From positions 32,421 through 96,420 of the forward strand of contig JAAXUC010000004.1 in assembly GCA_013336225.1 (NCBI GenBank): a stretch of DNA of 64,000 nucleotides, written 5' to 3'. Origin of the DNA: Candidatus Moraniibacteriota bacterium (GTDB taxonomy: Bacteria > Patescibacteriota > Minisyncoccia > Moranbacterales > GWC2-37-73). The translations under genes were made by a program, and so were the position numbers. The notes beneath the pieces are model-generated. The model was given only the letters and a program-made list of their open reading frames with translations, was not told the DNA's origin and searched no databases. This document shows positions 1 to 64,000 of this stretch, piece by piece; the first letter of the stretch is position 1; the number at the start of each line of letters is the position of its first letter.

Positions 1-225
1 TTCTATTGGGATAGTAGTGCGCTATTTTTGTCGCCGGATGCAAAGGCAATTTTCTTTGTGGATGAGTTGGATGAAATTGTGGATGAAACAGTTTTGGCCA
101 ATGCGGAAAATTCAACAGATGAGCCGACTGTTACATATGTCAACATGCTCAAAAAAATTGATCTTGAAAATGGCAAAGTGGTGAGTCAAATAACTTCCGG
201 CAATGGTTTGAGTCTGAAGAAATAG
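1..225 (+). CDS. hypothetical protein, C-terminal fragment (ORF open to window start)
   Basis: Frame of the 28..225 ORF has no stop back to nt 1, so the gene likely starts upstream of the window; acidic C-terminus; no recognisable motif. Confidence 0.3.
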   Translation, partial: FYWDSSALFLSPDAKAIFFVDELDEIVDETVLANAENSTDEPTVTYVNMLKKIDLENGKVVSQITSGNGLSLKK

Positions 226-244
226 CTAATAGTTAAAGTTAGCC

Positions 245-280
245 AATAAAAAAAGAAGTCCTTTGGGGACTTCTTTTTGA
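245..280. terminator. bidirectional rho-independent terminator (hairpin agaagtcc-tttgg-ggacttct, A-run before and T-run after)
   Basis: Stem 254-261 / 267-274 flanked by A-run 243-253 and T-run 275-278, lying between converging genes. Confidence 0.6.
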
Positions 281-295
281 ATATTTTGGCAAAAT

Positions 296-550
296 TTACT
301 TCACTTCTTTTTTCACACGTTCTTTCTTGGGAGCAACTTTCTTGGCTGCAGATTTCTCAGCCAATTTTTTGAAGCGATCAACTCGTCCAGTGGTGTCGAG
401 AACTTTCTTCTTACCAGTGTAAAAAGGATGACAGGCTGAGCAAATTTCAACGCTCATTTCTTTGATTGTTGCGCCAGTCTCAAGGACTGCTCCGCAAGAA
501 CATTTGATTTTTGCGTCGCTGTGATATTCTGGGTGAATTTTCTTTTTCAT
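296..550 (-). CDS. rpmE: 50S ribosomal protein L31 (Zn-ribbon type)
   Basis: [10 protein letters not shown]...CSCG...[19 protein letters not shown] matches the L31 signature with its two Cys pairs. Confidence 0.9.
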
Positions 551-826
551 ATAGTCTAGGAATTACAAATGTGTAAATTAAGTACCTAAATACTCTATCA
601 TAGTGTTTGGAAATTGACAAGGGGCAGGGCCTACGCTATAATAACTCTTGTATTACTAATTAACAAAAAAGCATACTTTTTCTGACCAGTCCTGTCCTGA
701 TAAATTGGGATTTCTGGCCATTTTAAAGGAAAAGTAGGTGATCAGGTCACTATTTGTGGTTTGATATAAAGGAAACGCCGGAAGCCAAATTGCCTCATTT
801 CGGGGAGGTTTGGTGGGCAAAAAAAC

Positions 827-1588
827 ATGCAAAACGACGAAACAAAGGTTGCCGGCGAGGCAATCGTGGAAAAAGAAGGGCGAGAAAGCTATTTCGCTTC
901 TGTTGATGTGTCCAAAATTGAACAAAGCTTGGAAGAAATGATGAAAGCTGGTGTGCATTTTGGTCATCAAAAAGCTCGCAGAAACCCAAAAATGGATGAA
1001 TACATCTTCACCACCCGCAAAGGAATCAACATTATTGATCTTCAAAAGACTCAAGAAAAAATCCAAGAAGCTCTTGATTTTCTTGTGAGTGTGAAAAAAA
1101 GCGGTAAAAGCATCTTGTTTGTGGGGACAAAAATTCAAGCCAAGGAACTTGTGCGAGATGTGGCTGAAACTTTGCAAATGCCGTTTGTTTGCGAAAGATG
1201 GCTTGGTGGAACATTTACAAACTTCAAAGTTATTCGCGGACGCACACGTTATTTAGTTGACAGTGAAGGAATGCTTGCACGCGGAGAATTCAAGAAATAT
1301 ACCAAATTTGAGCAAATGAAGAAAATGGAAGAATTGGAGAAAATGGAAAAACGCATGGGAGGAATCAAGAATATGGCAGATCTTCCAGGAGTTGTGTTTG
1401 CTGCCAGCATCAAGGAAGACAATTTGGCCATCACTGAAGCCAAGAAAATGGGGATTCCTGTGATCGCAATTGCTGATACCAACATTGATCCATCGCAAAT
1501 TGATTTTCCAATCCCAGCTAATGATGATGCAATCTCATCTCTTAAACTTATCCTAACTTATATCTTCAAGGCAATTAAAGAAGCATAA
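827..1588 (+). CDS. rpsB: 30S ribosomal protein S2
   Basis: GVHFGHQKARRNPKM, IFVGTK and LPGVVF..D motifs typical of S2; followed by tsf as in the canonical rpsB-tsf operon. Confidence 0.95.
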   Translation: MQNDETKVAGEAIVEKEGRESYFASVDVSKIEQSLEEMMKAGVHFGHQKARRNPKMDEYIFTTRKGINIIDLQKTQEKIQEALDFLVSVKKSGKSILFVGTKIQAKELVRDVAETLQMPFVCERWLGGTFTNFKVIRGRTRYLVDSEGMLARGEFKKYTKFEQMKKMEELEKMEKRMGGIKNMADLPGVVFAASIKEDNLAITEAKKMGIPVIAIADTNIDPSQIDFPIPANDDAISSLKLILTYIFKAIKEA

Positions 1589-1596
1589 TAAAAATA

Positions 1597-1705
1597 AATT
1601 TTTAATTTTTAATTTTTAATTTTTAATCAAATCTGAATGTCTCAATGTTTAATGATTTAAGCATTTGAAAATTCATTTCAAATTTCAAATTTCAAATTTC
1701 AAATT
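1597..1705. repeat. AT-rich intergenic element: 4x ATTTTTA heptamers, a conserved ~55-nt core (aatcaaatctgaatg..aatgttta..aaacatt hairpin), then 4x AAATTTC heptamers
   Basis: Direct reading; the core recurs at 34119-34172 and 60241-60288, and related modules at 3908-4020 and 41400-41550. Confidence 0.6.
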
Positions 1706-1717
1706 ATTGGTATTACT

Positions 1718-2296
1718 ATGTTTGAACTAGTAAAAAAAATCAGAGAGCGCACTGGTGCTGGTATGGTTGCAATCAAAAAAGCAGTTGATGAAGCTGGTGG
1801 CGATGAAGAAAAAGCCATTGAAATTCTGCGCAAGCAAGGACAAAGCAAAGCAGCCAAAAAGGCTGATCGCGCTGCAAATGAAGGAGTTGTGGTTTCATAT
1901 GTTCATTCCAACAACAAAGTTGGGGCATTAGTGAAAGTTCTTTGCGAAACTGATTTTGTTGCTCGCAATGAGGAATTCATTGCTTTTGCTAAAGATATCG
2001 CAATGCACATCACTGCTATGAGTCCAAAATTCATCAAACCTGAAGATATGCCAATAGAGGTTGTTGAAAAAGAAAAGGAAATTTGGCGCGCGCTTTTGGC
2101 TAGTGAAGGAAAACCTGCTGACATGGTTGAAAAAATCATGGCAGGAAAGGAAAAGAAATTCAGAGAGGAATCAGCTTTGCTCACTCAACCTTTTGTCAAA
2201 AATCCCGAAATTACGATCGGTGAAATGATTGTGGAGAAGATTGGAAAGATGGGAGAGAACATTCAGATTGGTGAAATTTCTCGCATCGAATTGTAA
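1718..2296 (+). CDS. tsf: elongation factor Ts (short form)
   Basis: N-terminal UBA-like MVAIKKAVDEAGGDEEKAIEILRKQG and the LCETDFVARNEEF dimerisation motif. Confidence 0.9.
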   Translation: MFELVKKIRERTGAGMVAIKKAVDEAGGDEEKAIEILRKQGQSKAAKKADRAANEGVVVSYVHSNNKVGALVKVLCETDFVARNEEFIAFAKDIAMHITAMSPKFIKPEDMPIEVVEKEKEIWRALLASEGKPADMVEKIMAGKEKKFREESALLTQPFVKNPEITIGEMIVEKIGKMGENIQIGEISRIEL

Positions 2297-2346
2297 TTTA
2301 GTGGTGGATTGTTGATCAAGAGAAATTAACTATAGGCAAAAGCAAT

Positions 2347-3123
2347 ATGTATAAATATTCAGTTCGTGTGTATAGTTGGGAACCGGCAAGGATTTGCAAG
2401 AGTGATCTTGAATTGCACCCTGGCGACGCTATTGTTGTGAAAGAAGATATGTGCAATGAAATTGCATATATTGAAGATGGTGGAGGAATTGTGATGAAGG
2501 AGAGAAATACAACAATTGCACGCCGAGCAACCGAAAGGGATCTGGAAATGCTTGCAAAAAATATTGAGAAAAAGAATGAAATCTTGAAATTGAGCAAGAT
2601 TGAAATCAAGCGTCTTTTGCTCAACATGAAGCTGGTTGATGTGCATATCAGTCTTGATGGGAGTAATGCTGTGATTCTTTTCACGGCAGATGAGCGCGTG
2701 GATTTTAGAGAGTTGGTGAAGAACCTTTCCAAGATTTTTCATCGAAGCGTGCGCATGCATCAAGTTGGTTCTCGCGATGAGGCCAGGAAGCTTGGTGGTT
2801 GTGGAGTTTGCGGACGGGATCTTTGCTGCTTGCGTTTCCCAGGCAGTTTGCCGAGCATCTCAATTGACATGGCACGCGTGCAGCAAGTCGCACACAGAGG
2901 CAGTGAGAGGATCTCTGGCGTCTGTGGACGTTTAATGTGCTGTCTTTCATATGAAGCTGCTCAATATCAGCAGATGTCAGTAGGCATGCCGGAAGTGCGA
3001 AGTCATGTAAAGATGCGTGAAGGAAAAGGCGAGGTCATTGAATTGAACATATTAACTGGAGATGTTAAGATAAGAATGGCTGATGGGACAATTGTGGTTG
3101 TGAAGAAAGAAGCCCTACTCTAA
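2347..3123 (+). CDS. ricT: PSP1-domain protein RicT/YaaT homolog
   Basis: C-terminal KLGGCGVCGRDLCCLRF...ISGVCGRLMCCLSYE closely parallels the B. subtilis YaaT GPCGRMLCC...GLCGRLMCCLKYE PSP1 motifs. Confidence 0.75.
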   Translation: MYKYSVRVYSWEPARICKSDLELHPGDAIVVKEDMCNEIAYIEDGGGIVMKERNTTIARRATERDLEMLAKNIEKKNEILKLSKIEIKRLLLNMKLVDVHISLDGSNAVILFTADERVDFRELVKNLSKIFHRSVRMHQVGSRDEARKLGGCGVCGRDLCCLRFPGSLPSISIDMARVQQVAHRGSERISGVCGRLMCCLSYEAAQYQQMSVGMPEVRSHVKMREGKGEVIELNILTGDVKIRMADGTIVVVKKEALL

Positions 3124-3151
3124 ATTTTTTTCAAAATTATCCTCAAACAGA

Positions 3152-3811
3152 ATGTTGAATTATATTTTGCCGCCAATCATAATTGTTATCAGCATTTCAA
3201 TTTTGATAATGTTTCTTTTTCGCAAGGCTGCGCAAATTCCAGCGGGGGAGTTTGCCGTTGATGAGGACAATGGAAGAAATCATGAAAAAAATGCCACCAA
3301 GATGATGTCAGGGCTTGGGCAATTCGGCTTGAAAATCTTGGAAAGATTAATGCATCATTCGAAACTGCTTTCACTCAAATTTCACAATGTGAGCAATGTG
3401 TGGTTTCAGACAATTCGCGAAAAAAGAAAGCAAAGCGCGCAATTGCAAAAGGACAGGCAAGCTCAGCAGGAGGAGCAAGTAGCATTTTCTCGAAAGAGCA
3501 ATCTCAATGTTGATGTGCAAGCCGACAGCCTTGTTTTGCAAGAAAGGCAAACATTGAGGCCAATGGTGCGATCAACCATGACAATGCCGCAAAAGAATAA
3601 TGCCAAAGAAAAGAATCAGTTGGAGGACACTTTGATAAAAAGAATCGCCATCAATCCTAAGGATATTGAAGCTTATGAGCGATTAGGGGATTATTATCTG
3701 GAAAGTGAGAATTTTGGCGATTCATTGGAATGCTTTAAGCAAGTGCTGAAATTGAGCCCAGCTCATCACAAAGCCAGGCTGCGAATTAGAAGACTTGAAA
3801 AATTGAAATAG
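3152..3811 (+). CDS. hypothetical membrane-anchored protein with C-terminal TPR-like helix pair
   Basis: N-terminal TM helix (ILPPIIIVISISILIMFLF), Q/K-rich middle, C-terminal AYERLGDYYLESENFGDSLECFKQVLKLSP TPR-like region. Confidence 0.4.
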   Translation: MLNYILPPIIIVISISILIMFLFRKAAQIPAGEFAVDEDNGRNHEKNATKMMSGLGQFGLKILERLMHHSKLLSLKFHNVSNVWFQTIREKRKQSAQLQKDRQAQQEEQVAFSRKSNLNVDVQADSLVLQERQTLRPMVRSTMTMPQKNNAKEKNQLEDTLIKRIAINPKDIEAYERLGDYYLESENFGDSLECFKQVLKLSPAHHKARLRIRRLEKLK

Positions 3812-3834
3812 ATAGTATAGAATAAAAAGATATT

Positions 3835-3907
3835 GCCACCCTAGCTCAACGGTAGAGCTACTGTTTTGTAAACAGTAGGTTATCGGTTCAAATCCGGTGG
3901 GTGGCTC
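3835..3907 (+). tRNA. tRNA-Thr (anticodon UGU)
   Basis: Manual cloverleaf: acceptor GCCACCC/GGGTGGC, D-stem GCTC/GAGC, anticodon stem ACTGT/ACAGT with loop TTTGTAA, T-loop TTCAAAT. Confidence 0.85.
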
Positions 3908-4020
3908 ATAAATGGAAAATTTCGAATTATGAATTTTGAATTTCGAATGAATTGTTGATGTTTTAAACATTTTGTCATTGGAAATTTTTTAAAAATTAAA
4001 AATTGGAAATTGAAAATTTG
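3908..4020. repeat. AT-rich intergenic repeat module (cgaattatgaattttgaatttcgaat ... ttttaaacatt)
   Basis: The cgaattatgaattttgaatttcgaat block is shared with 60212-60245; the spacer between the two tRNAs also contains aaaatt/gaaatt repeats. Confidence 0.5.
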
Positions 4021-4043
4021 AGCCCGTAAGGGCGATGCATTTC

Positions 4044-4126
4044 GGGTAGTTACCAAAGCGGTCAACTGGATCTGGCTGTAAACCAGACGGCGTAAGCCTT
4101 CGGGGGTTCGAGTCCCTCACTGCCCA
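4044..4126 (+). tRNA. tRNA-Tyr (anticodon GUA, long variable arm)
   Basis: Acceptor GGGTAGT/ACTGCCC, anticodon stem TCTGG/CCAGA with loop CTGTAAA, long variable arm CGGCGTAAGCCTTCG, T-arm GGGGG-TTCGAGT-CCCTC. Confidence 0.85.
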
Positions 4127-4139
4127 CATATGATATTTT

Positions 4140-4170
4140 AAAGACACCCTTTTGGGTGTCTTTAAAATTT
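4140..4170 (+). terminator. rho-independent terminator (aaagacaccc-tttt-gggtgtcttt + A/T tail)
   Basis: Perfect 10-bp stem immediately 3' of tRNA-Tyr. Confidence 0.6.
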
Positions 4171-4178
4171 TATTTGTA

Positions 4179-4400
4179 GTGGGCAGTGAGGGACTCGAAC
4201 GGGTCGAAGTGAGCTAGAAATTTTCAGTAGAAAATTCGCAGCGAACGCCGATGAATGAGAGCGTGCGAGCATTCAGCGCGACCCTGGGCAAGGAGCGAAG
4301 GCGACGCGTAAATCCCTCACTCTTTGTGCAGTGAGGAACTCGAACCGGCAGAAGCGAGCATTAAGCAAAGGCGAGATGGGTGCAGGAATATGACTTAAAT
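4179..4400. repeat. tRNA-Tyr-linked repeat: two inverted copies of the tRNA-Tyr 3' end (4179-4200 and 4332-4356) flanking a conserved core (cgatgaatgagagcgtgcgagcattcagcgc...ggcaaggagcg)
   Basis: 4179-4200 gtgggcagtgagggactcgaac is the exact reverse complement of the tRNA-Tyr T-arm/acceptor 3' end; the core is near-identical to cores at 57657-57700 and 57846-57890. Confidence 0.7.
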
Positions 4401-4494
4401 ACGTGATATTTCAGCTATGGACAAAAATCCAATAAAGCCTTATACTGCTTGATAGTTGCTGATTTCAGTATCTAATCCATATCGCTACCAAAAT

Positions 4495-4567
4495 GCCGTT
4501 GTAGCTCAGTTGGTAGAGCACATCCTTGGTAGGGATGAGGTCTGCGGTCCGATTCCGCACAACGGCT
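4495..4567 (+). tRNA. tRNA-Thr (anticodon GGU)
   Basis: Acceptor GCCGTTG/CAACGGC, anticodon stem CATCC/GGATG with loop TTGGTAG, T-stem TGCGG/CCGCA with atypical T-loop TCCGATT. Confidence 0.8.
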
Positions 4568-4686
4568 CAGGTTTGATAAATTAAAAGATTTTAAAATAAG
4601 TTTCTATTTTCATTGTTTTAAGCCAGAAACAAATGAACATATGAACTAATGACAATTGTATGGCAACAAAGACAAAGGAGAATTTA

Positions 4687-4824
4687 GTGAAACTTAAATG
4701 CAGTGAATGCAAAGAGATCAACTATTACACTTCAAGAAATAAGAAGAAGATCAAAGAAAAGCTTGAGCTCAACAAGTATTGCAAAAAATGTCGCAAGCAC
4801 ACTGAACATAAGGAAATGAAATAA
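4687..4824 (+). CDS. rpmG: 50S ribosomal protein L33
   Basis: Below the 60-aa ORF-track cutoff. [45 protein letters not shown] aligns with B. subtilis L33 (CTECGERNYISKKNK...KKYC). GTG start at 4687 sits 6 nt after AAGGAG; an in-frame ATG at 4660 would add 9 aa. Confidence 0.85.
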
Positions 4825-4832
4825 CCTTTAAA

Positions 4833-4858
4833 GGGGCGGGTTTTCCCCGCCCCTTTAT
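4833..4858 (+). terminator. rho-independent terminator (aaaggggcggg-tttt-cccgcccctttat)
   Basis: GC-rich 10-bp stem plus T-rich tail directly after the rpmG stop. Confidence 0.6.
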
Positions 4859-4862
4859 ATTT

Positions 4863-4933
4863 GCGGGATTCGTATAGTGGTAGTACGTCGGTCTCCAAAA
4901 CCGTTGGCGTAGGTTCGATTCCTACATCCCGTG
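4863..4933 (+). tRNA. tRNA-Trp (anticodon CCA)
   Basis: Acceptor GCGGGAT/ATCCCGT (G1-U72 wobble), anticodon loop CTCCAAA, T-arm GTAGG-TTCGATT-CCTAC. Confidence 0.8.
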
Positions 4934-5096
4934 CATGCAGCAATAAAAACAGATACTTAATTAAATTAGGTACCTGTTTTTATTTATTGTTAACATTCTT
5001 TTTTTGTATCAGTTTATTTTGATTATATTTTGTTTGGATAATATGCTAGGATGAATTTTGGGTGAATTATTCTAAGAAAATATCAAAATAAAAATA

Positions 5097-6455
5097 ATGA
5101 AAAAAATATTGGCAATCGGTTGTGGAGGAGCTGGCATGTTCAGCGGCATTGTTGCAACTCAGCTCAAAAAAGAAAAATTTGAGGCCATTGCACTTTCTGA
5201 GGAAGCTGACATCTATTGTCGTTGCAGCACCCCTTATGTTTTGACGGGGGAAGCCAAGCTGGCAGATGCGATTCAATCTGACAGCATGGCTGGAGATTAT
5301 GGTGTCAAGGTTGTGCATGAAAAAGCCTTGAAAATAAACACTAATAAGAAAGAGGTCTATACCGACAAGGGAAATACTTTCGAGTATGATTATTTGGTTA
5401 TCTCCACTGGTGCAACTCCCGTTAGCCCAAAAATAAAGGGTATAAATCTTGAAAAAATATATACAGTCAGAACCAGCAACGACGTTGAAAAAATCAAAGC
5501 GACACTTGGAAAAGCCAAAAGCGCTCTTGTTATTGGCGCTGGTGTTATTGGAATTGAAATGGCTGGATCTCTTGCCGCCAATGGTTTGGAAGTGGTTTTG
5601 GTTGAAGCAAATTCTTCGATTTCAAATAGTCTTGCTGATTTGGAATTTTCTGAAAAAATCACTAAGCATCTGCAGGCAAATAAAATTGAAGTTCTTTTTA
5701 ATACCAAGGTTTCTGAAATAAAGGAAAATAAAACGAAACAAAAAGAGATTGCTGTGGTGACCAATCGCAAAAAAAGAATCATTACAGCTGATTTGATTGT
5801 TGTGGCGGCAGGCGTGAGGCCTAATTTAGATGTAATTGCTGGCACGAAAATCAAAGCCAATGAAAAGGGAATCATTGTGGATGACAGAATGCGAACTAAT
5901 ATTGCCGATGTCTATGCCTGTGGAGATTGCTGTGTGTCTCCCTCGGCAATTACGGGAGAACTGAGACCTAGTCCATTGGCCAGTACTGCCATTCAGCAAG
6001 CCAAGATTGTTGGATTTCAAATTGCTGGTTTTCCGATAAAATATAACGGCTCAACAGGAGCTTTTGCTTTTCAAACGCTGGGCAAAGAATTTGCAGGTGT
6101 GGGACTCACTGAAACAGAAGCGCGCAAAAAATTCAAATGGGTGATAACTGGAACAGCCATGACCACTGATATTTATAAGGATTTGACGGTGGCAAAAGAT
6201 CTTGAAGTTAAACTCATCTTTGCAGGACCAATGATGAGATTGGTTGGATATCAAGCCTTTGGAAATGGGGTGATTGCTTCGGCTGAGGTTGCAAGTTTTG
6301 CAATTGGGCTGCGTTTGAACATTTTGAAAATGCTGAAATTTAATTATATCGCACATCCCAGTATGACAGCTTGGCCTTTTATGAATCCAATCATCATGGC
6401 CACGGAAGATGCGATGAGCAAGATTATGGAAAAAGTGAAAAGATTTTTCAAGTAA
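5097..6455 (+). CDS. FAD-dependent pyridine nucleotide-disulfide oxidoreductase, NADH oxidase/CoA-disulfide reductase-like (single active-site Cys type)
   Basis: N-terminal FAD Rossmann KILAIGCGGAGMFSG, Cys42-like YCRCSTPYV, second Rossmann ALVIGAGVIGIEMAG, C-terminal FAD motif DVYACGDC. Confidence 0.75.
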   Translation: MKKILAIGCGGAGMFSGIVATQLKKEKFEAIALSEEADIYCRCSTPYVLTGEAKLADAIQSDSMAGDYGVKVVHEKALKINTNKKEVYTDKGNTFEYDYLVISTGATPVSPKIKGINLEKIYTVRTSNDVEKIKATLGKAKSALVIGAGVIGIEMAGSLAANGLEVVLVEANSSISNSLADLEFSEKITKHLQANKIEVLFNTKVSEIKENKTKQKEIAVVTNRKKRIITADLIVVAAGVRPNLDVIAGTKIKANEKGIIVDDRMRTNIADVYACGDCCVSPSAITGELRPSPLASTAIQQAKIVGFQIAGFPIKYNGSTGAFAFQTLGKEFAGVGLTETEARKKFKWVITGTAMTTDIYKDLTVAKDLEVKLIFAGPMMRLVGYQAFGNGVIASAEVASFAIGLRLNILKMLKFNYIAHPSMTAWPFMNPIIMATEDAMSKIMEKVKRFFK

Positions 6456-6480
6456 ACATTTCATTTTAAATGCAAAATTA

Positions 6481-6510
6481 AAAGCGCTTGAATTTTTCAA
6501 GCGCTTTTTG
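6481..6510 (+). terminator. rho-independent terminator (aaaagcgcttgaa-tttt-tcaagcgcttttt)
   Basis: Perfect 11-bp stem between A-run and T-run, 25 nt after the oxidoreductase stop. Confidence 0.65.
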
Positions 6511-6531
6511 TTGTGAGAGTGTCTTTTGTGA

Positions 6532-6669
6532 TTATATTGCTTTTTGCAACAGTGTTTCAATGTAATCAGTGGTGAAGCAGCAACCATCGCACATGATTTT
6601 GCCAAGAAGGCACTTGTTTACATGTGAGATTATCTCCTTGGCTTCTCTGGCTGACTGCACTCCGACCAT
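6532..6669 (-). CDS. possible small Cys-containing protein (45 aa; MVGVQ...KCLLGKIMCDGCCFTTDYIETLLQKAI)
   Basis: Only non-shadow ORF in the 297-bp gap between two convergent genes. Start trimmed to an internal Met because the longer ORF overlaps the LT gene end. C-terminal CxGCC motif; weak call. Confidence 0.2.
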   Translation of the reverse strand: MVGVQSAREAKEIISHVNKCLLGKIMCDGCCFTTDYIETLLQKAI

Positions 6670-6751
6670 AGCATCGACATTTTCGATTTTGGTTTGATCG
6701 ATGTCGACCTTGCCTCGAAAACCCAATGGGTTCAGGGCTTGCCCTGGGGTA

Positions 6752-7960
6752 TTAAGACTCTTTGATTTCAGCAATGCGTTCAAAAATGGCATTGCAGCGG
6801 GCAGCATAATTCAGATTTTCTCCAATGCCGGCAATTTTTTGAGCAAAGATTTTGCGCTTGTTTTCTTCATTAATAGGAATAAGTAGTGATTTGCCTTTCA
6901 TGATTTTGCTTTTTTCATTCAGGTGATTGTGCGCAAGCAAAGCAGGCAAATTCATATGATATTTCTCAGCAATTTTTCCCAGCGTTTCTCCTGCCTTGAT
7001 GGTGTGCAAAAGATTTTTGCTGTTTTTGATTTCACTGCGCGTGTCATTGGCAAGATCGGAAAGATGAGACAAAAAACCTTCAAAAGTGATCACTTCTCCA
7101 TGCTTATATGCTCCATTGAGATATTTCCAAGCAAAGCCACCATTATAGGCTGAAAGCGCAATGTTCCAATCCTGGGAAACTTTGTAGAGATCTTTGAGTA
7201 GCTTGGCCGCAGCTTGGCCGCTGCGCAAAGCGTTGGTGCGCTCATCATTTTTTCCATTGACTTTCAAGCCATATTTTTTTCCAGTGTCGGCAGTGATTTG
7301 ATACGGTCCCACAGCGCCCACGGGGGAATGCGCATCAAGCTTGAAATGCGATTCAGGAATGGCAAGATAGGCCAGATGCGCTGGGATTCCTTCTTTGATG
7401 AAAATATCTTTAAGTTTATTTTCCCAAGGCGCCATTCTTTTGAGTCCAGAGCTGAGCGAATCTTTTAAGTTGGGATTTTCTTTATATCCATCTTTCCAAT
7501 ATTTTTTCAAACTCGCCGTGGTTTCCTGATCAAAAGCAAATTTTCCTGGATGATCATAATCCAGCACTTGAGCAATTGAAAGACTTTGTTGTTCTTGCTT
7601 GGGTGTCGTTTCAACCTCACTTTTTTCAACTGCTGCGGCACTTTCTTTCGTTTGCTCTGAAGTTACTTCTTTGGCGGCTGTAAATTTTTGAAACAATTTC
7701 AAAAGTTGCGATGCTGGCTTGGTTTGACTGGCAATGGCGGTGCCCAAAATGGCAGCGCCACCCAGCAGAAACATCCGCCTTTGCTTGTCAGCAACTTCAT
7801 CATCCAAATCAATGACATCATCCTCAATTGAATTATATGAATTGCTTTGTTGCTCCTTTTTGCCTAACCATTTCAAAAGATTGAATGATTTTTCTTGAGC
7901 GTTGTTTTGATTTTTGATTGAAGATATCTTGGGCGCAAAATCTTTTTCCATGATGTTCAT
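6752..7960 (-). CDS. lytic transglycosylase (SLT domain) with C-terminal LysM domain; N-terminal TM anchor
   Basis: SLT-like HSPVGAVGPYQI...LSAYNGG block; LysM-like IKAGETLGKIAEKYHMNLPALLAHNHL...LLIP; TM helix MFLLGGAAILGTAIA. Confidence 0.75.
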   Translation of the reverse strand: MNIMEKDFAPKISSIKNQNNAQEKSFNLLKWLGKKEQQSNSYNSIEDDVIDLDDEVADKQRRMFLLGGAAILGTAIASQTKPASQLLKLFQKFTAAKEVTSEQTKESAAAVEKSEVETTPKQEQQSLSIAQVLDYDHPGKFAFDQETTASLKKYWKDGYKENPNLKDSLSSGLKRMAPWENKLKDIFIKEGIPAHLAYLAIPESHFKLDAHSPVGAVGPYQITADTGKKYGLKVNGKNDERTNALRSGQAAAKLLKDLYKVSQDWNIALSAYNGGFAWKYLNGAYKHGEVITFEGFLSHLSDLANDTRSEIKNSKNLLHTIKAGETLGKIAEKYHMNLPALLAHNHLNEKSKIMKGKSLLIPINEENKRKIFAQKIAGIGENLNYAARCNAIFERIAEIKES

Positions 7961-8021
7961 TTAAGTAGGTTAATTTCTTTCTCTGATTATAGCAGGATAA
8001 TCAATTTCCTGCGATGCAATT

Positions 8022-8082
8022 TGTCATTCCCGTGAAAACGGGAATCCAGGGCTAGGCATCACTCTGGATCCCCAGTCAAGCT
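8022..8082. repeat. foldback (MITE-like) element with TGTCAT termini, internal ATTCCCG-N7-CGGGAAT palindrome and GGATCC motifs
   Basis: tgtcattcccgtgaaaacgggaatccaggg... arm pairs with rc arm tgtcatcctcagcttgactggggatccagag; related copies at 54041-54093 and 54967-55051. Confidence 0.55.
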
Positions 8083-8121
8083 GAGGATGACAAAAAATAT
8101 TTAGTGTCATATGAATTTTGC

Positions 8122-8157
8122 AAAAAAAAGAGATTGCAATCAAGCAATCTCTTTTTG
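8122..8157. terminator. bidirectional terminator (agagattgc-aatcaa-gcaatctct, A-run / T-run)
   Basis: 9-bp stem with flanking A8 and T5; serves the minus-strand helicase gene. Confidence 0.6.
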
Positions 8158-8176
8158 AAAATTTGGCAAAAGTTTT

Positions 8177-9439
8177 TTAGACAAAAGTCAGAGCTGTTCC
8201 GGTTTTGCCGGCGCGGCCTGTTCGTCCGATGCGATGCACATAATCATCATATGTTGCAGGCACATCAAAGTTGATCACATGTGAAACATCAGGGATGTCC
8301 AAACCGCGAGCGGCCACATCAGTTGCAACCAAAATTTCCACGTAGTTTTCTTTGAAAAGTTTCAAAGCTTTCTGACGTTTGGCGTGTGATTTGTCTCCAT
8401 GAATTGATTGAGCTTTGAATCCATTTTTACTCAAAATGATGGAAAGTTTTTCAGCGCCATGCTTGGTGCGTGAGAAAATTAAAACTTTTGAGAAATTTGC
8501 TTTGCGCAAAAGATCTTGCAAAACCTCGATTTTGTCTTCACCTTGTTTCACGCGCACAACATCTTGATCGATGTTTGAAGATGTTTCGCGAGTTTTGATG
8601 GAAATCTTAATCGGTTCAACTAAGAATTCCTGAATCAATCTTTCAATTTCGGGAGCCAAGGTGGCTGAGAAAAACAAAGTCTGTCTTTTTGGAGCAACCA
8701 ATGAAAGAAGATATCGCACGTCAGGCATGAATCCCATGTCGAGCATGCGGTCAGCTTCATCAAGCACCACGTTGGCAAAAGAATTGAGATGCAAATTTTT
8801 ACGTTGAATCAAATCCTTAAGTCGTCCTGGTGTTCCAATCACAACATTGTAGCGTGAACGCAGACATTCGATTTGAGTTCGGATGTTTGCTCCGCCAACC
8901 ACAACCACTGAGCCAATGCGAAGACCGGCTGCAAAAGCGCGGAATTCTTCTTGAATCTGAATGGCCAATTCGCGAGTCGGCACAACCACGAGCAATTTTT
9001 CACTTGGGTTTTTGATGATTTTATCAAGCATCGGAAGCAAGAATGCTCCAGTTTTCCCAGTTCCAGTGTTAGCCAAACCAATCAAATCTTTGCCCTCAAG
9101 AATGTGGGGGATGGTTTTGTCTTGAATTGGAGTTGGATGTTCAAAGCCACGAGCTGCAATGTTTTTCTTAATTGATTCCTCAATTTTGAAATCAGCAAAA
9201 ATGGTGTCAGGAACATATTTTTCCTCAACAGTTTGTGGAGTTGCTTTGTTGATAAAGCGATTTACATCAATAAAATTGCCAGTGAAGCGCTTTTTGCGAC
9301 CACCACCATTGTTATTGAATGAATTCTTTTGTCCACCTTGGAATGGCGCTCTTGAGCGCGTAGGGCGTGAACTGCCCGCCTTAAAGTTTCTGCTATGCAT
9401 GTATATTTTAAACAAAACAAACTGGGAAGAAGCTTCCAA
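8177..9439 (-). CDS. DEAD-box ATP-dependent RNA helicase with N-terminal R/G-rich tail
   Basis: Q-motif FEHPTPIQ, Walker A ANTGTGKTGAF, PTRELA, DEAD (VLDEADRMLD), SAT, HRIGRTGRAG. Start may instead be the Met at ~9400 (MHSRNF). Confidence 0.9.
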   Translation of the reverse strand: MEASSQFVLFKIYMHSRNFKAGSSRPTRSRAPFQGGQKNSFNNNGGGRKKRFTGNFIDVNRFINKATPQTVEEKYVPDTIFADFKIEESIKKNIAARGFEHPTPIQDKTIPHILEGKDLIGLANTGTGKTGAFLLPMLDKIIKNPSEKLLVVVPTRELAIQIQEEFRAFAAGLRIGSVVVVGGANIRTQIECLRSRYNVVIGTPGRLKDLIQRKNLHLNSFANVVLDEADRMLDMGFMPDVRYLLSLVAPKRQTLFFSATLAPEIERLIQEFLVEPIKISIKTRETSSNIDQDVVRVKQGEDKIEVLQDLLRKANFSKVLIFSRTKHGAEKLSIILSKNGFKAQSIHGDKSHAKRQKALKLFKENYVEILVATDVAARGLDIPDVSHVINFDVPATYDDYVHRIGRTGRAGKTGTALTFV

Positions 9440-9610
9440 GCAAGAATCGTATACATAAAAAATTAAATTTTCATTTTCAAATCACTAGCAGGTGAAAAGA
9501 AAACTAGTTTTATGTATAGATACGCTTGATGACTAAACAACTGAAGGTATTAACATAAAAGTCAATTGTAATACGTTTAGGCTGGCTTGTCAAGTGTTTG
9601 GAGGCATATA

Positions 9611-9639
9611 TTGACTTTTGACTTTAAAAGGAGTATAAT
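9611..9639 (+). promoter_or_regulatory. sigma70-like promoter (TTGACT -17- TATAAT) driving the glyQS T-box leader
   Basis: -35 at 9611-9616, -10 at 9634-9639, 17-nt spacer. Confidence 0.55.
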
Positions 9640-9818
9640 AGAGCTATGTGAGGTTGAGAAGAGGGTGGCTCCTTTTTGCCCTAATTGAGGGAAAATCGAA
9701 CTTGCATGCAAAAGAGATGTCCACCAGAAAAGGTGGAAAGTCGGGTGGAACCGCGAGTCAAGACTCGTCCCGTGCATATCAAACACTTGTTTGGTTTGTG
9801 CAGGATGGGTCTTTTTTA
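9640..9818 (+). promoter_or_regulatory. T-box riboswitch leader (Gly-specific expected) with terminator
   Basis: Canonical T-box sequence AGTCGGGTGGAACCGCGAG at 9738-9756, followed by terminator gtgcaggatgggtc + T7 (9799-9817). Confidence 0.6.
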
Positions 9819-9843
9819 TTTTATGAAAATTATTTATTATAAA

Positions 9844-9910
9844 TTAACGAATTGCGAATTAACGAATTAAAAAATGCATAACAAATCCGTTAATGCGTTA
9901 ATACGTTAAT
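9844..9910. repeat. tandem NCGTTAAT octamers (ttaacgaattgcgaattaacgaattaa ... ccgttaat gcgttaat acgttaat) between the T-box terminator and the glyQS start
   Basis: Direct reading; the same octamer triplet lies upstream of proS at 20831-20855. Confidence 0.65.
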
Positions 9911-9926
9911 AAGTAATTTAAATCAT

Positions 9927-11297
9927 ATGGAAGAAAAAAAGGTGACAAAAATGGAAGACATTGTTTCATTTTGCAAACGCAGGGGATTTGTTTTTCCAAC
10001 TTCAGAAATTTATGGAGGATTGGCAAATTCATATAGCTATGGTCCGTATGGGGCAGAGTTGAAAAATAACATCAAGAAAATGTGGTGGAAAAAATTCGTG
10101 CAAAAGCGCGAAGATGTGGTGGGCATGGATGGTCCAATTTTGCTCAACACGAAACTTTGGGAAGCTTCTGGTCACATTGGAGGTTTCAATGATGCTTCAG
10201 TTGATTGCAAAAAGTGCAACAAAAGATTTCGAGCTGATCATGTGGTGAAGGAACTGACTGGAGAAGACATGGAAGGTGAACTGGAAAAGATGACCGCAAC
10301 TTTGCAGGCTGGGCTTAAATGTCCTGAATGCGGAAAATCTGATTGGACCGAGGTGCGCAACATGAGTCAGATGTTTCAAACAGAAATGAATGGGGTGGAT
10401 GGACCGATCTATCTTCGTCCGGAAACAGCCGGAGCAATTTTTTCTGACTACAAGAACGTGGTTGATTCAATGCGCGTGAAAATTCCTTTTGGAATTGCGC
10501 AAATTGGAAAAGCTTTTCGCAATGAAATTGTGGCGAGAAATTTCATTTTCAGAATTCGAGAATTTGAACAAATGGAAATTGAATATTTCATCGAGCCAGA
10601 AGCGAAGTGGGAAGCAATGTTTGAAAAGTGGTTGGATGAGCAGGAAGAATTCGCACTTTCGCTTGGTGCTAAAAAAGAAGATTTGAGGCGCTATGAACAT
10701 CCTAAAGCAAAGCTCTCACATTATTCCAGAAAAACTGTGGATACTGAATATAATTTCCCCTTTGGATTTGGCGAATTGTTTGGCTTGGCGCATCGTGGTG
10801 ATTTTGATTTGACACAACATTCGAAATTTTCAGGACAAAAACTTGATTATTTTGATGCAGCTGCCAACAAGAGATATGTTCCACACGTGCTTGAGCCAAC
10901 CGTTGGTTTGGATCGTTTAATTTTGACAACCATCTGCGCAGGTTATACTGAGGAAAAATTGGAAGATGGTGAGCGCATTGTGATGAAGTTTCCCAATGCA
11001 GTGGCGCCAATCAAAGTGGCGGTTTTCCCACTGATGAAAAACAAGCCAGAACTTGTTTCCAAGGCCAAAGAAATTTTTGGAAATTTGAGTGAAGATTTCA
11101 TGTGCGAGTTTGATGATAATGGAAATGTTGGAAAACGTTATCGTCGCCAAGATGAAATTGGAACTCCATATTGCGTGACTGTTGATTTTGAAACACTTGA
11201 AGATGGCGCCGTCACCGTGCGCGACCGCGACACCATGAAACAGGAGCGAATCAAAATTTCCGAGCTGCAAACATTCTTCGCAGAGAAATTGCGATAA
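9927..11297 (+). CDS. glyQS: glycyl-tRNA synthetase, alpha2 dimeric type
   Basis: MEDIVSFCKRRGFVFPTSEIYGG...YGPYG N-terminus, class II motifs (FRNEI, GLDR), anticodon-binding C-terminus. The second ATG at 9951 has the better SD. Confidence 0.9.
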   Translation: MEEKKVTKMEDIVSFCKRRGFVFPTSEIYGGLANSYSYGPYGAELKNNIKKMWWKKFVQKREDVVGMDGPILLNTKLWEASGHIGGFNDASVDCKKCNKRFRADHVVKELTGEDMEGELEKMTATLQAGLKCPECGKSDWTEVRNMSQMFQTEMNGVDGPIYLRPETAGAIFSDYKNVVDSMRVKIPFGIAQIGKAFRNEIVARNFIFRIREFEQMEIEYFIEPEAKWEAMFEKWLDEQEEFALSLGAKKEDLRRYEHPKAKLSHYSRKTVDTEYNFPFGFGELFGLAHRGDFDLTQHSKFSGQKLDYFDAAANKRYVPHVLEPTVGLDRLILTTICAGYTEEKLEDGERIVMKFPNAVAPIKVAVFPLMKNKPELVSKAKEIFGNLSEDFMCEFDDNGNVGKRYRRQDEIGTPYCVTVDFETLEDGAVTVRDRDTMKQERIKISELQTFFAEKLR

Positions 11298-11396
11298 AGT
11301 TGTCTCACTTTTTTAAAGCGTTCCACGTTGTTGGAACGCTTTTTGCATAAAAATCCATCCCTTTTATTAAAAATGATTGTGCTTGGAAAAATTAAA

Positions 11397-11430
11397 ACCC
11401 GGTATAGACTCTGTCTATACCGGGTTTAGA
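11397..11430. terminator. bidirectional terminator (aaaacccggtatagac-tctg-tctataccgggttt)
   Basis: 13-bp near-perfect stem between convergent glyQS and the PEP-CTERM gene. Confidence 0.65.
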
Positions 11431-11452
11431 ATCACACTTTGCAATTCTTTTT

Positions 11453-12082
11453 TTATGCAGTCATTTTGTTTGTGCGGCGTTTCCCGTACACTGCAATCCC
11501 AAGCAGGCCAACTGAAAACAGTGCCATGGTTCCTGGTTCAGGAACGGGTGCAACCGAAGTCATGTTTATGCCAATTTCGTTTAAACTGAAATCATTCCAG
11601 CAGAGATCTCCAGCCAGGACACTTACTTGAATCAGGCCATCCTTGAGATATTCTTCAAGTCCAGCTTGCTTGAGGTCAATGGTGAATATTTTGCTGGCAG
11701 GACTCATTTGAAACCAGGAAAAATTTCCCAAAAATAGAGTCTTGTCCAGGAGTTTCGTGTCTCCATCCATTGCTCCGGAAGAAATCACAATTCTTTCTGG
11801 CAAAAGATCTGCAGAAGAAATTGTGACTCCCAGGAGCGCAGACGTGATGCTTGAGCCTGGCAAAAATCCAAGAGCATCAGTTGTGGCTCCATTGGTTTGG
11901 TTTACGAAGTCAAAGTTAAAGACCGCGGACTGACCCTGCGATAGTGTTACACTTTGATTGCCATTTAAAAAAGCTTCCTGTTGAGTCATTGGCAGTGCGA
12001 ATGCCATCCCAGCTGTCATCAACATCATCAACATTACAATTAAAAAGTTTTTCATTAAAAATCTCCTTTTCGGTTGAACCAC
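11453..12082 (-). CDS. secreted protein with C-terminal PEP-CTERM sorting signal
   Basis: Signal peptide with basic n-region (KRRFLMKNFLIVMLMMLMTAGMAFA); C-terminus VPEPGTMALFSVGLLGIAVYGKRRTNKMTA = PEP motif + TM helix + basic cluster. Confidence 0.65.
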   Translation of the reverse strand: MVQPKRRFLMKNFLIVMLMMLMTAGMAFALPMTQQEAFLNGNQSVTLSQGQSAVFNFDFVNQTNGATTDALGFLPGSSITSALLGVTISSADLLPERIVISSGAMDGDTKLLDKTLFLGNFSWFQMSPASKIFTIDLKQAGLEEYLKDGLIQVSVLAGDLCWNDFSLNEIGINMTSVAPVPEPGTMALFSVGLLGIAVYGKRRTNKMTA

Positions 12083-12261
12083 GTAATTGTCAATAGAAAC
12101 GGCTGCAATAATCTCCTTTCTGCCCCCAATGGGCGTATTTAACTCATTAAAGAACGAAAGACAAGTGTAACACGAAACATCAATCTTGGAAAGTGTTTAG
12201 ATTTATTGACTTATATCCTGAATTCACTGCTGAAATATTTTTTTCAAAAAAAGACAAGAAA

Positions 12262-12294
12262 AAAGGAATTATACGTTTGTGTAATTCCTTTTTG
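12262..12294. terminator. terminator hairpin (aaaaaaggaatta-tacgtttgtg-taattccttttt)
   Basis: Stem ggaatta/taattcc with A-run and T-run; lies downstream of the minus-strand 12317..12829 gene. Confidence 0.45.
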
Positions 12295-12316
12295 GAATTT
12301 TGCGATACACCCTTTG

Positions 12317-12829
12317 TCACCGTGCTCGAAATGAAGTCCTATTGGTTCTCTTCATTAGGTTATATTGCTTGCCATTGAAAATGTAATATTCTGTTATTCC
12401 TGGCTGGAAGTTTCCATCAGGATATTCCATTATCATGTCATTTATTCCATTGTGCTTGCCTGGCATGAAAATAAGTTGGTCAGGATATTCTGGGCCAAAT
12501 ATTTTTGAAAAACTTTTTTTGTCATCGCTTCTTTTGTAAACCCATACATCACATCTTTTTGCTCCAGTGCAACAGCCCTCGGTTGATTCGGCTTCCACTT
12601 GAAACAGATTGTTGTTTTCATTGTCATCACCAAGATGCAAGGCTTCGACTTTGATCATCTTATTTATGTTGCCACCGGCATTTTTGATGCATGTTTTGCT
12701 AAGTTCCTTGCTGTGAATCATCTGCTGGGCGATTTTCTTGATGATTGCCTCATTTTCTGCTGCAAGGCAGTTGCTGGACAGAATATTGAGGCCAAACAAC
12801 GCAATAAGGATGGTGATAATTTTTCTCAT
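12317..12829 (-). CDS. hypothetical secreted protein
   Basis: Cleavable signal peptide MRKIITILIALFGLNILSSNCLAAE; four Cys; no recognisable domain. Confidence 0.45.
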   Translation of the reverse strand: MRKIITILIALFGLNILSSNCLAAENEAIIKKIAQQMIHSKELSKTCIKNAGGNINKMIKVEALHLGDDNENNNLFQVEAESTEGCCTGAKRCDVWVYKRSDDKKSFSKIFGPEYPDQLIFMPGKHNGINDMIMEYPDGNFQPGITEYYIFNGKQYNLMKRTNRTSFRAR

Positions 12830-12967
12830 GGCAAACTCCTTTTCTGAGGGGGGGGATTTGACGCAAGGCGTCTATTGAATTGACAAACAGCTATCTCGAG
12901 ATCACCTGACAATATAATACGATATAAGAACAATGTAAAGGGTTTGAATTCAGGCGGTTTTTTCTTT

Positions 12968-12997
12968 GTTTGACAGGATTGATGGTGCGTGGTAATG
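12968..12997 (+). promoter_or_regulatory. candidate promoter (TTGACA -17- TAATGT) for the small Gly-rich ORF
   Basis: gtttgacaggattgatggtgcgtggtaatgttac. Confidence 0.35.
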
Positions 12998-13059
12998 TTA
13001 CACGTCAAGCACAGTGTGTTTGATTGATGGAAAATCCAGAAAGAAAGGGGGTGAGTTCA

Positions 13060-13173
13060 ATGGGTAAGGGCAGCGGTTCAGGAGGTCATGGAGGCGGCAA
13101 TGCTGGTTCTGGCGGTCAAAGTGGCGGCGGTGGCGGAAGTGCAGGCGGCGGAAGTGGCAGTCGTGGAAAATAG
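13060..13173 (+). CDS. small glycine-rich peptide (37 aa: MGKGSGSGGHGGGNAGSGGQSGGGGGSAGGGSGSRGK)
   Basis: Below the ORF-track cutoff. Strong SD aaagaaagggggtga 7 nt upstream of ATG, and a rho-independent terminator 30 nt downstream. The leader is identical over 15 nt to the leader of the 32839 small ORF. Confidence 0.5.
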   Translation: MGKGSGSGGHGGGNAGSGGQSGGGGGSAGGGSGSRGK

Positions 13174-13202
13174 TAAAAAAGTTGAATGTTCCATGATATG
13201 CA

Positions 13203-13236
13203 AAAAAGAAGCTCTTTTCGAAACCGAAAAGAGCTT
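13203..13236 (+). terminator. rho-independent terminator (aagaagctcttttcg-aaac-cgaaaagagcttc + T)
   Basis: 14-bp stem after the Gly-rich ORF. Confidence 0.6.
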
Positions 13237-13310
13237 CACTTTATTTACGAATGAGTAATAGTAGAAAAGACTTGATATTCTTTTGTATTAAACAGTGGTA
13301 TGATTAAGAT

Positions 13311-14579
13311 ATGAAACATAAGATTGAAAAATTGAAACTTGCCAATGGGGCAATGCTTGTGAATGTGATTGTGAAGAATTTGCCAATTACGATTGTTTCA
13401 GCTTGGTTTAGAGCTGGATCAAGATTTGATCAAAATGGCAAAGAGGGAACAGCACACTTGCTTGAACATCTTTTAATAAAAAGAACAAAAAAATATACAG
13501 ATACCATTGAAAGACTCAAGGACATTGAGTCTAATGGTATTAAATTCAATGCTTTTACAAGTTATGAGACCGCGCATTACTATTACACTCAGCCAAAAGC
13601 AGAGACATGTGGAGCCTTGGATTTTCTGATAGATGGCTTGGAAAATTATGCATTTAATGATGTTGATATTGAAGAAGAAAAAAAAGCCGTGATCAATGAA
13701 TTGATGGAAAACAGAGCAAATCCACGCGAATATATTTGGGAATTGTCCAATGGTTCTTTGTGGAATGGGTTGTCTATGGGAAAACAATTTTTTGGAAACA
13801 AAAAAAGCATAAAATCGATAAACAGAAAAGATTTGCAGGGCTTTATCGATAAATATTATACATCTGAAAATTGTTCATTTTTGGTTGTCGGTGATGGCAA
13901 TACTGAAAAAATCGGGAAATATTTGAATGCGAAACTTATACTTAATGATTCCAAAAAACCAAAACTAATAAAAGAAAAATCCGGCAAACCGAAAAAAATA
14001 TCAATCATTAATAATGATGAATCTCAGGCGATGATTTCAGTTGCTTTTAAAACACTTTCAATGGATGCTGATCCTTTGGAAATTGCTGTGATTGATTTTA
14101 TCCGAGATTATTTGGCAAACAATTGGACGTCAAAACTGATTGAAGAACTTCGCCTCAAGAAGAATGTGACATATTGGGTGGATGGGGCGTCAATTAATTT
14201 TTCAGATACTGGCATGCTCCGATTCACTTTTGCTTGCAATAAGAAAAATGTCACTGAATCCATAAAAATAGTGCTAGATGAGATTGAAAAGTTAAAAATA
14301 AATTCTTTTGATGATGGGGAACTTGCAATGCATAAAAAATCATTTTTGTCTTCAATGATCATGCGATTTGTTGATCCGTATGAATATTTGTGGTGGTATG
14401 GTTGGCAAGTCGTTGTTTCTGATGGAAAAAATGTGGTTAACGTTGAGGAATATTTAAAAATAATTCAGAAAATTAAAGGTGAGGACATTGCTCGCATTGC
14501 TTTGAAATATTTGAATAGAGAAAATATGTCCATTTCCATTATTGGCGATGTTGAAAAAGCTGATGTTATTCTTGCATAA
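13311..14579 (+). CDS. M16-family zinc metallopeptidase (pitrilysin/insulinase-like)
   Basis: Inverted zinc motif HxxEH in GTAHLLEHLLIKRT plus a downstream Glu region; ~420 aa two-domain layout. Confidence 0.8.
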   Translation: MKHKIEKLKLANGAMLVNVIVKNLPITIVSAWFRAGSRFDQNGKEGTAHLLEHLLIKRTKKYTDTIERLKDIESNGIKFNAFTSYETAHYYYTQPKAETCGALDFLIDGLENYAFNDVDIEEEKKAVINELMENRANPREYIWELSNGSLWNGLSMGKQFFGNKKSIKSINRKDLQGFIDKYYTSENCSFLVVGDGNTEKIGKYLNAKLILNDSKKPKLIKEKSGKPKKISIINNDESQAMISVAFKTLSMDADPLEIAVIDFIRDYLANNWTSKLIEELRLKKNVTYWVDGASINFSDTGMLRFTFACNKKNVTESIKIVLDEIEKLKINSFDDGELAMHKKSFLSSMIMRFVDPYEYLWWYGWQVVVSDGKNVVNVEEYLKIIQKIKGEDIARIALKYLNRENMSISIIGDVEKADVILA

Positions 14580-14689
14580 AAATTCATAAAATGCGCTATT
14601 TAAATTTAAGAAGGGATTGAATGATGATGTGAATGTGGAAAATGAGATTTTGTGATATAATAAAAACATCAATTAAAAAAATTTTTATT

Positions 14690-15307
14690 ATGGATAAAAA
14701 ATCAAAAATATTGCTTTGGGTGATTGCTCTTTTGATTGTTGGCAGTGTTGGTGCAACTTATTGGCGCATCATGATTAAAAAAGATTACATCATTGAGTCT
14801 CAGATTGATTGTGATCCATATGAAAACAAATGTTTCGTGTGGGAGTGTGATCCTGAGTCGTCAGTGGAAGGAGAAGCTTGCACGGGCGACCCTGAAAGTG
14901 ACATTTGGTATTTTCAAGTGGCGAAAAGAAATGCAGCAAACATTTCGCTTTGTGATCCTGAAACTGATGAAAATTGTGATCCGTGGACTTGCGCTGAAGA
15001 TGAAAAGGATTGTAGTGAAATTTTTTGCGATGAGGCAAATATGGAAGAGCAATTTGCCGCATCTTGCAATGATCCTGCTCAATATGTGATTGACAATCCA
15101 ATTGAAGAAGAAGGCGATTGCGCTGAAGATGATGAAGAATGCTTGGCTATTGAAGAGGAGTCTGCCTGTGAGGAGGGTGATGAGGAATGCTTGGCAGCAG
15201 AGGAGGAGGCTGTCTGTGAAGAAGGTGACGAGGAATGTGTCAATGCTGAATCTGCCACAGATGAAGATGTCGCGGCTGATGTTGTTGATGAAGATATAGC
15301 TCAATAG
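14690..15307 (+). CDS. membrane-anchored, highly acidic Cys-rich repeat protein
   Basis: N-terminal TM helix ILLWVIALLIVGSVGATYW, then an ectodomain with 18 Cys and repeated E-rich units (EEECLAIEEESACEEGDEECLAAEEEAVCEEGDEEC). Start taken at Met20 of the track ORF. Confidence 0.5.
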   Translation: MDKKSKILLWVIALLIVGSVGATYWRIMIKKDYIIESQIDCDPYENKCFVWECDPESSVEGEACTGDPESDIWYFQVAKRNAANISLCDPETDENCDPWTCAEDEKDCSEIFCDEANMEEQFAASCNDPAQYVIDNPIEEEGDCAEDDEECLAIEEESACEEGDEECLAAEEEAVCEEGDEECVNAESATDEDVAADVVDEDIAQ

Positions 15308-15405
15308 CAATAAAATACCCACGTGAAAAGATGGATTAAAACCCGTCTTTTTTGTGTAATAATTTCATAAAATGCTTTATTTAAGCTAAAAAGCAGTGCT
15401 TGCAT

Positions 15406-15434
15406 TTGACAAGAACTGTTTTTAGGTGTATAAT
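15406..15434 (+). promoter_or_regulatory. sigma70-like promoter (TTGACA -17- TATAAT)
   Basis: Consensus hexamers with 17-nt spacer, 42 nt upstream of a strong SD (GGGAGGTG) and the TTG start of the 15476 gene. Confidence 0.6.
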
Positions 15435-15475
15435 AGAAAATCAGTTAATTTAAAAATCGAATAGGGAGGTGCACT

Positions 15476-16240
15476 TTGAAAAATGCACTAGTGGATGGAT
15501 TCAGAGCCTTCCTTGATATCAAGGAAGAAGAGGAGATCGTGTCAGCAGCAGTTGCAAAAAAAGCTTCTTTTTTGGCAGCTGGCAGAGCAGTGTTTGCTTT
15601 TACTGATTGGATCATTGCAGCTGGACTTGGCGCATTTGTTTTTTGGATGCAGTCAAAAAACTTTTCCTCTGTAAATGTTTGGCTGGCAACATTTTTGTAT
15701 GATCTTGTTGCCTCGGCTGCATTTTTCTTTTTGAGTGACATGACAAAGTGTGATTTCACATTTGGTCAATCATTCAGAAGAGTCGCTGACAGTCTTTCCG
15801 GAAATGGATTTTTTGGGAAAATTTTTGCTGGCATGCTCCTTTTGGGAGTATCAGCAAAGGCCATCATCTGGGAAGGTCCGGAAGTTATCTGCTTTCTTTT
15901 TCAAAAAGAATTGAAAAGTAGGCGTAACATCTGGCTGGCATTGATTGTCTTGTCGGCACTGCAGGGATTGTTTGGTGCTTGGCTCTATTCTACAGGCTAT
16001 GAATTATGGAGAGCATTTGCACCAAAGTTGGTTGATTCCCATCTTGTTTTAATGGGAATAGCAACGTTTGCCATTGTTGCAATCATTGTTGCGCTGGCAA
16101 AGAAGATTGTGAAATTAGTAACAAAAGCGATTCGTTTTTTCTTTGAATGTTCAAAAAAACAGCAGTTAATGATGGTCTTTCAATTGGCAGTATTTATATT
16201 TTGCACAATGCTGCTTTTACGGAAAATTATATTTACTTGA
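15476..16240 (+). CDS. hypothetical polytopic membrane protein
   Basis: TTG start after GGGAGGTG; 6-7 predicted TM helices; no motif recognised. Confidence 0.4.
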   Translation: MKNALVDGFRAFLDIKEEEEIVSAAVAKKASFLAAGRAVFAFTDWIIAAGLGAFVFWMQSKNFSSVNVWLATFLYDLVASAAFFFLSDMTKCDFTFGQSFRRVADSLSGNGFFGKIFAGMLLLGVSAKAIIWEGPEVICFLFQKELKSRRNIWLALIVLSALQGLFGAWLYSTGYELWRAFAPKLVDSHLVLMGIATFAIVAIIVALAKKIVKLVTKAIRFFFECSKKQQLMMVFQLAVFIFCTMLLLRKIIFT

Positions 16241-16332
16241 ATCGTATCAGGCGTGAATCTTATAAAGTAAGATTCACGCCTTTTTTCTTTTGCATTTTCA
16301 TCATCTTGCAAAAATAATAAAATTAGCCTAAT

Positions 16333-17706
16333 ATGAACATAATGAATATATTATTAGTTTCACTGGATCTTTCAGGCGCTGATTTGGCGCACCGCTTCAA
16401 AAAAGAAGGACATGACGTCCGTCTTTTTATTGAGGATAAAGATCAAAAAAATAATTACGACGGAATCGTTGCCAAAGTTTCTGATTGGAAAAATGAGCTT
16501 GCTTGGGTTGGAAAAAATGGACTCATCGTTTTTGACAGTTGTGGATATGGAAAAGAGCAAGATGATCTTCGAAGAGAAGGTTTTTCCGTGGTTGGTGGCT
16601 GCGAATTGGGTGATAAGCTTGAACATGACAGGCAATATGGTCAAAAAATATTTTCTGTTTGTGGAATACCTATCGTTGACTCTCAAAGCTTCACAAATAT
16701 GCAGGAAGCCATTGAATTTGTTCGTGGCAATAAAGGACCTTGGGTCATAAAACAAAATGGACATGCTGATAAGATGTTCAATTATGTGGGAAGCCTTGAG
16801 GACGGAAGAGATGTCATTGACGTGCTTAATAATTATTGTGAATATGAAAAAGATGAATGTGCAGTCATCGACCTTCAAAAGAAAATAGAAGGCATCGAAA
16901 TCGGCGTGGCTAGATATTTCAATGGAAATGATTGGGTTGGACCAATTGAGATAAATATTGAACATAAAGATTTGTTTGCTGGGGGCGTGGGTCCAAAAAC
17001 TTTCGAAATGGGGACTTTGATGTGGTTTGATGATGATGAAAACAATAAACTTTTTCTAATGACCCTGGCAAAGCTTAAGGATTATTTAAAAAAAATAAAT
17101 TTCATAGGAGATGTTGACATTAATTGTATTGTAAATGATCAAGAGGTATATCCGCTTGAAGTTACAACTCGTTTTGGATGGCCTTCAACTCACCTGCACT
17201 GCGAATTGATTGAATCTCCAATGAGTGATTTCCTGAAAGCGGTGGCTGATGGAAAACAATATGACTTGAAATATAAAAAAGAGTTTGGCATTGTGGTGCT
17301 TGTGGCAACCCCGCCATTTCCATATCAGCTGCAGTTGAAAAAATATTCAGCTCAAGACGAGAAGATTTATTTTGGTGCTGGGATTTTACAAGATGATTTT
17401 GATCACATTCATTTGGAGGAAATTTCAAAAAACAATGATGGAGAATATTATATTTCAGGCGATTCTGGTTTCATTTTGCATGTGACAAGCACTGGGGGCA
17501 CTGTTGAGAAAGCAAGAGCAAATGGAATTGAAATTATAGATAAAATAATAATACCAAAAAAATTCTATCGTAATGATATCGGTCTTAAATTTGAGCAGAC
17601 AGATGGTGATAAATTGAGGCAATGGGGGTGGATATCAAAAATGAATGCAAAAAAGCAAAATCGCATCATAACTTTTTTTAAATCTTTTCATGAGAAGCGA
17701 AAATAA
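16333..17706 (+). CDS. ATP-grasp enzyme of the phosphoribosylamine-glycine ligase (PurD) family, divergent
   Basis: Collinear with E. coli PurD: GPWVIKQNGHADKMF ~ APIVIKADGLAAGKG; DLFAGGVGPKTFEMG ~ GDKDTGPNTGGMG; YPLEVTTRFGWP ~ VIEFNCRFGDPE; C-terminal domain GFILHVTSTGGTVEKAR ~ RVLCVTALGHTVAEAQ. The conserved N->T and D->W substitutions suggest altered chemistry. Confidence 0.7.
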   Translation: MNIMNILLVSLDLSGADLAHRFKKEGHDVRLFIEDKDQKNNYDGIVAKVSDWKNELAWVGKNGLIVFDSCGYGKEQDDLRREGFSVVGGCELGDKLEHDRQYGQKIFSVCGIPIVDSQSFTNMQEAIEFVRGNKGPWVIKQNGHADKMFNYVGSLEDGRDVIDVLNNYCEYEKDECAVIDLQKKIEGIEIGVARYFNGNDWVGPIEINIEHKDLFAGGVGPKTFEMGTLMWFDDDENNKLFLMTLAKLKDYLKKINFIGDVDINCIVNDQEVYPLEVTTRFGWPSTHLHCELIESPMSDFLKAVADGKQYDLKYKKEFGIVVLVATPPFPYQLQLKKYSAQDEKIYFGAGILQDDFDHIHLEEISKNNDGEYYISGDSGFILHVTSTGGTVEKARANGIEIIDKIIIPKKFYRNDIGLKFEQTDGDKLRQWGWISKMNAKKQNRIITFFKSFHEKRK

Positions 17707-18244
17707 ACCTGAAGAAATTTTCGAATTGACCACGGTTGTTGAAAATTGTTTCAAGCAGGAATTTTTGGACGACATATTATTGCTTGAAAAAAAATGTTTT
17801 CCGTTGGAAATGCAATATGAGCGCAATGTTGCAATTGAATACTATAAAGGGGCACTGAAAAATAGTGACAATATTAATGTTTTCTTAAAAGAAGGCGCTG
17901 AAACAATCGGATATGTTTTGGCGGTTTTTCATGATAATGGATTCGATGAAATTCATGAATATGACAAGGAGTTTAAAAAACAAAAAGATTTTTTCTACAT
18001 TGAAACAATTCAAGTTTTGCCTGAAAAAGGTGGCAGAGGTGGTGCAAAAAAGTTGCTTATGGCTGCTTGCAAAGAAGCTCAAAAAAGAGGAATCAACAAA
18101 TTTTCAATACATGCTCGAAAAACCAATGGTCTCAGTGAAACAGTCAAAAAGCTTTTTGAAGGAAAAACAATCACAGTGCGAGAAATTGAAAGTTGGAATC
18201 CAGCAAATGGAGAGCCTTATGAATATATTGAGTGGAGATGCTAG
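17690..18244 (+). CDS. GNAT-family N-acetyltransferase
   Basis: GNAT motif A IQVLPEKGGRGGAKKLLMAACKEAQKRG (Q/RxxGxG/A); overlaps the upstream gene by 17 nt. Confidence 0.6.
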   Translation: MRSENKPEEIFELTTVVENCFKQEFLDDILLLEKKCFPLEMQYERNVAIEYYKGALKNSDNINVFLKEGAETIGYVLAVFHDNGFDEIHEYDKEFKKQKDFFYIETIQVLPEKGGRGGAKKLLMAACKEAQKRGINKFSIHARKTNGLSETVKKLFEGKTITVREIESWNPANGEPYEYIEWRC

Positions 18245-18449
18245 GGATTATCATTTGAAAATGCGTTTTTTACTGTGTGACAATGTTTCATCTTCTTGTT
18301 GATCTGCAAAAATTGTTATTTCTTGTGCATGAAAATGGAATTGTTTTCCTTTCTCAAAAGTTTGTTTTAGTGTATAATTTGATTAGTAAATGTTTTTTTA
18401 TTTGAACTTAATTGATGATGATAAATTTGAATTAATAGCAGCTAATATT

Positions 18450-19001
18450 ATGAAAAAGACAAAAGAAGGGAGAAGTGTTTTTTCATGGATGAATCCTTGT
18501 TTGGAGGTTAGATCAATATCTAAGTATGGCAATAATGGAAAAGGAATTTTTACATTAAAAGAAATAAAAAAAGGTGAGGAGTTGGCTGTCTTTGGTGGTT
18601 ATATTGTAGCAGTTAAAGATCTGATTGATTTACCAGAGAAATACAGAGATCTCGGATTTCAGATATCTGATAAATTTTCAATAACTAGTAAGAATATAAA
18701 TGAAGACTCTGATAATTTTAATCATAGTTGTGATCCTAATGCTGGGATATGTGGACAAATATTTTTAGTTTCAATGAGGGATATTAAAAAAGGAGAGGAA
18801 GTTGTTTTTGATTATGCTATGGTTTTAAGTAAAAGTACTGGTGCTGAAAAATATGAAATTAAATGTTTATGTGGATCAGTAAAATGTAGAGGTAAGATAA
18901 CTGAGAATGATTGGAAGATGCCAGAATTACAAAAAAAATACAATGGATACTTCCAACATTTCTTGCAGGAAAAAATTAATAAAATAAATACAAAAAAATG
19001 A
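18450..19001 (+). CDS. SET-domain protein (putative protein lysine methyltransferase) with post-SET Cys cluster
   Basis: SET signature FNHSCDPNA, EEVVFDY, and post-SET CLCGSVKCRG. Start taken at internal ATG 18450; stop overlaps the HK start (ATGA). Confidence 0.8.
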   Translation: MKKTKEGRSVFSWMNPCLEVRSISKYGNNGKGIFTLKEIKKGEELAVFGGYIVAVKDLIDLPEKYRDLGFQISDKFSITSKNINEDSDNFNHSCDPNAGICGQIFLVSMRDIKKGEEVVFDYAMVLSKSTGAEKYEIKCLCGSVKCRGKITENDWKMPELQKKYNGYFQHFLQEKINKINTKK

Positions 19002-20719
19002 TTTGTCCAAGCTTCGCAGATCCAAAGTTTTTGATCATTGCCACTGATGTTCCAGCTTTGCTTTATTATTCACACATTCCAGCAATCATAATATCATTGT
19101 TGATTGGTTTCTTTGTTTTTTTGAAGGACAGATCGTCTTTGGCTGGTAGACTTTTATTGTTTATTTCATTGAGTTTCTCCCTGTGGACTTTCTTTAGCTT
19201 GATAACATGGACAAATAATAATAGTGAGTTAATTATGCTTGTCTGGTCTTTTTTTGGCGCCCTATATGTATTGCTTTGTATATTATCCTTATACTTCGTG
19301 TATGTATTTATAGATAAGAGAGACGTTTCATTTAAGATAAAAATTATTCTGGGTCTCATATTTTTACCTGCAATTATTTTAGTTTCAACTGCTTTTAATA
19401 TTTTTAATTTCAACTTAACACTCTGTGGCGTTACAAATGAAGGTGTTTATTATACCAATTATTATTACGGAGTTGGCTTTCTGATGTTTCTATGGATTCT
19501 CTTCTTGTTGATTGCTCGTTATAGAAAGGCTGAGAAAGAAATGAAAAAACAAATCATTCTGCTTGGGTTTGGTATTGAATTTTTTCTACTTTCTTTTTTT
19601 GCCAGCGGATATATTGCAAGTCTCTTGACTGAGAATTCATATGATCTTGAATTCTATGGTCTTTTTGGGATGACTTTTTTTATGGCAGTGTTGGCTTTCT
19701 TGATTGTCAAATATAAAGCTTTTGAAATCAAGCTCATTGGCGCTCAAGCATTGGTGGTGTCTCTGATAATTTTGGTTGGCTCTCAATTTTTCTTTGCAAA
19801 AAATCAAACCAGCATCATTTTGACAGGCGTGACAATGGCACTTTCACTCGGATTTGGATACTATTTGATTCGCTCTGTTAAGCATGAAGTTGAGCGCAAA
19901 GAAGAATTGCAGCTTATGGCGGACAAGTTGGCGCAGGCCAATGATGCGCTGCGGAAATTGGACAATGCCAAGACGGAATTCATTTCGATTGCTTCTCATC
20001 AACTCAGAACTCCGATCACAGCCATCAAGGGTTTTGCTTCACTTTTGCTTGAGGGTGCATATGGAGAACTTTCTGAAGGTGTGCATGGAGCCTTGGAAAA
20101 AGTGTATTCTTCCAGTGAACGTTTGGTTTCCCTTATTGAAGATCTGCTCAATGTTTCGCGCATTGAATCTGGACGTATGGTTTTTGCTTTTGAAAAAGCA
20201 ACAGTTGAAAAATTGATCAAAGAGTTGTATGACAACTTCATTTTGATTGCCAAGACCAAGAAATTCTATCTTGATTTGAAGCTGCCGGAAACTCCACTGC
20301 CTGAAGTTATGATGGACTATTCCAAAATTCGCGAATTGGTTTCCAATTTCATTGACAATGCGCTCAAGTATACAGAAAAAGGTGGCGTGACTGTCAAAGC
20401 TGAGCTCAGGGATGAAGGTGTGGTGATTGATGAAAGTGGTTTTGTGATTGAGGGCAAGAAATCTGAATTTGGCAAAGTGGTGCGGGTCACAGTTTCCGAC
20501 ACCGGAATCGGAATTCCGCGCGAAGAAATTCCATATCTTTTCAAAAAGTTTTCACGCGGCAAAGATGTGTCGCGCCTTCATGTTGGTGGAACCGGCCTTG
20601 GGCTCTATGTGGGCAAGGCCATCGCTGAAAACCATCATGGCGCAGTCTGGATCGAATCCGAAGGTGCCGACAAGGGAAGTCGCTTCATCATTGAAATCCC
20701 AGTGGAACACGTCGGGTAG
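18998..20719 (+). CDS. sensor histidine kinase with N-terminal 7TM sensing domain
   Basis: ~280-aa polytopic N-terminus; H-box SIASHQLRTPITAIKGF; N/G1/G2 boxes (NALKYT, DTGIGIP, GGTGLGLYV). Confidence 0.85.
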   Translation: MICPSFADPKFLIIATDVPALLYYSHIPAIIISLLIGFFVFLKDRSSLAGRLLLFISLSFSLWTFFSLITWTNNNSELIMLVWSFFGALYVLLCILSLYFVYVFIDKRDVSFKIKIILGLIFLPAIILVSTAFNIFNFNLTLCGVTNEGVYYTNYYYGVGFLMFLWILFLLIARYRKAEKEMKKQIILLGFGIEFFLLSFFASGYIASLLTENSYDLEFYGLFGMTFFMAVLAFLIVKYKAFEIKLIGAQALVVSLIILVGSQFFFAKNQTSIILTGVTMALSLGFGYYLIRSVKHEVERKEELQLMADKLAQANDALRKLDNAKTEFISIASHQLRTPITAIKGFASLLLEGAYGELSEGVHGALEKVYSSSERLVSLIEDLLNVSRIESGRMVFAFEKATVEKLIKELYDNFILIAKTKKFYLDLKLPETPLPEVMMDYSKIRELVSNFIDNALKYTEKGGVTVKAELRDEGVVIDESGFVIEGKKSEFGKVVRVTVSDTGIGIPREEIPYLFKKFSRGKDVSRLHVGGTGLGLYVGKAIAENHHGAVWIESEGADKGSRFIIEIPVEHVG

Positions 20720-20743
20720 ACTTGCGAAATTAAGAATTAAAAC

Positions 20744-20768
20744 AAAAACAGCTTCTTTAGCTGTTTTT
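20744..20768 (+). terminator. rho-independent terminator (aaaacagcttc-ttta-gctgttttt)
   Basis: Follows the HK stop. Confidence 0.55.
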
Positions 20769-20770
20769 GT

Positions 20771-20799
20771 TTGCAAAAGGCTGAAAATTTGCTATTATA
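20771..20799 (+). promoter_or_regulatory. candidate promoter (TTGCAA -17- TATTAT) for proS
   Basis: Hexamers at 20771-20776 and 20794-20799. Confidence 0.45.
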
Positions 20800-20830
20800 T
20801 CTATATTAAATTGAATTTAGATTTTATAAT

Positions 20831-20855
20831 GCGTTAATTCGTTAATGCGTTAATG
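20831..20855. repeat. tandem NCGTTAAT octamers (gcgttaat tcgttaat gcgttaat) immediately upstream of proS
   Basis: Same motif family as 9844-9910 upstream of glyQS. Confidence 0.65.
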
Positions 20856-20868
20856 AATAATAAGAACA

Positions 20869-22110
20869 ATGAAACAATCACAACTATTCACCAAAACTAA
20901 AAAAGAAGCTCCATCAGATGAGGTGGCCAAGAACGCGCAACTTTTGATTCGCGCCGGTTTTATTCACAAAGAAATGGCTGGAGTGTATGCATATATGCCG
21001 CTTGGTCTGCGAGTGCTGGAAAACATTAAGCGTATTGTTCGCGAAGAAATGAATGCTGTCGGCGGTCAGGAATTGATGATGACAACCTTGCAACCCAAAG
21101 AAATTTGGGAGAAGACTGGTCGTTGGGATGATGCCAAGGTGGATAATTGGTTCAAGACTAAATTGGTTAATGGCACAGAACTTGGAGTGGGACTGACTCA
21201 TGAAGAACCAATTGTTGATGCTGTTAGCAACTATCTCAATTCATACAAGGGCATGCCATTTTCAGTGTATCAAATTCAGAATAAATTTAGAAATGAAAAA
21301 CGGGCCAAGAGCGGAATTTTGCGTGGACGCGAATTTTTGATGAAAGATATGTACACATTTTGCAAAGATCAAGAGCAGCATGAGCAGGAATATGAAAAGA
21401 TTGTGGCTGCATATCATCGTGTTTATGCGCGCCTAGGGTTGGGGGAAATCACATATCGCACCTATGCTGATGGAGGAATTTTCACGCCTCGTTTTAGCGA
21501 TGAATTCCAAACACTCACTGAGGTGGGAGAAGATACGATTTATGTTGATGAGAAAAAACGAATTGCAATCAATGAGGAAATTTTGACGGATGAGAACTTG
21601 AAAAAACTCGGCCTTGATCGCAATGATCTTGTGGCGAAAAAAGGCGTTGAAGTCGGAAACACTTTTCATTTGGAAAGCAAATATACTGACGCATTGGATT
21701 TGTTCTATATTGATGAAAAAGGTGAAAAGCAATCAATTTTGATGGGATGCTATGGAATTGGAGTTAGTCGCTTGATGGGAGTTGTTGCGGAACTTTTTTC
21801 TGATGACAAGGGCTTGGTGTGGCCGGAAAATGTTGCGCCGTTTGCTGTGCATCTTTTGAGTCTTGGACAAGATGAAGAAACTGAAAAAATTTGCATCGAA
21901 CTTGAAAAAAACGGAATTGAAGTTTTGTTTGATGATCGCGACGCACAGGCTGGTGCAAAATTTGCCGACTCAGATTTGATTGGAATTCCATGTCGAGTGG
22001 TTGTTAGTAAAAAATCTTTGGCTGCTGGGGGACTTGAAGTGAAAATGCGAAATGAAAGTGAAAGCAAGATTATGACAGTGGAGGAATTGTTGCAAATGCT
22101 AAAAAAGTAA
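20869..22110 (+). CDS. proS: prolyl-tRNA synthetase, short form lacking the INS editing domain
   Basis: N-terminus MKQSQLFTKTKKEAPSDEVAKNAQLLIRAGFIHK...GVYAYMPLG parallels bacterial ProRS; class II motifs and anticodon-binding C-terminus present. At 413 aa there is no room for the ~180-aa insertion domain. Confidence 0.85.
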   Translation: MKQSQLFTKTKKEAPSDEVAKNAQLLIRAGFIHKEMAGVYAYMPLGLRVLENIKRIVREEMNAVGGQELMMTTLQPKEIWEKTGRWDDAKVDNWFKTKLVNGTELGVGLTHEEPIVDAVSNYLNSYKGMPFSVYQIQNKFRNEKRAKSGILRGREFLMKDMYTFCKDQEQHEQEYEKIVAAYHRVYARLGLGEITYRTYADGGIFTPRFSDEFQTLTEVGEDTIYVDEKKRIAINEEILTDENLKKLGLDRNDLVAKKGVEVGNTFHLESKYTDALDLFYIDEKGEKQSILMGCYGIGVSRLMGVVAELFSDDKGLVWPENVAPFAVHLLSLGQDEETEKICIELEKNGIEVLFDDRDAQAGAKFADSDLIGIPCRVVVSKKSLAAGGLEVKMRNESESKIMTVEELLQMLKK

Positions 22111-22149
22111 TACGTATTGATTTGCGAAAATGTGCTAATATTTAATCAG

Positions 22150-22270
22150 TTATGGGTTAAATTCCCCTCGGCTTGCCGGGTGGAAAGTATCAAGAGAAAT
22201 TCCTCTTGATACCTCGTGCGCTTGCCACGAGGTAATTCATTGTTGTATTGATTGTACACATTTGCTTAAT
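22150..22270 (+). other. three consecutive stem-loops of unknown role (cggcttgccg; atcaagag-aaattc-ctcttgat; cctcgtg-cgcttgc-cacgagg)
   Basis: Direct reading; may be the 5' part (Stem I with AUC specifier) of the ileS T-box leader or a separate structured RNA. Confidence 0.3.
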
Positions 22271-22279
22271 TAAATAAAT

Positions 22280-22510
22280 AATGCTAGTATTATTTTAATA
22301 AAAAGATGAATTAAAAGCGTTTGAGGGAATATCAATCCCGAGCTGCAGGAAGAAATGTTTCAGTATATATGATACTTGTGACAAAATAGAACCTGTCGGA
22401 TAAGTCCGTTATAGCCGTTTGAGTCTGGTTGATATGAGAAATAACCAGAAAATTAAGGTGGCACCACGTTTCCAAGACGTCCTTATATCAAGGGATGTTT
22501 TTATTTTATT
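22280..22510 (+). promoter_or_regulatory. T-box riboswitch leader upstream of ileS
   Basis: T-box consensus AAATTAAGGTGGCACCACG at 22450-22468, followed by a terminator-like hairpin and T-run (22470-22508). An AUC Ile codon sits in a candidate specifier loop (gtATCaagaga). Confidence 0.6.
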
Positions 22511-22543
22511 TAAAATATTTTTAATTGTTTAATTTTAAATTTT

Positions 22544-25483
22544 ATGCAATTCAAGAAAGTAGATGCAAGAAAAAAATATTCAGAAATGGAGAAAGAAATA
22601 ATTCAATTTTGGAAAGATGATGGAACTTTCCAAAAATCCATTGAGCAAAAAAAAAATAATAAATATTTTAGTTTTTATGATGGTCCACCATTTATTACTG
22701 GTGTTCCACATTATGGAACATTGTTATCCTCTATCGTGAAGGATGCTGTTCCTAGATATTGGACAATGAAGGGATATCGTGTTGAGCGTCGATGGGGATG
22801 GGACTGTCATGGTCTTCCAGCTGAAAATATGGTGGAGAAGAAATTGGGAATCAAAAATAAACGTGAAATTGAGGAAAAAGTTGGTATTGCTACCTTTGTC
22901 GAGGAATGCATTAAGGAAACATCTCAAATTGCCTCTGAATGGGAAACTGTTATTGATAGAGTTGGTCGCTGGGTGGAGTTTAAAAATGCATACAAGACGA
23001 TGGATAAGAATTATATGGAATCCGTATGGTGGGCATTTTCGCAGCTTCACAAAAAAGGATTGATTTATGAAGATGTGAGAGTATCGCTATATTGTCCTAG
23101 ATGTTCAACGCCTTTATCAAATTTTGAAATTGCGATGGATAATAGCTATGAGATGGATAGTGATCCTTCAGTATATGTAAAAATGAAGATAAATGGTCAA
23201 GAAAATTCATATTTCTTGGTTTGGACAACAACTCCATGGACACTACTTGCTAATGTGGCCTTGGCTGTTGGCGGCGATATTGACTATGTTAAAGTTAGAT
23301 ATAATGATAAAAATGGCAATCCTGAATTTTTTATACTAGCTAAGAATGTATATGAGAAAAGAAGAGACGATTTTTTCCCTGGTGTTAAGAATCTTGGGCC
23401 AGATGAAGTTCCTCCAGTTGCATCAGAAATAGTTGAAGAATTTAAGGGCAATGATTTATTGATTAAGGAGTATGAATCAATATTCCCACATGAAATCGAA
23501 AACGGATATAAAGTAATTGCGGCAGATTTTGTTACAACTGATGATGGTTCGGGGATTGTGCATATCGCTCCAGCATTTGGAGAGGATGATTTTCAAGTTA
23601 GAAAGTCCAATGATTTACCAATAATCATGAATGTTAATGAAGAAGGTCAATTTACTGATGGACTATGGAGTGGACAGAAAGTTTGGGATGCTAATAATGA
23701 GATAGTTAAATGGCTCAAGGAAAACAATATACTTTTTAAGCGCGAACAGATTACACATAGTTACCCCCATTGTCATAGGTGTCATACAAAGCTTATTTAC
23801 AAAGCACAACCAGCTTGGTATGTGAATGTTTCAAAAATTCGTAAAGATTTGATTGCGGAAAACGAAAAAATAAATTGGTTTCCTGAATTTTTAAAACATG
23901 GTCGTTTTCAAAATGGTATTGAAGGTGCTCCAGATTGGAACATTTCTCGTGATCGTTATTTTGGAACAGCAATTCCAGTTTGGAAATGTGATGAATGTGA
24001 TGAAATGAAAGTTTTTGGGTCCTATGAAGAATTGAAAAATGCCTCTGGTATTGAGCTTGACGACTATCATCGTCCAAAGGTTGACGATGTTACTTTTGCT
24101 TGTGAAAAATGTCACGGTAAAATGAAGAGAATACCGCAAGTTTTTGATTCTTGGATTGAATCAGGCTCAATGCCGTTTGCTCAATTTCATTATCCATTTG
24201 AAAATAAAGAGGTTTTTGAAAAGAGTTTTCCTACGGACTTTATTTCAGAATATATTGCCCAAACAAGAGCTTGGTTTTATGTGCTGCACGTTCTTTCTGT
24301 GGGAATTTTTGGAAAAATAAGTTTCAAAAATGTTGTAACAACAGGAACAATTGCTGGAAATGATGGAAAAAAGATGTCAAAATCACTGGGGAATTATACG
24401 CTGCCCGATGTCGTTTTAGAGCAATACAGCGCTGATGCACTTCGACTTTATCTTTTGTCTTCACCGCTACTCAATGCTCAAAATATTAGTTTTTCAGAGA
24501 AATCCATACAAGATATTCAAAGAAAGGTATTGTCAACGCTTTGGAACAGCTATGCTTTCTTTACTCTCTATGCTGATGTTGATAAGTGGACGCCAAAAAA
24601 TAATGCTGGTTCTCCAGCCGATTCTGATAATCTTTTGGATCTTTGGATCGTGTCTGAGCTAAACAAGCTTATTAGAGAGGTTGATACTAATATGGAAGCA
24701 TACGAATTAGTAAAAGCAATCAGACCCTTTGAGAATTTTGTTGATAACTTATCAAACTGGTATATTCGTCGAAGTCGTAAACGTTTTTGGCGAAGTGAGA
24801 ATGATGATGATAAAGGCAATGCGTATCAAACCTTGCACTATGTGTTAGTTACTCTTTCAAAAATAATGGCGCCATTTGCACCATTTATATCTGAAGAGAT
24901 TTATAAGAATTTAACCGGATTGGAATCTGTTCACTTGGAAGATTTTCCTATTGCTGATGCAAAAAGAATAGATGAGGAACTGAACAACAATATGAGTGAT
25001 TTGCGTGAAATTATAACAATAGGTTTGCAAGATCGCGCAAAAAACAAAATTAAGGTTAGACAACCGTTGAGTGGAGTTTTTCTTGGTCAGAAATATAGTA
25101 AAGTCTTCAATGAAACTATAAACAAGCCAGAGTGGAGTATTATTTTAACAGAAGAGTTAAATGTGAAAGGTGCAACACTTGGAACCGAAACGGAAACTGT
25201 AGCAATTGATTCAAATATTACTGCAGAGCTTAAGCTTGAGGGTCAGGCAAGGGAAATCGTTCGTTATATCCAAGAAATGCGTAAGGAGGCTGGTTATGAA
25301 GTTGATAACCATATTATTGTGGGTTATTCCGGGGTAGAGGAAGTCTTTAATGAATTTGGAGATCTTATATCTAGGGAAATATTAGCGGATAAAATACAAT
25401 CTAATAATTTGCCCGAATATGACTTACAAAAAGAGTTCACATTTGATGAGAAAGTGTTTTCAATTACAATAAAAAAACTGTAA
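22544..25483 (+). CDS. ileS: isoleucyl-tRNA synthetase
   Basis: Class I HIGH-region variant PHYGT, KMSKS (KKMSKSLGN), CP1 editing domain and Zn-binding C-terminus; 979 aa. Confidence 0.95.
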   Translation: MQFKKVDARKKYSEMEKEIIQFWKDDGTFQKSIEQKKNNKYFSFYDGPPFITGVPHYGTLLSSIVKDAVPRYWTMKGYRVERRWGWDCHGLPAENMVEKKLGIKNKREIEEKVGIATFVEECIKETSQIASEWETVIDRVGRWVEFKNAYKTMDKNYMESVWWAFSQLHKKGLIYEDVRVSLYCPRCSTPLSNFEIAMDNSYEMDSDPSVYVKMKINGQENSYFLVWTTTPWTLLANVALAVGGDIDYVKVRYNDKNGNPEFFILAKNVYEKRRDDFFPGVKNLGPDEVPPVASEIVEEFKGNDLLIKEYESIFPHEIENGYKVIAADFVTTDDGSGIVHIAPAFGEDDFQVRKSNDLPIIMNVNEEGQFTDGLWSGQKVWDANNEIVKWLKENNILFKREQITHSYPHCHRCHTKLIYKAQPAWYVNVSKIRKDLIAENEKINWFPEFLKHGRFQNGIEGAPDWNISRDRYFGTAIPVWKCDECDEMKVFGSYEELKNASGIELDDYHRPKVDDVTFACEKCHGKMKRIPQVFDSWIESGSMPFAQFHYPFENKEVFEKSFPTDFISEYIAQTRAWFYVLHVLSVGIFGKISFKNVVTTGTIAGNDGKKMSKSLGNYTLPDVVLEQYSADALRLYLLSSPLLNAQNISFSEKSIQDIQRKVLSTLWNSYAFFTLYADVDKWTPKNNAGSPADSDNLLDLWIVSELNKLIREVDTNMEAYELVKAIRPFENFVDNLSNWYIRRSRKRFWRSENDDDKGNAYQTLHYVLVTLSKIMAPFAPFISEEIYKNLTGLESVHLEDFPIADAKRIDEELNNNMSDLREIITIGLQDRAKNKIKVRQPLSGVFLGQKYSKVFNETINKPEWSIILTEELNVKGATLGTETETVAIDSNITAELKLEGQAREIVRYIQEMRKEAGYEVDNHIIVGYSGVEEVFNEFGDLISREILADKIQSNNLPEYDLQKEFTFDEKVFSITIKKL

Positions 25484-25526
25484 ATGTGCATATAGGAGCA
25501 ATCTTTAATGATTATAACCTCGTCTT

Positions 25527-25558
25527 AAAAAGTAGCCACTAAGTGGCTACTTTTTTTT
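25527..25558 (+). terminator. rho-independent terminator (aaaaagtagccac-taa-gtggctacttttttttt)
   Basis: Perfect 11-bp stem plus T9 after ileS. Confidence 0.7.
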
Positions 25559-25608
25559 GCGCCTTTTGGGGCGTTGATGTATGTCATTATGGGATATATT
25601 ATCATTAC

Positions 25609-25672
25609 TTGACATTAATTAGCGATAGCAATAGAATAAGATCATATTAAAGGTTAACTTATAGGTTAACTA
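25609..25672 (+). promoter_or_regulatory. promoter (TTGACA -17- TAGAAT) followed by a tandem GGTTAACT palindromic pair (candidate operator) upstream of the HTH-XRE gene
   Basis: -35 at 25609-25614, -10 at 25632-25637; ggttaact at 25652-25659 and 25664-25671 (GTTAAC is self-complementary). Confidence 0.5.
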
Positions 25673-25678
25673 CTATGT

Positions 25679-26707
25679 ATGCTTATTGAATCAAAAATTA
25701 TTGGTATAAATATTAAAAAGCAAAGGCTTTTGAATAAGATGTCACAAGTTGATGTTGGAAATCTTTTAAGTACTACAAAATCTTATATATGTAGCTTGGA
25801 GCGTGGTAATAGGAACCCTTCTTTGAAAACTTTAAAAAAAATAGCACTTATCTTCAATGTACCCGTAGAAATTCTTTTGAGGGGTAATGATATAGCTGAT
25901 TCAAAATATCAAAAGATAAGGGATGATAAATTTCAGCAATTTGAGAAGAAGATAAAAAATTGGAATATTACTTCACAGAAAAAATGGTGCAATTTTTTCA
26001 TCGATGAAGAAAGTATGTTTTTCAATAAAAATAGAATTAATCAGATAAAGACTATAGTGAAAAGATATGCTGATAATAAAAACTTATCAGTTATAGATTC
26101 GTCATGTGGAACTGGAAGACTTACGGAATTACTTGCAAAAGATGGCTTTAAAAAAATATATGGAATTGATGCCAATCCATATGTTGTAGAGATAGCAAGA
26201 GAGCAAGCAATACAAAAAGCATTAATGATAAACTATGATATATCTATTCCGCCAAGTTTTGAAAAAAAAGTATTTGATGTGGTTTTTAACATAGGAACAT
26301 CGATAGGGTATTTGCAAAGTGAGGAGGATAATTTTGAGAATATCAGAAGAATAAGTTGTTTAGTCAGTAGGGGTGGAAAAATAATAATTGAGGCAGTTAA
26401 TCCTATTGGGATATTGCGTAATTTTAGTTCAAGCGAAACACTTAAATTGGATGGAAAGAAGCGATCATATCAACGTTTTTTTGATGTAAGGAGTTCAACA
26501 AGTATTGAAAATGTTATTGATACTTATGATAATAAAAAACAAATTGAATATTTTAGCAGTATTCGATTATTTTTTCCCCACGAATTAATATCTATTTTTT
26601 TGAATAGTGGGTTTATTTTAGTTGATCTGCTTGATAATAATTTAACCAGGAAAAATACCGTTAATTCACCTAGGCTATGGTATATTTTTCAGAAAAAAAA
26701 TGTTTAA
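25679..26707 (+). CDS. HTH-XRE (Cro/C1-type) DNA-binding domain fused to a class I SAM-dependent methyltransferase domain
   Basis: N-terminus QVDVGNLLSTTKSYICSLERGNRNPSLKTLKKIALIFNVPVEILL = XRE HTH; C-terminal motif I VIDSSCGTGRLT, post-I GIDANP, motif II FDVVFN. Confidence 0.7.
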   Translation: MLIESKIIGINIKKQRLLNKMSQVDVGNLLSTTKSYICSLERGNRNPSLKTLKKIALIFNVPVEILLRGNDIADSKYQKIRDDKFQQFEKKIKNWNITSQKKWCNFFIDEESMFFNKNRINQIKTIVKRYADNKNLSVIDSSCGTGRLTELLAKDGFKKIYGIDANPYVVEIAREQAIQKALMINYDISIPPSFEKKVFDVVFNIGTSIGYLQSEEDNFENIRRISCLVSRGGKIIIEAVNPIGILRNFSSSETLKLDGKKRSYQRFFDVRSSTSIENVIDTYDNKKQIEYFSSIRLFFPHELISIFLNSGFILVDLLDNNLTRKNTVNSPRLWYIFQKKNV

Positions 26708-27797
26708 TTTTATTGGTAAAATGCAATTTCATCAGAATAAAATAAATTCTCTCCTTGAGGATAGAATTGAAAATTCACTAACTACTGTCTTTATTGATCT
26801 GGTTAGCGGTGTTTGTAATCATAAGTGTGTGTTTTGTGATGGAAATTTTAATCCAATAAAAAAGCTAATTTTTTCCAAGAGTAAGTTGCTTGAAATAGCT
26901 AATGATCTTGGTGATATGAATGTTGATTCCGTGATTATGGTTGGCGAGGGTGGAGAATCATTATTGAATCCCAATTTTTGTTTTTTTTCAAAGAAATTGT
27001 TGGATAAAAAAATTCATCTTGGAATGTATACGAACGGTGGCATGTTGAATAAGAAAAATCTCGGTGTTATTTCAAGGTTTGATTTTATTAGAATTTCTTT
27101 GGACTCTGGATCATCGATAACTCATCAGCAAGTGCATGGGTATGAGGATAGAGATGATTTTAATAAGATATTTGAATCAATTGAATATTTAAGAAAAAGA
27201 AGCAAAATACAAATAGGATCATCATTCTTGCTATTACCACAGAACGTAGATGATTTATATGAGGCTGCAAAGAGATTAAAGGAGGCTGGTGCGAATTATA
27301 TAGAGGTTAGGCCAGCATATTTAAGGGATTACGGCTTTGATTTAAAGGCTTTTAAATCGATAAAGGATCGTTTCTTATACCAATTGGATAAAATGGACGT
27401 CCTAAATGATGATAGCTTTAAGGTGATTATTAATAATCAGTTAAAGGAGATAATTAAAAATAAAAAAACAATTCGTGGTGATGTTACAAGGTTGAAAAGA
27501 TCAAGAAATTGTTTAACTTGTAGGTTGAGATTAGTTGTGAGTCCAACGGGATGTTATATTTGTCCACCAAATAGAAGTAAAGAAGATTTTCGCATAGGTG
27601 ATATTTGGAATAATCCTTTACGTAGCATTTGGAATAATAGGGAACATTTGGATAAGATTAATAAAAAATGTGATTTAAAATGTCCTTACCATAAGCAAAA
27701 TAATTTTTTAATTAAATTAAAGAAAAATAATTTAATTTTTGATGATAAGTGCTTGCTGCCAGCTGGCAAATTAATTACTCAGAAAAATTTTCTATAA
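26700..27797 (+). CDS. radical SAM enzyme with C-terminal SPASM/twitch-like Cys-rich domain
   Basis: CX3CX2C (VSGVCNHKCVFCDG); C-terminal CLTCRLRL...GCYICPP...GDIWNNPLRSIWNN...CDLKCPYH resembles SPASM auxiliary-cluster motifs; overlaps the upstream gene by 8 nt. Confidence 0.8.
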   Translation: MFNFIGKMQFHQNKINSLLEDRIENSLTTVFIDLVSGVCNHKCVFCDGNFNPIKKLIFSKSKLLEIANDLGDMNVDSVIMVGEGGESLLNPNFCFFSKKLLDKKIHLGMYTNGGMLNKKNLGVISRFDFIRISLDSGSSITHQQVHGYEDRDDFNKIFESIEYLRKRSKIQIGSSFLLLPQNVDDLYEAAKRLKEAGANYIEVRPAYLRDYGFDLKAFKSIKDRFLYQLDKMDVLNDDSFKVIINNQLKEIIKNKKTIRGDVTRLKRSRNCLTCRLRLVVSPTGCYICPPNRSKEDFRIGDIWNNPLRSIWNNREHLDKINKKCDLKCPYHKQNNFLIKLKKNNLIFDDKCLLPAGKLITQKNFL

Positions 27798-27801
27798 AAA
27801 T

Positions 27802-28899
27802 ATGATAAAACCTATAAACTTTACAAAATATTATAAAGAAATTTTATCAGAATTGATGCTAGCATTTAGCGAGTTTATTTTAAGTGGGCAATATATCGGA
27901 GGTAAATTGGTGGAAAAATTTGAAGATAAAGTTAAAAAATATTTGGGTGCTAAACATGCAATAGGATGTAAGAGCGGAACACATGCTCTTCAGCTTGCGC
28001 TTTTAGCTGCTGGTGTTGAGAAAGGTGATGAAGTTATTACGGTTGCTAATACATATTACGCAACGGTATATGCAATTACTGCTGTAGGAGCAACGCCAAT
28101 TTTTTGTGATATTTTACCAGAAAATGGGCAAATTGATCATAATAAAATTGAAGCTAAAATTACTAAAAAAACAAAGGTTATTTTGCCAGTTCATTTGTAT
28201 GGGATACCTGTTAATTTGGGGGAAATTAGAAAAATTTGCAAAAAATATAAGTTAATATTAATTGAGGATTGTTCTCATGCATTTGGAACAAGGTTAAATG
28301 GTGAATATATAGGAAGTGATTCAGATTTTGGATGCTTTAGTATGTATCCAACAAAAAATCTCGGTGCTTTTGGTGATGCTGGATTTATAACAACAAAAAA
28401 TAAGAAATATGAAAGCAAGATTCGCGAATTGATTTATTTGACAGATGCTAAGCGGGTAAAATTTAATCCAAAAGCTATTCATGCTATGCTGGATCCTCTT
28501 CAGGCAGCCTTGCTTTTGGTAATGCTAGATAAGATGGATCAAGCACGCAAAGATAGAATTGAGAGAGCGGATGAATATAGGAAAAATCTAGAGGAATATA
28601 TCAGGATAAGTAAGGTTGGAAGTGATAGTGTTGTGAATCCTCACATGTTCCCAATTTTTATTAAAAATAGGAACAAGTTGATAAAATTTTTGGCAGATTC
28701 CTCTGTGCATGTGCAAGTTCATTATCCAACCAATCTGCATTGTCTGTCACAGTTTGGATCATACGCCAAAGGGTATCTCCCAGAAACGGAGAGGCACAAT
28801 AGAGAAGAGGTCAGTCTTTCTGTTCATCCATCTGTTTCAATATCTGAAGTTAAGAAAATATGTAAATTAATTAAGCAGTATGTCGAAATTAACAAATAG
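27802..28899 (+). CDS. DegT/DnrJ/EryC1/StrS-family PLP-dependent (sugar) aminotransferase
   Basis: Family N-terminus GGKLVEKFEDKVKKYLGAKHAIGCKSGTHALQLAL; PLP-Lys motif FSMYPTKNLGAFGDAGFI. Confidence 0.8.
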   Translation: MIKPINFTKYYKEILSELMLAFSEFILSGQYIGGKLVEKFEDKVKKYLGAKHAIGCKSGTHALQLALLAAGVEKGDEVITVANTYYATVYAITAVGATPIFCDILPENGQIDHNKIEAKITKKTKVILPVHLYGIPVNLGEIRKICKKYKLILIEDCSHAFGTRLNGEYIGSDSDFGCFSMYPTKNLGAFGDAGFITTKNKKYESKIRELIYLTDAKRVKFNPKAIHAMLDPLQAALLLVMLDKMDQARKDRIERADEYRKNLEEYIRISKVGSDSVVNPHMFPIFIKNRNKLIKFLADSSVHVQVHYPTNLHCLSQFGSYAKGYLPETERHNREEVSLSVHPSVSISEVKKICKLIKQYVEINK

Positions 28900-29884
28900 A
28901 AAGAAAATTGTTGTTTTGGTTCTTGGATTTAGGGCGCTTTCTTTTATTAAGAAGGGTTATTTAGCGTCAATTATTAAGGCTGCCGATAAAATAAAAAATG
29001 CAAAAGTTGATATTGTTTATCTTGATAATTATTCAAGAGATGGATCAGTACCATACATCATGAAAAATTATAAAAATATCGATCTATTATCTGCGACTGA
29101 AAATTATTTTTACTGTAAGGGTGTAAATGTCGGTTTGCAATTTTCATATCAAAAATATAGACCAGATTACTTTATGCTTGTAGATGCTGATAATCCATGT
29201 GAAGAGAGCGCTTATGGTAAGTTGATTGATTTTGCAAATAAAAATGCAAAAGTGGGAATTGTTCAGCCGCTAGTTAAGGGTCTAAGTGATTCAAATAGAG
29301 TATATTCATGTGGGCACGTATATGAAAATGGTATTTCATGTAGGCCATTAAGAGAAATCCCAAAAAACAAAAAAATATTATTAAATCTTCAAAGTTGTTC
29401 AATATCATCAACACTTGTCAAAACAAAGGTTTTTGAAAAATGTGGTTTGCTTGATCCTATTTTCAAGATTTATTATGAAAGTAGCGACTTATCATTCAGA
29501 GCAAGAAAAGCGGGCTTCTTGTGTGCTTGCCATGTTGAGGCTGTGTGTTTTAATGAGGGTGCAAAAGTTTCAAAAACTGATAATTTTCATGAGGGTTATT
29601 TTAGAAATAGAAACAATTTAATTTTCTGGAAAAAACATGATAATGAAAAATATGAAATTTTAAAAAAGATATATCAAGAAAGGCATAAGCAATTAAATGT
29701 AAAATTGGCTAATTTGAAATATGTCACAGACATGGAAGAGGAGAGTGAGCGAAGGGGGATTGAGGACGGCATAAAAATTACTAAAAAAATGGTTGCAGGT
29801 ATCAAGAATGAAGAGAGGATAGATAAATTTGATAAAACTGATGCTATTGTGATTCAGGAAGCATGCAAAAATAATGAAAAATAA
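28880..29884 (+). CDS. family 2 glycosyltransferase
   Basis: GT2 motifs DIVYLDNYSRDGS, DxD (LVDADN), and YESSDLSFRARKAGF (ED-DLS-R-R-AG). Confidence 0.65.
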   Translation: MSKLTNRKKIVVLVLGFRALSFIKKGYLASIIKAADKIKNAKVDIVYLDNYSRDGSVPYIMKNYKNIDLLSATENYFYCKGVNVGLQFSYQKYRPDYFMLVDADNPCEESAYGKLIDFANKNAKVGIVQPLVKGLSDSNRVYSCGHVYENGISCRPLREIPKNKKILLNLQSCSISSTLVKTKVFEKCGLLDPIFKIYYESSDLSFRARKAGFLCACHVEAVCFNEGAKVSKTDNFHEGYFRNRNNLIFWKKHDNEKYEILKKIYQERHKQLNVKLANLKYVTDMEEESERRGIEDGIKITKKMVAGIKNEERIDKFDKTDAIVIQEACKNNEK

Positions 29885-32150
29885 CATGTCAAAATCATTT
29901 CATCTTTTCTTATTGAAATTTTTCTATTCCATGTTATGCATTAAGGATTATTTCATGATGGGTTTTGAAATCAAAAAGCTTAAGAAGATAGCCAGCAAAT
30001 CAGTAGACACATTGCAATTTAATGATAAATTGAATGAAAATATCGTTGTTGGTGTGGACGAAAAAGAAGGATATTATATTGATTCAAAAAAGCCATCTTA
30101 TTACAAGAAGCACTTTAATGATTTTTTTCATAATGATTTGTATGGTAAATATAGATCAGATGAAAATATTATTTTAAGTACTGGTGCTCTTAATCAGGAT
30201 GAATTTTGTCTTCCGCGTTCGTTGAAATTTGCCATAAGCTATGCTCTTACGAGAAATTGGTATGGTTATTCTTGCAGCTTAGGTAGGGAATCAGCTCGCT
30301 TGGCTATAGCTGATCTGGAAAACCATAAAATTAATAGCAATATCTACAATGAAAATAATGTAGCATTGATACAGGGTGTTACGGCCGGATTATTTCACTT
30401 ATTATCATTTTTGAAAGAGAGAGAGGAAGATGGTAACTTCGGCATTTTGACGCATTATCCAACTTACGTGCCTTTTGCAGCAACTTGCGAAAAAATCGCA
30501 CCCACAAAAATAATAAATTTTTTTGGTGATAAAAAATTTAGCATCGAAGCGTTTAAGCGAAATATAGATAAAACAACAAAGGTGATTTTATTGCTTGGAG
30601 ATTTTAATCCATTAGGAAAACTTATGGATGTTTCTTTTGTTAATGAATTGATTGATATTTGTGATGAGAAGTCGATATATCTTATTATTGATGAGGCTGG
30701 TTCAAAATATCCGGAAAATAATTGGAATAATTTGAAAAATAGTGATTTCTTAATCAGGATGGATAGCTTATCTAAAAAAGTTTCAGTTCCTGGTATGAAA
30801 TTGGGATATTTTATTGCAAATGAGGAGATAATCTCTGAATTTTATGAGCGAGCATCAACAACCTATGGTGGCCCATCATCTTTTTTTTACATCCTACAAG
30901 AACTTGATGCAAGGTTCGATCTTTTTTTCCGCAAGGGTTTGCTTAAGATTGGATCAGGAGAGTTGGCATTATTTGATAAAAATTACAATCTAGGATTATT
31001 TTTTTTGAATATTCTCTATGGTCAATATATTAAAAATAAACATTTTTTTGAGTTAAAAATAAAACAGCATCGCAGTATCGTTATTGATAAGCTTATCAGT
31101 CATCATCCTCAATTGGTGAAAAAAATAATCATGCCAGAAACTGGTATTAATATTTTTTTGCAATTAGATGTCGATTACGGCAGTTATGAATTTTTCAGAA
31201 AATTGATAGTTGAAAAAAGGACAGCAGTTTTTCCGGGACTTTGTTCTGCTACAGATAAAGAATGCTGGATAAGAATAACATGTGGTGTTGATAAAAAAAC
31301 TTTGCAAACTGGTTTGGATAATTTGGTTGATTTTCTTAAGACTGAGTGGATCAAGAAACAAATACAAAAAGAGCCATTTTTTGAAAAATTACTTCTTGAT
31401 TTTGGTCAGTATGGGAGTTATGGTTACTTGTCATTTTTTGAACACATTTATGATGTTCAAAAAAATGGAATGAAAATATTGGATATTTTTGAGCTGAAAA
31501 CTAGAAGAAAGTTGGATCGTGATTTACTTAGGGAGGTGATATTTTGTCATGATGCTGGGAAAGTTGTGAGTGTGATAGTGTTTCGAATTATGAGAATTTT
31601 GCAACTTCAAAAAAAATATGGAAAAATCCCATTTTCAGTTTTTTCTAAATTGAGAGACGAGGATTTACTGTTTTTGCGAAAGGAAATAGTGGATTGTTTT
31701 GTTTTTACAAAAGAATATTTTTACGAAATGTTTCCATTTTTGCATGATTATTCTGAATTAATGAATTTAGATAGTGATAAATATCTTAAAGATACCGTCT
31801 TTACTGAGAAGATGCTTCAGCTTGCTCTGGATAAATATCCAAATTATGAGAAAAAAATAGAAGAAATGAAATTTATAATATTGAACAATTCCGCAAAAAT
31901 TAATATCAATAATTTAATGATTGGATATAATCCGTATATTTTCATTTTGGATTTTGCAGATAAAATTGCTGATTATAATCTTCCAGAAGAACCAACTCTG
32001 GCAAAAATAGATGAACTTTTGAGAAAAAAGAAAAAATATGTAATTAAACGATATTGTCATAATAATCGATCCATGGAAGCTATTGTCCATTGCGAGTTTA
32101 GTCATCTGTATGAGCTAATTAGGGAATCAAGAGTTTTTCATAAATGTTAA
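29874..32150 (+). CDS. fusion protein: class I/II PLP aminotransferase domain + C-terminal putative HD-type phosphohydrolase domain
   Basis: Aminotransferase PLP-Lys motif SLSKKVSVPGMKLGYFIAN (cf. SFSKxxxxxGxRxGY); C-terminal H...HDAGK (FEHIYD...VIFCHDAGKV) resembles HD-domain motifs I and II. Confidence 0.55.
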   Translation: MKNNMSKSFHLFLLKFFYSMLCIKDYFMMGFEIKKLKKIASKSVDTLQFNDKLNENIVVGVDEKEGYYIDSKKPSYYKKHFNDFFHNDLYGKYRSDENIILSTGALNQDEFCLPRSLKFAISYALTRNWYGYSCSLGRESARLAIADLENHKINSNIYNENNVALIQGVTAGLFHLLSFLKEREEDGNFGILTHYPTYVPFAATCEKIAPTKIINFFGDKKFSIEAFKRNIDKTTKVILLLGDFNPLGKLMDVSFVNELIDICDEKSIYLIIDEAGSKYPENNWNNLKNSDFLIRMDSLSKKVSVPGMKLGYFIANEEIISEFYERASTTYGGPSSFFYILQELDARFDLFFRKGLLKIGSGELALFDKNYNLGLFFLNILYGQYIKNKHFFELKIKQHRSIVIDKLISHHPQLVKKIIMPETGINIFLQLDVDYGSYEFFRKLIVEKRTAVFPGLCSATDKECWIRITCGVDKKTLQTGLDNLVDFLKTEWIKKQIQKEPFFEKLLLDFGQYGSYGYLSFFEHIYDVQKNGMKILDIFELKTRRKLDRDLLREVIFCHDAGKVVSVIVFRIMRILQLQKKYGKIPFSVFSKLRDEDLLFLRKEIVDCFVFTKEYFYEMFPFLHDYSELMNLDSDKYLKDTVFTEKMLQLALDKYPNYEKKIEEMKFIILNNSAKININNLMIGYNPYIFILDFADKIADYNLPEEPTLAKIDELLRKKKKYVIKRYCHNNRSMEAIVHCEFSHLYELIRESRVFHKC

Positions 32151-32166
32151 TATAATTTTAAAAAGT

Positions 32167-32748
32167 ATGATCAAGATGGAATATTTTATTAAAAAAATTG
32201 TTGATATATTAAGCAAAAAAGGCTTGGAAGATAAGGAAATTTCCAATATCATGCTTACTTCCAATGAAACACTTATTAATGAGATAGCTGATGTCATTTT
32301 TGATTTTATGAATCGTGGAAAAAAAATAATATACAATGTGCAAGTTGATTATTCTAAAAATGTGGAGGAGATGGTTGAGATTACAATGCATGAATGGGCT
32401 AATGAAGACATCACCTCGGAACATTTCCTTAATATCAGGGGTAAATCCGCAGAAGTGAGTGTTGAGCTTATACATTTCAATCGAAGCATCCTAAGCGATG
32501 ATGCACTTCTTGAGATGAGTGCTATGGGTTATCGTGCGGCTAATATGCAGGAATTCTTGGCATTTGGTGCGAAATATCCTGATCTGCAACGCAAATTTCC
32601 AATTGTGGGATTGGGGTCAGTTTGGCACAGTGAAGACAGTCATCTTGTTGCATATATGAGCTGGGGAGCTTCTGGCCGTTACCTCCATTTGTGGCATCTT
32701 GATCTTGTTTGGGGTGACGGTTGTCGTTTTGCTGCCGTTAAAGAATAA
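32167..32748 (+). CDS. hypothetical protein (193 aa), last gene of the AT-rich operon
   Basis: No motif recognised; distinctive HLWHLDLVWGDGC C-terminus. Confidence 0.35.
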   Translation: MIKMEYFIKKIVDILSKKGLEDKEISNIMLTSNETLINEIADVIFDFMNRGKKIIYNVQVDYSKNVEEMVEITMHEWANEDITSEHFLNIRGKSAEVSVELIHFNRSILSDDALLEMSAMGYRAANMQEFLAFGAKYPDLQRKFPIVGLGSVWHSEDSHLVAYMSWGASGRYLHLWHLDLVWGDGCRFAAVKE

Positions 32749-32838
32749 TTATTTTTAATGGCATATGAGGTTGTGGATATTCTGAAAAGGTAATATATAT
32801 TGAAAGCAGAATAAATCAAAAAGAAAGGGGGTGATGAT

Positions 32839-32985
32839 ATGCTAGATGGAAATCCTTGGGTTGGGGCAGCTATGAGTGGACACTACAATTACAAAGAAGC
32901 AGCGCCTATGTTTATATTTGCTGTAGTTATTGTTTGTGTGTTGCTTGTTATTGGTGTGGTAGTTTTTTTAAAAGAAAGAAAATAA
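32839..32985 (+). CDS. small membrane peptide (48 aa: MLDGNPWVGAAMSGHYNYKEAAPMFIFAVVIVCVLLVIGVVVFLKERK)
   Basis: Below the ORF-track cutoff. SD aaagaaagggggtga identical to the 13060 ORF leader. Single TM helix followed by KERK; hairpins follow (32990-33015 and 33079-33122). Confidence 0.5.
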   Translation: MLDGNPWVGAAMSGHYNYKEAAPMFIFAVVIVCVLLVIGVVVFLKERK

Positions 32986-33078
32986 CTATTATTATCATCT
33001 TTGATGATAATAATAAGGCAGTAGGCCCTTGTTGACAGTGATGGGTGAAAATTATTATTGCGCTGCATTTTGAAAAAT

Positions 33079-33122
33079 TGAAAACCGATATTTGGCTATT
33101 ATGCAAAATATCGGTTTTATTT
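33079..33122 (+). terminator. rho-independent terminator (gaaaaccgatattt-ggctattatgca-aaatatcggttttatttttt)
   Basis: 14-bp stem plus T-run; closes the AT-rich operon. Confidence 0.6.
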
Positions 33123-33138
33123 TTTCATATTGCATGGG

Positions 33139-33167
33139 TTGCTTTTTTTGCTGATGCTGGATATAAT
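33139..33167 (+). promoter_or_regulatory. candidate promoter (TTGCTT -17- TATAAT) for ispH
   Basis: Hexamers at 33139-33144 and 33162-33167. Confidence 0.45.
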
Positions 33168-33196
33168 TGGGCGAATAAGCAGTGTCGAAAAAAATA

Positions 33197-34069
33197 ATGA
33201 AAATTACATTAAGTGCGTATGCTGGTTTTTGCGAAGGTGTGGAGCGGGCATATGATATTGTGGAAAAAATCGCCAAAGACCCGCTGGTAAAGCGGCCTAT
33301 TTTTGTGTTGGGCTCCTTGGTGCATAACGACGATGTGGTGCAGCGAATTGAGGACATGGGTGTCAGGAAAGTGCACGTGGAAGGTCCACTGGAAGAGTTC
33401 TTTGAGAAAATAAAAGGGGAGGTGGGAACTTTGGTCATCACGGCTCATGGCATTGGACCAAAAATATATGAGTTGGCCAAAAAATATGAAGTTGATTTGG
33501 TAGACACAACTTGTCCGCGCGTTATCAAGGTGCAAAGATTGGCCAAAGCTTTTTTTGATCGCAATACACAAATTGTGATTATTGGCGAAAGAAATCATAA
33601 GGAAGTTAAGGGAATTTATGAATGGGCCAATAAGCAAGCAATTTTCATTGAAACTGATGAAGATCTTTGTGGTTTCGATGTTGATCCAAAAAAGAAATTG
33701 GCAGTGATTTCTCAGACCACACAAGATCAGGAATTTGTCGATCGCGCAGCTGCGCAAATTTCCAAAAAATATCCGCACGCCCAAGTGGTGGATTCAATTT
33801 GCCTCACCACTCATCATCGTCAAACCGAAATCAAGCAGCTTGCCAAAGAAAATGATGTGGTAATTGCGATTGGTTCGCCTGAAAGTGCCAATTCCACGCG
33901 TCTTTGGGAAATTGCTCAAAGGGTTAATCCTTCCTCATATTTCATTCAGCGGGCGGCTGATCTTGAAAATGCTTGGTTTCTTGATTGCAAAAGTGTGGCA
34001 GTTACTGCGGGTGCAAGTACGCCAAAATGGATTATAGATGAGGTTATAAACAGATTGGAGACCTTATAG
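33197..34069 (+). CDS. ispH: 4-hydroxy-3-methylbut-2-enyl diphosphate reductase (IspH/LytB)
   Basis: MKITLSAYAGFCEGVERA (cf. MKIxLAxPRGFCAGVDRA) and conserved Cys/His positions. ATG 33197 is preferred over the GTG at 33182. Confidence 0.8.
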   Translation: MKITLSAYAGFCEGVERAYDIVEKIAKDPLVKRPIFVLGSLVHNDDVVQRIEDMGVRKVHVEGPLEEFFEKIKGEVGTLVITAHGIGPKIYELAKKYEVDLVDTTCPRVIKVQRLAKAFFDRNTQIVIIGERNHKEVKGIYEWANKQAIFIETDEDLCGFDVDPKKKLAVISQTTQDQEFVDRAAAQISKKYPHAQVVDSICLTTHHRQTEIKQLAKENDVVIAIGSPESANSTRLWEIAQRVNPSSYFIQRAADLENAWFLDCKSVAVTAGASTPKWIIDEVINRLETL

Positions 34070-34118
34070 TGTTTACTGTCGTATTTGGGTTTTCGTGTTT
34101 TATATTACTTCTAATTTT

Positions 34119-34200
34119 GAATCAAATCTGAATGACATAATGTTTAAAAATTAAAACATTAAAAATTCATTCAAAATTCAAAATTGGAAATTCAAAATTT
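34119..34200. repeat. conserved AT-rich intergenic element (aatcaaatctgaatgacataatgtttaaaaattaaaacattaaaaattcattc + aaaattc repeats)
   Basis: Near-identical core to 1625-1680 and 60241-60288. Confidence 0.6.
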
Positions 34201-34277
34201 CCCTGTAGTGGCTTGATATTTATTACTATCTTAGATATACTGGATATATTGAAAAATCATAATAAAATGTAAAGATT

Positions 34278-35078
34278 ATGGCTAAAATAATGCTAGTTGA
34301 AGACGATCCGATGATCGCCGAAATATATCAAAAAAAATTCGAATTGGCAGGATTTGAGGTTGTTAATGCTGTGACTGGAAAAGAGGTTTTGAAATATGCG
34401 CTTGAGCAGAAATTCGACCTCATTTTGTTGGATTTGGTTTTGCCTGAGATGAGCGGGATGGATGTGCTTAAAGAGCTGCGCAGCAATGTTGCATATGACA
34501 GTGAATTAAAGGTGATAGTGCTTAGCAATTTGGATAAAACTGAAAATGAAAAAAAGGCCAAGGATTTGGGGGCAAATGATTTTATTGGAAAAACTCAATA
34601 CAGTCCGTCCGAACTTGCAATTGAGGTGCAACGACGCTTGAATGAATATGACGAACAAAAGAAAAATAAGGAACGCTTGAGTAATGGAGGAGGTGCTGGC
34701 ATCGTGTGCGCTGGCAAGAAAATTCTTTTCATTGAAGATGAGGAAATTTTCCTGGAAATGTTTGGTGGGAAATTGGAAAACGAGGGATATTGCGTGGAAT
34801 ATGCCAAAAATGGTGTTTGGGGTAGCAAGCTTGCAACTGAAAAAGATTTTGATTTGATAATCACTGATATGGTCATGCCGGCTATGGGCGGCGAAGAAAT
34901 TGTCAGACGGCTCAAGCTGGATGATAGAACAAAAAACTTGCCGATTATTGTGCTTTCCGCCTCGCTGATCGAAGAAGATATTCAGCCGGTGCGAGAATTG
35001 GGAGTGACTGATTTTTTTGAAAAAACACATTTAGTCCCAAGTGATCTTGCCCGGCGAGTCGGAGAAATATTGAATTAA
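34278..35078 (+). CDS. response regulator with two tandem receiver (REC) domains and no output domain
   Basis: REC1: MLVEDDPMIAEIY...DLILLDLVLPEMSGMDVLKELR; REC2: KILFIEDEEIFLEMF...DLIITDMVMPAMGGEEIVRRLK; conserved Asp/Lys positions present. Confidence 0.75.
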   Translation: MAKIMLVEDDPMIAEIYQKKFELAGFEVVNAVTGKEVLKYALEQKFDLILLDLVLPEMSGMDVLKELRSNVAYDSELKVIVLSNLDKTENEKKAKDLGANDFIGKTQYSPSELAIEVQRRLNEYDEQKKNKERLSNGGGAGIVCAGKKILFIEDEEIFLEMFGGKLENEGYCVEYAKNGVWGSKLATEKDFDLIITDMVMPAMGGEEIVRRLKLDDRTKNLPIIVLSASLIEEDIQPVRELGVTDFFEKTHLVPSDLARRVGEILN

Positions 35079-35095
35079 CATTAATTTTAAAATAT

Positions 35096-36511
35096 ATGCA
35101 GCGAACAAATATTGTCGACACACCTAAGTTTATTGGACAAACTGTCAAATTAGCAGGCTGGGTTCACATTCGTCGTGATCACGGAAAGTTGATCTTTGTG
35201 GATTTGCGCGATCGCAGTGGAATCATCCAAACCGTGATCATTCCTGATCACGTGGAAGCGCATGACAATGCTAAAAGACTGCGCAGTGAGTTTGTGATTG
35301 AAATGGAAGGATTGGTCAAAGAACGTCCCATGAGTGCTAAGAATGAAAAATCAGTCACTGGGGGAGTTGAGCTGGAAGTGACTTCAATCAACATTTTGAA
35401 TGAAGCAAAAAACACCCCATTTGAAATTTCCAAAGACACTAAGGAGGTTGATGAGAAATTGCGTTTGAAATATCGCTATCTCGATTTGCGCAGCGAACGA
35501 ATGCGAGATAATATTTTGACTCGCTATAATGTGATTAAATTCTTCCGAGATTTCTTGGGGGAGCAAGGTTTTATTGAAGTTGAAACTCCAATTTTGGGCA
35601 AAACCACTGCTGAAGGTTCAAGGGATTATGTGGTGCCATCACGAATTTATAAGGGAAAGTTTTATGCGCTTCCACAATCACCGCAACAATACAAACAATT
35701 GTTGATGGTGGCTGGAATTGAAAAATATTTTCAAATTGCCAGATGTTTTCGCGACGAAGACACTCGCGGTGATCGTCAACCAGAATTCACTCAATTGGAC
35801 ATGGAAATGAGTTTTGTGGAGCAAGAAGATGTGATGAATGTGGTGGAAGAAATGCTCATTAAGCTTGTGCAAACTCAATTTCCTGAAAAGAGAATTCAGT
35901 CCATTCCATTTCCACGCCTCACCTACAAGGAATCCATGGAAAAATATGGCAATGATAAACCAGATATTCGCGAAGACAAGAATGATCCAAATCTGCTCGC
36001 TTTTTGTTGGGTGGTGGACTTTCCGTTCTTTGAAAAAGATGAAGAATCTTCAACTGGTTGGACATTCACTCACAATCCTTTTTCTCGTCCAAAACCAGAA
36101 TTCATGGAGCAATTGATGAACAAAGAAAACATCGCTGAGATTTTGACCACACAATATGACATCGTGCTGAATGGTTATGAAGCTGGCGGGGGAAGCATTC
36201 GAAATCATGAGCCGAAAGCGCTGCGCAAGGTTTTGGAAATCATGGGAATTTCAGAAGAAAATGTGCAACGAGATTATGGACATATGTTGGAAGCTTTCAA
36301 ATATGGCGCTCCACCGCACGGAGGAATTGCGCCAGGAGTTGATCGCTTGGTGATGATTCTGCGCAATGAGCCAAACATTCGCGAAGTGATTGCTTTTGCA
36401 AAAACAGGGGAAGCTGAAGATCCGATGATGGAAGCTCCAAGTGTGCTGGATGAAAAACAACTCATTGAGGCTGGCATTAAAATTGTCACCAAAAAGAAAA
36501 AAGTTGTCTAA
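35096..36511 (+). CDS. aspS: aspartyl-tRNA synthetase, short form without the GAD insertion
   Basis: N-terminal OB fold; class II motif 2 FRDEDTRGDRQPEFTQLDMEMSF; motif 3 GGGSIRNH; C-terminus GAPPHGGIAPGVDRLVMIL. Confidence 0.85.
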   Translation: MQRTNIVDTPKFIGQTVKLAGWVHIRRDHGKLIFVDLRDRSGIIQTVIIPDHVEAHDNAKRLRSEFVIEMEGLVKERPMSAKNEKSVTGGVELEVTSINILNEAKNTPFEISKDTKEVDEKLRLKYRYLDLRSERMRDNILTRYNVIKFFRDFLGEQGFIEVETPILGKTTAEGSRDYVVPSRIYKGKFYALPQSPQQYKQLLMVAGIEKYFQIARCFRDEDTRGDRQPEFTQLDMEMSFVEQEDVMNVVEEMLIKLVQTQFPEKRIQSIPFPRLTYKESMEKYGNDKPDIREDKNDPNLLAFCWVVDFPFFEKDEESSTGWTFTHNPFSRPKPEFMEQLMNKENIAEILTTQYDIVLNGYEAGGGSIRNHEPKALRKVLEIMGISEENVQRDYGHMLEAFKYGAPPHGGIAPGVDRLVMILRNEPNIREVIAFAKTGEAEDPMMEAPSVLDEKQLIEAGIKIVTKKKKVV

Positions 36512-36592
36512 CTCTTTGTTTCTCTAACAAAAAACAAATATAAACCCCCGTTAAATGTTCGCAAAAAAGCGAATTTAACGGGGCAAGAATCA

Positions 36593-37810
36593 ATGGCAAA
36601 TAAAAAACATAAAGAAAAGCTCAATGATGGAAAATTGAGATTGATAACCTTCATCTCTTTCCTACTTGGTTTTTCACAATCCTTATTGGTCTATGTTGAG
36701 TCGTCATATTTCAAATTGTCATTGGGTAGTGAAAATGTGAGTGTTTTTTATTTCCTAGCTTATAGTGTGGCACTGATAGGTCTTTTAAATATGCATAAGA
36801 TCATCAAATGGTTGGGGAAATCGACGACCTTCTTCCTGTTTTTTTTCCTGCAAATCTGCGCCATGGCGGTGCTGATTATGGTGCCACCATCAATTTTGGG
36901 AATATTTTTACTGATGATAAATATTGTCACAGCCTATTTGATGTATGTGATTTTGGATATCATCATGGAGTCATATTCTGAAGATAAGAAATCTGGCAGA
37001 ATCAGGGGATTGCACTTGATGATCATCAGTGCTGGTTTCATGTTGGGTCCGATTCTTTCCACGCGTATTTTGGAAAAATATGATTATTCTGGATTGTTCT
37101 TTTTATCAATGATCATCAGCATGTTGATTTTCATCATTGGTTTGGTTGGCTTGCGCGGTGGCAACAATAAATTCAATGGAAACATCACTATCAGGGATTT
37201 GGTGAAGAAGATTTTTGTGAATAAAAATCTGATGCGCATCTATTGGGTGTCTTTTGTGTTGGAATTTTTCTATGCCTTAATGACTGTCTATACACCACTT
37301 TACTTGCTTGATCTAGGAATGGATTGGGGAAAAATCGGAGTTATTTTCACTATCATGCTCATTCCGTTCATCGTGGTTAACTATCCAGTGGGATTAATTG
37401 CTGACAAAAAACTGGGTGAAAAGGAGATGATAATCTTCGCGTTATTTGTGATGGCTCTTTCAACTCTCAGTATTTTCTTTGTCACCACAACCTCGATTAT
37501 GGTTTGGGGATTCGTACTGTTCATGACCAGGGTTGGTGCGGCCATGATTGAAACTTTGCGCGATTCATATTTTTACAAAAGAATTGATGGCGACGATATG
37601 GATATCATCAGTTTTTTCAGAACCTCTCGAAGCGTGGCATATATCGCAGCCACAGCTGTTTCAGCCATGATTCTGGCAGTTTTTTCAATTAAAATTCTGT
37701 TTCTATTCCTCACTGTCGTGATTTTGCTGGCATTATATCCTGCTTTCATGTTGGTTGACAATAAAAGCGAGGCCGAGCTTAATTTAAAGAAGAAATATTT
37801 GCGGGCATAA
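36593..37810 (+). CDS. MFS-type polytopic membrane transporter
   Basis: ~12 predicted TM helices in two 6-helix halves with a central basic loop. Confidence 0.5.
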   Translation: MANKKHKEKLNDGKLRLITFISFLLGFSQSLLVYVESSYFKLSLGSENVSVFYFLAYSVALIGLLNMHKIIKWLGKSTTFFLFFFLQICAMAVLIMVPPSILGIFLLMINIVTAYLMYVILDIIMESYSEDKKSGRIRGLHLMIISAGFMLGPILSTRILEKYDYSGLFFLSMIISMLIFIIGLVGLRGGNNKFNGNITIRDLVKKIFVNKNLMRIYWVSFVLEFFYALMTVYTPLYLLDLGMDWGKIGVIFTIMLIPFIVVNYPVGLIADKKLGEKEMIIFALFVMALSTLSIFFVTTTSIMVWGFVLFMTRVGAAMIETLRDSYFYKRIDGDDMDIISFFRTSRSVAYIAATAVSAMILAVFSIKILFLFLTVVILLALYPAFMLVDNKSEAELNLKKKYLRA

Positions 37811-37847
37811 GCTTGGATTTTTTCGGTTATTGATTATTGAAATTATT

Positions 37848-38564
37848 ATGGCCTATCACATTAAAATTGAACAATTTGAAGGGCCACTTGATTTGCTTTT
37901 GCAACTCACTGAGCAGGAAAAGTTGGACATCACTCGCGTGAGTTTGGCTAAAATCGCTGATCAGTATTTGGCATATATTTCCGAAACCAAGAATATTACC
38001 TTGGCGCATCTGGCTGATTTTTTAACTGTAGCTTCGCGTCTTATTTTGATCAAGTCCAAGGCATTGCTTCCAATGCTGGAATTCACCGAGGAAGAGGAAG
38101 AAGAAATCAAGGATTTGGAATATCAATTGGCTGAATACAAGAAATTCAAAGATGCTTCAGCAAAGTTGGCGCTTGTTTTTGATGCGCCGCAAATGAATTT
38201 TTCGCGCGAAGGATTTCTGGGTTTTGGCACAGTTTTCTATCCACCTGAAAAAATTGTAGCTGAGGATTTGCAAAAAGCTTTTGCGAAAGTTTTGGGTGAA
38301 ATTCCGGTGGTGGAAAAATTGGAAGAAGAAATGGTCAAGGAAATCCTGACTTTGGAGGACAAAATTTTGCATTTACAGGAGACATTGAGAGAAAAAGTGC
38401 AGACATCGTTTGCGGAATTGGTGGCCAATGCGAAAGATAAGGTTGAAGTGGTGGTTTCATTTTTGGCTATGCTGGAACTGGTCAAACAACGAATCATTCA
38501 TGTGGAGCAAGGTGAATTATTTTCGGAAATACGTTTGAAACATAAAGAAGTTAAAAATTTGTAA
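37848..38564 (+). CDS. scpA: segregation and condensation protein A
   Basis: MAYHIKIEQFEGPLDLLLQLTEQEKLDITRVSLAKIADQYL matches the ScpA N-terminus; followed by scpB. Confidence 0.8.
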   Translation: MAYHIKIEQFEGPLDLLLQLTEQEKLDITRVSLAKIADQYLAYISETKNITLAHLADFLTVASRLILIKSKALLPMLEFTEEEEEEIKDLEYQLAEYKKFKDASAKLALVFDAPQMNFSREGFLGFGTVFYPPEKIVAEDLQKAFAKVLGEIPVVEKLEEEMVKEILTLEDKILHLQETLREKVQTSFAELVANAKDKVEVVVSFLAMLELVKQRIIHVEQGELFSEIRLKHKEVKNL

Positions 38565-38585
38565 AGTTTTAAAGTTTATAAAGTT

Positions 38586-39134
38586 ATGGAAAAAGATAAA
38601 TTGATTTCAGCCATTGAGAGCGTGTTGTTTGTGAGTGGTGAGCCGATCAAAAAAGTCAAAATTGCAAATGTCACAGATGAGACATTGGAAGATGTTGAAT
38701 TGGCATTGGCGGAACTTTCAAAAAAATATGCTGATTGTCAAAGTGGATTGGCACTGCTTTCAAAGGGTGAGGAAGTGCAATTGGTGAGCAGAGCTGAAAA
38801 TGCTGAGTTTGTTGAAGGCTTGGTCAAAGGCGAGCTGCAAGATTCGCTTTCAAACGCGGCGATGGAAGTGGTTTCTATCATTGCTTATCGCGGTCCAATT
38901 TCAAAGACAGAAATTGAGGCAATCAGAGGCGTCAATTGTGCATATACGCTGAGGAATCTTTCATTGCGCGGACTCATTGAGCGCAATGATAATCCGAAAG
39001 ATTCACGAGGATATGTTTATGCGATTTCATTTGATTTCCTCAAAAAACTCGGAATAGATAATGTGAAAAATCTGCCAGAATATGGTATACTTTCAGTGGA
39101 TGAGAGAATTAATTCCATAATCGAAAAAGAGTAA
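38586..39134 (+). CDS. scpB: segregation and condensation protein B
   Basis: Winged-helix N-terminus LISAIESVLFVSGEPIKKVKIA and second wHTH (ISKTEIEAIRGV). Confidence 0.8.
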   Translation: MEKDKLISAIESVLFVSGEPIKKVKIANVTDETLEDVELALAELSKKYADCQSGLALLSKGEEVQLVSRAENAEFVEGLVKGELQDSLSNAAMEVVSIIAYRGPISKTEIEAIRGVNCAYTLRNLSLRGLIERNDNPKDSRGYVYAISFDFLKKLGIDNVKNLPEYGILSVDERINSIIEKE

Positions 39135-40174
39135 TGAGTATAGGGGCAACCATTTTAATGATTGTGTTTTTTCCACTCAATTCTTTCTTGTTTTTGCATG
39201 AAAGCTGGATTGGTGGAAATCAAGTTCAGGCTGATTCTTCTGTTGGCAGTGAGAGCATTGTTGGATTGGTTAAAGGTGTGGAAATTCAAAAACAAATTGA
39301 GCTTCCCAAGCCAAAAGCTCAGGCTTCAGATGATCCTCAGTTTTTGCCGGCCAGAAAAAATGGAATCGATGATCTTGTCGTTTCAAATGCGCATGCCTCA
39401 GTGGTGATTGATGCTGACAGTGGAACAATCTTGCATTATGCTGACGGCCGCACTCATCGGCAGATAGCTTCTCTCACGAAGCTCATGACTGCAGTTTTGA
39501 CAATGGAAAAGGTGAAAGATCTCGATGAGGTTGTGACTATTGATGAAGAAGCTGTCTATGCGGAAGGCACGAAAATAGGTTGTCCACGCTCCGGTTATTG
39601 CATAAGTCCACGACTTAAGGTTGGAGAAAAAATTACTGTGAGAAGTTTGCTTCAAGCCATGCTTATGAATAGTGCCAATGATGCAGCAATTGCATTGGCA
39701 AATCATATGGCAGGTTCGCAAGATGCCTTTGCGAAAATGATGAACAAAAAAGCTGATGACCTGGGATTGGTTGATACGAATTTTTGCACATCATCAGGCC
39801 TTGATCTGGATGATGAGAATGCTGCGGCAGGATGTTATTCTTCAGCCTATGATATTGCTCGCATTGCAGCCTATTCACTGCGCTATGACACTATCTGGAA
39901 AATTGCGCGCTTGCCGAGCAACACGATCGTAACTTCCGTCGATGGAAAAATTGAACATACGATTTTGAACACTGATCAATTGCTTGATCAAATGCCAAAC
40001 ATTATTGGCGCAAAAACCGGCTTCACCCCATTGGCTGGATATTCATTGTTGATGGTGGTGGCTGATCCCAGCACGAAACACAGAATTGTCGGTGTGGTTC
40101 TGGATGATCCTCAGCGATGGCAGGACATCAAAACCATGGTCAGTTGGACTTTCAATTCATATACTTGGAACTAG
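39134..40174 (+). CDS. D-alanyl-D-alanine carboxypeptidase (S11 peptidase / low-MW PBP)
   Basis: SxxK (ASLTKLMT), SxN (MNSANDAA), KTG (GAKTGFT); N-terminal signal/TM. Confidence 0.8.
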   Translation: MSIGATILMIVFFPLNSFLFLHESWIGGNQVQADSSVGSESIVGLVKGVEIQKQIELPKPKAQASDDPQFLPARKNGIDDLVVSNAHASVVIDADSGTILHYADGRTHRQIASLTKLMTAVLTMEKVKDLDEVVTIDEEAVYAEGTKIGCPRSGYCISPRLKVGEKITVRSLLQAMLMNSANDAAIALANHMAGSQDAFAKMMNKKADDLGLVDTNFCTSSGLDLDDENAAAGCYSSAYDIARIAAYSLRYDTIWKIARLPSNTIVTSVDGKIEHTILNTDQLLDQMPNIIGAKTGFTPLAGYSLLMVVADPSTKHRIVGVVLDDPQRWQDIKTMVSWTFNSYTWN

Positions 40175-40275
40175 CGCGCAAGTGTGAGTTGGGAAGTTTC
40201 TAAAGCAGCTGGAAAAGAATGTTTTGTGTGATACTGGAAGGCTGATAGTTTTATAAATTTATTAAACTTATTTTT

Positions 40276-41382
40276 ATGCAATTTGCTCAAATTCAAACAA
40301 TTCCGGAAGTTGTCAATGTGCTTAAAATTCTTGTCACAGGACTGGCTGCTTTTATTTTGGCTTTCGCAATCACGCCTCTTTGGACGCATCTGCTATATAA
40401 ATATAAGATTGGAATTAAAATTAAAAGCACTGATGTAAATGGTGAGCAATTAAATTTTGTCAACAAATTGCATGCTGTTAAAGCTGGAACACCAACTATG
40501 GGAGGTGTCATTATTTGGCTCCCAATTATTATTTTAGCCTTTGCTTCACATTTCTTGTTTCCACTGCTGGCAAATCTTTTTGGGATAGATTTTATTGCGC
40601 GACTTGATTTTCTGAGTCGCAAACAAGTGTGGTTGCCACTCTTTGCGCTTGCTGCGGCTGGAATTCTGGGTCTTTTTGATGATGTGATGAGTGTGCGCGG
40701 TTGGGGAAAAAATAAGGGTGGAGGAATGCGCTTTGCGATGCGTTTTGGCTGGCTCATTGCTATTGCCTCAGCAGGGGGATGGTGGTTTTTTTATAAGCTT
40801 GGATGGGATGTTTTACATATTCCTGCCATTGGTGACTTCTCAATTGGTTTTTGGTATATTCCGCTTTTCATTTTTGTAATTTTATTTGCAGCTGTTTCTT
40901 CAAACGAAACTGATGGTCTGGATGGCTTAAATGGAGGGGTGCTTCTATTTGCTTTCTTTTCTTTTGCAATCATTGCTTTTTTTGAAAATAAAATTGACTT
41001 GGCATCCTTTTGTAGTGCGGCTGCTGGTGCAATGCTGGCATTTCTTTGGTTCAATGTCTATCCGGCCAGATTTTTCATGGGGGACACGGGTGCCGTTTCA
41101 CTTGGCGCAACTCTAGGTGTTGTGGCAATGCTCACCAATTCAGCTGCCGTACTTTTTATCATTGTATTTTTCTATGTATTGGAATCTGGGAGTGTAGCGA
41201 TTCAATTGACCAGTAAGAAATTTTTTCACCGCAAGATTTTTTTGGCAGCGCCATTGCATCATCATTTTGAAGCTAAAGGTTGGCCGGAAACTAAGGTTAC
41301 AATGCGAGCTTGGATTTTTACGATGATTACTGCGCTTATAGGCGTGGTGGTTGCAATTTTTGGAATGGGGAGACATCAGTAA
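40276..41382 (+). CDS. mraY: phospho-N-acetylmuramoyl-pentapeptide transferase
   Basis: KAGTPTMGG, NETDGLDGL, FMGDTGAVSLG, APLHHHFE motifs; 10 TM helices. Confidence 0.9.
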   Translation: MQFAQIQTIPEVVNVLKILVTGLAAFILAFAITPLWTHLLYKYKIGIKIKSTDVNGEQLNFVNKLHAVKAGTPTMGGVIIWLPIIILAFASHFLFPLLANLFGIDFIARLDFLSRKQVWLPLFALAAAGILGLFDDVMSVRGWGKNKGGGMRFAMRFGWLIAIASAGGWWFFYKLGWDVLHIPAIGDFSIGFWYIPLFIFVILFAAVSSNETDGLDGLNGGVLLFAFFSFAIIAFFENKIDLASFCSAAAGAMLAFLWFNVYPARFFMGDTGAVSLGATLGVVAMLTNSAAVLFIIVFFYVLESGSVAIQLTSKKFFHRKIFLAAPLHHHFEAKGWPETKVTMRAWIFTMITALIGVVVAIFGMGRHQ

Positions 41383-41399
41383 TGCCGCACTGTGTGCGA

Positions 41400-41550
41400 A
41401 TTTACAATTTTTAATTTATAATTTTTAATCAATTTACAATTTTTAAATGCTCGAATTTTGAATATAATTTTTTTTATTGATGTCCAGTTTAAAACTGATG
41501 ATATTATGGGGAATATTTCAAATTTCAAATTTAAAATTTAAAATTATTTA
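41400..41550. repeat. AT-rich intergenic repeat block (aatttacaatttttaat x2, cgaattttgaat, aatttcaaatttcaaatttaaaatttaaaatt)
   Basis: Shares modules with the other AT-rich intergenic elements (1597-1705, 60205-60330). Confidence 0.45.
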
Positions 41551-41554
41551 GACT

Positions 41555-42613
41555 ATGGATGATATTCAAAAAGTTCAAGAAGGTGTTTTCTTGAATAAAA
41601 AAGTTCTGGTGCGAGCTGATTTCAATGTGGCGATTGTGAATGGAAAAGTGAAGGAGAAATTCAAGTTGGAGGCTTGCAAGAAGACAGTTGATTTTTTGTC
41701 AGCTCAAGATGGAGCAAAGATTGCGCTCATTTCACATCTTGGACGTCCTGAAGGGAAGGTGCTGAAAGAATTTTCTCTTGAACAACTCAAAGGTGAACTG
41801 GAAACTATTCTGGGCAGAAAAATTGTTTTTGTTGCTGATTGTATTGGAGGGGAAGTGAAAAAAGCTCTGGCAGCATTGAATTCAGGAGAGATTCTGCTGT
41901 TGGAAAACGTGCGTTTTCATGAAGGGGATGAAAAAAATGACAGTGAATTTTCTGCCAAACTAGCTGAAAACTTTGATGTATTTGTGAATGACGCTTTCAG
42001 TGTTTGTCATCGAAATCAAGCTTCTGTTACTGGCGTTGCAAAGTGCATCAATGGTTTTGCTGGTCTCTGGCTGCAGGAAGAACTGAAAAATCTCAACTGC
42101 GTTATCCATGAGCCGGAATATCCTGCCACTGCGATCATTGGAGGCGCAAAAATTGAAACAAAATTGCCATTGATACAAAGATTTGAAAAAATGTATACAA
42201 ATATTTTGGTTGGGGGTAGAGTTGCAAATGAGGCGATTGATCAAAAAACGGTGCTCTCTCCGAAAGTTATATTGCCATTTGATTTTGCTGATGATCGTTT
42301 GGATATTGGAGAAAAGACCATTCTGAGATTTAAGGAAATTATTGCTAATTCAAAAGTCATCATTTGGAATGGGCCGATGGGAAAATTTGAGCAACCCCCA
42401 TATGATCGTGGAACGCGTGAAATCTTGGATGCCATAATTGAAAGCGATGCCTTCACTCTTATTGGTGGTGGAGAGTCGGTGCAGGTGCTGGAAGAGCGAG
42501 GATTGATGGATAAAATATCCTTTGTTTCAACAGGTGGCGGTGCGATGTTGGAATATTTGAGTGGGAATGTGATGCCAGGAATTGAAGCTTTACGTGTTAA
42601 AGAAAAAAAGTGA
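41555..42613 (+). CDS. pgk: phosphoglycerate kinase (short form)
   Basis: VRADFNV and ISHLGRPEG N-domain motifs; C-terminal GGGA (IGGGESV) nucleotide-binding region. Confidence 0.85.
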   Translation: MDDIQKVQEGVFLNKKVLVRADFNVAIVNGKVKEKFKLEACKKTVDFLSAQDGAKIALISHLGRPEGKVLKEFSLEQLKGELETILGRKIVFVADCIGGEVKKALAALNSGEILLLENVRFHEGDEKNDSEFSAKLAENFDVFVNDAFSVCHRNQASVTGVAKCINGFAGLWLQEELKNLNCVIHEPEYPATAIIGGAKIETKLPLIQRFEKMYTNILVGGRVANEAIDQKTVLSPKVILPFDFADDRLDIGEKTILRFKEIIANSKVIIWNGPMGKFEQPPYDRGTREILDAIIESDAFTLIGGGESVQVLEERGLMDKISFVSTGGGAMLEYLSGNVMPGIEALRVKEKK

Positions 42614-42702
42614 TAAATTGATGCAATCCAGATAATTTCAATTTAGCTTCTGCTTCCAAATGTGGTATACTAAAATTGAACTTAACATTAAAATTGTGAA
42701 AT

Positions 42703-43323
42703 TTGAATTTAAATATGAATAGTCCTCAATTTAAAGGTGGAGGTGTTGCTATTTTCAACAAAAAAATAAACTTCAATGAATTTAGGGCTGTCGATGCACG
42801 TTCATTGCTTGGGCTGTATGTTTCGCAGACCTTGCTGTTCTTGGGAATTTTGTTGATATTGTTCAACAATGCGGACATTGTTGAACCAGGAAATTATCTG
42901 GGTTCATATGGTTGGCTCACTGTCACTGTTTTTTCAATCGGACTTCTGATTAATTTTGTTTCTATTCCGTTTTTATATTTTTCAAGCCTCAGTCATTTTA
43001 AAAGAGAAAATGAATTTTGGGATAAGGAGACTTTCTGGATTTTGCCGTTGTTCTTTTTTGGAACATTCTTTTTGTATAGCAGTCAGATTTACATGGCATT
43101 GATTTTGCTGGCGCTTTCAGTTTTAGTAATCATGATAATTCATGTGATATTCGTCATTGAGGCTCGTCAAATTGTCAGGAGAAATTCCGATCGCACACTT
43201 TCCAATTGTGGACAATATCTCATGACTTTGAAATATTTGAGCGCCTATTACTTTCTGTTGTTGGGACTGTTGATTTCGGTTAATCCGTTGGGATATTTTT
43301 TCAATTGGATTCATCTATATTAA
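42703..43323 (+). CDS. hypothetical polytopic membrane protein
   Basis: Five hydrophobic helices; no motif recognised. Confidence 0.3.
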   Translation: MNLNMNSPQFKGGGVAIFNKKINFNEFRAVDARSLLGLYVSQTLLFLGILLILFNNADIVEPGNYLGSYGWLTVTVFSIGLLINFVSIPFLYFSSLSHFKRENEFWDKETFWILPLFFFGTFFLYSSQIYMALILLALSVLVIMIIHVIFVIEARQIVRRNSDRTLSNCGQYLMTLKYLSAYYFLLLGLLISVNPLGYFFNWIHLY

Positions 43324-43355
43324 TAAAAAAAATTAAAAATTAAAAAGAAAAAAAT

Positions 43356-44651
43356 ATGTTGAAAATTGCAAATATTGTTGCCAGGGAAATTTTGGATTCA
43401 CGTGGAAATCCCACCGTGGAAGTCGAAGTTTTCTTGAGTGGTGGAGAAAGTGCTGTGGCTGCTGTTCCATCTGGCGCCTCAACAGGTAAGTTCGAAGCAC
43501 TTGAACTCAGGGATGGCGACGCCACGCGCTATGGCGGACTTGGCGTGCTTCAGGCTGTGAAAAATGTGAACACAAAAATCAAGGATGCGCTTATTGGAAA
43601 AGATGCAAGCTCGCAAGCGGAAATTGATGAGATCATGTTGGAGCTTGATGGGACTGAGAATAAGTCAAATTTAGGAGCAAATGCAATCTTGGGTGTTTCA
43701 TTGGCAGTTTGTCGGGTTGTTGCTAAAGCAAAAAAAATTCCACTCTATCAATATATCAATGAAATCTCTGGATTGAAGGTGAAGCCTGCCATGCCAGTGC
43801 CAATGTTTAATGTGCTCAATGGGGGAATGCATAGCGACAGTGGACTTAGTATTCAAGAATTCAAGATGATTCCAACCGGAGTCAAAACATTTACTGAGCA
43901 GCTCAGAGCTGGCAGTGAGGTTTTCCATAAACTTAAAAAAATTCTGGAAGCTGGTCATCATAGCAGTGGTGTTGGAGATGAAGGAGGGTTTTCTCCGAAG
44001 CTTGAAAGTAATACGCGAGCTTTGGAATTAATCAATCAAGCTGTCACTGAAAGTGGCTATGAGCTTGGCACCCAAATCAATCTTGGAATTGATGCCGCAG
44101 CAAGCAATTTTTTCGTGGAAGAAGAAAATCATTATTTGGTCAAGCCTGAAGGAGTGCATTTGGAAAAAGAGCGCTTGATCAGCATGTATAAAGAATGGAT
44201 TGATAAATATCACGTGGTTTCAATTGAGGATGGATTGGCAGAAGATGATTGGGAGGGTTGGAGGATGCTGACTGAAAAAGTTGCTGGTAAAAAAATCCTC
44301 CCTGGAATTCCGAAAGATGTGTTGACTGAAAATTTATTGGTGGGAGATGATCTGTTGGTGACAAATGTGAAAAGAGTGGAGCGCGCCATCAAGGAAAAAG
44401 CTTGCAACACGGTGCTGATCAAAGTTAATCAAATCGGTAGTCTTTCTGAAACTCTTGATTGCATACGCTTGGCCAAGAAAAACAAGTTGAAGATCATGAT
44501 CTCTCATCGCTCCGGGGAAACCACTGATGATTTTATTGCTGATCTTGCTGCTGGAACTGCAGCTGAATTCATCAAATCAGGATCATTGTCACGCGGAGAA
44601 AGACTTTGCAAATATAATCGTTTGATGAAGATTGAGCAGGAAATAAAATAA
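43356..44651 (+). CDS. eno: enolase
   Basis: ILDSRGNPTVEVEV N-terminus; active-site SHRSGETTD. Confidence 0.95.
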   Translation: MLKIANIVAREILDSRGNPTVEVEVFLSGGESAVAAVPSGASTGKFEALELRDGDATRYGGLGVLQAVKNVNTKIKDALIGKDASSQAEIDEIMLELDGTENKSNLGANAILGVSLAVCRVVAKAKKIPLYQYINEISGLKVKPAMPVPMFNVLNGGMHSDSGLSIQEFKMIPTGVKTFTEQLRAGSEVFHKLKKILEAGHHSSGVGDEGGFSPKLESNTRALELINQAVTESGYELGTQINLGIDAAASNFFVEEENHYLVKPEGVHLEKERLISMYKEWIDKYHVVSIEDGLAEDDWEGWRMLTEKVAGKKILPGIPKDVLTENLLVGDDLLVTNVKRVERAIKEKACNTVLIKVNQIGSLSETLDCIRLAKKNKLKIMISHRSGETTDDFIADLAAGTAAEFIKSGSLSRGERLCKYNRLMKIEQEIK

Positions 44652-44738
44652 AAAAAATCTACATTTGACAATTAACAATTGACCAGGGAAAAAATAGTCA
44701 AATATCAAAGGTTAAAGGTCACATGTTATCTCGAATAA

Positions 44739-45734
44739 ATGGCGAAAATACTCACAATTGGATCGGTTTGTAAGGATATGTTTTTTCCAACAAGTGAAGG
44801 CGTTGTCTTGGAGACGCCAAGGGATCTTGTTGCGCAAAAAAAAATCATGTTTGAATTGGGCGCAAAATATCATGTCGAACAGCGATATGAAGCTCTGGGT
44901 GGAATCTCTGTTAATGTGGCTGCTGGCTTAGTGAAGCTTGGAGAAAATGTTTCATGCTATACTAGAATAGGTGATGATGAAATTGGAAAATGGATTGTGC
45001 GGGAATTGAAAAAGATCGGCGTCAATCATAGTATGGATATTATTGAAAAAGATTGCCAAAGCGATCTCTCAACTATTTTGATTGACATGAAAAGTGCTGA
45101 TCGGGTTATTTTTTCCAATCAGATTGCGAATCAGAAACTCGTCATTGAAACTGAGAAGATTGGACATCATGACTGGATTTTCATTGGTGATTTGAGCGGT
45201 GCTTGGCAACAAAATATTGACACAGTGCTGGCTTTTGCGAAAAAACATAATATGCCGATAGTTTTCAATCCTCGCCAAAAAACAATTCATGATGATGTGA
45301 AGAAGATAATAGAAACAGTTTCCAAATGCGAGCTATTTTTTGCAAATAAAGATGAAGCAATTGAAATTATCAGCGGTTGTGATAAGCACGTGTTGCATGA
45401 ATTGCTGAATGAGGAAGAATATTTAGTTAAGACTTTGCATCAAATTGGGGCAAAGGTGGTGGCAATCACTGATGGAGCCAGGGGAGCATGGGCATATGAT
45501 GGCGTGGCTGTTTTGCATGTGAATGCTTTGATGCAGCAAGCAGTTGACACAACTGGAGCGGGAGACGCCTTTACTAGTGGATTTTTTGCAGCTCATCTCA
45601 AAGGGAAGAATCTGATGACAGCTTTGAAATGGGGAGTTGCAAATAGCAGCAGTTCGGTTACTGAGTATGGTGGGCAAAAAGGACTGCTGACTCAAGTGGA
45701 AATAGAATCAATGATATTGAAAAAGAAAATTTAG
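44739..45734 (+). CDS. PfkB-family carbohydrate/nucleoside kinase
   Basis: C-terminal DTTGAGDAFTSGF anion-hole motif; N-terminal GG dipeptide region. Confidence 0.8.
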   Translation: MAKILTIGSVCKDMFFPTSEGVVLETPRDLVAQKKIMFELGAKYHVEQRYEALGGISVNVAAGLVKLGENVSCYTRIGDDEIGKWIVRELKKIGVNHSMDIIEKDCQSDLSTILIDMKSADRVIFSNQIANQKLVIETEKIGHHDWIFIGDLSGAWQQNIDTVLAFAKKHNMPIVFNPRQKTIHDDVKKIIETVSKCELFFANKDEAIEIISGCDKHVLHELLNEEEYLVKTLHQIGAKVVAITDGARGAWAYDGVAVLHVNALMQQAVDTTGAGDAFTSGFFAAHLKGKNLMTALKWGVANSSSSVTEYGGQKGLLTQVEIESMILKKKI

Positions 45735-45753
45735 CATTATAATCTTTGTCGCT

Positions 45754-47013
45754 ATGGGAATTTTTTCAAAAATTTTTGCAAAAAGCAGTGGTGAATACTA
45801 CTTAGCTCTTGATATTGGGACGGAAGTTGCCAAGGCTTTAGTTTTCCAAATAGATCCGGACGGAAAAACTGGACACATTATTGGGGTTGGAAAAGAAAGA
45901 CAGAAGCGGGGCAACATGCAAAGTGGTGCAGTCTCGGATATTTCCGGGGTTATTGAGACTTGCAAGATATCTATTGGCAAGGCACTGGAAAAGGCTCAGA
46001 TAAAAAAAGTCAAAAAGGCTATTGTGGGTATTGCTGGCGAATTGGTTAAGGGCACAACGACCACTGTTCATTATGAACGTGGAAATCCTGATGCGCGCAT
46101 CGATTTCCCTGAACTTAAGAATATCATTCAAAAAGTTCAAACCAAGGCTTATGAAAGAATTCAGGAACAGATTGCTTGGGAAACCGGACAAGATATTGAT
46201 GTGAAGCTTATCAATGCGGCAATTGTGGATGTGCGAATCGATGGATATCAGGTCACCAATCCAGTTGGATTTCAAGGTAAGGATGTTTCAGTCAGCATCT
46301 TCAACGCTTATGCTCCCATGATTCATCTGGGTGCGCTGCAGGCCATTGCTGATGAGCTTAACATCGATTTGCTTAGTATTGCTGCAGAACCATATGCTGT
46401 TGCACGCTCTGTGGACTATGACGACGCCTTGGATTTTAGTGCAATCTTCATTGATATAGGTGGTGGTACAACTGATATTGCAGTGGTGCGAAATGGCGGT
46501 CTTGAAGGAACAAAGATGTTTGCTTTTGGTGGGCGAGCCTTCACTAAAAAATTGGCGCAAGAATTGCGAATTGAATTTGAAGAAGCGGAAGAGTTGAAAA
46601 TAAAATATGCCGAAGGAAAATTGAGCGCGGATGTGAGTGGCAAGATTGAGCAAATCCTGCAGAACGATGCTTCGGTTTGGCTTAGTGGCGTGGAACTTTC
46701 GCTTTCGGAATTTGCAGGATCAGACGTTTTGCCGTCAAAAATATTGCTATGCGGCGGAGGTTCCGGTTTGCCAGATATTAAGAATATATTGTTGACAACG
46801 GACTGGGTGCGCAGTTTGCCTTTTTCAAAAACTCCTACGGTGAATTATTTGCAACCGCGCGACGTGGTGCGCATCATTGATGAAACGAATGAGCTCAAAA
46901 ATCCACAAGATGTGACTCCGATGGGCTTGGCAAATTTGGTCATGGATGTGACTGGTGAAGAGAAAGTTATGGCTGGAATTCTGCGCAGAGTTCTGCAGAC
47001 AATGCAAGACTAA
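45754..47013 (+). CDS. actin-like ATPase of the FtsA/PilM family
   Basis: LALDIGTE phosphate-1, IDIGGGTTDIAV phosphate-2, ILLCGGGSGLPDI adenosine motif. No ftsZ follows, so an FtsA vs PilM assignment is open. Confidence 0.6.
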   Translation: MGIFSKIFAKSSGEYYLALDIGTEVAKALVFQIDPDGKTGHIIGVGKERQKRGNMQSGAVSDISGVIETCKISIGKALEKAQIKKVKKAIVGIAGELVKGTTTTVHYERGNPDARIDFPELKNIIQKVQTKAYERIQEQIAWETGQDIDVKLINAAIVDVRIDGYQVTNPVGFQGKDVSVSIFNAYAPMIHLGALQAIADELNIDLLSIAAEPYAVARSVDYDDALDFSAIFIDIGGGTTDIAVVRNGGLEGTKMFAFGGRAFTKKLAQELRIEFEEAEELKIKYAEGKLSADVSGKIEQILQNDASVWLSGVELSLSEFAGSDVLPSKILLCGGGSGLPDIKNILLTTDWVRSLPFSKTPTVNYLQPRDVVRIIDETNELKNPQDVTPMGLANLVMDVTGEEKVMAGILRRVLQTMQD

Positions 47014-47018
47014 AAAAG

Positions 47019-47125
47019 TTTATAAAGTTATAAAGTTATAAAGTTTGTAAAGTGGTTATGTTTATTGAGAAATATTTATTTTGATATTTCTTTATGAACT
47101 TTAAAAACTTTAAAAACTTGAAACT
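47019..47125. repeat. opposed tandem repeats: ATAAAGTT x3-4 (47019-47055) and AACTTTAAA x3 (47097-47125)
   Basis: Direct reading; ATAAAGTT tandem copies also at 38562-38584 and 57361-57390. Confidence 0.6.
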
Positions 47126-47131
47126 AATCGT

Positions 47132-49036
47132 ATGCACCAAACATTCTACATCGATATTGAGGAAGAGATTTCATCAGTGGTTGACCGCCTGAATAAATCC
47201 ATGTCTATTGAGAACTATTTCGTGGTGCCTAAGCGAGCTCTTTTCTTGCAAAGCATTGTAAATCTGAAATTATTGAAGCGTGAGGCTGATAAGGTTCGAA
47301 AGCAAGTCATTATTGTTACGCAAGACGAAATAGGTGCTTCGATGGCGCAGCGTTCAGGATTGGAAGTGCGAGCAACCCTCGATGGCTTGGAGCCTGCTTC
47401 TGATGCAGGTGATCAGCAAGATGAGGATGATATGGGAGAGGAAGAAGTTGTTGCTCATCAAATTCCACACAGTGAGGTTAGGGAAGAACAAATCAAGCAA
47501 GTCAGATTGAGTGGTGTTGGATCAAGTGATTTCTATACCCCTTCTGTTGGTTTCAATGAGGATGATTTCAGAACAGTTGCTCCAACTGAGCCAATCAGAA
47601 GAAGTATTCCTGTTAATTCCATGCCTCCTGTGAAAAAAGAAACTGAACCTTTGCGCAGAGCAGTTGCAAGTAATTCATTTGGCAATCCTGTCGGACAAAA
47701 TATTACCTCCTTAAATCAGCCAAGACCTATGAATATTGGGCAAGTGAAAAATGAAAGAAGTCTTGATTCGCAAAAAGAAAAAGCTTTGGAAAAAATGTAT
47801 TCACAAAGAGAATTCATGTCAGGTGCAGCAATTGAAAACAAATCAGTTCTTGATACTGGAGAAATAAGAACGGGAGGAAGAGTAAAAAAAATATTCTTTG
47901 CGTTTATTGGATTGTGTGCGTTTGCTTTTGTTGGTGTGGCTGTGTATCTGTTTTTGCCAAGTGCAAAAATAAGTGTTGAGCCTAACATCTTGAAAAGCAA
48001 AGTTGATTTGGAGCTACGTGGTAGTGCTGATCTTGTAGAAGTTGATGATCTCAATATCCCAATTCGAATAATTGACAAAAATGAAACCATCTCACTTTCA
48101 TATGATGTCAAAGGACTATCTGCGGTGGCAGGCAAAAAAGCTCATGGCAGCGTTGTCATCTATAATGAATATGATTCTTCGGTTCAAACATTGATTGCCA
48201 CCACTAGGCTTGAGTCAGCAGATGGGAAAATATTTAGACTTGTGAAAAATGTAGCTGTGCCAGGCATGACAAAAGTTGGTGGTGAAATTAAGCCTGGAGT
48301 GATTACGGCAGAAGTGATTGCTGATCAAGCAGGAACTGAATGCAACATTGAGGCAGCCGACTTTACCATTCCAGGATTTAAGGATGGGCCAAAATATGCA
48401 AAATTTTATGCAAAATCAAGTCAGGCTATGGTTGGCGGTTCGCTCGAGGGCAGTGAGCAAACAGGAGGCAAGGTTACACAAAGAGATCTTGATAGCGCTA
48501 AGCAAAAAACAGAATTGGCAATCAGGGAAAAGATAGCTCAAGCAGTTAAAGATGGCTTGAATGATGGAGAAGTGGCTCTCGAACAAGCTGAAAAAATTAC
48601 AATTTCAAGATCCAGCTCCAATGCGAAATTGAATGACATGATGAGTACTTTTGAATATAATGTGTCAGCCTCAGTTCGTGTGTTGGTTTTTGCTGAAAGT
48701 GATGTGAGAAAAATCATGGAGCAATCATTAAAAGCTAGTGATCAACTGCAGGAAGTCAAAAAAAGCATTTCGAAAGTGGAATATGGTACGGTGGATGCTG
48801 ATTTTGAGAAAAATACCTTGAAATTGAAAGTGTATGGGGAAATAACTGCAACTCCAGTGATAGATAGTGAGAAGATAAAAAAAGAACTTTTGGGAAAAGC
48901 AGATGATCAATTGGCTGCAATTTTGAGAAAATACCCAGCTATAAAGAGTGCCAATGTTGAATTTCAACCGACATTTGTTTCCCGAATTCCGCAATATGCT
49001 CAGCGCGTAACGGTGCAAATAGATGATAATGAATAA
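47132..49036 (+). CDS. hypothetical bitopic membrane protein (acidic cytoplasmic N-domain, single TM, ~360-aa extracytoplasmic domain)
   Basis: TM helix IFFAFIGLCAFAFVGVAVYLFL near residue 250; no recognisable motif; directly downstream of the FtsA/PilM-like gene. Confidence 0.4.
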   Translation: MHQTFYIDIEEEISSVVDRLNKSMSIENYFVVPKRALFLQSIVNLKLLKREADKVRKQVIIVTQDEIGASMAQRSGLEVRATLDGLEPASDAGDQQDEDDMGEEEVVAHQIPHSEVREEQIKQVRLSGVGSSDFYTPSVGFNEDDFRTVAPTEPIRRSIPVNSMPPVKKETEPLRRAVASNSFGNPVGQNITSLNQPRPMNIGQVKNERSLDSQKEKALEKMYSQREFMSGAAIENKSVLDTGEIRTGGRVKKIFFAFIGLCAFAFVGVAVYLFLPSAKISVEPNILKSKVDLELRGSADLVEVDDLNIPIRIIDKNETISLSYDVKGLSAVAGKKAHGSVVIYNEYDSSVQTLIATTRLESADGKIFRLVKNVAVPGMTKVGGEIKPGVITAEVIADQAGTECNIEAADFTIPGFKDGPKYAKFYAKSSQAMVGGSLEGSEQTGGKVTQRDLDSAKQKTELAIREKIAQAVKDGLNDGEVALEQAEKITISRSSSNAKLNDMMSTFEYNVSASVRVLVFAESDVRKIMEQSLKASDQLQEVKKSISKVEYGTVDADFEKNTLKLKVYGEITATPVIDSEKIKKELLGKADDQLAAILRKYPAIKSANVEFQPTFVSRIPQYAQRVTVQIDDNE

Positions 49037-49158
49037 AAAGGTTGATAATAAGCCAAAAAATCATGAATAATTGCTTGATTTCAGACTTTTAATTGCAAGG
49101 CTTGAAATCGCCAAATCCTCGTGAAAAAGGGGAGTGGTTTTGCTTCCACTTAAAGGGG

Positions 49159-49187
49159 TTGACAAGAAAAGAATACTTTGTTAAGAT
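49159..49187 (+). promoter_or_regulatory. sigma70-like promoter (TTGACA -17- TAAGAT) for the infA-rpmJ-rpsM-rpsK-rpsD-rpoA-rplQ operon
   Basis: Hexamers at 49159-49164 and 49182-49187; ~130-nt leader before infA. Confidence 0.55.
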
Positions 49188-49317
49188 TTATATACGTTTT
49201 TGGAAAAACTTAATAAAGTATACCAATTAGAGGAACTTACTATTTGAATTTCATGAATGAGGATAGTGTGTTGGAAGTAAATCCCCTCTATTTTTATGTT
49301 GTAATTGAAAGCAAAAT

Positions 49318-49542
49318 ATGGCCCCAAAACAGGAAAAAGAGTTGATAAAACTCGAAGGAACTATCATTGAAACGCTTCCTAGCACGACGTTTCGAGTGCG
49401 TTTGGATAATGGTCATGAAGTGCTGGCACATATATCAGGAAGAATGAGAGTGAATTATATACGATTGCTTCCCGGCGATCGAGTGCTCATGGAAATGAGT
49501 CCCTACGACCTTACTAAAGGACGGGTAACGCAAAGAATGTAA
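49318..49542 (+). CDS. infA: translation initiation factor IF-1
   Basis: [43 protein letters not shown] matches the IF-1 S1-like fold. Confidence 0.9.
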
Positions 49543-49632
49543 ATAACTAATAACTAAAGACTCACAACTAATGACAGTTGCCAATATGGCAACTGGAGAA
49601 AAAGTTATAAGTAATTGGTGGTAAATAAAAGT

Positions 49633-49746
49633 ATGAAAGTAAGAGCATCAGTAAAAAAAATGTGCGCCAAATGTAAAGTTGTTAGACGCAGAGGTAGAGT
49701 GTACATAGTTTGTTCCACCCCTAAGCATAAACAACGACAAGGCTAA
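49633..49746 (+). CDS. rpmJ: 50S ribosomal protein L36
   Basis: Below the ORF-track cutoff. [37 protein letters not shown] is near-identical to canonical L36. Confidence 0.9.
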
Positions 49747-49812
49747 ATAATAAATAATAATTTTCGATTTTCTTCGCCAATCGGCGGATAGAGATTAGAA
49801 ATTGAGCAAGAT

Positions 49813-50199
49813 ATGATACGTATTGCCGGAATAAATCTTCCTGATGAAAAAAGAATAGAAATCGCTTTGACTTATGTCTTTGGAATCGGACCTTCAACTA
49901 GCCGTAAGCTTTTGAAGCTTCTTGAAATTGACATGACAACTCGCACCAAAGACCTTTCAGCTGAAGATGCAAACAGACTTCGAGATGAAATCGAAAAGAA
50001 ATATAAGGTTGAAGGAGAGCTCAAGCATGAAGTTAAAATGAACATCAAACGTTTGAAAGAAATTGGAAGCTATCGTGGTTCCAGGCATCAAAAAGGACTT
50101 CCAGTGAATGGTCAACGAACAAAGACTAACAGTCGAACAGTTCGAGGAAACGTCCGAAGAACCATGGGAAGTGGACGACGAAGTGAATCAAAGACATAG
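49813..50199 (+). CDS. rpsM: 30S ribosomal protein S13
   Basis: MIRIAGINLPDEKRIEIALTYVFGIG, with K/R-rich C-terminus. Confidence 0.95.
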   Translation: MIRIAGINLPDEKRIEIALTYVFGIGPSTSRKLLKLLEIDMTTRTKDLSAEDANRLRDEIEKKYKVEGELKHEVKMNIKRLKEIGSYRGSRHQKGLPVNGQRTKTNSRTVRGNVRRTMGSGRRSESKT

Positions 50200-50201
50200 C
50201 A

Positions 50202-50320
50202 GTAGCTTATTAGGCGTTAGCTTCTTAGCTTGTTAGTCTAATAATGGGGATGATACAGATTATAAACATTTTATAAAAAGCTTAGAAGCTAAAAAGCTAA
50301 AAAGCTAAAACCTGATTAAT
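50202..50320. repeat. duplicated intergenic spacer (agcttattaggcgttagcttcttagctt ... aaaaagctaa x3) between rpsM and rpsK
   Basis: Near-identical spacer at 50797-50881 between rpsK and rpsD; an AAAAGCTAA tandem also occurs at 55065-55095. Confidence 0.6.
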
Positions 50321-50788
50321 ATGGTAGACGAAATTAAAAAAATTGAAGAACTTTTAGCTGCAGAATCTGGTGAAATTTCTGCAGAAACTGCTAGCGCAAC
50401 TGAAGCTGAAACAAAGAAGAAGAAAAAGAAGATCAAGCGACAAATCAGCAAAGGACAGGCACACATCAAATGCACCTACAACAATACAATGGTGATGATT
50501 TCTGATGCTAATGGCGCCATGCTTGGATGGTCAAGCTCTGGACTGCTTGGTTTCAAGGGAGCAAAGAAGGCAACTCCATATGCTGCAACTCAAGTTGTGC
50601 ATGATGTGACTGAGAAAGTGAAGAAATTTGGAATGCATGAGTTGGATGTTTTCGTGAGAGGAGTTGGCTCCGGACGAGAATCATCAATTCGCTCATTGGC
50701 CAACAAAGGTTTTGAACTTACTGCAATCAAAGATGTAACACCAATTCCTCATAATGGATGCAGAGCAAAGAAACCGAGACGAGTATAA
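50321..50788 (+). CDS. rpsK: 30S ribosomal protein S11 with ~25-aa acidic then K-rich N-terminal extension
   Basis: Core GQAHIKCTYNNTMVMISDANG...GFKGAKKATPYAA matches S11. Confidence 0.9.
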   Translation: MVDEIKKIEELLAAESGEISAETASATEAETKKKKKKIKRQISKGQAHIKCTYNNTMVMISDANGAMLGWSSSGLLGFKGAKKATPYAATQVVHDVTEKVKKFGMHELDVFVRGVGSGRESSIRSLANKGFELTAIKDVTPIPHNGCRAKKPRRV

Positions 50789-50796
50789 TATATAAC

Positions 50797-50881
50797 AGCT
50801 TATTAGGCGTTAGCTTCTCAGCTTCTCAGGAAAACAATTTCCTAAAAAGCTAAAAAGCTAAATAGCTAAAACCTGATTTTT
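50797..50881. repeat. second copy of the ribosomal-operon intergenic spacer (agcttattaggcgttagcttctcagctt ... aaaaagctaaaaagctaaatagctaaaacctgat)
   Basis: Paralogous to 50202-50320. Confidence 0.6.
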
Positions 50882-51517
50882 ATGGCACGAGATTTATTAG
50901 GATCAAAATGTAAAAGATGTCGCAGAGCTCAAGAAAAGCTTTTCTTGAAAGGTGATCGATGCAATAGCGCAAAATGTGCCATTTCACGTCGTCCATATGC
51001 TCCAGGTGTGCATGGCAAAAGTATTTCCAGGGGACTTAGTGAATTTGGAAAGCAATTAGCCATGAAACAACGCATTAAGCGTATGTATGGTGTGTTGGAA
51101 AGACAATTTCGCAAGCATTATGATGAAATCAGTGGAAAACCAGGTGTGACTGGTGACTTATTGATGAGTCGTCTTGAAATGCGTTTGGACAATGTGGTTC
51201 GCAAAATGGGACTTGCATCTTCTCCAATTCAGGCCAGACAACTTGTGACTCATGGAGCTTTCTTGGTTAATGGCAAAAAACTTACAATTCCTTCATGTTG
51301 GATGAAAGTTGGGGATGTGGTTTCAGTCAAAGAATCAAAGAAGGACAATGCATATTTCAAAAATCAAATTCAGACTCTCGCTAATAAGAAAGATTTTCCT
51401 CGTTGGATTAAATTTGACCAATCGAAACTAGAAGGAACAGTGATTTCACTTCCAACTCGCGAAGATGTTGGAGTGCAAGTTGATCCGCAAATGGTGGTTG
51501 AATCATATTCACGTTAA
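50882..51517 (+). CDS. rpsD: 30S ribosomal protein S4
   Basis: N-terminal Zn-ribbon-like KCKRCRR...CNSAKC; S4 domain (LESRLDNVVRKMG). Confidence 0.95.
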   Translation: MARDLLGSKCKRCRRAQEKLFLKGDRCNSAKCAISRRPYAPGVHGKSISRGLSEFGKQLAMKQRIKRMYGVLERQFRKHYDEISGKPGVTGDLLMSRLEMRLDNVVRKMGLASSPIQARQLVTHGAFLVNGKKLTIPSCWMKVGDVVSVKESKKDNAYFKNQIQTLANKKDFPRWIKFDQSKLEGTVISLPTREDVGVQVDPQMVVESYSR

Positions 51518-51610
51518 TATTATTTTTGTTTAGAGCTTTATTTAACTTTTTTAATCGAAAAACGCCTTTCTTGTGGATAATCTCCATGATTAATGTGTTA
51601 GAAAGAGGAT

Positions 51611-52576
51611 ATGCAAATAGTGTCGCTTCCTCAAAAGCCAAAATACACCCCAATTGATCAGAATAGTGGGAAATTCGAAATCATGGGATGTTATCCGGGT
51701 TATGGTATGACCCTTGGTAATGCGCTTAGGCGTGTTCTTTTAGCATCTTTGGAAGGTGCTGCAGTTACCACCGTTAAAATAAAAGGAGTTTCTCATGAAT
51801 TTTCAACTCTTGATGGAGTTATGGAAGATGCAGTGCAAATTATTTTGAATCTTAAAAAAATTCGTTTCAAAATGCATAGCGAAGAACCTGTGAAAGTGAC
51901 TCTTAAATTCAAAGGTGAAGGAAAAGTTACTGCTAAGGAAATTAAATGTCCTTCAAGCGTGGAAGTGGTGAACACCGATCAAATCATTGCAACTGTGACT
52001 GATAAAAAGGTTGAATTTGAAATGGAATTGGAAATCTCAAGAGGTTTGGGATATGTGCCAATCGATCAGCAAAACAGAACAGAAAAGGAAATCGGTGTCA
52101 TTGCAATTGATGCAGTCTACACTCCAATCCGTCGTGTGAACTATGAAGTTGAAAACATGCGAGTTGGAAAGCGAACTGACTATAACAAAATCACCCTTGA
52201 GGTTGTGACTGATGGAAGCATTACTCCAGAAGAAGCATTCAAAAAAGCTGTTACAATTTTGGTCGAACAATTTTCAGTGCTTGGTGGTATCGAACTTATT
52301 GAAGAAGTTGCTCCTGAAGAAGTTAAGGAAGCTGAAATCGTCGAGGAAAAAGTAGTTGAGGAAGCTGCTGACCCTTTGAAGATCAAAGTTACTGAACTGA
52401 AAAATCTTTCAACTCGAACACTTAATGTCCTTGAAGCAAGTAAAATTGTGAAAATCAAAGATATTGTGAAGTTCAATGAAGAAGGATTGCTTGCCTTGGA
52501 AGGAATGGGCGACAAAGGAGTCAAGGAAATTAAAAAATCAATCGGAGAATTTGGAATTACCCTTAAACAGGACTAG
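51611..52576 (+). CDS. rpoA: DNA-directed RNA polymerase subunit alpha
   Basis: GYGMTLGNALRRVLLAS N-terminal domain; C-terminal alpha-CTD (LSTRTLNVLEASKIVKIKDIV). Confidence 0.95.
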   Translation: MQIVSLPQKPKYTPIDQNSGKFEIMGCYPGYGMTLGNALRRVLLASLEGAAVTTVKIKGVSHEFSTLDGVMEDAVQIILNLKKIRFKMHSEEPVKVTLKFKGEGKVTAKEIKCPSSVEVVNTDQIIATVTDKKVEFEMELEISRGLGYVPIDQQNRTEKEIGVIAIDAVYTPIRRVNYEVENMRVGKRTDYNKITLEVVTDGSITPEEAFKKAVTILVEQFSVLGGIELIEEVAPEEVKEAEIVEEKVVEEAADPLKIKVTELKNLSTRTLNVLEASKIVKIKDIVKFNEEGLLALEGMGDKGVKEIKKSIGEFGITLKQD

Positions 52577-52589
52577 CAATTGAAAATAT

Positions 52590-52955
52590 ATGAATCATCT
52601 TGGAAGAACACGAAAATTTAGCAGAGTGAAAAAACAACGAGTAGCGCTTCTTAAAACGCTCTTGGGTAGTTTTATTATGAAGGAAAAAATCACTACAACC
52701 GAGGCGAAAGCCAAGGAAATTAAGCCAATGATGGATAAAATCATCACGAAAGTGAAGAAGATATCTAATGATGAGGCTAAAAAGGTTGCAGTTTTGCGTG
52801 ATTTAAGAAAGGGTCTTCCACTAATCGCTGTAAAAAAACTTTCTGGTGAGTTTGCCCAGAAGTTTGCAGGCCGAACAAGTGGATACACTCGTATCATGAA
52901 GATCGCTCAACGAAAAAGTGATGGAGCAGAAATGGCAATAATTGAATTTGTATAA
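52590..52955 (+). CDS. rplQ: 50S ribosomal protein L17
   Basis: MNHLGRTRKFSRVKKQRVALLKTLL...TTTEAKAKE. Confidence 0.9.
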   Translation: MNHLGRTRKFSRVKKQRVALLKTLLGSFIMKEKITTTEAKAKEIKPMMDKIITKVKKISNDEAKKVAVLRDLRKGLPLIAVKKLSGEFAQKFAGRTSGYTRIMKIAQRKSDGAEMAIIEFV

Positions 52956-52975
52956 ATTAGAGAATTATAACGCAT

Positions 52976-53365
52976 ATGAACAGACAATATCATCTCTTTG
53001 ATGCTCAGGGAAAAGTGCTTGGACGCTTGGCAACTGAAATTGCAAAGACATTAAGTGGCCGAAATAAGGTTGACTACATCCCGCACATTGACGGAGGCGA
53101 TTTCGTTACTGTTATTAACGCGGATAAAATCAAGGTTACTGGCAACAAACTTGAAGGAAAGATTTATCATAAATATAGTGGATATCCAGGTGGAATTTCA
53201 TCTATTTCTTTGAAAGATTTGCTTGCAAAAGATGCTGGTAAAGTCATCCAAAACGCAGTGTATGGAATGCTTCCGAAGAATAAGCTTAGAGATAAGATGA
53301 TGCTTCGTTTGACAGCTGTCGCTGGAATTGAGCACACAACTAAGAAGATAGATGTAACACACTAA
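52976..53365 (+). CDS. rplM: 50S ribosomal protein L13
   Basis: VLGRLATEIAKTLSGRNKVDYIPHIDGGDFVTVINADKIKVTGNK. Confidence 0.9.
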   Translation: MNRQYHLFDAQGKVLGRLATEIAKTLSGRNKVDYIPHIDGGDFVTVINADKIKVTGNKLEGKIYHKYSGYPGGISSISLKDLLAKDAGKVIQNAVYGMLPKNKLRDKMMLRLTAVAGIEHTTKKIDVTH

Positions 53366-53386
53366 TTTTCATATAACACATAAGAT

Positions 53387-53977
53387 ATGGCAGTAAAAAA
53401 AGTAGAGAAAACTGAAAAAGTTGCAAAACCTAAAGCAGCAAAAGTTGTGAAACCAAAAGCTGAAAAGGTTGTTAAGGCTGCAAAAGTTGCTAAGGTTGTG
53501 AAAACTGCTGCTCCTGCTGAAGCTAAAGAAGCAACTGTGAAAGTTGAAAAAGTGGCAAAGGTTACAAAAAAAGAAAGCGGCGTATATTTCTATGCTGTTG
53601 GACGAAGAAAAACCTCTGTTGCTCAAGTCAGATTGTATGCAGATGAGAAAGCTACTGAAAATGAACTTGTGATCAATGATAAGAAGCTTAAGGATTATTT
53701 CCCAACAGTTTCACTTCAGAATAACATGCTGACACCGTTTAAGGCTGTTGGTTTGCACAACAAATTCCGCATGACAGTGCTTGTCCGTGGTGGAGGAGTG
53801 ACCGGTCAAGTTGAAGCTGTGCGATTGGGAATTGCTCGTGCGTTGGTTGTTTTCAATCCTGAACTCAAAAAGACTTTGAAAGATCTTGGACTCATGACTC
53901 GCGATGCTCGCGAAGTTGAACGAAAGAAAGCCGGTCTCAAGAAAGCTCGAAAAGCTCCACAATGGGCAAAACGATAG
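53387..53977 (+). CDS. rpsI: 30S ribosomal protein S9 with ~65-aa Lys/Ala-rich (histone H1-like) N-terminal extension
   Basis: Core YFYAVGRRKTSVAQVRL...GGGVTGQVEAVRLGIARAL...KKARKAPQWAKR. Confidence 0.9.
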   Translation: MAVKKVEKTEKVAKPKAAKVVKPKAEKVVKAAKVAKVVKTAAPAEAKEATVKVEKVAKVTKKESGVYFYAVGRRKTSVAQVRLYADEKATENELVINDKKLKDYFPTVSLQNNMLTPFKAVGLHNKFRMTVLVRGGGVTGQVEAVRLGIARALVVFNPELKKTLKDLGLMTRDAREVERKKAGLKKARKAPQWAKR

Positions 53978-53991
53978 TTATTGCAATTTAT

Positions 53992-54024
53992 ACAAAAGAC
54001 ATCTCGAAAGAGATGTCTTTTTTT
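53992..54024 (+). terminator. rho-independent terminator (aaaagacatctc-gaaa-gagatgtcttttttt)
   Basis: Perfect 12-bp stem plus T7 after rpsI. Confidence 0.7.
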
Positions 54025-54040
54025 GTCTACATAAAACTTT

Positions 54041-54093
54041 ATCATTCCCGCACCCGCTTAAAGGCAAGCATAAACTCTGGCGGGAATCCAGGA
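54041..54093. repeat. palindromic ATTCCCGC...GCGGGAATCCAGG element (relative of the 8022 foldback element)
   Basis: atcattcccgcacccgcttaaaggcaagcataaactctggcgggaatccagga. Confidence 0.45.
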
Positions 54094-54365
54094 TTTAGCA
54101 AGATCTCCTATTTCGCATCTATATTTTTTATGCCTGATGAAGATACTGTGGCAAAGACTTCACTCTTCGCTAGAATTTACACTGCGCGTCTTCGTCTGCT
54201 GACGGACGCTACGTTTCAAAATTCCTTAACGCTCATCACTCGTCTTTCGCCTACGTACTTCATATGGCAAAAAAATATAGATACGAAATGGCTATAAAAA
54301 TGCGATAAAGCTTTAGGCGCTATTAATGCCTAAAACAAGGCATTAATAAACTTGTCCTCATTTTG

Positions 54366-54395
54366 CTTGACTTTTTGTTGAAAAAGAAGTATAAT
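54366..54395 (+). promoter_or_regulatory. candidate promoter (TTGACT -18- TATAAT)
   Basis: Upstream of the 54478 gene. Confidence 0.45.
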
Positions 54396-54477
54396 AATAG
54401 GTCAGTATAAAAACTGTCAAAAAGCAGCTGATTTAACAATCTAGAGTCGGCAGACTAAAAACGTAAAAGGAGAATAA

Positions 54478-54867
54478 ATGAGTAAAATATTAGATAAAAT
54501 TGGTTTCTTCATTTTTATGTTGACACTTTTTTCTGGAGTTCCATTGTCTGCATTTTTAATTGCTAATGCTTTTAATGAGCATGACAAAATTGCTTTGTTC
54601 TTTGGTATTATTCTTTTGATAATCACTGTATCTATTTTTGGATTTGTTCGTGGTATTAATCAATATTTTACTGGTGAGGTCGTGCAATTTGAAAGAATCA
54701 AGGAAGGGGTTTATAAACTTTTTGGTAGAATTGAAAATATAACAATTCTGAAAAAAGTTGCAGATGATGGGACAGAGAAATATTTCTCTATTATTGATTT
54801 TCCTGATAATAGTATGGAACAAGGAGTGGTATTTAGGCGAACCAAAAAAGATCTGGTTGTTATTTGA
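54478..54867 (+). CDS. hypothetical small membrane protein
   Basis: Two N-terminal TM helices; followed by terminator 54891-54929. Confidence 0.35.
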   Translation: MSKILDKIGFFIFMLTLFSGVPLSAFLIANAFNEHDKIALFFGIILLIITVSIFGFVRGINQYFTGEVVQFERIKEGVYKLFGRIENITILKKVADDGTEKYFSIIDFPDNSMEQGVVFRRTKKDLVVI

Positions 54868-54890
54868 TTGAGGATTGATGAATGTTTACG

Positions 54891-54929
54891 GCTTGTGTGT
54901 CTGGAAATTCAGACGCACAAGCCTTTTTT
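54891..54929 (+). terminator. rho-independent terminator (gcttgtgtgtc-tggaaattcaga-cgcacaagc + T6)
   Basis: Direct reading. Confidence 0.6.
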
Positions 54930-54966
54930 AATATCAAAAAACGCATTTTGCAATGCGTTCTTATCT

Positions 54967-55051
54967 TGTCATCCTGAATGCAATGAAGGATCCCGTGCTC
55001 AGTATTAGTAGCTAAGATATTTAGGGATTCTTCGCTTCACTCAGAATGACA
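54967..55051. repeat. 85-bp imperfect foldback (MITE-like) element with TGTCATYCTGA termini and internal GGATCC
   Basis: Left arm tgtcatcctgaatgcaatgaaggatccc vs rc of right arm tgtcattctgagtgaagcgaagaatccc; same family as 8022-8082. Confidence 0.55.
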
Positions 55052-55097
55052 CACTTTTGTATTTTTCTAAGAAGCTAAAAAGCTAAAGCCTGGTAAG

Positions 55098-56633
55098 CTA
55101 GTTTGTTGCAGTGGTTGTTCCGGCTGGGAAGAGGCTTTGCAGGAAGGTGGTGCGCTCAGGAAAGTAAATTGCATGGAGGGCGTTTTGCCCTTGGTCATTT
55201 TTTTCAGTGTAATAGAGTTTGCTGTCGGTGAAGTTGTTCACGAGCAGAGAAGTGTTGTCATTGAGCGACAGGATGTCTGCCATGTTGCGTTTGTCGCGGT
55301 TGTCCAATTCAATCAATTTGATCTTATTGTTATTGGTAAACAAGGCATGCTCGTAGTCTCTGGTCCATTGCACATTTCCAATTTGGTCTGAAAATTTAGT
55401 GATTGACATTAAATCATTTTCATTGCGGGTCGGTTGAACTTCCCATTTACGCACAAAATAGGCTGAGATTTCATGATCATTCCAAAAGAGCAGCTTCTTG
55501 CCATCATCGGAAAATTGGCTTCCCGTGGCATTGCTTGAGAGCTCACGGAAATATGTATCTCCATCTTCGCCCAGATTATAGATGAATAGGTCATTGCTTT
55601 TGTTTAGGAAAACAACGCGATCATCATCATAGACGATGATTTGATATGAGGCATCGCTCATGTTTGCTGGACCAGAAGTGGTGATTTGAGTTGGAAAATC
55701 AGTTGCATCAAAATTGGTCTTATAGACGATTCCTTCTGGCAATTGAAAATAGAAGAGTGCTTTTGGAGAAAGGTCATAGCTGGCGATATTTTCAGCTACC
55801 AATTTTTTGCTGGTCAAATCATTGAGGTCAAAGCGGTAGAGATTGTTGTTGGACATGTAAAAAAGAACGTCTTTGTTTTTTGGATCCCAACGTGAATGAG
55901 AAAGATTATTGTCTCCAGTGAGGTCTCTGATGTTGACGATGTCTTGAGTGTTGTCTGCTGATACAATGAAATAATTTTTTTCGCCGCCTTCATTTTTGAT
56001 TGCGGGAATGATGAGTCGATGAGCTTGGGGCGACCACTCAATGTTTTCCTTGCTGTCATTGGTGAATTTATAATCATCTGCAATAAAAACTTGCCCCATC
56101 TCGAGAGTGCCAGGATTAAAAATTTTCACCAAGAAGTTGTTTTCAATTTGCTGTGAGAAAGCTGCCAAGTTTTTGCGAGGAGAAATGAAGAATTTTCCAA
56201 TGCCAGGGGAGTCGTAATCTTCGCGAGCGTATGAATTTTGAGCTAGGGTAATGTTCCAGAATTCAGTTGAGATTCCGCTGTGCACTGATATTTTTTTTGA
56301 CCAAGCTTGATAGCCTGGAGCTTTGACTTCAACCAAATAGTTTCCTGGCACAATACCTCCGATATGATATGAATTATTGAGACGATTGAATGATTTTGAG
56401 GGCATGATCACGCCATCAATATAGACATCAACTTGTTGAGGTGTTGTTTTCAGGGAAATTGAACCGGCATAGACAAAAATTCCATTTTGAAAATTGAAAC
56501 GGTAACCGAAGGCATAGCCAATAATGGTGGCTGAGGTAAGCCAAAAAAGGACAACTAGTGTCCAAAAAAAGATCGCTTTGGGTATTTCAGGATTGTTCAT
56601 TTGGCAGTAGAAATTCGAAAGGCTCTTGGCCAA
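55098..56633 (-). CDS. membrane-anchored PEGA-domain protein with large beta-rich C-terminal region
   Basis: N-terminal TM helix; PEGA-like VDVYIDGVIMPSKSF...GNYLVEVKAPGYQAWSKKISVHSG. Confidence 0.5.
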   Translation of the reverse strand: MAKSLSNFYCQMNNPEIPKAIFFWTLVVLFWLTSATIIGYAFGYRFNFQNGIFVYAGSISLKTTPQQVDVYIDGVIMPSKSFNRLNNSYHIGGIVPGNYLVEVKAPGYQAWSKKISVHSGISTEFWNITLAQNSYAREDYDSPGIGKFFISPRKNLAAFSQQIENNFLVKIFNPGTLEMGQVFIADDYKFTNDSKENIEWSPQAHRLIIPAIKNEGGEKNYFIVSADNTQDIVNIRDLTGDNNLSHSRWDPKNKDVLFYMSNNNLYRFDLNDLTSKKLVAENIASYDLSPKALFYFQLPEGIVYKTNFDATDFPTQITTSGPANMSDASYQIIVYDDDRVVFLNKSNDLFIYNLGEDGDTYFRELSSNATGSQFSDDGKKLLFWNDHEISAYFVRKWEVQPTRNENDLMSITKFSDQIGNVQWTRDYEHALFTNNNKIKLIELDNRDKRNMADILSLNDNTSLLVNNFTDSKLYYTEKNDQGQNALHAIYFPERTTFLQSLFPAGTTTATN

Positions 56634-56851
56634 ATTGCGATTTTCTTTATTAAAAAAAGCCTTATTTAAAGCAAAAATTCATGTTAAAATTGGCGATGAA
56701 TCATTCTTGAGATTTTCACTGCAGGATTCATCCTGGTTTGTATTGTAGCCTTTATTTCAAATTTTGTCCATCTGTAATTGCGCTTGCTCACAATGTCAAA
56801 TAAGGCTAAAATATAGTAAAGGCAGTGTAATAATTCATCATATAATTCCAT

Positions 56852-57349
56852 ATGCAATTGGATAAAATCTTCATGAATTTCGGATTGGCGAGTGGCGCCG
56901 CAGAGATGGCAACATTGGCTTTGGTTTTGTTGGTGCTGAGCACTCTTTTTTGGGTTTTGATAGGCAGGTTTCGTTTGCACAATTTTTTGATAAACATCTA
57001 TATTTCACTGGCAATTTTGCAGTTTATTCCTAGTGATATCATGAGTTTTACTAGGAATTCTTCAATTTTATTTTTTCTGATCATTGTCACTTTGTTGACA
57101 CTTTTGAATCCATATTTGTTCGACATTCATCAGTCTGGCTCCGGACTGGCTCTCTGGCAAGTTTTCATGATGAGTTTTCTGGAGGTGTTACTTTTACTTA
57201 GTATCATCATATCTGCTCTTCCAGCTAAAGATGCTGCACTATACATCTCTAAAAACTCCTTGGTTTATTTCACTTATCCTTGGTGGAAATTGGCTTGGAT
57301 AATCGCACCTTTGGCATTCTTGGTGTTTGTTAAGAGACGCGATAAATAG
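56852..57349 (+). CDS. hypothetical polytopic membrane protein
   Basis: Four or five TM helices; no motif recognised. Confidence 0.35.
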   Translation: MQLDKIFMNFGLASGAAEMATLALVLLVLSTLFWVLIGRFRLHNFLINIYISLAILQFIPSDIMSFTRNSSILFFLIIVTLLTLLNPYLFDIHQSGSGLALWQVFMMSFLEVLLLLSIIISALPAKDAALYISKNSLVYFTYPWWKLAWIIAPLAFLVFVKRRDK

Positions 57350-57463
57350 GGGGAAATAGCTATAAAGTTTATAAAGTTTGAAAGTCCATAAAGCGGTCTG
57401 AATATTGTCTTGTTGACTTAATTTTCATTTCAGATATAATTAATATCGTTGACTTAATAATTC

Positions 57464-57536
57464 GGGCACATAGCTCAGTTGGTAGAGCAGCGGCCTTTTA
57501 AGCCGATGGTCGGGGGTTCGAATCCCTCTGTGCCCA
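57464..57536 (+). tRNA. tRNA-Lys (anticodon UUU)
   Basis: Acceptor GGGCACA/TGTGCCC, anticodon loop CTTTTAA, T-arm GGGGG-TTCGAAT-CCCTC. Confidence 0.85.
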
Positions 57537-57549
57537 CATATGATAATTT

Positions 57550-57580
57550 AAAAACACCCTTTGGGGTGTTTTTAAATTTT
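57550..57580 (+). terminator. rho-independent terminator (aaacaccc-tttg-gggtgttttt)
   Basis: Immediately 3' of tRNA-Lys; same architecture as the tRNA-Tyr terminator. Confidence 0.6.
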
Positions 57581-57586
57581 TATTAG

Positions 57587-57970
57587 AGGCACAGAGGGAT
57601 TCGAACGGGCAGAAGCTAAGCAAATTGTTTTTCAGCAGAAAAGCAATGCGGCGTGCGTCGATGAATGCGAGGAATACGAGCATTCAGCGCTGCCCAGGAC
57701 AAGGAGCAAGTGAGCGACGGCGAACGAGCGACGCGTGACAGACTGTGCCCACAAAGAGAAAAATCCCTATTGGGGATTTTTTTGTCTTTGTGCACAGAGG
57801 GATTCGAACCGGCAGGAGTGAGATATGAGCGAAGGCGAATAATCGAACGCCGATGAATGAGAGCGTGCGAGCATTCAGCGCTGCCGCGGGCAACGAGCTG
57901 TCAGCAGACAGTGAGGCGGAAATCCTTTGTCTAAATTGTACACACAGAGGGATTCGAACGGGCAGGAGTT
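57587..57970. repeat. tRNA-Lys-linked repeat array: three inverted copies of the tRNA-Lys 3' end (57589-57612, 57790-57815, 57939-57966) interleaved with the conserved core (cgatgaatg[a/c]gag..cgagcattcagcgctgcc)
   Basis: cacagagggattcgaac is the reverse complement of GGTTCGAATCCCTCTGTG; cores at 57657-57700 and 57846-57890 are near-identical to the core at 4247-4290 in the tRNA-Tyr locus. Confidence 0.7.
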
Positions 57971-57971
57971 T

Positions 57972-58012
57972 AGATAAAAAAAGAAGTCCATTGGATTTAC
58001 CAATAGGACTTC
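57972..58012 (-). terminator. rho-independent terminator for the minus-strand 58039..58284 gene (agaagtcc-attggatttaccaat-aggacttct, T-run on minus strand)
   Basis: A7 at 57972-57978 on the plus strand equals a T-run after the hairpin in the minus-strand sense. Confidence 0.5.
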
Positions 58013-58038
58013 TGTTTGAAATAATCTGCAGGAGAGAA

Positions 58039-58284
58039 TCAGATGAAACCAAATGTTAATTTATCTGAAACGCCAGCCTCTTTTAGCGATCCTTCCATAA
58101 AAATTAAAAGTAGTTCTCTGGGATTTTCAGTTCTGATAATCAATTCAATGTCGCGAAATTGACCGCCAGTTGAATTCATGTTGAAGTCTGATTCTCCTAC
58201 GCCGTTTTTCTTGAGTTCAGCGAGTAGTTCATCAATCTCAATTGGCTCAAGGCTGCCTGTTGCTGTCAATGTGCTTTTTAACAT
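58039..58284 (-). CDS. hypothetical small protein (81 aa)
   Basis: ORF with its own terminator; no motif recognised. Confidence 0.3.
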   Translation of the reverse strand: MLKSTLTATGSLEPIEIDELLAELKKNGVGESDFNMNSTGGQFRDIELIIRTENPRELLLIFMEGSLKEAGVSDKLTFGFI

Positions 58285-58478
58285 AGTAATTTCCTCCTGT
58301 TGTTTTAGTGGTACTGCTAATCATTTCGAGACTAAAGGATAATATGTTGAACTTGTTTTGTCAATATGATCCGGAGTTGTTGCTTGTTCATATTTTTGAA
58401 TGCACTGCTGGATTCTTTCTGATTTCTTTGATATAATACCGATATCGATTATCAATCAAAAGTAAAAAGCTGAAAAAT

Positions 58479-59540
58479 ATGACAAAAAAAATATTATCAA
58501 TTTTGCCTGTGGTTGCTGTAACTTTTTTCCTGTCAGGCTGCAGCCTCACTTCGCTGGTGCCTTCCAAGAACACCATGGCCAATGCTACTTTGATAAAAAC
58601 TGAGGATAGTGGAAGCACCTGGAATCCCAAGATGAAGATTGATGACAAAAAAACCATTGCAGGGGTGGACGTTCTGTCGATCGCAATTCATCCCACTGAT
58701 CCAAGCATCATCTATCTTGGCACAATGAGCAGCGGCTTGTTTGTTTCAAAGGATGCGGGAGATAATTGGACGGCAGTCGCATATCCAGACAAAGCATACG
58801 GACTGGTTTTCAATCCTGCCAATCCTGACATCATGTATGGCAGCGGAGTGTTTAATGGGAGAGCAAAAATTTTCAAGCGATTAGCTGAAGGTCAGGAATG
58901 GAAAGAGATTTATACTGAACCAGCTGACGGCACTACCATCTCAGCTCTTGCCATCAGCAAATTCAATCCAAATGTCATCTATGCTGGCACAAATGAAGGC
59001 GTGATTGTGAAGACTGTTGATGGAGGGCAAACTTGGGTCAACTTGAAAAAGGATCCTGGCTTGGTCGGACCAATTGTCAGCATCGGATTTGATGCAGCCA
59101 GTGATGCACATGTGTTTTTTGCAGTTTTTCAAATCGGAGTGCTTGAGACAAAAAATGCAGGAACGACTATTGAAAATATCACTGAAAAAATCGATACCGC
59201 TACGCACACTACAAGCATCTATAATTTGGTGACTGATCCATATTTAGGGGGAGTGGCCTATGTCGGAACGGATGCTGGAATTTTCAGACGTTCAGGCTCC
59301 GATGAATGGAGTCCATTGAATTTGATTCAGAGTTCCAAGGCATTTGGAATCAGAGTTATTGCAATCAATCCTAAAAATTCAAAAGAGCTTATGTATTCTT
59401 CTGCCAAGGCGATTTATAAATCAACGGATGGCGGAGCAAAATGGGCAACCTTTCAATTGGACACAGCAAAAGAAATCAGTGTTCTTAAATATGATATGAT
59501 TAATCCAGTTAAGATTTATGCGGGATTGAGAAGTTTTTAA
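58479..59540 (+). CDS. lipoprotein with BNR/Asp-box repeats (beta-propeller, sialidase/Ycf48-like fold)
   Basis: Lipobox LSGCSL; Asp-box S/TxDxGxxW repeated five times (TEDSGSTWN, SKDAGDNWT, EGQEWKE, TVDGGQTWV, STDGGAKWA). Confidence 0.6.
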   Translation: MTKKILSILPVVAVTFFLSGCSLTSLVPSKNTMANATLIKTEDSGSTWNPKMKIDDKKTIAGVDVLSIAIHPTDPSIIYLGTMSSGLFVSKDAGDNWTAVAYPDKAYGLVFNPANPDIMYGSGVFNGRAKIFKRLAEGQEWKEIYTEPADGTTISALAISKFNPNVIYAGTNEGVIVKTVDGGQTWVNLKKDPGLVGPIVSIGFDAASDAHVFFAVFQIGVLETKNAGTTIENITEKIDTATHTTSIYNLVTDPYLGGVAYVGTDAGIFRRSGSDEWSPLNLIQSSKAFGIRVIAINPKNSKELMYSSAKAIYKSTDGGAKWATFQLDTAKEISVLKYDMINPVKIYAGLRSF

Positions 59541-59641
59541 AAAGTTGAATAGTTAAGTGGCTGCTTAGTTAAATAGGCAATACACTTAAATTTATCTAAC
59601 TAATTAACTAAGAAACTAATTAACTAATTTACTACGTATCT

Positions 59642-60199
59642 ATGTATAACGAAATCATAAATTTGCACAAAGAAGATTTGGAAAAAACGATTGAACATTT
59701 TAAAAGTGAAGGCTCAAAAATAAGGACTGGCAGAGCTAATGCCTCTTTGGTGGAGGATTTGTTGGTCGACTATTATGGAGCCAAAACTCCACTCAAACAA
59801 GTCGCCAGCATCAACACGCCTGAGCCAAGAACTATTGCCATCCAACCCTGGGACAGAGGAGCATTGGCTGCAATTGAAAGTGCAATTAGAAATTCTGATT
59901 TGAACATGAATCCAACCAATGATGGAGTTTTGGTGCGAATCAACATTCCGATGCTTACTGAGGAAAGACGCAGGGAGATGGTGAAAGTTTTGAATCAAAA
60001 AGGTGAGGAAGCGCGTATTGGAATTCGCAGCGTGCGGGAAGATGTTTTGAAGGAAATTAAAGATGCGGAAAAAGCTGGTGAAATGTCTGAGGATGATGCA
60101 TTTACTGGAAAAGAAAAATTGCAGGTGATTGTGGATGAATATAATAAAAAAATTGAAGAACTCAGAGCGAAAAAAGAAGTGGAAATCATGACAGTATAA
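59642..60199 (+). CDS. frr: ribosome recycling factor
   Basis: EDLLVDYYGAKTPLKQVASINTPEPRTIAIQPWD ... LTEERRREMVK. Confidence 0.9.
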   Translation: MYNEIINLHKEDLEKTIEHFKSEGSKIRTGRANASLVEDLLVDYYGAKTPLKQVASINTPEPRTIAIQPWDRGALAAIESAIRNSDLNMNPTNDGVLVRINIPMLTEERRREMVKVLNQKGEEARIGIRSVREDVLKEIKDAEKAGEMSEDDAFTGKEKLQVIVDEYNKKIEELRAKKEVEIMTV

Positions 60200-60204
60200 A
60201 AGCC

Positions 60205-60330
60205 GCTTCGCGAATTTTGAATTATGAATTTTGAATTTCGAATAAAATCAGAATGACAAAATGTTTAAAAATTCAAACATTAAAAATTAAAAAATTGATT
60301 CAAAATTAAAAATTAAAAATTAAAAATTAT
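60205..60330. repeat. conserved AT-rich intergenic element (cgaattttgaattatgaattttgaatttcgaat + aataaaatcagaatgacaaaatgtttaaaaattcaaacatt + AAAAATT x4)
   Basis: Core matches 1625-1680 and 34119-34172; the 5' module matches 3924-3950. Confidence 0.6.
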
Positions 60331-60371
60331 ACGTCATAATTAATGACTACAGTTTTTATTTTATTTCAATC

Positions 60372-61505
60372 ATGCTTACATTAGTTGTTTTTCTAATAAT
60401 TCTCGGTATTCTCGTTTTTGTCCATGAACTAGGGCATTTCGTGGTGGCTCGTCGCAATGGTATTAAATGTGAGGAATTCGGTTTTGGATTTCCTCCACGC
60501 GCAGTCGGCTATTATTTCAATGAAAAAACAGGCAAGTGGAAATTCATCAAAGGCAACAAACATGTTGAATCGAAAAATACTATATATTCTTTGAATTGGT
60601 TTCCTTTGGGCGGCTTTGTGCGCATCAAAGGTGAAGATGGTGAGGGCAAGGCAGATAAGGACAGTTTTGCTGCCAAGTCAGCTTGGATCAGAATCAAGGT
60701 TTTGGCTGCTGGAGTGTTTATGAATTTTGTGTTGGCTTGGGTGCTATTCTCATTCTTGTTGTTTTTGGGCATCAATCAAGAAGTTGATCAAAATGACACC
60801 ACAGTTAAGGGCGCCAAGATTCAGATTGCCGCAGTCGTGCCTAAGAGTCCTGCCTATGAGATGGGAATTCGAGAAGGTGACACGGTTGTCAGATGCGTGG
60901 GAGTTGACCAGCTTTGCAATGAATCTTTTTCCAACAGTGCTCAGTTGCAAGCATTTGTGAATGCAAACAAGGGTAAACAAATCACTTTGGAAATCTTGCG
61001 CGGCGACAAAACCATGAATCTGACTGGAATGCCAAGAATGGAGGCGCCAGCAGGAGAAGGTCTTTTGGGCGTCGGGCTGGCTCAAACAATTTTTGTGAAA
61101 TATTCACTATGGGAATCAATTAAGCAAGGGCCAATGGTGATGTGGAATGTTTTGCTGATGATGGGCACAGTGATTGTTGGTCTTTTTGCAGGCGACACTT
61201 CAAACATTGGTGGACCTTTAGCAATTGCACATTTCACCAAGCAAGCCACCGCGCTTGGGTTTGCCTCACTTGTGCAGCTGGCAGCGCTTCTCAGTGTCAA
61301 TCTTGGAATCGTCAATATTTTGCCAATCCCAGCTCTTGACGGTGGTCGCATCTTATTCATTTTGATTGAAAAAATTAAAGGTTCAAAAATCAGTCAAAAA
61401 ACTGAAAATGCCATGCATACAACTGGTTTTTTCTTGTTGATGATGTTGATGGCATATTTGGTCATTCATGATTTGATGCGTTATGGACTTGGTGGGATAT
61501 TTTAA
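60372..61505 (+). CDS. rseP: RIP zinc metalloprotease RseP (M50 site-2 protease) with PDZ domain
   Basis: HEXXH (VHELGHFVVAR) in TM1; PDZ region (GIREGDTVV); LDGG motif (PIPALDGGRILF). Confidence 0.85.
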   Translation: MLTLVVFLIILGILVFVHELGHFVVARRNGIKCEEFGFGFPPRAVGYYFNEKTGKWKFIKGNKHVESKNTIYSLNWFPLGGFVRIKGEDGEGKADKDSFAAKSAWIRIKVLAAGVFMNFVLAWVLFSFLLFLGINQEVDQNDTTVKGAKIQIAAVVPKSPAYEMGIREGDTVVRCVGVDQLCNESFSNSAQLQAFVNANKGKQITLEILRGDKTMNLTGMPRMEAPAGEGLLGVGLAQTIFVKYSLWESIKQGPMVMWNVLLMMGTVIVGLFAGDTSNIGGPLAIAHFTKQATALGFASLVQLAALLSVNLGIVNILPIPALDGGRILFILIEKIKGSKISQKTENAMHTTGFFLLMMLMAYLVIHDLMRYGLGGIF

Positions 61506-61599
61506 ATTTTTGCAAATATTTCAATGAAGTATAGACCCTTGACAGGGTCTTATTTTATAGCTATTATAGACGTGCTAACAAATCATGAAAAGCATGATT

Positions 61600-61735
61600 T
61601 CTGCCGTTGTTAAACGGTATTTTTTAATCACTAAGCCCCCACACCCATGAACTCATACTTCTGGCGGTGGGTAAAATCTATCCCGTATTTCCATGCAATA
61701 TTATTTCGTGGGTGTGGGGGTAAACTAAAAACACA
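61600..61735 (+). promoter_or_regulatory. long imperfect inverted repeat in the greA leader (gcccccacacccatgaa ... ttcgtgggtgtggggg)
   Basis: 16-nt arms separated by ~50 nt directly upstream of the greA ATG. Confidence 0.35.
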
Positions 61736-62191
61736 ATGGTACGATTTATCACAAAGGAAGGATTGAAGAAGCTTCATGATGAAGTTGAAGATCGCAAAAC
61801 TCGTCTTCGACAAGAAATCGCACAAGCAATCAAGGAAGCCAAGGAGCAGGGTGATTTGAGTGAAAATGCTGAATATGCTGAAGCCAAGTCTCAACAAAAT
61901 GAAAATGAATCTCGCATTGGCGAACTTGAAATGATCATCAAAAATTCTCAAGTTGTTGAGAGAGATGATTCTCAAAAGGGCGCACAAATGAGCTCAGTGG
62001 TGGCCGTTGAATCAAATGGCAGCAAAATGGAATTTACAATTGTCGGTTCCAATGAAGCTGATCCTGCAAATTTCAAAATTTCAAATGAATCTCCACTTGG
62101 AAAATCTTTCATGGGGAAAAATGGCGGAGAGACTGTTGATGTGACAACTCCAAGAGGCGTGATCACCTACAAAATTCTTTCTGTAAAATAG
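61736..62191 (+). CDS. greA: transcription elongation factor GreA
   Basis: N-terminal coiled coil with acidic tip (KEQGDLSENAEYAEAKSQQ), C-terminal FKBP-like domain. Confidence 0.9.
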   Translation: MVRFITKEGLKKLHDEVEDRKTRLRQEIAQAIKEAKEQGDLSENAEYAEAKSQQNENESRIGELEMIIKNSQVVERDDSQKGAQMSSVVAVESNGSKMEFTIVGSNEADPANFKISNESPLGKSFMGKNGGETVDVTTPRGVITYKILSVK

Positions 62192-62371
62192 TTCAGCACT
62201 ATAAAAACGCGTAAACATCTAAGCATTAAAACAGGGGCAACCTTGTTTTTTTGTTGTGCATAAATACTTATATTTAAGTTGCTTGTTTTATGGTATAATA
62301 AAAGCAATTTGAATTATTATTAATCAGTCCTAGTTAAATATTTTTTTATAAAATTTAACAGGATAAACAAA

Positions 62372-63589
62372 ATGAAAAATAAAAAAAATATCATCATTGC
62401 AGCATTTTTTTTGTTTACGCTTTTTTTGTTTCAATTGAGAATTGCTTCTGCTAACACCGTTCTTACTGTGGGTGCTACAAGTTTTGATGCAACCTTCAAC
62501 AAAGCGTCATATGCTGCAGGAGAAAATATTGTCTTGTCTTTGAAATATCAATCAACAGTTAATGCTTCTAGTCGATATAATATTGTAGCTGTAACGATAA
62601 ATGGTAATACGTATGAATATGTAGCAGGTGGTCTTTCCTCGACTGGTGGCGCATGGGTTTCTCTCGGTAGTCACACTTTTACAGCGCCTTCCTCCGCTGG
62701 TACGTATAATGCAAGAATCTCTCTTGATGCATATACCAATTCAAGTCGAAGCGTATCCTTTAGGGGGTATCCCTTCATTGGTAATTTTTCATATTCCGTG
62801 ACAGCTGCCTGCACTCCTTCTATTTGGACTCCTCTGGCTTCAACAGTTTGCGCTGGATCACCATTTTCCCAGACCAGTAATTGTGGCACAACTCAATCTG
62901 CCATTGGCACTAAAACTGACGGAGTTTGCTGCATCGACTCAACTTGGACTCCTGACACTTCCAATGTGTGCTCAACTCAAACAGTCACACAAGCTAGCAA
63001 TTGTGGCACAATCAGGGTTGTCATGGGTACGAAACTCGCTGGAACATTTCTTCCGATTCCAAGTGATAAATGTTTGGGAGAAGTATACAGTCAAACAGAT
63101 GGCTGCACCTCTCTAGGTGCCACAGGCACCAATCCAGCACTTTGTCCCAACATTTCCATCATTGCAGCTCCAGCTGCAATTGCAAATGGCAGCAGCTCAA
63201 TCTTATCCTGGACTTCTTCAAATACGACAACTTGCACGGCTAGTGGCGATTGGAGTGGAGCTCAAGCAGTGAATGGTTCAGCTTCAGTCAATCCAACTCC
63301 AAATGCAACTTCTTCATACAACCTGACTTGTTTGGACACTTTCAATAACAGCTCCACAAAAACTGCCAACGTGACAGCAACATGTGCTCCAAGCTCGTAC
63401 ACCTGCTTCAATCCAACTCCAAGCTGCACTGGCAAAGCTGGTCAAACTTTGACTGAAGCTGCCTCTTGTGTGGACAATTGTAGTAATTCAGCACCGTTGT
63501 CCAATTGTGGTCCATCTTGCACTGCTCAAACAATAACCTGTCCAGCACCACGCGGAATTACCAGTTGGCAGGAAGTGGCACCGAATTAA
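62372..63589 (+). CDS. secreted Cys/Ser/Thr-rich repeat protein
   Basis: Signal peptide; internal ~40-aa repeats (S/T)xWTPxxSxVC...Q(T/A)SNCGT...GTK (twice); ~30 Cys in total. Confidence 0.45.
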   Translation: MKNKKNIIIAAFFLFTLFLFQLRIASANTVLTVGATSFDATFNKASYAAGENIVLSLKYQSTVNASSRYNIVAVTINGNTYEYVAGGLSSTGGAWVSLGSHTFTAPSSAGTYNARISLDAYTNSSRSVSFRGYPFIGNFSYSVTAACTPSIWTPLASTVCAGSPFSQTSNCGTTQSAIGTKTDGVCCIDSTWTPDTSNVCSTQTVTQASNCGTIRVVMGTKLAGTFLPIPSDKCLGEVYSQTDGCTSLGATGTNPALCPNISIIAAPAAIANGSSSILSWTSSNTTTCTASGDWSGAQAVNGSASVNPTPNATSSYNLTCLDTFNNSSTKTANVTATCAPSSYTCFNPTPSCTGKAGQTLTEAASCVDNCSNSAPLSNCGPSCTAQTITCPAPRGITSWQEVAPN

Positions 63590-63637
63590 AAAGAAAATTT
63601 AAAGTATAATTTTAATAAATTTTTAAAATAAAAAAAC

Positions 63638-64000
63638 ATGACTCAAAAAACAAAAACAATCATTGTGGTGGCAATCATCTTGATGGCAACAGTTATAGTT
63701 GGCACATATTTGCTGCAAAAAAACATTCCAGTGGCTAATGCTCCACAAGAAGCTTTGAATTCCGTGCAAATCACTCAGCAGCCAGCAGAAAACATGGGAG
63801 CGCAAGAAGCAAAAAAAGTCACCTTTCCAAAAGAAATTTCAGGGCGAGTGGTTGGCATGACTTCAGCAACCTGGATTGTTGAGCAACCAACCGGAGCCAG
63901 AGAAATTGGCATCAACATCAAAACTCCAGTTTTCAAAATGGAAGGCTCTGTGAAAAAAGCCATGACCGTGTTTGATGTCAAAGCTGGAAATGAAATCATC
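63638..64000 (+). CDS. hypothetical membrane-anchored protein, N-terminal fragment (runs off window)
   Basis: ATG 63638, TM helix IIVVAIILMATVIVGTYLL; open to the window end. Confidence 0.35.
   Translation, partial: MTQKTKTIIVVAIILMATVIVGTYLLQKNIPVANAPQEALNSVQITQQPAENMGAQEAKKVTFPKEISGRVVGMTSATWIVEQPTGAREIGINIKTPVFKMEGSVKKAMTVFDVKAGNEII

Follow-up and report, generated by a model that had tools for sequence, protein, structure and literature searches.

Downstream of tRNA-Tyr and tRNA-Lys in the 64,000-nucleotide stretch of Candidatus Moraniibacteriota DNA that we analyzed (the window), we found units of a small repeat in which a structured core lies between two copies of the end of the neighboring tRNA gene. 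The tRNA 3' end is triplicated at these loci in the order forward, inverted, forward. The two tRNA-derived arms are not part of the core that travels; they match the local tRNA gene. We favor, at about an even chance, the explanation that the 3' flanks of tRNA genes harbor a non-autonomous repeat with a constrained structure. Its arms would be copied, at the DNA level, from the tRNA gene beside it, and it would be amplified in tandem and shuffled by conversion.

Units behind tRNA-Tyr and tRNA-Lys

ARAGORN and Rfam called five tRNA genes in the window, among them tRNA-Tyr (Rfam score, 51.4 bits) and tRNA-Lys. The window contains three full units and two stumps, all on the + strand, and the G+C content of these units is 53 to 55%, compared with about 38% for the genome. 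The features at the two loci are as follows.

4044-4127, + strand: tRNA-Tyr(GTA), by ARAGORN and Rfam; its copied segment X is 4106-4127, from G53 to one base past the discriminator
4128-4178, no strand: AT-rich palindromic spacer after tRNA-Tyr, holding an intrinsic terminator hairpin (4135-4168) that is terminator-like on the + strand
4179-4322, + strand: first Tyr unit (Tyr_u1), a full unit
4179-4200, + strand: 5' arm of Tyr_u1, the exact reverse complement of 4106-4127
4201-4311, + strand: core of Tyr_u1, 115.7 bits by cmsearch, with covariation
4201-4206 (GGGTCG) with 4279-4284 (CGACCC), + strand: P2 stem of Tyr_u1
4217-4237, + strand: hairpin A of Tyr_u1
4249-4257 with 4270-4278, + strand: P4 of Tyr_u1
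4285-4295, + strand: junction strand TGGGCAAGGAG of Tyr_u1, then a short hairpin B
4312-4322, + strand: 3' arm ATCCCTCACTC of Tyr_u1, pairing with 4186-4194
4325-4386, + strand: second Tyr unit (Tyr_u2), an internally deleted stump, from the repeat finder, with an nhmmer match at 4325-4373
4325-4346, + strand: 5' arm TGTGCAGTGAGGAACTCGAACC of Tyr_u2, 91% complementary to the tRNA end
57464-57537, + strand: tRNA-Lys(TTT), by ARAGORN and Rfam; its segment X is 57516-57537
57545-57578, no strand: palindromic terminator hairpin of tRNA-Lys, by inverted repeat and terminator scan
57588-57753, + strand: first Lys unit (Lys_u1), full, 111.1 bits by cmsearch
57588-57606, + strand: 5' arm of Lys_u1, a 19/19 inverted copy of 57516-57534
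57607-57612 with 57690-57695, + strand: P2 of Lys_u1
57659-57668 with 57680-57689, + strand: P4 of Lys_u1
57743-57753, + strand: 3' arm CTGTGCCCACA of Lys_u1, a direct copy of the acceptor 3' strand
57757-57783, no strand: bidirectional terminator-like hairpin between Lys_u1 and Lys_u2, found on both strands
57789-57931, + strand: second Lys unit (Lys_u2), full, 129.9 bits by cmsearch
57789-57810, + strand: 5' arm of Lys_u2, 95% complementary to the tRNA end
57810-57815 with 57881-57886, + strand: P2 of Lys_u2
57851-57859 with 57872-57880, + strand: P4 of Lys_u2
57898-57911, + strand: hairpin B of Lys_u2
57922-57931, + strand: decayed 3' arm ATCCTTTGTC of Lys_u2, with G·U pairs on the + strand
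57941-57975, + strand: third Lys unit (Lys_u3), a stump of 5' arm (17/17 inverted copy) and GGGCAGGAGTTTAGAT only, by nhmmer

At the Tyr locus, the first-pass annotation had noted an inverted copy of the tRNA end, GTGGGCAGTGAGGGACTCGAAC at 4179-4200, and a terminator hairpin between it and the gene. The repeat finder returned the same inverted copy, matching the reverse complement of 4106-4127 at 22 of 22 positions, and the hairpin at 4135-4168 is palindromic as described. The arms of the spacer palindrome are 24 nt long and 88% complementary, and they form the center of a 95-nt quasi-palindrome (4106-4200). The second inverted copy reported for this locus also exists, at 91% complementarity, but its position is 4325-4346 and not 4332-4356; the string quoted for it runs from 4329 to 4351, 3 to 5 nt away from where it had been placed. 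Following this arm in Tyr_u2, GGCAGAAGCGAG is fused straight to CATTAAGC, and a remnant follows. The 3' arm of Tyr_u1 is a direct partial copy of the tRNA, consisting of the 3' strand of the tRNA-Tyr T-stem and the start of the acceptor strand, and at tRNA position 66 it has the A specific to this lineage.

At the Lys locus, where a promoter-like TTGACT-16-TATAAT (57413-57440) precedes the tRNA, the inverted copies at 57588-57606 (19/19), 57789-57810 (95%) and 57943-57959 (17/17) are all copies of the tRNA-Lys end, which bears out the earlier observation that each locus copies its own tRNA. The core that was said to be common to both loci was recovered as well: a hairpin of the form CGATGAATG-N-GCATTCAGCGC is present in three places of the window (4249-4279, 57659-57690 and 57851-57881) and was matched in none of 100 shuffles.

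A family whose arms are copied from the local tRNA gene

An exact-pattern scan of 185,579 species genomes for the P4 hairpin returned at least 118 loci, and the true relatives are those in which CTGCCCNGGACAAGGAG follows. We collected at least 58 copies in at least 41 sources, the window included, with the pattern scan, with nhmmer and with a covariance model of 26 units; collection via the exact P4 pattern inflates the conservation of P4. Among the matches listed, nearly all hosts are Patescibacteria, namely, Moranbacteria (Moraniibacteriota), the Parcubacteria group, Paceibacteria (Paceibacterota), and Falkow-, Buchanan- and Kerfeldbacteria, and the remainder are a few metagenome bins with doubtful labels. 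Absence of the core elsewhere was to have counted against the first-pass annotation; the core is, on the contrary, widespread in Patescibacteria. A metagenome scan gave only seven loci, two of them already in the collected set, and the pattern scan of viral contigs gave no match. Matches in Poribacteria, Bradyrhizobium and similar genomes of the scan were discarded as an unrelated repeat or chance. Rfam, searched at the gathering threshold and at E up to 10, matched no real family in the units; what matched at E up to 10 were generic long hairpins (miRNA precursors) on the palindrome of tRNA, terminator and arm. Full-text searches of the literature turned up no description of such a repeat.

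The units are roughly 130 to 180 nt long, typically about 150 nt. Their number per locus varies from 1 to 6, with tandem arrays of 3 to 6 units at loci L060, L071, L032 and L035, and some units are cut short or internally deleted. At no fewer than 26 independent junctions, a tRNA gene lies 18 to 60 nt upstream of the unit on the same strand. Units were found behind tRNAs of at least seven kinds (Glu, Gly, Lys, Pro, Gln, Tyr and Leu), and in each case the arms are those of the adjacent tRNA. Among the three readings offered by the first-pass annotation, that of a tRNA-end-templated repeat fits these data best.

The layout of a unit is an inverted copy of tRNA positions 53 to 73, the core, and a direct copy of tRNA positions from about 59 to 73. 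The inverted copy always stops at the complement of G53, where ATTCGAAC is followed immediately by GGGCAG. The direct copy starts near tRNA position 59, right after the GACGAAA at the 3' end of the unit. Of 26 tRNAs with a core downstream, 25 have within 130 nt an exact inverted copy of 10 to 23 nt of their own last 24 nt, while in the upstream control inverted copies never exceeded 7 nt, and the inverted copies of tRNA ends are thus not due to chance. In Patescibacteria tRNAs without a recognized core, 31 of 36 have an inverted match of 8 nt or less. Of the five exceptions, three have variant or type-B units, type B being a second core type with the same tRNA-derived arms; the other two are a tRNA-Trp (L038) and a tRNA-Asn (L104), with matches of 9 to 10 nt. 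Spontaneous extension of a palindrome without an element was rejected, since tRNAs without a core are essentially without inverted copies.

The arms go with the locus and not with the lineage of the core. Tyr_u1, behind tRNA-Tyr, and a unit behind tRNA-Gln(CTG) (L033) have cores that are 94.6% identical, and the arms match the local tRNA in each; more generally, one core subfamily occurs with different arms. In the array at L071, two core subfamilies alternate, and the 22-nt Gln arms are identical. Compared with L087 and L038, the Tyr arms of the window bear the tRNA substitutions of their own lineage (G59 and A66), and L038 has its own.

At tRNAs whose T-stem includes a G·U pair, it is the 3' strand of the tRNA that the two arms follow. 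The left arm is therefore truly an inverted copy and not what is left of the tRNA 5' half. An origin of the left arm from the 5' strands of a tRNA with positions 8 to 48 deleted was rejected: for tRNA-Gly UCC, which has G49·U65, the arm reads ATGGG, complementary to the 3' strand, not GTGGG, and the T-loop is reverse complemented. A retro-origin, in which a mature tRNA would be copied as at a primer-binding site, was also rejected. The inverted copies are without the complement of CCA and end at variable points. Patescibacteria have been reported to be without group II introns (PMC13011429).

Fold of the unit and the strand on which it is probably read

On the strand of the tRNA, P3 (with hairpin A) and P4 are two hairpins enclosed by the P2 stem; next come a purine-rich junction, hairpin B and GACGAAA. 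The two tRNA-derived arms, together with the palindromic bases of the T-loop, close a three-way junction. RNAalifold, applied to 31 units with the arms trimmed to 12 nt, gave the closing stem, P2 (GGGCAG/CUGCCC), P3, P4 and hairpin B as helices, with the closing stem made of tRNA positions 59 to 66 plus UCG/CGA from the palindromic T-loop and an AA bulge. In these helices 93.9% of the cells are paired, compared with 81.3% after shuffling (reached in 0 of 500 shuffles) and about 40% when the partners are slid. Changes on both sides were found in 18 of the 32 pairs, including 4 of 6 in P2. Both the sequence and the length of hairpins A and B are highly variable, with pairing maintained; in units 1 and 2 of L030, which belong to one genome, about 7 of 10 stem pairs differ and both are perfectly paired.

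On the + strand, G·U cells number 44 (nine of them from one column) compared with 20 A·C cells, or 15 compared with 5 when counted by pairs. The unpaired segments (AGAAGCGAG, GGACAAGGAG and GAGGACGAAA) are purine rich on this strand, and GA/AG juxtapositions recur beside helices. The G·U excess and the purine-rich unpaired segments moderately favor the strand of the tRNA. The covariation and the G·U excess show in part that the fold matters on the + strand, and they suggest that the element is probably read as RNA in the direction of the tRNA, or folds as single-stranded DNA of + sense.

It was proposed earlier that the units are a structured RNA transcribed from the minus strand. The structure was upheld, with strong covariation, but the strand is probably not the minus one. 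In its full form, the proposal is a functional minus-strand RNA that ends in a copy of the T-loop, the T-stem 3' strand and the acceptor 3' strand. Such an RNA would have the most exact copy (G53 to 73/74, with the T-loop intact) at its 3' terminus, followed by a terminator with a T-run, and the folding z-score of Tyr_u1 is -3.6 for the minus strand compared with -1.0 for the plus strand. However, this advantage is missing in Lys_u2, and we regard single-sequence folding z-scores as uninformative, since they are inconsistent between units. On the minus strand the G·U cells of the + strand become A·C mismatches, the unpaired segments would be pyrimidine rich, and no T-arm can form for want of a T-stem 5' partner. 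ARAGORN and Rfam found no tRNA-like or tmRNA gene there. We consider a minus-strand RNA very improbable.

Part of the same proposal was that the RNA carries a mimic of the tRNA T-arm and acceptor. This does not hold in general. Within the acceptor part of the arms (tRNA positions 67 to 70), pairing is present in only about 35 to 50% of units, and a complete acceptor/T mimic is therefore not a constant of the family. Some units do resemble the tRNA-like domains of tmRNA and the acceptor/T minihelix, in that they have a 12- to 14-bp stack of acceptor and T-stem, a discriminator end and sometimes CCA, and in those units a large domain stands in for the rest of the tRNA. In contrast to tRNA-like domains, no T-arm or D-loop analogue was shown in the units, and the acceptor is poorly paired in most. 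The units are not tRNAs or tRNA pseudogenes, since the tRNA model (RF00005) found nothing tRNA-like in them at E up to 10 and they contain only tRNA positions 53 to 73, in two orientations. Nor are they tmRNA: ARAGORN found none in the window, and the units are without the T-stem 5' partner.

An RNA on the strand of the tRNA deserves more weight, and we regard it as unlikely but as the main rival of the repeat explanation. Each unit would then be a gene for a small RNA, or would be processed out of tRNA read-through, with a closing helix that mimics the "top half" (acceptor/T) of the neighboring tRNA. Enzymes that act on tRNAs, such as the cognate synthetase, EF-Tu, RNase P or the CCA-adding enzyme, would handle this RNA, or it would act as a decoy or sponge for factors recognizing that tRNA, with the core as its payload. 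The covariation and the G·U excess on the strand of the tRNA agree with such a gene, as do the conserved purine-rich junctions with their GA/AG juxtapositions. At L040, L014, L043 and L065, the full 12- to 14-bp acceptor-plus-T stack reaches the discriminator, sometimes with CCA and a terminator, and the L043 unit encodes CCA while its tRNA gene does not. There is also some evidence for selection on single copies, as expected for an RNA gene: junction bases are deeply conserved, stems are hypervariable and yet paired, units are retained at the syntenic Tyr and Lys loci, and a well-kept unit adjoins a decayed tRNA-Pro remnant. On the other hand, the acceptor helix is paired in a minority to half of the units, as given above, the inverted copy ends at variable points, sometimes past position 73, many units are cut short, and the copy number ranges from 1 to 6. 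The units are preceded by strong terminators, and the promoter scan found no convincing promoter before them, only weak sites within the palindromic terminators. Core-only relatives occur in unrelated contexts, one of them in frame within an open reading frame. The direct copy reaches into trailer and terminator sequence outside the tRNA, which is a signature of DNA duplication that an RNA would not require.

A combined reading seems possible, though doubtful: the element would build its own terminal stem from the host site (target-templated arms), copying the neighboring tRNA gene from T-loop to 3' end in both orientations when it is installed, and its RNA would be a tRNA top-half mimic with a three-way-junction domain that is processed or recognized by tRNA enzymes. 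This would amount to a new enzyme-free mobility mechanism or to a new class of tRNA-linked small RNAs in Patescibacteria. If the RNA is functional, it would be an unannotated, multicopy, tRNA-linked class in at least six named candidate lineages, one not in Rfam. By eye, neither a hammerhead core, a box C/D motif nor an integron attC motif was seen in the units.

Triplication at the DNA level and comparison with known repeats

The direct copy often continues into the tRNA trailer and the terminator. The direct repeats are about 68 nt at L038 (tRNA end, CCA, trailer and terminator), 47 nt and exact at L017, and about 70 nt at L001; L069 has a perfect tandem period, and L044 has a 51-nt duplication. 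The order at a locus is tRNA ending in X, terminator, inverted X, core, X, terminator. Since the direct copy runs into trailer and terminator, the tRNA 3' end is triplicated at the DNA level.

In the repeat explanation that we favor, copying at the DNA level would take place when a core is installed or duplicated. A candidate route would be replication template switching or recombination via the hairpins that bound X (the T-arm and the terminator), with the near-universal T-loop sequence serving as homology. Inverted copies are essentially absent where there is no core, and the core would therefore be required for the copying event. Arrays would then grow and shrink by unequal exchange between direct repeats, and gene conversion would shuffle cores among loci. 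The window Lys and Tyr units are, by synteny, orthologous to single units in L017 (Lys; the ortholog there is Lys_u1) and L087, with 2.2 Lys units compared with 1 and 1.5 Tyr units compared with 1, so copy number differs between relatives. From its distribution we infer that the core may be mobile; no filled-versus-empty insertion polymorphism was seen. It also counts against the repeat explanation that the template-switch route requires several switches and that no transposase or other engine is known for the element.

Direct repeats of the tRNA 3' end around an insert also recall integrative elements, and the first-pass annotation had suggested scars of repeated integration and excision at tRNA att sites. 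One att-like trait was confirmed: direct repeats of tRNA 3' end, trailer and terminator flank each unit, like attL and attR, and the junction falls in the T-loop, the classic crossover site of tRNA-integrating elements. As stated, however, the suggestion is not supported, and scars left by integrase-driven elements appear to us hardly probable at all. The copy beside the tRNA is inverted, the insert is a gene-free, non-coding segment of about 150 nt, a single core occurs at seven or more kinds of tRNA with arms matched to the locus, and viral contigs gave no match in the pattern scan. Neither the surroundings of 12 arrays nor the 29 largest open reading frames of the window yielded an integrase, transposase, reverse transcriptase, or serine or tyrosine recombinase; the check for a tyrosine recombinase near other copies, which the first-pass annotation had called for, was thus negative beside those arrays. 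The neighbors (window and 12 arrays) are unrelated and mostly housekeeping genes (RRF, M50 peptidase, DnaX, Fmt, a SulP transporter, a BNR protein and one AbiTii).

Another account places the function in cis. The inverted copy, the tRNA 3' end and the terminator would form a hairpin of 80 to 100 nt acting on the tRNA operon, which could strengthen or insulate termination or serve as a switch, of the RNase III type, that sends read-through pre-tRNA to processing or decay, with the core as an accessory. The continuous quasi-palindrome from G53 through the terminator to the 5' junction measures 59 to 101 nt and is about 80% symmetric over 26 junctions, the units are bracketed by bidirectional terminator-like hairpins, and orientation and spacing to the tRNA are always the same. 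Still, we judge this account improbable. It leaves the covarying core, the direct copy, the tandem arrays and the units without an adjacent tRNA (L035 and L030 unit 2) unexplained; the folding of the tRNA would have to compete with antisense pairing of its 3' half; and most tRNAs of the same genomes are without an inverted copy. Over the 26 junctions, identity between X and inverted X is 80%, compared with 77% for the terminator palindrome. The idea that arms are kept better than neutral neighbors is thus not supported overall, and active maintenance of the arms is unproven.

Among known systems, the E. coli tyrT repeats (RtT RNA, RF00391) lie in tandem in the 3' part of a tRNA operon, with the 3' end of the preceding tRNA-Tyr copied in each; they are cotranscribed with the tRNA, processed, and confined to one tRNA in enterobacteria. 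The units share with them the tandem arrangement after a tRNA and the direct 3'-end copies at the unit 3' ends. RtT RNA has direct copies only and an unrelated sequence, whereas the units add an inverted copy, and the RF00391 covariance model gave no match, either at its gathering threshold or with E allowed up to 10. The att repeats of integrative elements share the direct tRNA 3'-end duplication and the T-loop junction; the units differ by the lack of an integrase, a 150-nt insert, the extra inverted copy and the many kinds of tRNA per core.

ODIRA offers a parallel for the route of copying. It generates an inverted triplication through replication template switching at short inverted repeats, in kilobase-scale yeast amplicons that contain a replication origin (PMC11790251). 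As there, three copies are present, the middle one is inverted, and the junctions lie at hairpin-forming inverted repeats, for which the T-arm and the terminator would serve. Unlike ODIRA, the segment here is 20 to 70 nt, a conserved foreign core sits at one junction (that in the T-loop), and the core would be needed, inverted copies being essentially absent where there is none.

The units do not have the ends of a MITE: the termini differ by locus and equal the local tRNA end, in place of inverted termini characteristic of the element, and flanking repeats of about 10 to 70 nt, which include the terminator and accompany an inverted copy, are found in place of a short target-site duplication of fixed length. 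Within the window and beside the 12 arrays, no transposase or parent insertion sequence sharing these ends was found. REP and BIME elements are imperfect palindromes of 20 to 40 nt with a conserved 5' tetranucleotide and a RAYT gene, from which the size and the three-way-junction architecture of the units differ. Integrons have attC sites with RYYYAAC ... GTTRRRY core sites and an IntI integrase. By inspection, the unit junctions are TTCGAAC and GACGAAA, GTTCGAA does not fit GTTRRRY, and no integrase was seen, so the units are not attC sites.

The closest likeness by description is to small palindromic repeats such as the Rickettsia palindromic elements (RPEs), MITE, REP and ERIC. The units resemble these in being about 100 to 150 bp long, multicopy, dispersed, strongly self-pairing and without coding capacity, and in occupying intergenic sites next to or inside RNA genes with no transposase nearby. 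The likeness to RPEs is one of description, and their hosts belong to another phylum. The terminal inverted repeats of the units are copied from the adjacent tRNA and are thus not specific to the element, and the inside of a unit is a covarying three-way junction and no simple palindrome. We place the units with this small palindromic repeat kind, and we know of no precedent for their locus-templated inverted and direct arms. If selfish, the repeat would be a compact example of spreading without an enzyme of its own, by exploiting the near-universal T-loop sequence and tRNA-end hairpins, and would account for breaks in the assemblies and for seeming "pseudo-tRNA" fragments among these metagenome-assembled genomes. 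In either case, locus-specific inverted and direct copies of tRNA ends pose a specific question, open to testing, of how sequence is copied from a template. The genomes of Patescibacteria are tiny, and still introns and odd insertions are tolerated in their RNA genes (PMC13011429).

The core also occurs outside its usual setting. The P2-P3-P4 module alone is present twice in a dnaK-dnaJ spacer with non-tRNA flanks of its own (L124), and it lies in the D-loop of a partial tRNA-Asn copy (L104) and in a pseudo-tRNA-Asp (L025), in each case just upstream of the intact gene. Insertion in frame in protein genes is the hallmark of Rickettsia palindromic elements (PMC10969869), and a single such case, too few for a rule, was found here. 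At L051, a core-only relative lies in frame within a GT4 glycosyltransferase gene, where the open reading frame stays open through the module and the Pfam match to Glyco_transf_4 (N-domain) ends at the insert.

Core modules away from intact tRNA 3' ends

Among the loci from other sources that were collected with the core pattern (L-numbers), the core module, which comprises the P2-P3-P4 three-way junction, was found at the following sites away from an intact tRNA 3' end.

L051, ~7075-7185: core module within a GT4 glycosyltransferase ORF, in its reading frame
L124, 1850-2160 (-): dnaK-dnaJ spacer with two copies of the core only, without tRNA-derived arms
L104, 7480-7620, and L025, 6030-6240: module in partial or pseudo copies of tRNA-Asn or tRNA-Asp

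In L051, the Pfam Glyco_transf_4 match ends just ahead of the insert, and the in-frame module translates as ...RDGQKRAKRESMNATIGAFSAAQER... The core-only copies of L124 carry conserved flanks of their own of non-tRNA origin, CCUCCCCC-UUACGAA-GGGGGUC ... GGAGGGGGUC. In L104 and L025, the module is placed in the D-loop or variable region of the partial or pseudo tRNA copy, and the intact gene of that tRNA lies immediately 3' of each such copy.

Paired-stem variation and a second core type

Units without an intact adjoining tRNA gene were also found, namely the second of the two in L030 and the array in L035.

L030, 4597-4766 and 7777-7948: one genome carrying two units
L035, 4128-4640: three-unit array with tRNA-Gly-type arms

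The two L030 units are near-identical outside the stem of hairpin A, a variable hairpin inside the core; about 7 of the 10 base pairs of that stem differ between the units, and pairing is perfect in both. The second unit is adjoined by a decayed tRNA-Pro 3' remnant. The L035 array has no adjoining tRNA gene, and the ORF upstream of it matched AbiTii (Pfam PF18864).

There is also a second type of core, type B (GGGTATTCTAGAAAGCGAACGATTTCGCTTTCTAGAAACCC TGGCTCC...GGAGGAGGA). Its inverted and direct arms derive from tRNA-Gly and are the same as those of the main type, alongside which it occurs in mixed arrays.

L004, ~5100-5175 (-): type B core
L052, ~5350-5470: type B core
L092, ~6170-6300 (-): type B core
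L065 and L035: type B core also present

The search pattern also caught by chance an unrelated multi-copy repeat, CCCGATGAATGCCACACGCGCATTCAGCGTTGATTCGCAAAAAC, dispersed in Poribacteria chromosomes (MAGs), and these loci were rejected as family members (L002, L003, L009-L012, L015, L026, L034, L055, L057, L062, L067, L074, L077, L078 and L091).

The tRNA-Tyr locus and other genes in the window

In the tRNA cluster at 3835-4934 of the window, the gene order is Thr(TGT) - Tyr - [units] - Thr(GGT) - Trp, and it is identical in L087. In E. coli, glyT separates the equivalent Tyr and Thr genes, at the position taken by the units in the window. A weak promoter-like match (AAGACA-16-TAAAAT, 9/12) was found on both strands at 4141-4168, within the palindromic tRNA-Tyr terminator. 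Plus-strand transcripts from this putative promoter would start within a few bases of 4179, the first base of the unit.

Four aminoacyl-tRNA synthetase genes lie within the 64 kb: two class II G/H/P/S/T, one class I I/L/M/V and one D/K/N.

9927-11297: aminoacyl-tRNA synthetase gene
20869-22110: aminoacyl-tRNA synthetase gene
22544-25483: aminoacyl-tRNA synthetase gene
35096-36511: aminoacyl-tRNA synthetase gene

The remaining tested ORFs of the window are ordinary housekeeping genes; as expected, this type of gene content fits a small genome.

Follow-up and report, generated by a model that had tools for sequence, protein, structure and literature searches.

The window, that is, the whole 64-kb stretch of DNA analyzed here, comes from a CPR bacterium, has 37.8% G+C and is part of a housekeeping chromosome: it holds rpsB-tsf, tRNAs, aminoacyl-tRNA synthetases, glycolysis genes, and the rpsM-rpsK-rpsD-rpoA-rplQ-rplM-rpsI cluster. 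No transposase (Y1 transposases included) or other nuclease gene was found among the scanned window proteins. The window also encodes a PEP-CTERM sorting-motif protein (11453-12082, minus strand, E = 8.5e-7) and a SET-domain protein (18390-19001, plus strand, E = 5.7e-14), both of which are, to our knowledge, unusual for Moranbacteria. RpsI (53387-53977) carries a Lys/Ala/Val-rich N-terminal extension of ~65 residues, which, on the basis of length and coverage values, seems to be common to many 76-86% identical homologues, several of them labelled Moranbacteria.

Three intergenic sites of this window, all beside terminator hairpins, contain five copies of a directional unit of ~28 nt, which we named U1 to U5:

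8022-8049, plus strand: U1, an NTS-like unit (TGTCATTCCCGTGAAAACGGGAATCCAG), with GTCAT, an 8-bp stem, a GAAA loop, and then CCAG
8050-8063, no strand: 14-nt spacer that separates U1 from U2 and is bridged by pairing of their CCAG tails (GGGAATCCAG / CTGGATCCCC)
8064-8092, minus strand: U2, a unit (TGTCATCCTCAGCTTGACTGGGGATCCAG) with an 8-bp stem, including one G-T pair, and a CTTGA loop
54040-54091, plus strand: U3, a solo degenerate unit (TATCAT-ATTCCCGC-(28-nt loop)-GCGGGAAT-CCAG)
54967-54995, plus strand: U4, a class B unit (TGTCATCCTGAATGCAATGAAGGATCCCG) with a 5-bp stem, tandem G.A/A.G, two A-T pairs, and a GCA triloop
55023-55051, minus strand: U5, a class B unit (TGTCATTCTGAGTGAAGCGAAGAATCCCT), matched by the class B HMM at E = 3e-9 and fitting the pattern GTCATYCTGAGYGAAGCGAAGRATC
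54967-55051, no strand: element 3, the 85-nt inverted pair U4/U5 with a 27-nt spacer and 28-nt arms that are 79% complementary

The order within a unit is TGTCAT, a hairpin with the A of GTCAT as the first base of its 5′ arm, and then CC. GTCAT is kept in four of the five units (U1, U2, U4, and U5 read TGTCAT, and U3 is one mutation away), the C directly 3′ of the palindrome is present in all five, and no two of the units are identical. Since U1/U2 (8022-8092) and U4/U5 (54967-55051) are inverted pairs with GTCAT outermost, they resemble TGTCAT...ATGACA foldbacks. Element 1 (U1/U2, 71 nt) contains two separate hairpins, ATTCCCGT/ACGGGAAT and ATCCTCAG/CTGGGGAT, and a further inverted repeat (I3) of 10 nt, 90% complementary, across the spacer. 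Element 2 consists of U3 alone, one hairpin in which a stem of 8 bp closes a loop of 28 nt; A replaces the G of its GTCAT. Element 3 lies between the stop codon of a PEGA-domain gene (55098, minus strand) and the terminator hairpin 54940-54959 of the same gene.

The original prediction had described the three sites as 55-85-bp palindromes sharing terminal TGTCATYC / GRATGACA motifs. All three exist and are located in intergenic DNA, yet they differ in kind, being two inverted pairs and one solo degenerate hairpin, and the repeated unit is not the palindrome but the ~28-nt directional hairpin, which at one site stands alone. The shared ends hold for element 1, whose termini TTTGTCAT / ATGACAAA form a perfect 8-nt inverted repeat, but not for element 2, which starts with TATCAT and lacks the GRATGACA end; the end of element 1, given as 8082, has to be moved to 8092, where the sequence quoted for it ends. 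The proximity of the sites to terminators was seen correctly: the hairpins 53994-54021, 54890-54923, and 54940-54959 were reported by the terminator/hairpin tool, and 8126-8155 was read directly from the sequence and was not listed by a simple terminator scan.

Downstream of U3, ~270 nt of non-coding sequence (54092-54366) separate it from the TTGACT-17-TATAAT promoter (54367-54395) of a gene for a 129-aa membrane-like protein. No Pfam-bearing ORF and no Rfam match were found in 54092-54366. An extra degenerate unit had been suspected there, at ~54156-54185, and was dropped, as neither of the two profile HMMs detected it.

Then, we evaluated the units against shuffled sequences. Taken alone, the short motifs quoted in the original prediction do not exceed chance in the window, with nine TGTCATYC against 5.5 expected and two GGGAATCC against 1.3. 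The composite GTCATYC-N12-13-GRATCC occurs four times against 0.013 per shuffle (12 of 1,000 shuffles contained any), which leaves a chance origin poorly supported, and ATTCCC-N8-GGGAAT occurs once (8026-8045, within U1) against none in 100 shuffles. Profile HMMs built from units found elsewhere matched U1 (E = 6e-9), U5 (E = 3e-9), and U4 (E = 8e-5), and U3 gave only weak half-site matches to the class A HMM. As ssDNA, U1 folds at −7.8 kcal/mol (z = −4.7), and element 1 forms a three-way structure on both strands (z = −4.0), in which I3 is the middle helix. The fold of element 3 is less strong (z = −2.0 and −2.4), and U3 (z = −0.6), U4, and U5, taken singly, fold no better than shuffles by nearest-neighbor parameters.

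A system made of a repeat and its nuclease has already been described by Chenal et al. (Nat Commun 2025, PMC11893778). The NTS (CGTCATTCCCGCGMAVGCGGGAATCYRG) is a 28-nt oriented element that includes about half of the Neisseria dRS3 copies, and NTS-like elements, called SRM (Ssn-related motif), are found in many bacteria, where they flank ssnA, a single-domain GIY-YIG gene of ~94-95 aa (cd10448) (PMC11893778). SsnA binds the hairpin as ssDNA only, does not bind RNA, and cuts ~3 nt 5′ of the unit; mutagenesis attributed the largest weight for cutting to the three bases before the palindrome and the largest weight for binding to the C after it, and Ssn makes N. meningitidis less transformable by DNA that carries the repeat (PMC11893778).

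The window units share with NTS/SRM the directional GTCAT flank, the hairpin, the following C, and the CYRG tail; they are likewise intergenic and many-copy and, in other genomes, enclose ssn genes. More in detail, U1 contains an exact match to the dRS3 consensus and shares 25 of 28 positions with the NTS consensus; two of the three differences compensate each other, converting the last stem pair from C-G to T-A. U3 reads ATCAT for GTCAT, at positions that matter for cleavage. The differences concern the host, a CPR bacterium (Candidatus Moranbacteria), a group without mention in the main text of PMC11893778; the arrangement, which here is that of gene-less inverted pairs; and the inner fold of U4 and U5, a tandem G.A plus GNA-triloop mini-hairpin. 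Phage contigs contain similar units as well. Furthermore, the published SRM motif, HGTCWYN(0-2)YYVSBRHN(0-5)WNVSBRGN(0-2)RNCYNB, matches U1 alone in the window (one match against 0.065 expected) and leaves U2-U5 outside; this regular expression is too narrow as the sole test of membership.

As regards the dRS3 elements themselves, U1 is literally the 20-bp ATTCCC-N8-GGGAAT, a pattern fitted by none of U2-U5, and dRS3 pairs flank RS segments (NIMEs) as the inverted pairs of the window flank a short spacer. On the other hand, the window belongs to another phylum and contains a single exact dRS3-type unit in 64 kb, and it gives no sign of use as an integration site by filamentous phages.

We also investigated the relation of the units to ssn genes in other genomes, starting from a locus of a Patescibacteria MAG (L282) in which a GIY-YIG ORF (PF01541) has unit pairs nearby, and aligning the homologues of this ORF. 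The Ssn of this locus is 57.8% identical to the single gonococcal ssnA orthologue, whose gene is flanked by NTS units 3 nt beyond the stop codon and ~100 nt upstream. For the association test, we fetched 80 ssn-centered metagenomic loci and searched them with a unit finder requiring GTCA, a stem of at least 5 bp, a loop of 3-14 nt, and then C. A unit was present within 250 nt of the gene in 73 of the 80 loci, and on both sides in 46. The density of units was 4.6-5.1 per kb in the first 250 nt from ssn, 0.6-1.2 in the next 250 nt, and 0-0.7 beyond. The usual layout, relative to the strand of the gene, is a plus-strand unit 10-30 nt before the ssn start and a minus-strand unit 10-30 nt after the stop, with GTCAT outermost; viral contigs present an equal layout, in some cases with the gene bracketed by entire inverted pairs.

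Units of the U1 and U2 types are found in this position. Units identical to U1 flank ssn in three loci (L327, L364, and L367) and are also present in a viral contig (L106), and the CTTGA-loop subclass of U2 flanks it in three (L332, L359, and L362). A single ssn gene is enclosed by a unit with a 4-nt loop and one with a 5-nt loop (CTTGA or CCTGA), which is the U1/U2 combination, in L313, L317, L367, L377, and L381.

The Ssn family is large and strongly conserved, with 7096 matches at E ≤ 1e-15, many of them with CPR names, and judging from these sequences ssn genes are common in CPR genomes. In the window itself, no ssn gene or remnant was found by phmmer, jackhmmer, tblastn with a word size of 2, or hmmsearch --max on six-frame pieces of at least 15 aa. 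A GIY-YIG gene of the ssn family on a Rhizobium sp. K1/93 plasmid (NZ_CP072149.1, L425:2992-3282) has no GTCAT-hairpin unit on either side, and thus the gene also exists without its repeats.

Some peculiarities of single loci were also observed. In L327 (Ga0265293_10013693), at least 10 units, three of them identical to U1, lie within 250 nt on either side of the ssn gene at 3001-3282, an arrangement that is a local array and not a single flanking pair. At the gonococcal locus (L424, NZ_CP119142.1:1881319-1882388), GTCAT is innermost in the NTS units, opposite to the usual metagenomic arrangement, and a clean in-frame ATG for the conserved N-terminus is missing from the ssnA orthologue. PLSDB lists two N. 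gonorrhoeae chromosomes of 2.17 Mb among its plasmids.

The gene enclosed by the units bears on two other explanations based on mobile elements. REP/REPIN elements served by a RAYT transposase (Y1, IS200/IS605-like) follow the same logic, with ssDNA hairpin units, inverted doublets, intergenic dispersal, and a single-copy enzyme gene flanked by units, and the life cycle is probably of the same kind. REPs carry the tetranucleotide GTAG or GTGG 5′ of the hairpin, while the 5′ motif of the window units is GTCAT. Moreover, the RAYT enzyme is an HUH Y1 protein, while the gene flanked elsewhere by our units is GIY-YIG (PF01541), an unrelated fold, and not Y1_Tnp, none of which is present in the window. 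No RAYT gene flanked by GTCAT units came to notice in the ~500 loci fetched, in an inspection that was not aimed at Y1 transposases. That the window elements are themselves REPs is thus very improbable, and what is left is an analogy, which Chenal et al. themselves drew for SRM/Ssn (PMC11893778).

The second explanation is that of a Correia-like MITE of a DDE transposon, in which TGTCAT...ATGACA would be terminal inverted repeats bound as dsDNA by a transposase acting in trans. The size of the elements (71-85 nt), their terminal inverted repeats, their intergenic position, and their presence or absence between relatives (see below) would agree with it, and Correia elements (NEMIS) are similarly small, intergenic, and bounded by inverted repeats. 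Correia elements, however, measure 100-155 bp, have a TA duplication, and end in an unrelated sequence, a 26-bp terminal inverted repeat, whose consensus is unmatched in the window within three mismatches. No TA duplication is present at the elements (elements 1 and 3, read from the sequence), and the "inverted repeats" are self-folding directional hairpins that are also found singly. In addition, the gene enclosed elsewhere is a GIY-YIG nuclease, and no transposase is present in the window. This explanation is largely refuted, and we consider it highly unlikely. The likeness to dRS3 and Correia repeats that had been proposed for the window elements is therefore valid for its first half, on account of U1, and not for its second, the Correia family being a different one.

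Then, we assessed how widely the units are distributed. The U1-type pattern TGTCATTCCCGTGNNNACGGGAATCC was found at at least 120 genome loci, spanning 31 to 64% G+C, 17 of those listed being CPR loci. By record title, the hosts include Proteobacteria, Desulfobacterota, Nitrospirota, Bacteroidota/Ignavibacteria, Chloroflexota, Planctomycetes, Verrucomicrobiota, Spirochaetota, Rickettsia endosymbionts, Vampirovibrio, and others. Only one of the 120 listed loci contains an ssn gene; therefore, most copies are dispersed far from the enzyme gene, as they are in the window. Among these 120 loci, CPR loci included, GTCAT is outermost in 60 of 80 adjacent unit pairs. The hairpin also covaries: with the outer 4 bp as the sole constraint in the collection of inner segments, all four inner pairs were formed in 25 of 59 distinct segments, against 1.2 expected, and one inner pair occurred as C-G, G-C, and T-A.

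U4 and U5 belong to a different type of hairpin, called class B. Its sequence was confirmed in viral contigs: GTCATYCTGAGYGAAGCGAAGRATC is letter-perfect in 60 of them, often as inverted pairs, and its Y/R positions covary (T-A, C-G, one T-G, and no C-A). In the fold, a 5-bp stem is followed by a tandem G.A/A.G, which is conserved, a further two pairs, and a GNA triloop, with GCGAAGC as the canonical core. Among 37 class B units that were not selected by our own pattern, the first inner pair is formed in 36 (G-C in 23, A-T in 7, C-G in 5, and G-T in 1) and the second in 35, and the triloop is mostly GNA. The inner pairs of U4 (A-T/T-A) are compensatory relative to the canonical G-C/C-G (GC-GAA-GC).

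Class B likely belongs to the Ssn system, as far as its sequence context indicates. In some loci, among them CPR loci and one ssn locus, class B and classical units are found together. The link to Ssn is weaker than for the classical units because class B flanks an ssn-type gene in one case (L052 = L416) and was found beside none of the 80 metagenomic ssn genes; the search for relatives of the L052 gene in viral contigs returned none beyond L052 itself. Full-text searches of the literature did not retrieve any paper with the exact class B sequence.

In two viral contigs, a class B unit lies close to a phage gene: 16 nt from a head-protease gene (L047, unit 4031-4055) and 56 nt from a replication-initiation gene (L049, unit 10730-10754). 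Thus, at least some of the carriers are genuine phage genomes. Clustering of the ORFs within 400 nt of the units in 60 viral loci identified no common neighbor gene.

To place the window elements in their genomic context, we compared them with orthologous sites of relatives. For element 1, the comparison was with L182, a Logan contig from another sample, whose SLT/LysM protein is 84% identical to that of the window and which keeps the order helicase-terminator-SLT. The features of this comparison are:

8016-8104, no strand: 89-nt stretch holding the whole of element 1 and absent from L182 (alignment A1 of the helicase-terminator-SLT intergenic region)
8105-8110, plus strand: second TGTCAT, right after the indel; L182 reads TGTCGC
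8126-8155, no strand: bidirectional terminator-like hairpin, outside element 1 and after the DEAD-box helicase gene, conserved in L182

The flanks aligned on both sides, with 121 of 196 aligned columns identical between L182 and the window, the terminator and promoter stretches being the closest. TGTCAT both begins U1 and recurs directly after the 89-nt indel, and the junction is ambiguous; the repeated TGTCAT could represent a target duplication or microhomology. For elements 2 and 3, the comparison was with L423, a JGI contig with an RpsI 82% identical, which presents the order rpsI, small gene, PEGA-like gene, and 165-aa gene. In L423, units are missing both downstream of rpsI and from the spacer that separates the small gene from the PEGA-like gene, which measures 47 nt against 135 nt in the window. 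At the place of window positions 54092-54366, L423 has an unrelated sequence with short CACGGAT repeats.

Presence/absence variation among relatives, which the original prediction had proposed as a check, is thus found for all three elements, and the identical placement in all relatives that would have spoken against the prediction is not observed, the sites in L182 and L423 being empty. U3 is present in a Logan contig of the same organism as the window (L419), and, except for this copy, the ~76 kb fetched from relatives contained no convincing unit. In relatives with an SLT protein 55-57% identical, synteny is lost, and hence they are uninformative on element 1. An all-against-all megablast of the fetched loci, run to detect pairs of filled and empty sites, revealed no indel containing units. 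Either a gain in the window or a loss in the relatives is possible, since two sequences per site cannot polarize the indels.

The same comparison is relevant for the hypothesis that the elements act at the RNA level, as transcription terminators, 3′-UTR stabilizers, or small RNAs. All three sites lie beside terminators, and element 3 is within the 3′ UTR of the PEGA-domain gene; REPs are known to stabilize mRNA in E. coli. The neighboring terminators, however, are separate adjacent hairpins, both kept in L423 and retained in general in the relatives lacking the elements, which speaks against the termination role considered in the original prediction. As candidates for intrinsic terminators (G+C-rich stem-loop plus T run), the elements themselves were rejected, the scans listing the neighboring hairpins in their place. 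Element 1 comes after the helicase terminator and before the SLT promoter, and the family occurs on both strands and inside phage genomes. In Rfam, only tRNAs passed the gathering thresholds across the whole window, and at E ≤ 1 the best matches in the two element regions scored 13-29 bits against thresholds of 44-105. Finally, SsnA does not bind the RNA form of its hairpin (PMC11893778). A function in RNA appears, on the whole, improbable.

Coherently with the layout described above, the interpretation that we favor, with a probability of about 0.78, is that the three sites are five GTCAT-hairpin (NTS/SRM) repeats, of which the two inverted pairs are gene-less, non-autonomous derivatives of ssn cassettes and U3 is a decayed solo copy. 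The pairs can be read as ssn cassettes without the gene because their layout equals that of the two units enclosing ssn elsewhere. By analogy, their relation to ssn would be that of REPINs to RAYT genes or that of MITEs to insertion sequences. The idea of non-autonomous elements mobilized in trans, present in the original prediction, agrees with this gene-less cassette-end layout and with the absence from relatives, with mobilization itself as a hypothetical step.

According to this interpretation of the sites as NTS/SRM repeats, a unit would fold when the strand reading GTCAT-hairpin is single-stranded, and the folded unit would be bound by the ~95-aa Ssn and cut ~3 nt 5′ of the unit. For the window copies, the enzyme could be encoded elsewhere in the genome or be brought by a phage, and the ssDNA state could arise during replication, DNA uptake, or phage replication. 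Spread of the pairs, as non-autonomous passengers, may then follow an ssDNA route that depends on Ssn, and in a DNA-scavenging CPR bacterium the system might act on incoming or replicating single strands. Against such a spread, Ssn is predicted to cut opposite strands at the two ends of a pair, and we know of no joining or transposase activity of this enzyme.

A serious alternative, which concerns present function only, is that the units derive from ssn cassettes but are now orphan relics in a genome that has lost Ssn or never had it, offering only short homologies and hairpins. Coherently with it, the 64-kb window contains no ssn gene, U3 is decayed (ATCAT, 28-nt loop), the five units are all different, and the ~76 kb from relatives are devoid of units except for U3 in the same organism. 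Conversely, U1, a perfect 8-bp hairpin, has identical counterparts at live ssn genes; U2, U4, and U5 retain every conserved position (GTCAT, pairing, and following C); ssn is frequent in CPR genomes, and 64 kb are a small part of a genome. We regard a loss of function in the host as rather doubtful.

A broader proposal can be put forward only tentatively, and the odds are against it in its full form: Ssn cassettes and gene-less pairs might constitute one mobile family, extending over most phyla, CPR bacteria, and phages, in which Ssn would be the mobilizing enzyme, the pairs REPIN-like passengers, and class B an unrecognized substrate class.

Taking again the three sites as NTS/SRM repeats, the results extend a known system to ultra-small CPR bacteria and to phage genomes, and indicate that its common dispersed form is an inverted pair mimicking the ends of an ssn cassette. 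Such pairs vary between close relatives at otherwise conserved housekeeping loci, and the published search motif does not capture one variant hairpin (GTCATYCTGAGCGAAGCGAAGRATC) that is very widespread. Recognition of these repeats also improves MAG annotation, as they intrude into called ORFs and break short-read assemblies. Indeed, a called ORF of a viral contig (L008) reads VILSEAKNL across a unit. Furthermore, a Logan contig of the same organism as the window (L001, SRR11449212) ends inside element 1, right after U1 (L001:1-27 corresponds to window positions 8048-8022), as is expected if the repeat breaks the assembly graph.

Follow-up and report, generated by a model that had tools for sequence, protein, structure and literature searches.

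Two synthetase genes in a 64,000-nt stretch of a Candidatus Moraniibacteriota genome (contig JAAXUC010000004.1; hereafter the window), i.e. glyS and proS, are preceded by the same triple of tandem octamers with the core CGTTAAT. This raises the question of whether the octamers form a control site common to aminoacyl-tRNA synthetase genes, as the initial annotation had proposed, or whether they came to lie in both leaders irrespective of what the genes encode.

The octamer arrays upstream of glyS and proS

Upstream of glyS, CGTTAAT occurs on the + strand at 9888-9894, 9896-9902 and 9904-9910, i.e. with an 8-nt period, and in inverted form at 9843-9849 and 9858-9864, these two being separated by the variant unit ATTGCGA of 7 nt, while the copies upstream of proS lie at 20832-20838, 20840-20846 and 20848-20854. 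The octamers had thus been placed correctly by the initial annotation, and their recurrence is far beyond chance: the triple CGTTAATNCGTTAATNCGTTAAT has two exact matches in the window against 0.01 expected from dinucleotide-preserving shuffles, with no shuffle of the window reproducing such a triple. The single heptamer is weakly enriched in the window (11 copies against 5.8 expected), and 8 of these 11 copies sit in the glyS and proS loci. DNA uptake sequences are short motifs in genome-wide excess as single copies, with about one per kb, coding DNA included; this identity was ruled out on the counts just given, because the heptamer is not dispersed as single copies in the window.

The gene downstream of the first array, labelled glyQS in the initial annotation, encodes a dimeric, single-chain glycine--tRNA ligase (9927-11297, + strand; NF003211, 614 bits; TIGR00389), which starts at ATG 9927 or ATG 9951 and has homologues named Moranbacteria or Parcubacteria, in agreement with a member of Candidatus Moranbacteria (CPR/Patescibacteria). 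Its leader contains, also on the + strand, a promoter-like site, TTGACT-17-TATAAT (9611-9639; 11/12 consensus matches, by consensus match alone), and a divergent putative glycine T-box leader (9608-9775). The designation as T-box holds in part: the Rfam scan at the gathering threshold returned no T-box match at glyS, RF00230 reaching 37.2 bits where 93 is the gathering score (E 9.4e-7 for a 521-nt region), while the box GGGUGGAACCGCG aligns to the RF00230 model and a strong terminator stands before the synthetase gene, with a hairpin at 9760-9813 and a U-run at 9812-9817 (feature 9760-9817, + strand; dG -29.5 kcal/mol, z -6.5, 0/200 shuffles as good). The premise that nothing is to be expected between such a terminator and the ATG is weak, since 40-180 nt separate the two in all orthologous leaders with a T-box.

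The two halves of the glyS array had been read as separate motifs. As the upstream string is the octamer inverted, they are instead the arms of one inverted repeat, all parts of which are given here for the + strand. The left arm, ATTAACG-A-ATTGCG-A-ATTAACG-AATT (9843-9868), can also be written as ATTAACGA-ATTGCGA-ATTAACGA-ATT, i.e. with an irregular middle unit of 7 nt that is one base short, and an identical 26-mer is found at two other loci (L098 and L106). It is followed by a loop, aaaaaatgcataacaaatc (9869-9887, as placed by the RNA fold), and by the right arm, CGTTAAT-g-CGTTAAT-a-CGTTAAT (9888-9910), which pairs with the left one. An AT-only flank with degenerate outer units borders the left arm (aaaattatttattataa, 9826-9842; upstream consensus aATTaat.A), and AAGTAATT (9911-9918; family consensus AAATAATT or TGAATAATT) borders the right arm, with outward pairing of the two flanks above background for ~8-15 nt. 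Folded as RNA, the region 9836-9920 yields a periodic hairpin (dG -19.4 kcal/mol, z -4.07, 0/200 shuffles as good), and in read-through mRNA the glyS copy would form such an AU-rich hairpin, ending 16 nt before ATG 9927. Of the shared RNA element suggested for the 5′UTRs, a possible RNA hairpin at glyS is therefore retained, while its specificity for synthetase genes is not.

At proS, encoding a proline--tRNA ligase (20869-22110, + strand; TIGR00409, 416 bits), a promoter-like site identified by consensus match (TTGCAA-16-TATTAT with TG; 20771-20798, + strand) precedes a solo right arm of the same family (D8), gCGTTAAT-tCGTTAAT-gCGTTAAT with the terminal flank TGAATAAT (20831-20861, + strand). 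The flank corresponds to the right-end consensus of the CGTTAAT family, and the element ends 7 nt upstream of the ATG. No convincing left arm was found at proS, with one degenerate candidate at 20724-20743, and Rfam scans at the gathering and at a permissive threshold returned nothing at this locus. Since both arrays are downstream of promoter-like sites, they are placed in the 5′UTRs of the two genes and the copies are probably transcribed. The two loci do share an element, as had been claimed; the claim that it is a control site of synthetase genes fails on its distribution, described below.

The third synthetase gene of the window is ileS: between its T-box and the ATG, Tandem Repeats Finder reports a different array, ATTTTAA x3.9 (22517-22544, + strand). 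The ileS T-box (22311-22487) scored 57.6 bits against the gathering score of 93, and the ATTTTAA array abuts the ATG (22544). All told, the permissive Rfam matches were the weak T-boxes at glyS and ileS; T-boxes of this lineage seem to be missed systematically at the curated cut-off.

An element specific to synthetase genes should be conserved at orthologous loci. We compared seven glyS leaders (84-100 % GlyRS identity), in six of which the T-box core is conserved (alignment A1), while the hairpin element is present in two, i.e. those of the window and of L005. At its position, L002 has 180 nt of unrelated sequence, L003 a different repeat, and L229 and L230 plain AT-rich DNA; L228 is devoid of any leader. 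In L005, the most distant relative compared (84 % GlyRS identity), the element has the same position and a similar loop, and its arms are better conserved with respect to the window than stem I of the T-box, a hint of either constraint or homogenisation between copies. Further copies of the family are found in L005 between atpF, atpH and atpA. Considering that the compact spacers of L229 and L230 are almost free of arrays and that L003 carries other repeats, the array load is lineage-specific. Arrays were also absent from two distant proS orthologues (~45 % identity).

In the source metagenome assembly, a short-read contig breaks within the glyS left arm. Two independent Logan short-read contigs, L001 and L004, likewise end exactly within the repeat upstream of glyS; the elements therefore fragment assemblies of such genomes.

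Dispersal of the element between genes

Searching metagenomes for a 22-nt left-arm pattern that includes the irregular unit, ATTAACGAATTNNGAATTAACG, we found 108 stretches with 102-103 unique copies, in which the free bases are GC in 62, AC in 19, AT in 8 and GT in 6. More than 100 copies agree throughout the 7-nt core, with variation at the eighth base. Among 103 unique left arms, at least two perfect right units follow within 8-81 nt in 41 cases; in 12 the right arm is weaker, and in 50 there is none. Half of the left arms thus lack a partner close by, so that a hairpin cannot be obligatory. From these copies, a full element would measure ~75-95 nt. Its left arm would consist of three or four ATTAACGA units, one of which is the irregular ATTGCGA, and its right arm of two to four NCGTTAAT units; the loop between them varies, and the outer flanks are AT-only. 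One full copy is present in the glyS leader and a solo right arm in that of proS.

One subfamily has an identical 53-nt core and ~10-nt flanks at at least 11 different loci. Independent origin cannot account for an irregular unit, spacer bases and flanks that the copies have in common, and entire elements must therefore have been copied from site to site. Full copies are followed by atpH, infC, rpsM, grpE, trpS, rpsH, rplI, recA, ssb and gatC, to which inspection by eye added genes for GlyRS, for ParB-, GyrB-, RseP- and HtpX-like proteins and for others. Relative to the flanking co-directional genes, full copies are oriented 14 to 12, and they nearly fill their spacers, at 2-40 nt from either flanking gene. 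The element is thus placed in short co-directional spacers, in either orientation and independently of the function of the neighbouring genes. The initial annotation had envisaged a common protein-binding site of synthetase genes, to be checked by enrichment of the motif upstream of translation genes; this was not borne out, as copies in either orientation precede unrelated housekeeping genes, among them atpH, grpE, recA and ssb with full copies, and five of the seven orthologous glyS leaders are without one. Being a hairpin repeat scattered between all kinds of genes, CGTTAAT therefore marks no shared synthetase control site.

At six loci (L121, L171, L192, L193, L196 and L201), the ATTAACGA left arm faces a right arm composed of a sister unit, AACTCGTTAACTCGCTAAACTCGTTAACT. 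As these arms mismatch (A.C) on one strand and form G.U pairs on the other, the copies appear to be chimeric or to represent diverging subfamilies.

A scan of one genome per species placed CGTTAAT x3 at more than 114 loci in many phyla. In several Patescibacteria genomes it forms hairpins with the left arm of the window, while in Bacteroidota and Gammaproteobacteria it occurs as plain arrays, often beside other arrays and without the hairpin form seen in CPR. Viral contigs gave 22 matches to CGTTAAT x3 against 7, 9 and 7 for three composition-matched control octamers (~3-fold enrichment); no viral contig matched the left-arm pattern, which gives no sign of phage carriage. With the control octamers also frequent in the viral collection, the occurrence of CGTTAAT across phyla mostly reflects a general abundance of 8-nt tandem repeats, and a universal functional motif was rejected on these grounds together with the plain form of the arrays elsewhere.

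The CGTTAAT copies are one part of a larger array load. Tandem Repeats Finder reported dozens of short arrays of period 7-9 with differing units in the window. Counting those of period 6-10 with at least 2.5 copies, and with crude gene calling, 24 of 27 are intergenic, although intergenic DNA makes up 14.7 % of the bases (binomial p 2e-17); the density is 2.55 per kb in intergenic and 0.05 per kb in coding DNA, i.e. ~50-fold different, and dinucleotide shuffles of the spacers gave 1.5 +/- 1.4 arrays against the 24 found. At least five unit families of the window have a left array, 12-50 nt, and a right array of the reverse-complement unit. An inverted pair of family D9, TTAGCTTC / AGCTAAAA, has the glyS architecture in the rpsM-rpsK spacer (50217-50313, + strand), and a second copy of the AGCTAAAA family follows in the rpsK-rpsD spacer (50810-50873, + strand), both spacers being very short in most bacteria. 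Another pair, AAAGTTTAT / AACTTTAAA, fills a whole spacer (47015-47123, + strand; dG -26.9, z -4.5), and an array of TAACTAAT precedes frr. In 943 kb of related loci, we counted 408 arrays with 145 distinct units.

Taken together, these data make it likely that the CGTTAAT octamers belong to a dispersed foldback-type repeat family of CPR/Patescibacteria that is selfish or neutral and acts on the mRNAs carrying it, if at all, as hairpins do in general. The arrays may have grown and shrunk through replication slippage of their 7-9-nt units, and whole elements may have been carried to new spacers by a transposase acting in trans or by recombination; we infer this mobility from dispersal alone. 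The motif would then be common to two synthetase genes only since both spacers were colonised. Its effect on expression is probably neutral or generic: any influence would be one generic to hairpins, on processing or stability, rather than amino-acid-specific, regulation of the latter kind being presumably supplied by the T-box.

Phase-variable loci carry a repeat tract 5′ of surface or variable genes, with unit numbers that differ between near-identical strains. A contingency locus of this type was ruled out by the housekeeping neighbours and by the equal unit numbers at one locus across samples (L122/L160, L154/L177 and L156/L163).

Known repeat systems and competing explanations

The closest description that we found is that of the GGGAATC arrays of Xanthomonas, i.e. 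tandem 7-nt units in ~4 copies, nearly all intergenic, mostly in co-directional spacers and on either strand, with 70-75 convergent array pairs forming possible stem-loops, located beside housekeeping genes and of unknown function (Rehm et al. 2015, PMC4692102). The same paper treats the over-representation of heptamers in bacteria, including the Calothrix heptanucleotides and cyanobacterial STRR (PMC4692102). As in these STRR/Xanthomonas-type repeats, the CGTTAAT arrays are tandem, of 7-9-nt units, strongly intergenic and often arranged as inverted pairs. The units here differ from those of Xanthomonas in being AT-rich 7-9-mers without G-quadruplex potential and in the coexistence of many unit families, and the host is a member of the CPR, not of the Proteobacteria or Cyanobacteria. 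Moreover, in one family here both the irregular unit and the flanks are fixed, so that this family, unlike the arrays of Xanthomonas, has the behaviour of a discrete dispersed element.

REPs are 20-40-bp palindromes with an unpaired GTAG or CGTC tag (PMC3733652). REP, BIME and REPIN sequences are dispersed, often where the adjoining genes run in one direction; their transcription is plausible, and mobilisation in trans has been proposed for them (Di Nocera et al. 2013, PMC3733652). The CGTTAAT element resembles them as a dispersed extragenic repeat between co-directional genes, but has no GTAG/CGTC tag, is longer (~75 nt) and has arms of tandem repeats. Inverted arms made up of internal tandem repeats, in which unit number and central part both vary, are known from eukaryotic foldback transposons such as Drosophila FB, Tetris and Galileo (PMC4079207). 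This is an analogy of architecture that implies no homology, as those transposons belong to eukaryotes, have sizes in the kilobase range and are built from units of tens to hundreds of bp. MITEs such as Correia/NEMIS, ERIC, RUP and BOX are non-coding, ~70-150 nt long, bounded by terminal inverted repeats and co-transcribed as RNA hairpins. By description the CGTTAAT element is similar, i.e. short, non-coding, with inverted ends and many dispersed copies in both orientations that are variably present, whereas its arms consist of tandem octamers, its unit number varies and solo arms are frequent. No direct repeat beyond the conserved flanks was seen among the copies as a target-site duplication, the element-free orthologous glyS leaders being unalignable at this position, and none of these leaders offered a clean empty site. 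A search of the literature on CPR repeats, on MITEs in Patescibacteria and on tandem octamers returned nothing specific; the family may therefore be undescribed, while its kind is already known.

Against a selfish or neutral repeat, host-selected RNA hairpins between cistrons or in 5′UTRs have to be weighed, which would serve as RNase III-type sites, as exonuclease barriers or to bring stop and start codons close together where Shine-Dalgarno sequences are rare. Their appeal lies in the position of the elements, which nearly fill co-directional spacers at the short distances given above and whose right arms in the window stop 7-15 nt short of a start codon, in the predicted hairpins of several window elements (z -2.7 to -4.5), in the retention of the glyS copy in L005 and in the scarcity of Shine-Dalgarno cores, found within 20 nt of the start in 8 of 61 window genes; REP, ERIC and Correia elements are known to affect mRNA decay. 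However, selection at the RNA level should favour the sense strand, and folding of 11 window elements gave no sense advantage, with the antisense equal or better in 5/11 and far better upstream of rpsD (dG -34.2 against -19.7). G.U asymmetry as a sign of such selection gave no signal either, the orientation of the copies is unbiased (14 to 12), and the variation of the irregular unit (GC, AC, AT, GT) is one-sided, in a covariation test limited by arms that are fixed by the search pattern. Some families have C.A mismatches on the sense strand, the folds of some AT-only elements are no more stable than those of shuffles (z -0.2 to -1.2), solo arms are common, and close relatives are without elements in the corresponding spacers. 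Nor do arrays compensate for Shine-Dalgarno sequences: the core is lacking in 10/10 array-preceded genes and in 43/51 of the others, which is no difference. Host-selected hairpins are thus unlikely, if still deserving consideration.

The invariant 7-nt core with its free eighth base would also fit the recognition site of a conserved factor. This might be an operator, bound cooperatively by a ribbon-helix-helix-type or other regulator on tandem 8-bp units and defining a synthetase or broad housekeeping regulon. MetJ met boxes and the heptads of the omega repressor consist of two to five contiguous 7-8-bp units, direct or inverted, at the promoters of a defined regulon. The CGTTAAT element shares the contiguous short units, here in arrays of two to four with an 8-bp period, direct and inverted, near start codons in 5′UTR or promoter regions, and the core is kept across many CPR lineages. 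Its distribution, in contrast, follows neither the function of the genes nor their place in an operon: no function unites the flanking genes, operons such as atp and the ribosomal protein cluster contain copies in both orientations, the distance between the arms ranges from 8 to 81 nt, and five of seven orthologous glyS leaders do without. Furthermore, at least five other unit families in a genome of ~1 Mb, and 145 units across relatives, would each need a protein of their own. We therefore regard operators as improbable.

Outward promoters at the element ends, with T(G/A)AATAAT as -10, TTCGCA or TTAATG as -35 and a very short downstream leader, are less probable still. Outward-facing promoters have been described for Correia elements, TGAATAAT at proS ends 7 nt before the ATG, a minus-strand promoter-like match points outward from the glyS left arm (9858->9829), and the element end is often 6-25 nt from the start codon. 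Yet the matches are weak (at most 9/12), -10-like hexamers are frequent in AT-rich DNA, the distance to the ATG ranges from -1 to 59 nt, and better promoter-like sites lie upstream at both loci. We assign the lowest probability, a very small one, to local slippage in AT-rich spacers without dispersal, by which the two synthetase loci would be alike through chance or convergence. Tandem 8-mers are indeed common (more than 114 genomes contain CGTTAAT x3, as do 22 viral contigs, where the controls reach 7-9), CPR loci display 145 distinct units, and unit number varies between copies; nevertheless, the irregular unit, the spacer bases (g, c), the flanks and the 53-nt cores at at least 11 unrelated loci cannot have arisen independently, and slippage alone is largely refuted by the common irregular unit and the identical cores.

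Pure neutrality, on the other hand, is argued against by the invariant core and the retention in L005, which fit a selfish element with a recognised core, homogenisation or a host factor without telling them apart. It is tempting to speculate, with little confidence, about a hitherto undescribed CPR/Patescibacteria-wide foldback system with tandem-repeat arms that is kept by selection, its core being read by a trans factor and its hairpins serving as cistron punctuation. The core-reading factor would then be either the mobilising enzyme or an RNA/DNA-binding protein and would explain why the core is kept in more than 100 copies and in divergent lineages, while the hairpins would have roles in processing, insulation or stop-start coupling in small genomes with little use of Shine-Dalgarno sequences. 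Should the elements indeed punctuate RNA functionally or be targeted by a conserved factor, they would open a way to study gene expression in organisms that do not grow on their own.

For the dispersed repeat that we favour, the consequences are practical. Repeated motifs before related CPR genes should not be annotated as regulons until dispersed repeats have been excluded. CPR genomes are usually regarded as streamlined; very small genomes can nonetheless carry lineage-specific blooms of hairpin repeats, which take up much of the spacer DNA and break short-read assemblies.

Further repeats and leader features of the window

A second dispersed family, of ~110 nt, is present in five copies in the 64 kb (1597-1705, 3914-4019, 34092-34203, 41399-41548 and 60213-60331), with AATTTTN arrays on one side, CAAAATT/ATTTCAA on the other and a conserved core, aatcaaatctgaatgacataatgtttaaaaattaaaacatt, containing a small hairpin; one of the five copies is inverted and lies between two tRNA genes. 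The TTAGCTTC / AGCTAAAA family, with its cctga motif, has a partial copy between convergent genes (55059-55102).

Downstream of two tRNA genes, the regions 4100-4374 and 57510-57973 form a duplication of 89 % identity that includes the tRNA 3′ end and a terminator-like hairpin. The duplicated regions are followed by several CAGTGAGGGACTCGAACGGG... motifs resembling the reverse complement of a tRNA 3′ half, and may be integration-site remnants or tRNA pseudogenes.

Long palindromes of higher GC content (of the gtcatcctgag...ctcaggatgac and ctcccggagggagaag types) occupy window spacers at 7990-8095 and 54960-55055. They are more abundant in L003 (8284-8500, 13602-13829, 15099-15318 and 20941-21211) and constitute a distinct MITE-like family.

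Most starts in the window are preceded by A/T-rich sequence, and the genes between 13 kb and 55 kb are nearly all on one strand. A long spacer holds a short glycine-rich ORF, MGKGSGSGGHGGGNAGSGGQSGGGGGSAGGGSGSRGK (13060-13172), with a good ribosome-binding site upstream.

Follow-up and report, generated by a model that had tools for sequence, protein, structure and literature searches.

A PEP-CTERM protein with a jelly-roll ectodomain encoded between core genes of a Candidatus Moranbacteria chromosome

Exosortases are marked by about eight transmembrane (TM) helices and by conserved Cys (…ACSG…), Arg and His residues. To our knowledge, the PEP motif has no known role other than being recognised by an exosortase. 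PEP-CTERM proteins have been described as limited to diderm (outer-membrane), EPS-producing bacteria (PMC1569441), and the first-pass annotation of the DNA studied here, which tied the signal to such organisms, agrees with that description. Genomes with an active system typically hold many PEP-CTERM genes (median 8), while those with two or fewer are treated as doubtful (PMC1569441). One such case is Chlorobium tepidum, for which Haft et al. 2006 reported one or two PEP-CTERM genes and no EpsH, possibly a degenerate system (PMC1569441). Sorting by this enzyme family also occurs in cells that have no outer membrane. The archaeosortase ArtA of Haloferax volcanii acts in such cells, where it removes the C-terminal helix of a surface protein and leaves the protein lipid-anchored (bioRxiv 10.1101/2023.06.07.544157).

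We analysed a 64-kb stretch of DNA (the window) from Candidatus Moranbacteria, which fall within the Parcubacteria group of the Patescibacteria. CPR bacteria, ultra-small and probably episymbiotic, are thought to be single-membraned, and their cells are generally held to be without an outer membrane. How they build their surface and attach to hosts is poorly understood. The searchable literature contained no report of an exosortase or of PEP-CTERM in CPR. One protein of the window nevertheless resembles the substrates of PEP-CTERM/exosortase (XrtA/EpsH) systems in its tripartite tail, N-terminal signal peptide, small size and apparently monocistronic gene. It differs from those systems in its host, a CPR bacterium and not a diderm EPS producer, and in being the product of the one such gene in 64 kb. 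Compared with the pDV locus of D. vulgaris, the window has no exosortase, no PrsK/PrsR/PrsT and no XrtA-type EPS locus, though it does hold an island of sugar-modification genes (DegT, GT2, radical SAM). The PGF-CTERM/ArtA system is a functional analogy, and offers the most plausible way for a CPR envelope to make use of a PEP-CTERM tail. It differs in its motif, which is PGF and not PEP, and in belonging to another domain of life; moreover, no archaeosortase-like gene was found in the sequence examined here.

The gene and its surroundings comprise the following features:

11453..12055, minus strand: CDS of the PEP-CTERM protein, 200 aa plus stop (from the ORF list, the sequence and full-length homologues)
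12063..12068, minus strand: Shine-Dalgarno site AAGGAG, 7 nt before the ATG at 12055 (read from the sequence)
11996..12055, minus strand: signal peptide, residues 1-20, MKNFLIVMLMMLMTAGMAFA, with an A-F-A cleavage motif, then LP
11552..11995, minus strand: ectodomain, residues 21-168, a jelly-roll beta-sandwich conserved in the family and covered by no Pfam/NCBIfam model
11474..11545, minus strand: PEP-CTERM sorting domain, residues 171-194, with VPEP, a Gly/Leu-rich TM helix and a KRR cluster
11395..11427, minus strand: intrinsic terminator downstream of the PEP-CTERM gene, a 15-bp stem followed by TAATTTTT (terminator scan and sequence)
12317..12829, minus strand: gene for a 170-aa secreted, Cys-containing protein, upstream of and co-oriented with the PEP-CTERM gene (ORF list)

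The listed ORF extends over 11453..12082 on the minus strand and reaches an alternative GTG at 12082, which gives a product of 209 aa. The ATG at 12055 is probably the true start, because it is the one preceded by AAGGAG at 7 nt and because its product then opens with the signal peptide. That peptide was judged by eye, from a hydrophobic N-terminal segment, a modelled helix at residues 2-15 and similar N-termini in homologues. With a Shine-Dalgarno site, a signal peptide and its own terminator, the gene looks real and expressed, and it is apparently monocistronic. Its GC content (43.9%, z = 1.3) and GC3 (42.8%, z = 1.2) lie inside the spread of the window genes.

Existing gene calls for this protein differ in size: 105 aa at NCBI, 188 aa in Logan and 200 aa for the ORF with the Shine-Dalgarno site. 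The NCBI protein NTW27123.1 starts at Met96 and is identical to residues 96-200 of the window protein, so this call lacks the signal peptide and covers only half of the conserved ectodomain. An exact look-up of the 200-aa and 209-aa products returned no record, and P0001 was likewise without one. The NCBI record with the matching sequence already carries a PEP-CTERM label, with Candidatus Moranbacteria as host, and belongs to a contig of 112,517 bp.

The first-pass annotation had described a complete PEP motif, TM helix and Arg-Lys cluster at the C-terminus, and this description stands. Read directly from the sequence, the C-terminus of the product of ORF 11453-12082 is ...VAPVPEPGTMALFSVGLLGIAVYGKRRTNKMTA. 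The tripartite tail, VPEP-GTMALFSVGLLGIAVYG-KRR, lies at the extreme C-terminus with six residues remaining to the stop, and the structure model of the tail has a helix at residues 174-199. The TIGR02595 model, which had been put forward as the check on this tail, scored 19.9-20.0 bits against the window protein, above its curated cut-off of 16, and PF07589 scored 29.3 bits against a cut-off of 20.7 (E = 8.5e-7). Among all window ORFs of at least 40 aa, this is the sole PEP-CTERM-like tail. LPXTG-like tails (LPXTG motif, spacer, TM helix and basic tail) were found neither in the window protein nor in any real window gene.

We searched for the family of this protein with an exhaustive phmmer run against 1.84 billion cluster representatives. 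The search matched 352 representatives at E <= 1e-3, 26 at <= 1e-10 and four at <= 1e-30, with a best E-value of 1.9e-51. A word-index protein search with the single sequence found no relatives, and tblastn of plasmids with one family member as query found nothing. The better phmmer matches are proteins of about 190-240 aa that align end to end, each with a signal peptide, a domain of about 150 residues and a PEP-CTERM tail. Motifs that recur in their ectodomains are E-x-F-L-G, F-x-F-D-L, S-S-x-D, D-G-N, I-D-L, D-G-K-F and N-D-F-R-I-D. In an alignment of 21 members, P172 of the PEP motif occupies one of only four invariant columns, and V171, E173 and P174 are each at least 90% conserved.

The best whole-protein models were NF038129, PepA (NF033554), EDSAP-1 (NF041538) and THxN (NF038125), which 19-20 of the 21 family members match at E < 1e-3; FxDxF (NF038126) is matched by five of the 21 at the same threshold. 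Scores were well under the respective cut-offs for NF038129 (28.5 vs 65), PepA (27.9 vs 80), EDSAP-1 (33.8 vs 100) and THxN (27.9 vs 85). When the signal peptide and tail were left off, none of 16 ectodomains had an NCBIfam or Pfam match at E <= 0.01. The likeness to the named PEP-CTERM families thus goes no further than the tail. Homology of the ectodomain to PepA or NF038129 was rejected, since the sub-threshold matches all vanish once the tail is removed. The ectodomain forms a separate, uncurated family. It was modelled with high confidence as a jelly-roll (pLDDT 91). Its likeness to jelly-roll CBM6/35/36/29 domains and to PNGase F-type beta-sandwiches is at the level of the fold only, with identities of 3-15%, and a Foldseek search of the PDB returned generic jelly-roll, CBM-like neighbours with TM-scores of only 0.3-0.5. 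The window protein had no sequence-level match to any PDB chain, and no binding residues were recognised in it.

We also looked at how the relatives are distributed over other genomes. The nearest homologues, P0002 and P0003, share 51% and 50% identity with the window protein in a four-sequence alignment. Both are encoded by tandem genes on one 4.7-kb contig, L082 (1362-1937 and 2156-2758). In P0003, the product of the upstream copy, the PEP motif is degenerate: VPESS replaces VPEPG, and the second Pro is lost. A further homologue, P0004 (37% identity), occurs on contigs L083-L085, where the gene order is the PEP-CTERM gene, a gene for a 123-aa coiled-coil protein and dus. Inspected by eye, the neighbours on these contigs are CPR-like: a Lys-rich, N-terminally anchored protein, a LytR_C-like 250-aa protein and a giant repetitive surface protein. 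Two adjacent L083 genes also have homologues in a further locus, L032 (glyS, M16, rsmI), which is syntenic with the CPR loci L002 and L005 and shares 55-61% identity with L002. From their neighbouring genes and the synteny of L032, contigs L082-L085 may be classed as CPR-like. L032 itself (CAYNEL010000021.1, 62% GC) is labelled 'uncultured Bdellovibrionales', probably through an error of taxonomic assignment.

No residue of the stretch APVPEPGT differs between the window protein, P0002 and P0004, despite overall identities of 51% and 37%. This suggests selection on the motif in these lineages. Considering that homologues occur on both L082 and L083-L085, the tail signal appears to be maintained in more than one CPR-like lineage. 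Other family members have different surroundings. P0005 is encoded at 56% GC beside a two-partner secretion system with an Omp85/ShlB transporter, which marks its host as a diderm. P0275 is surrounded by genes of pantothenate, cobalamin and c-di-AMP metabolism, a setting that suggests a free-living host with a larger genome. The family is most economically read as diderm-derived, with one sub-branch resident in CPR-like genomes, and horizontal transfer probably brought the gene into the CPR lineage.

A reduced, CPR-like genome had been proposed for the window from its sequence alone, and the host assignment bears this out: the matching NCBI protein comes from Candidatus Moranbacteria, and the glycyl-tRNA synthetase (GlyRS) encoded next to the PEP-CTERM gene is closest to those of CPR MAGs. 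This GlyRS is 86% identical to that of a Parcubacteria-group MAG, and 63-71% identical to those of MAGs labelled Falkowbacteria, Magasanikbacteria, Parcubacteria group, Patescibacteria group and Peregrinibacteria. The end of the PEP-CTERM gene and the glyS stop codon are 156 bp apart. Together with the gene for the 170-aa protein, which has no Pfam/NCBIfam match, the PEP-CTERM gene occupies, on the minus strand, the 2.0 kb that separate glyS from a gene for an M16 peptidase. In five CPR loci (L003, L006, L008, L009 and L010) the M16 peptidase gene follows directly after glyS, so the two-gene insert of the window is lineage-specific; L002 has a different gene, of 323 aa, at the same position. 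An island of recent transfer recognisable by composition was rejected at z = 1.3 for GC, and synteny nonetheless shows the lineage-specific insertion. A separately assembled Logan contig (run SRR11449212) carries identical GlyRS, PEP-CTERM, 170-aa, M16 peptidase and purD genes in the same order. The interval 13024-13237, which lies between the gene for the 170-aa protein and that for the M16 peptidase, holds a 49-aa ORF composed almost wholly of Gly and Ser (…GKGSGSGGHGGGNAGSGGQSGGGGGSAGGGSGSRGK) and, after it at 13208-13237, a perfect 13-bp bidirectional hairpin terminator.

We then asked whether the sequence at hand encodes an exosortase. The first-pass annotation had seen no obvious exosortase among the polytopic membrane proteins of the window and had singled out the ORFs at 15476-16240 and 42703-43323; profile searches and a motif scan came to the same result. 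Neither of these two ORFs nor a further membrane ORF of no assigned family, at 56852-57349, matched an exosortase family (PF09721, TIGR02602 or TIGR04178) in Pfam/NCBIfam searches at E <= 1, the matches obtained being weak and unrelated. An hhalign comparison of a 30-sequence XrtA alignment with the three ORFs gave probabilities of 0.3-0.8%, and the C[SAT]G motif (…ACSG… of exosortases) is absent from all three. The remaining polytopic proteins of the window are an MFS transporter, a 7TM histidine kinase, MraY and RseP.

For a wider search we used an XrtA HMM (run with --max on ORFs of at least 80 aa) based on the XrtA of the D. vulgaris pDV EPS locus and its collected homologues. This HMM found nothing below E = 1 in the 64-kb window, in about 80 glyS loci (about 1.3 Mb, mostly CPR), in 80 PEP-CTERM metagenome loci or in L082-L087. 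The flanking contigs L170 and L173 of the same organism (about 5 kb) yielded no exosortase candidate. Among 22 polytopic neighbours in the metagenome loci there were ordinary transporters and similar proteins, and no exosortase. The metagenome scan, done with the subfamily alignment, returned mostly tail-only matches. No PEP-CTERM tail was found in the other glyS loci, most of them CPR.

Several other features of the window were recorded along the way. The sugar-modification island is a low-GC region at 25679-32748 (28-33% against a gene mean of 38.7%) of sugar/glycan-modification genes, with no exosortase within. It encodes an HTH plus SAM-methyltransferase, a radical SAM enzyme, a DegT/DnrJ aminotransferase, a family 2 glycosyltransferase, a 758-aa aminotransferase-like protein and a 193-aa protein of no known family, and looks like a horizontally acquired surface-glycan cassette. 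The gene with the lowest GC of the window (27.9%, z = -2.6) encodes a SET-domain protein at 18390-19001 and overlaps by 4 nt the histidine kinase gene just downstream, whose product has an N-terminal 7TM sensor. The 224-aa protein encoded at 14633-15307 has a single membrane helix at its N-terminus and a tail, very acidic and rich in Cys, with repeated C-x-EEGDEEC-like motifs; no Pfam/NCBIfam match was found for it. In the ribosomal-protein cluster, the ORFs at 50321-50788 and 53387-53977 (155 and 196 aa) have long N-terminal extensions rich in Lys, Ala and Glu; their position and sequence suggest S11 and S9. Four tRNA genes (Thr-TGT, Tyr-GTA, Thr-GGT and Trp-CCA) occupy 1.1 kb at 3835-4934; the spacers between them, at 140-370 nt, are unusually long and contain no large ORF.

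Two readings would turn the PEP-CTERM protein into an artefact. The tail could be an ordinary C-terminal TM anchor that merely resembles a PEP-CTERM domain by chance, as the domain is just 24 residues long and of low complexity, and LPXTG tails are known among its noise matches (PMC1569441). Such a resemblance is extremely improbable here, where two independent curated HMMs score above their cut-offs and the protein is homologous over its whole length to a family with TIGR02595 matches in 17 of 21 sampled members and a nearly invariant PEP motif. The gene could instead belong to a diderm and have been joined to CPR sequence by the assembler or the binner. MAG labels are indeed sometimes wrong, as with L032, labelled Bdellovibrionales yet syntenic with CPR loci. 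Against this, the gene sits on one contig between the core genes glyS and M16 peptidase, only 156 bp from the glyS stop, and the identical arrangement recurs in the separately assembled Logan contig. Neither its GC nor its GC3 falls outside the range seen in the window genes, and its nearest homologues are also on CPR-like contigs. Chimerism or mis-binning is thus very unlikely, and even together the artefact readings carry only a slight probability. The identity and architecture of the window protein as a PEP-CTERM protein are secure, and we hold them with high confidence.

What becomes of the protein after export is a closer call. We read it as a small Sec-exported surface protein encoded in a CPR chromosome, and propose, giving this an even chance, that an exosortase sorts it. 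The signal peptide would be cleaved after export, and the C-terminal helix would hold the protein in the cytoplasmic membrane with the PEP motif at its outer face. A cysteine protease of the exosortase/archaeosortase family, encoded elsewhere in the genome as the first-pass annotation supposed, would then cut at the PEP motif and attach the ectodomain to a glycan or lipid acceptor at the surface. In an envelope that has no outer membrane, this would resemble the action of ArtA on PGF-CTERM S-layer proteins. On the cell surface the jelly-roll domain, with its CBM-like fold, may serve as an adhesin or as a matrix- or glycan-binding module. Sorting is favoured because APVPEPGT is conserved and because ArtA, a member of the exosortase family, works without an outer membrane. 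Speaking against it are the single substrate gene seen, the lack of an exosortase in the window, its flanks, and the glyS and metagenome loci, the degenerate motif of P0003, the original description of PEP-CTERM from outer-membrane bacteria only, and the want of any report from CPR in the searchable literature. The exosortase-dependent step itself is about an even bet. Alternatively, the signal could be orphaned or degenerate: the gene would have come from a diderm PEP-CTERM organism into a genome without an exosortase, where the uncleaved tail would act as a membrane anchor (type I topology) that displays the jelly-roll domain. The absence of an exosortase from the window and flanks fits this alternative, as do the single PEP-CTERM gene in 64 kb, the absence of others near further, mostly CPR, glyS loci, and the position of the gene in a lineage-specific insertion. 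The paralogue P0003 has lost the second Pro of its motif, and Haft et al. 2006 regarded genomes that lack EpsH and have just one or two PEP-CTERM genes as possibly degenerate (PMC1569441). However, APVPEPGT is fully kept at 37-51% identity, which is difficult to account for if no partner recognises the motif, except where the conservation came from separate, recent transfers. In addition, the sequence inspected amounts to about 6-7% of a genome of about 1 Mb. We consider an uncleaved, orphan tail a serious possibility, at somewhat below even probability.

The gene is already labelled PEP-CTERM in GenBank (as 105 aa), and the practical value of the finding is modest. The host phylum is one for which the searchable literature describes no such system, and the ectodomain family has no curated model. 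Beyond the single protein, we suggest tentatively, and at well short of an even chance, that some CPR bacteria (Moranbacteria and related Parcubacteria-like lineages) run exosortase-type sorting without an outer membrane and so fix a horizontally acquired jelly-roll adhesin to their own surface. If true, this could help an epibiont adhere to the polysaccharide matrix or floc of PEP-CTERM-producing hosts. The PEP-CTERM family, conserved in several CPR-like lineages, may extend exosortase-type sorting to a new envelope type and provide a handle on CPR surface biology; alternatively, it may be a clean natural case of a sorting signal that has outlived its enzyme.
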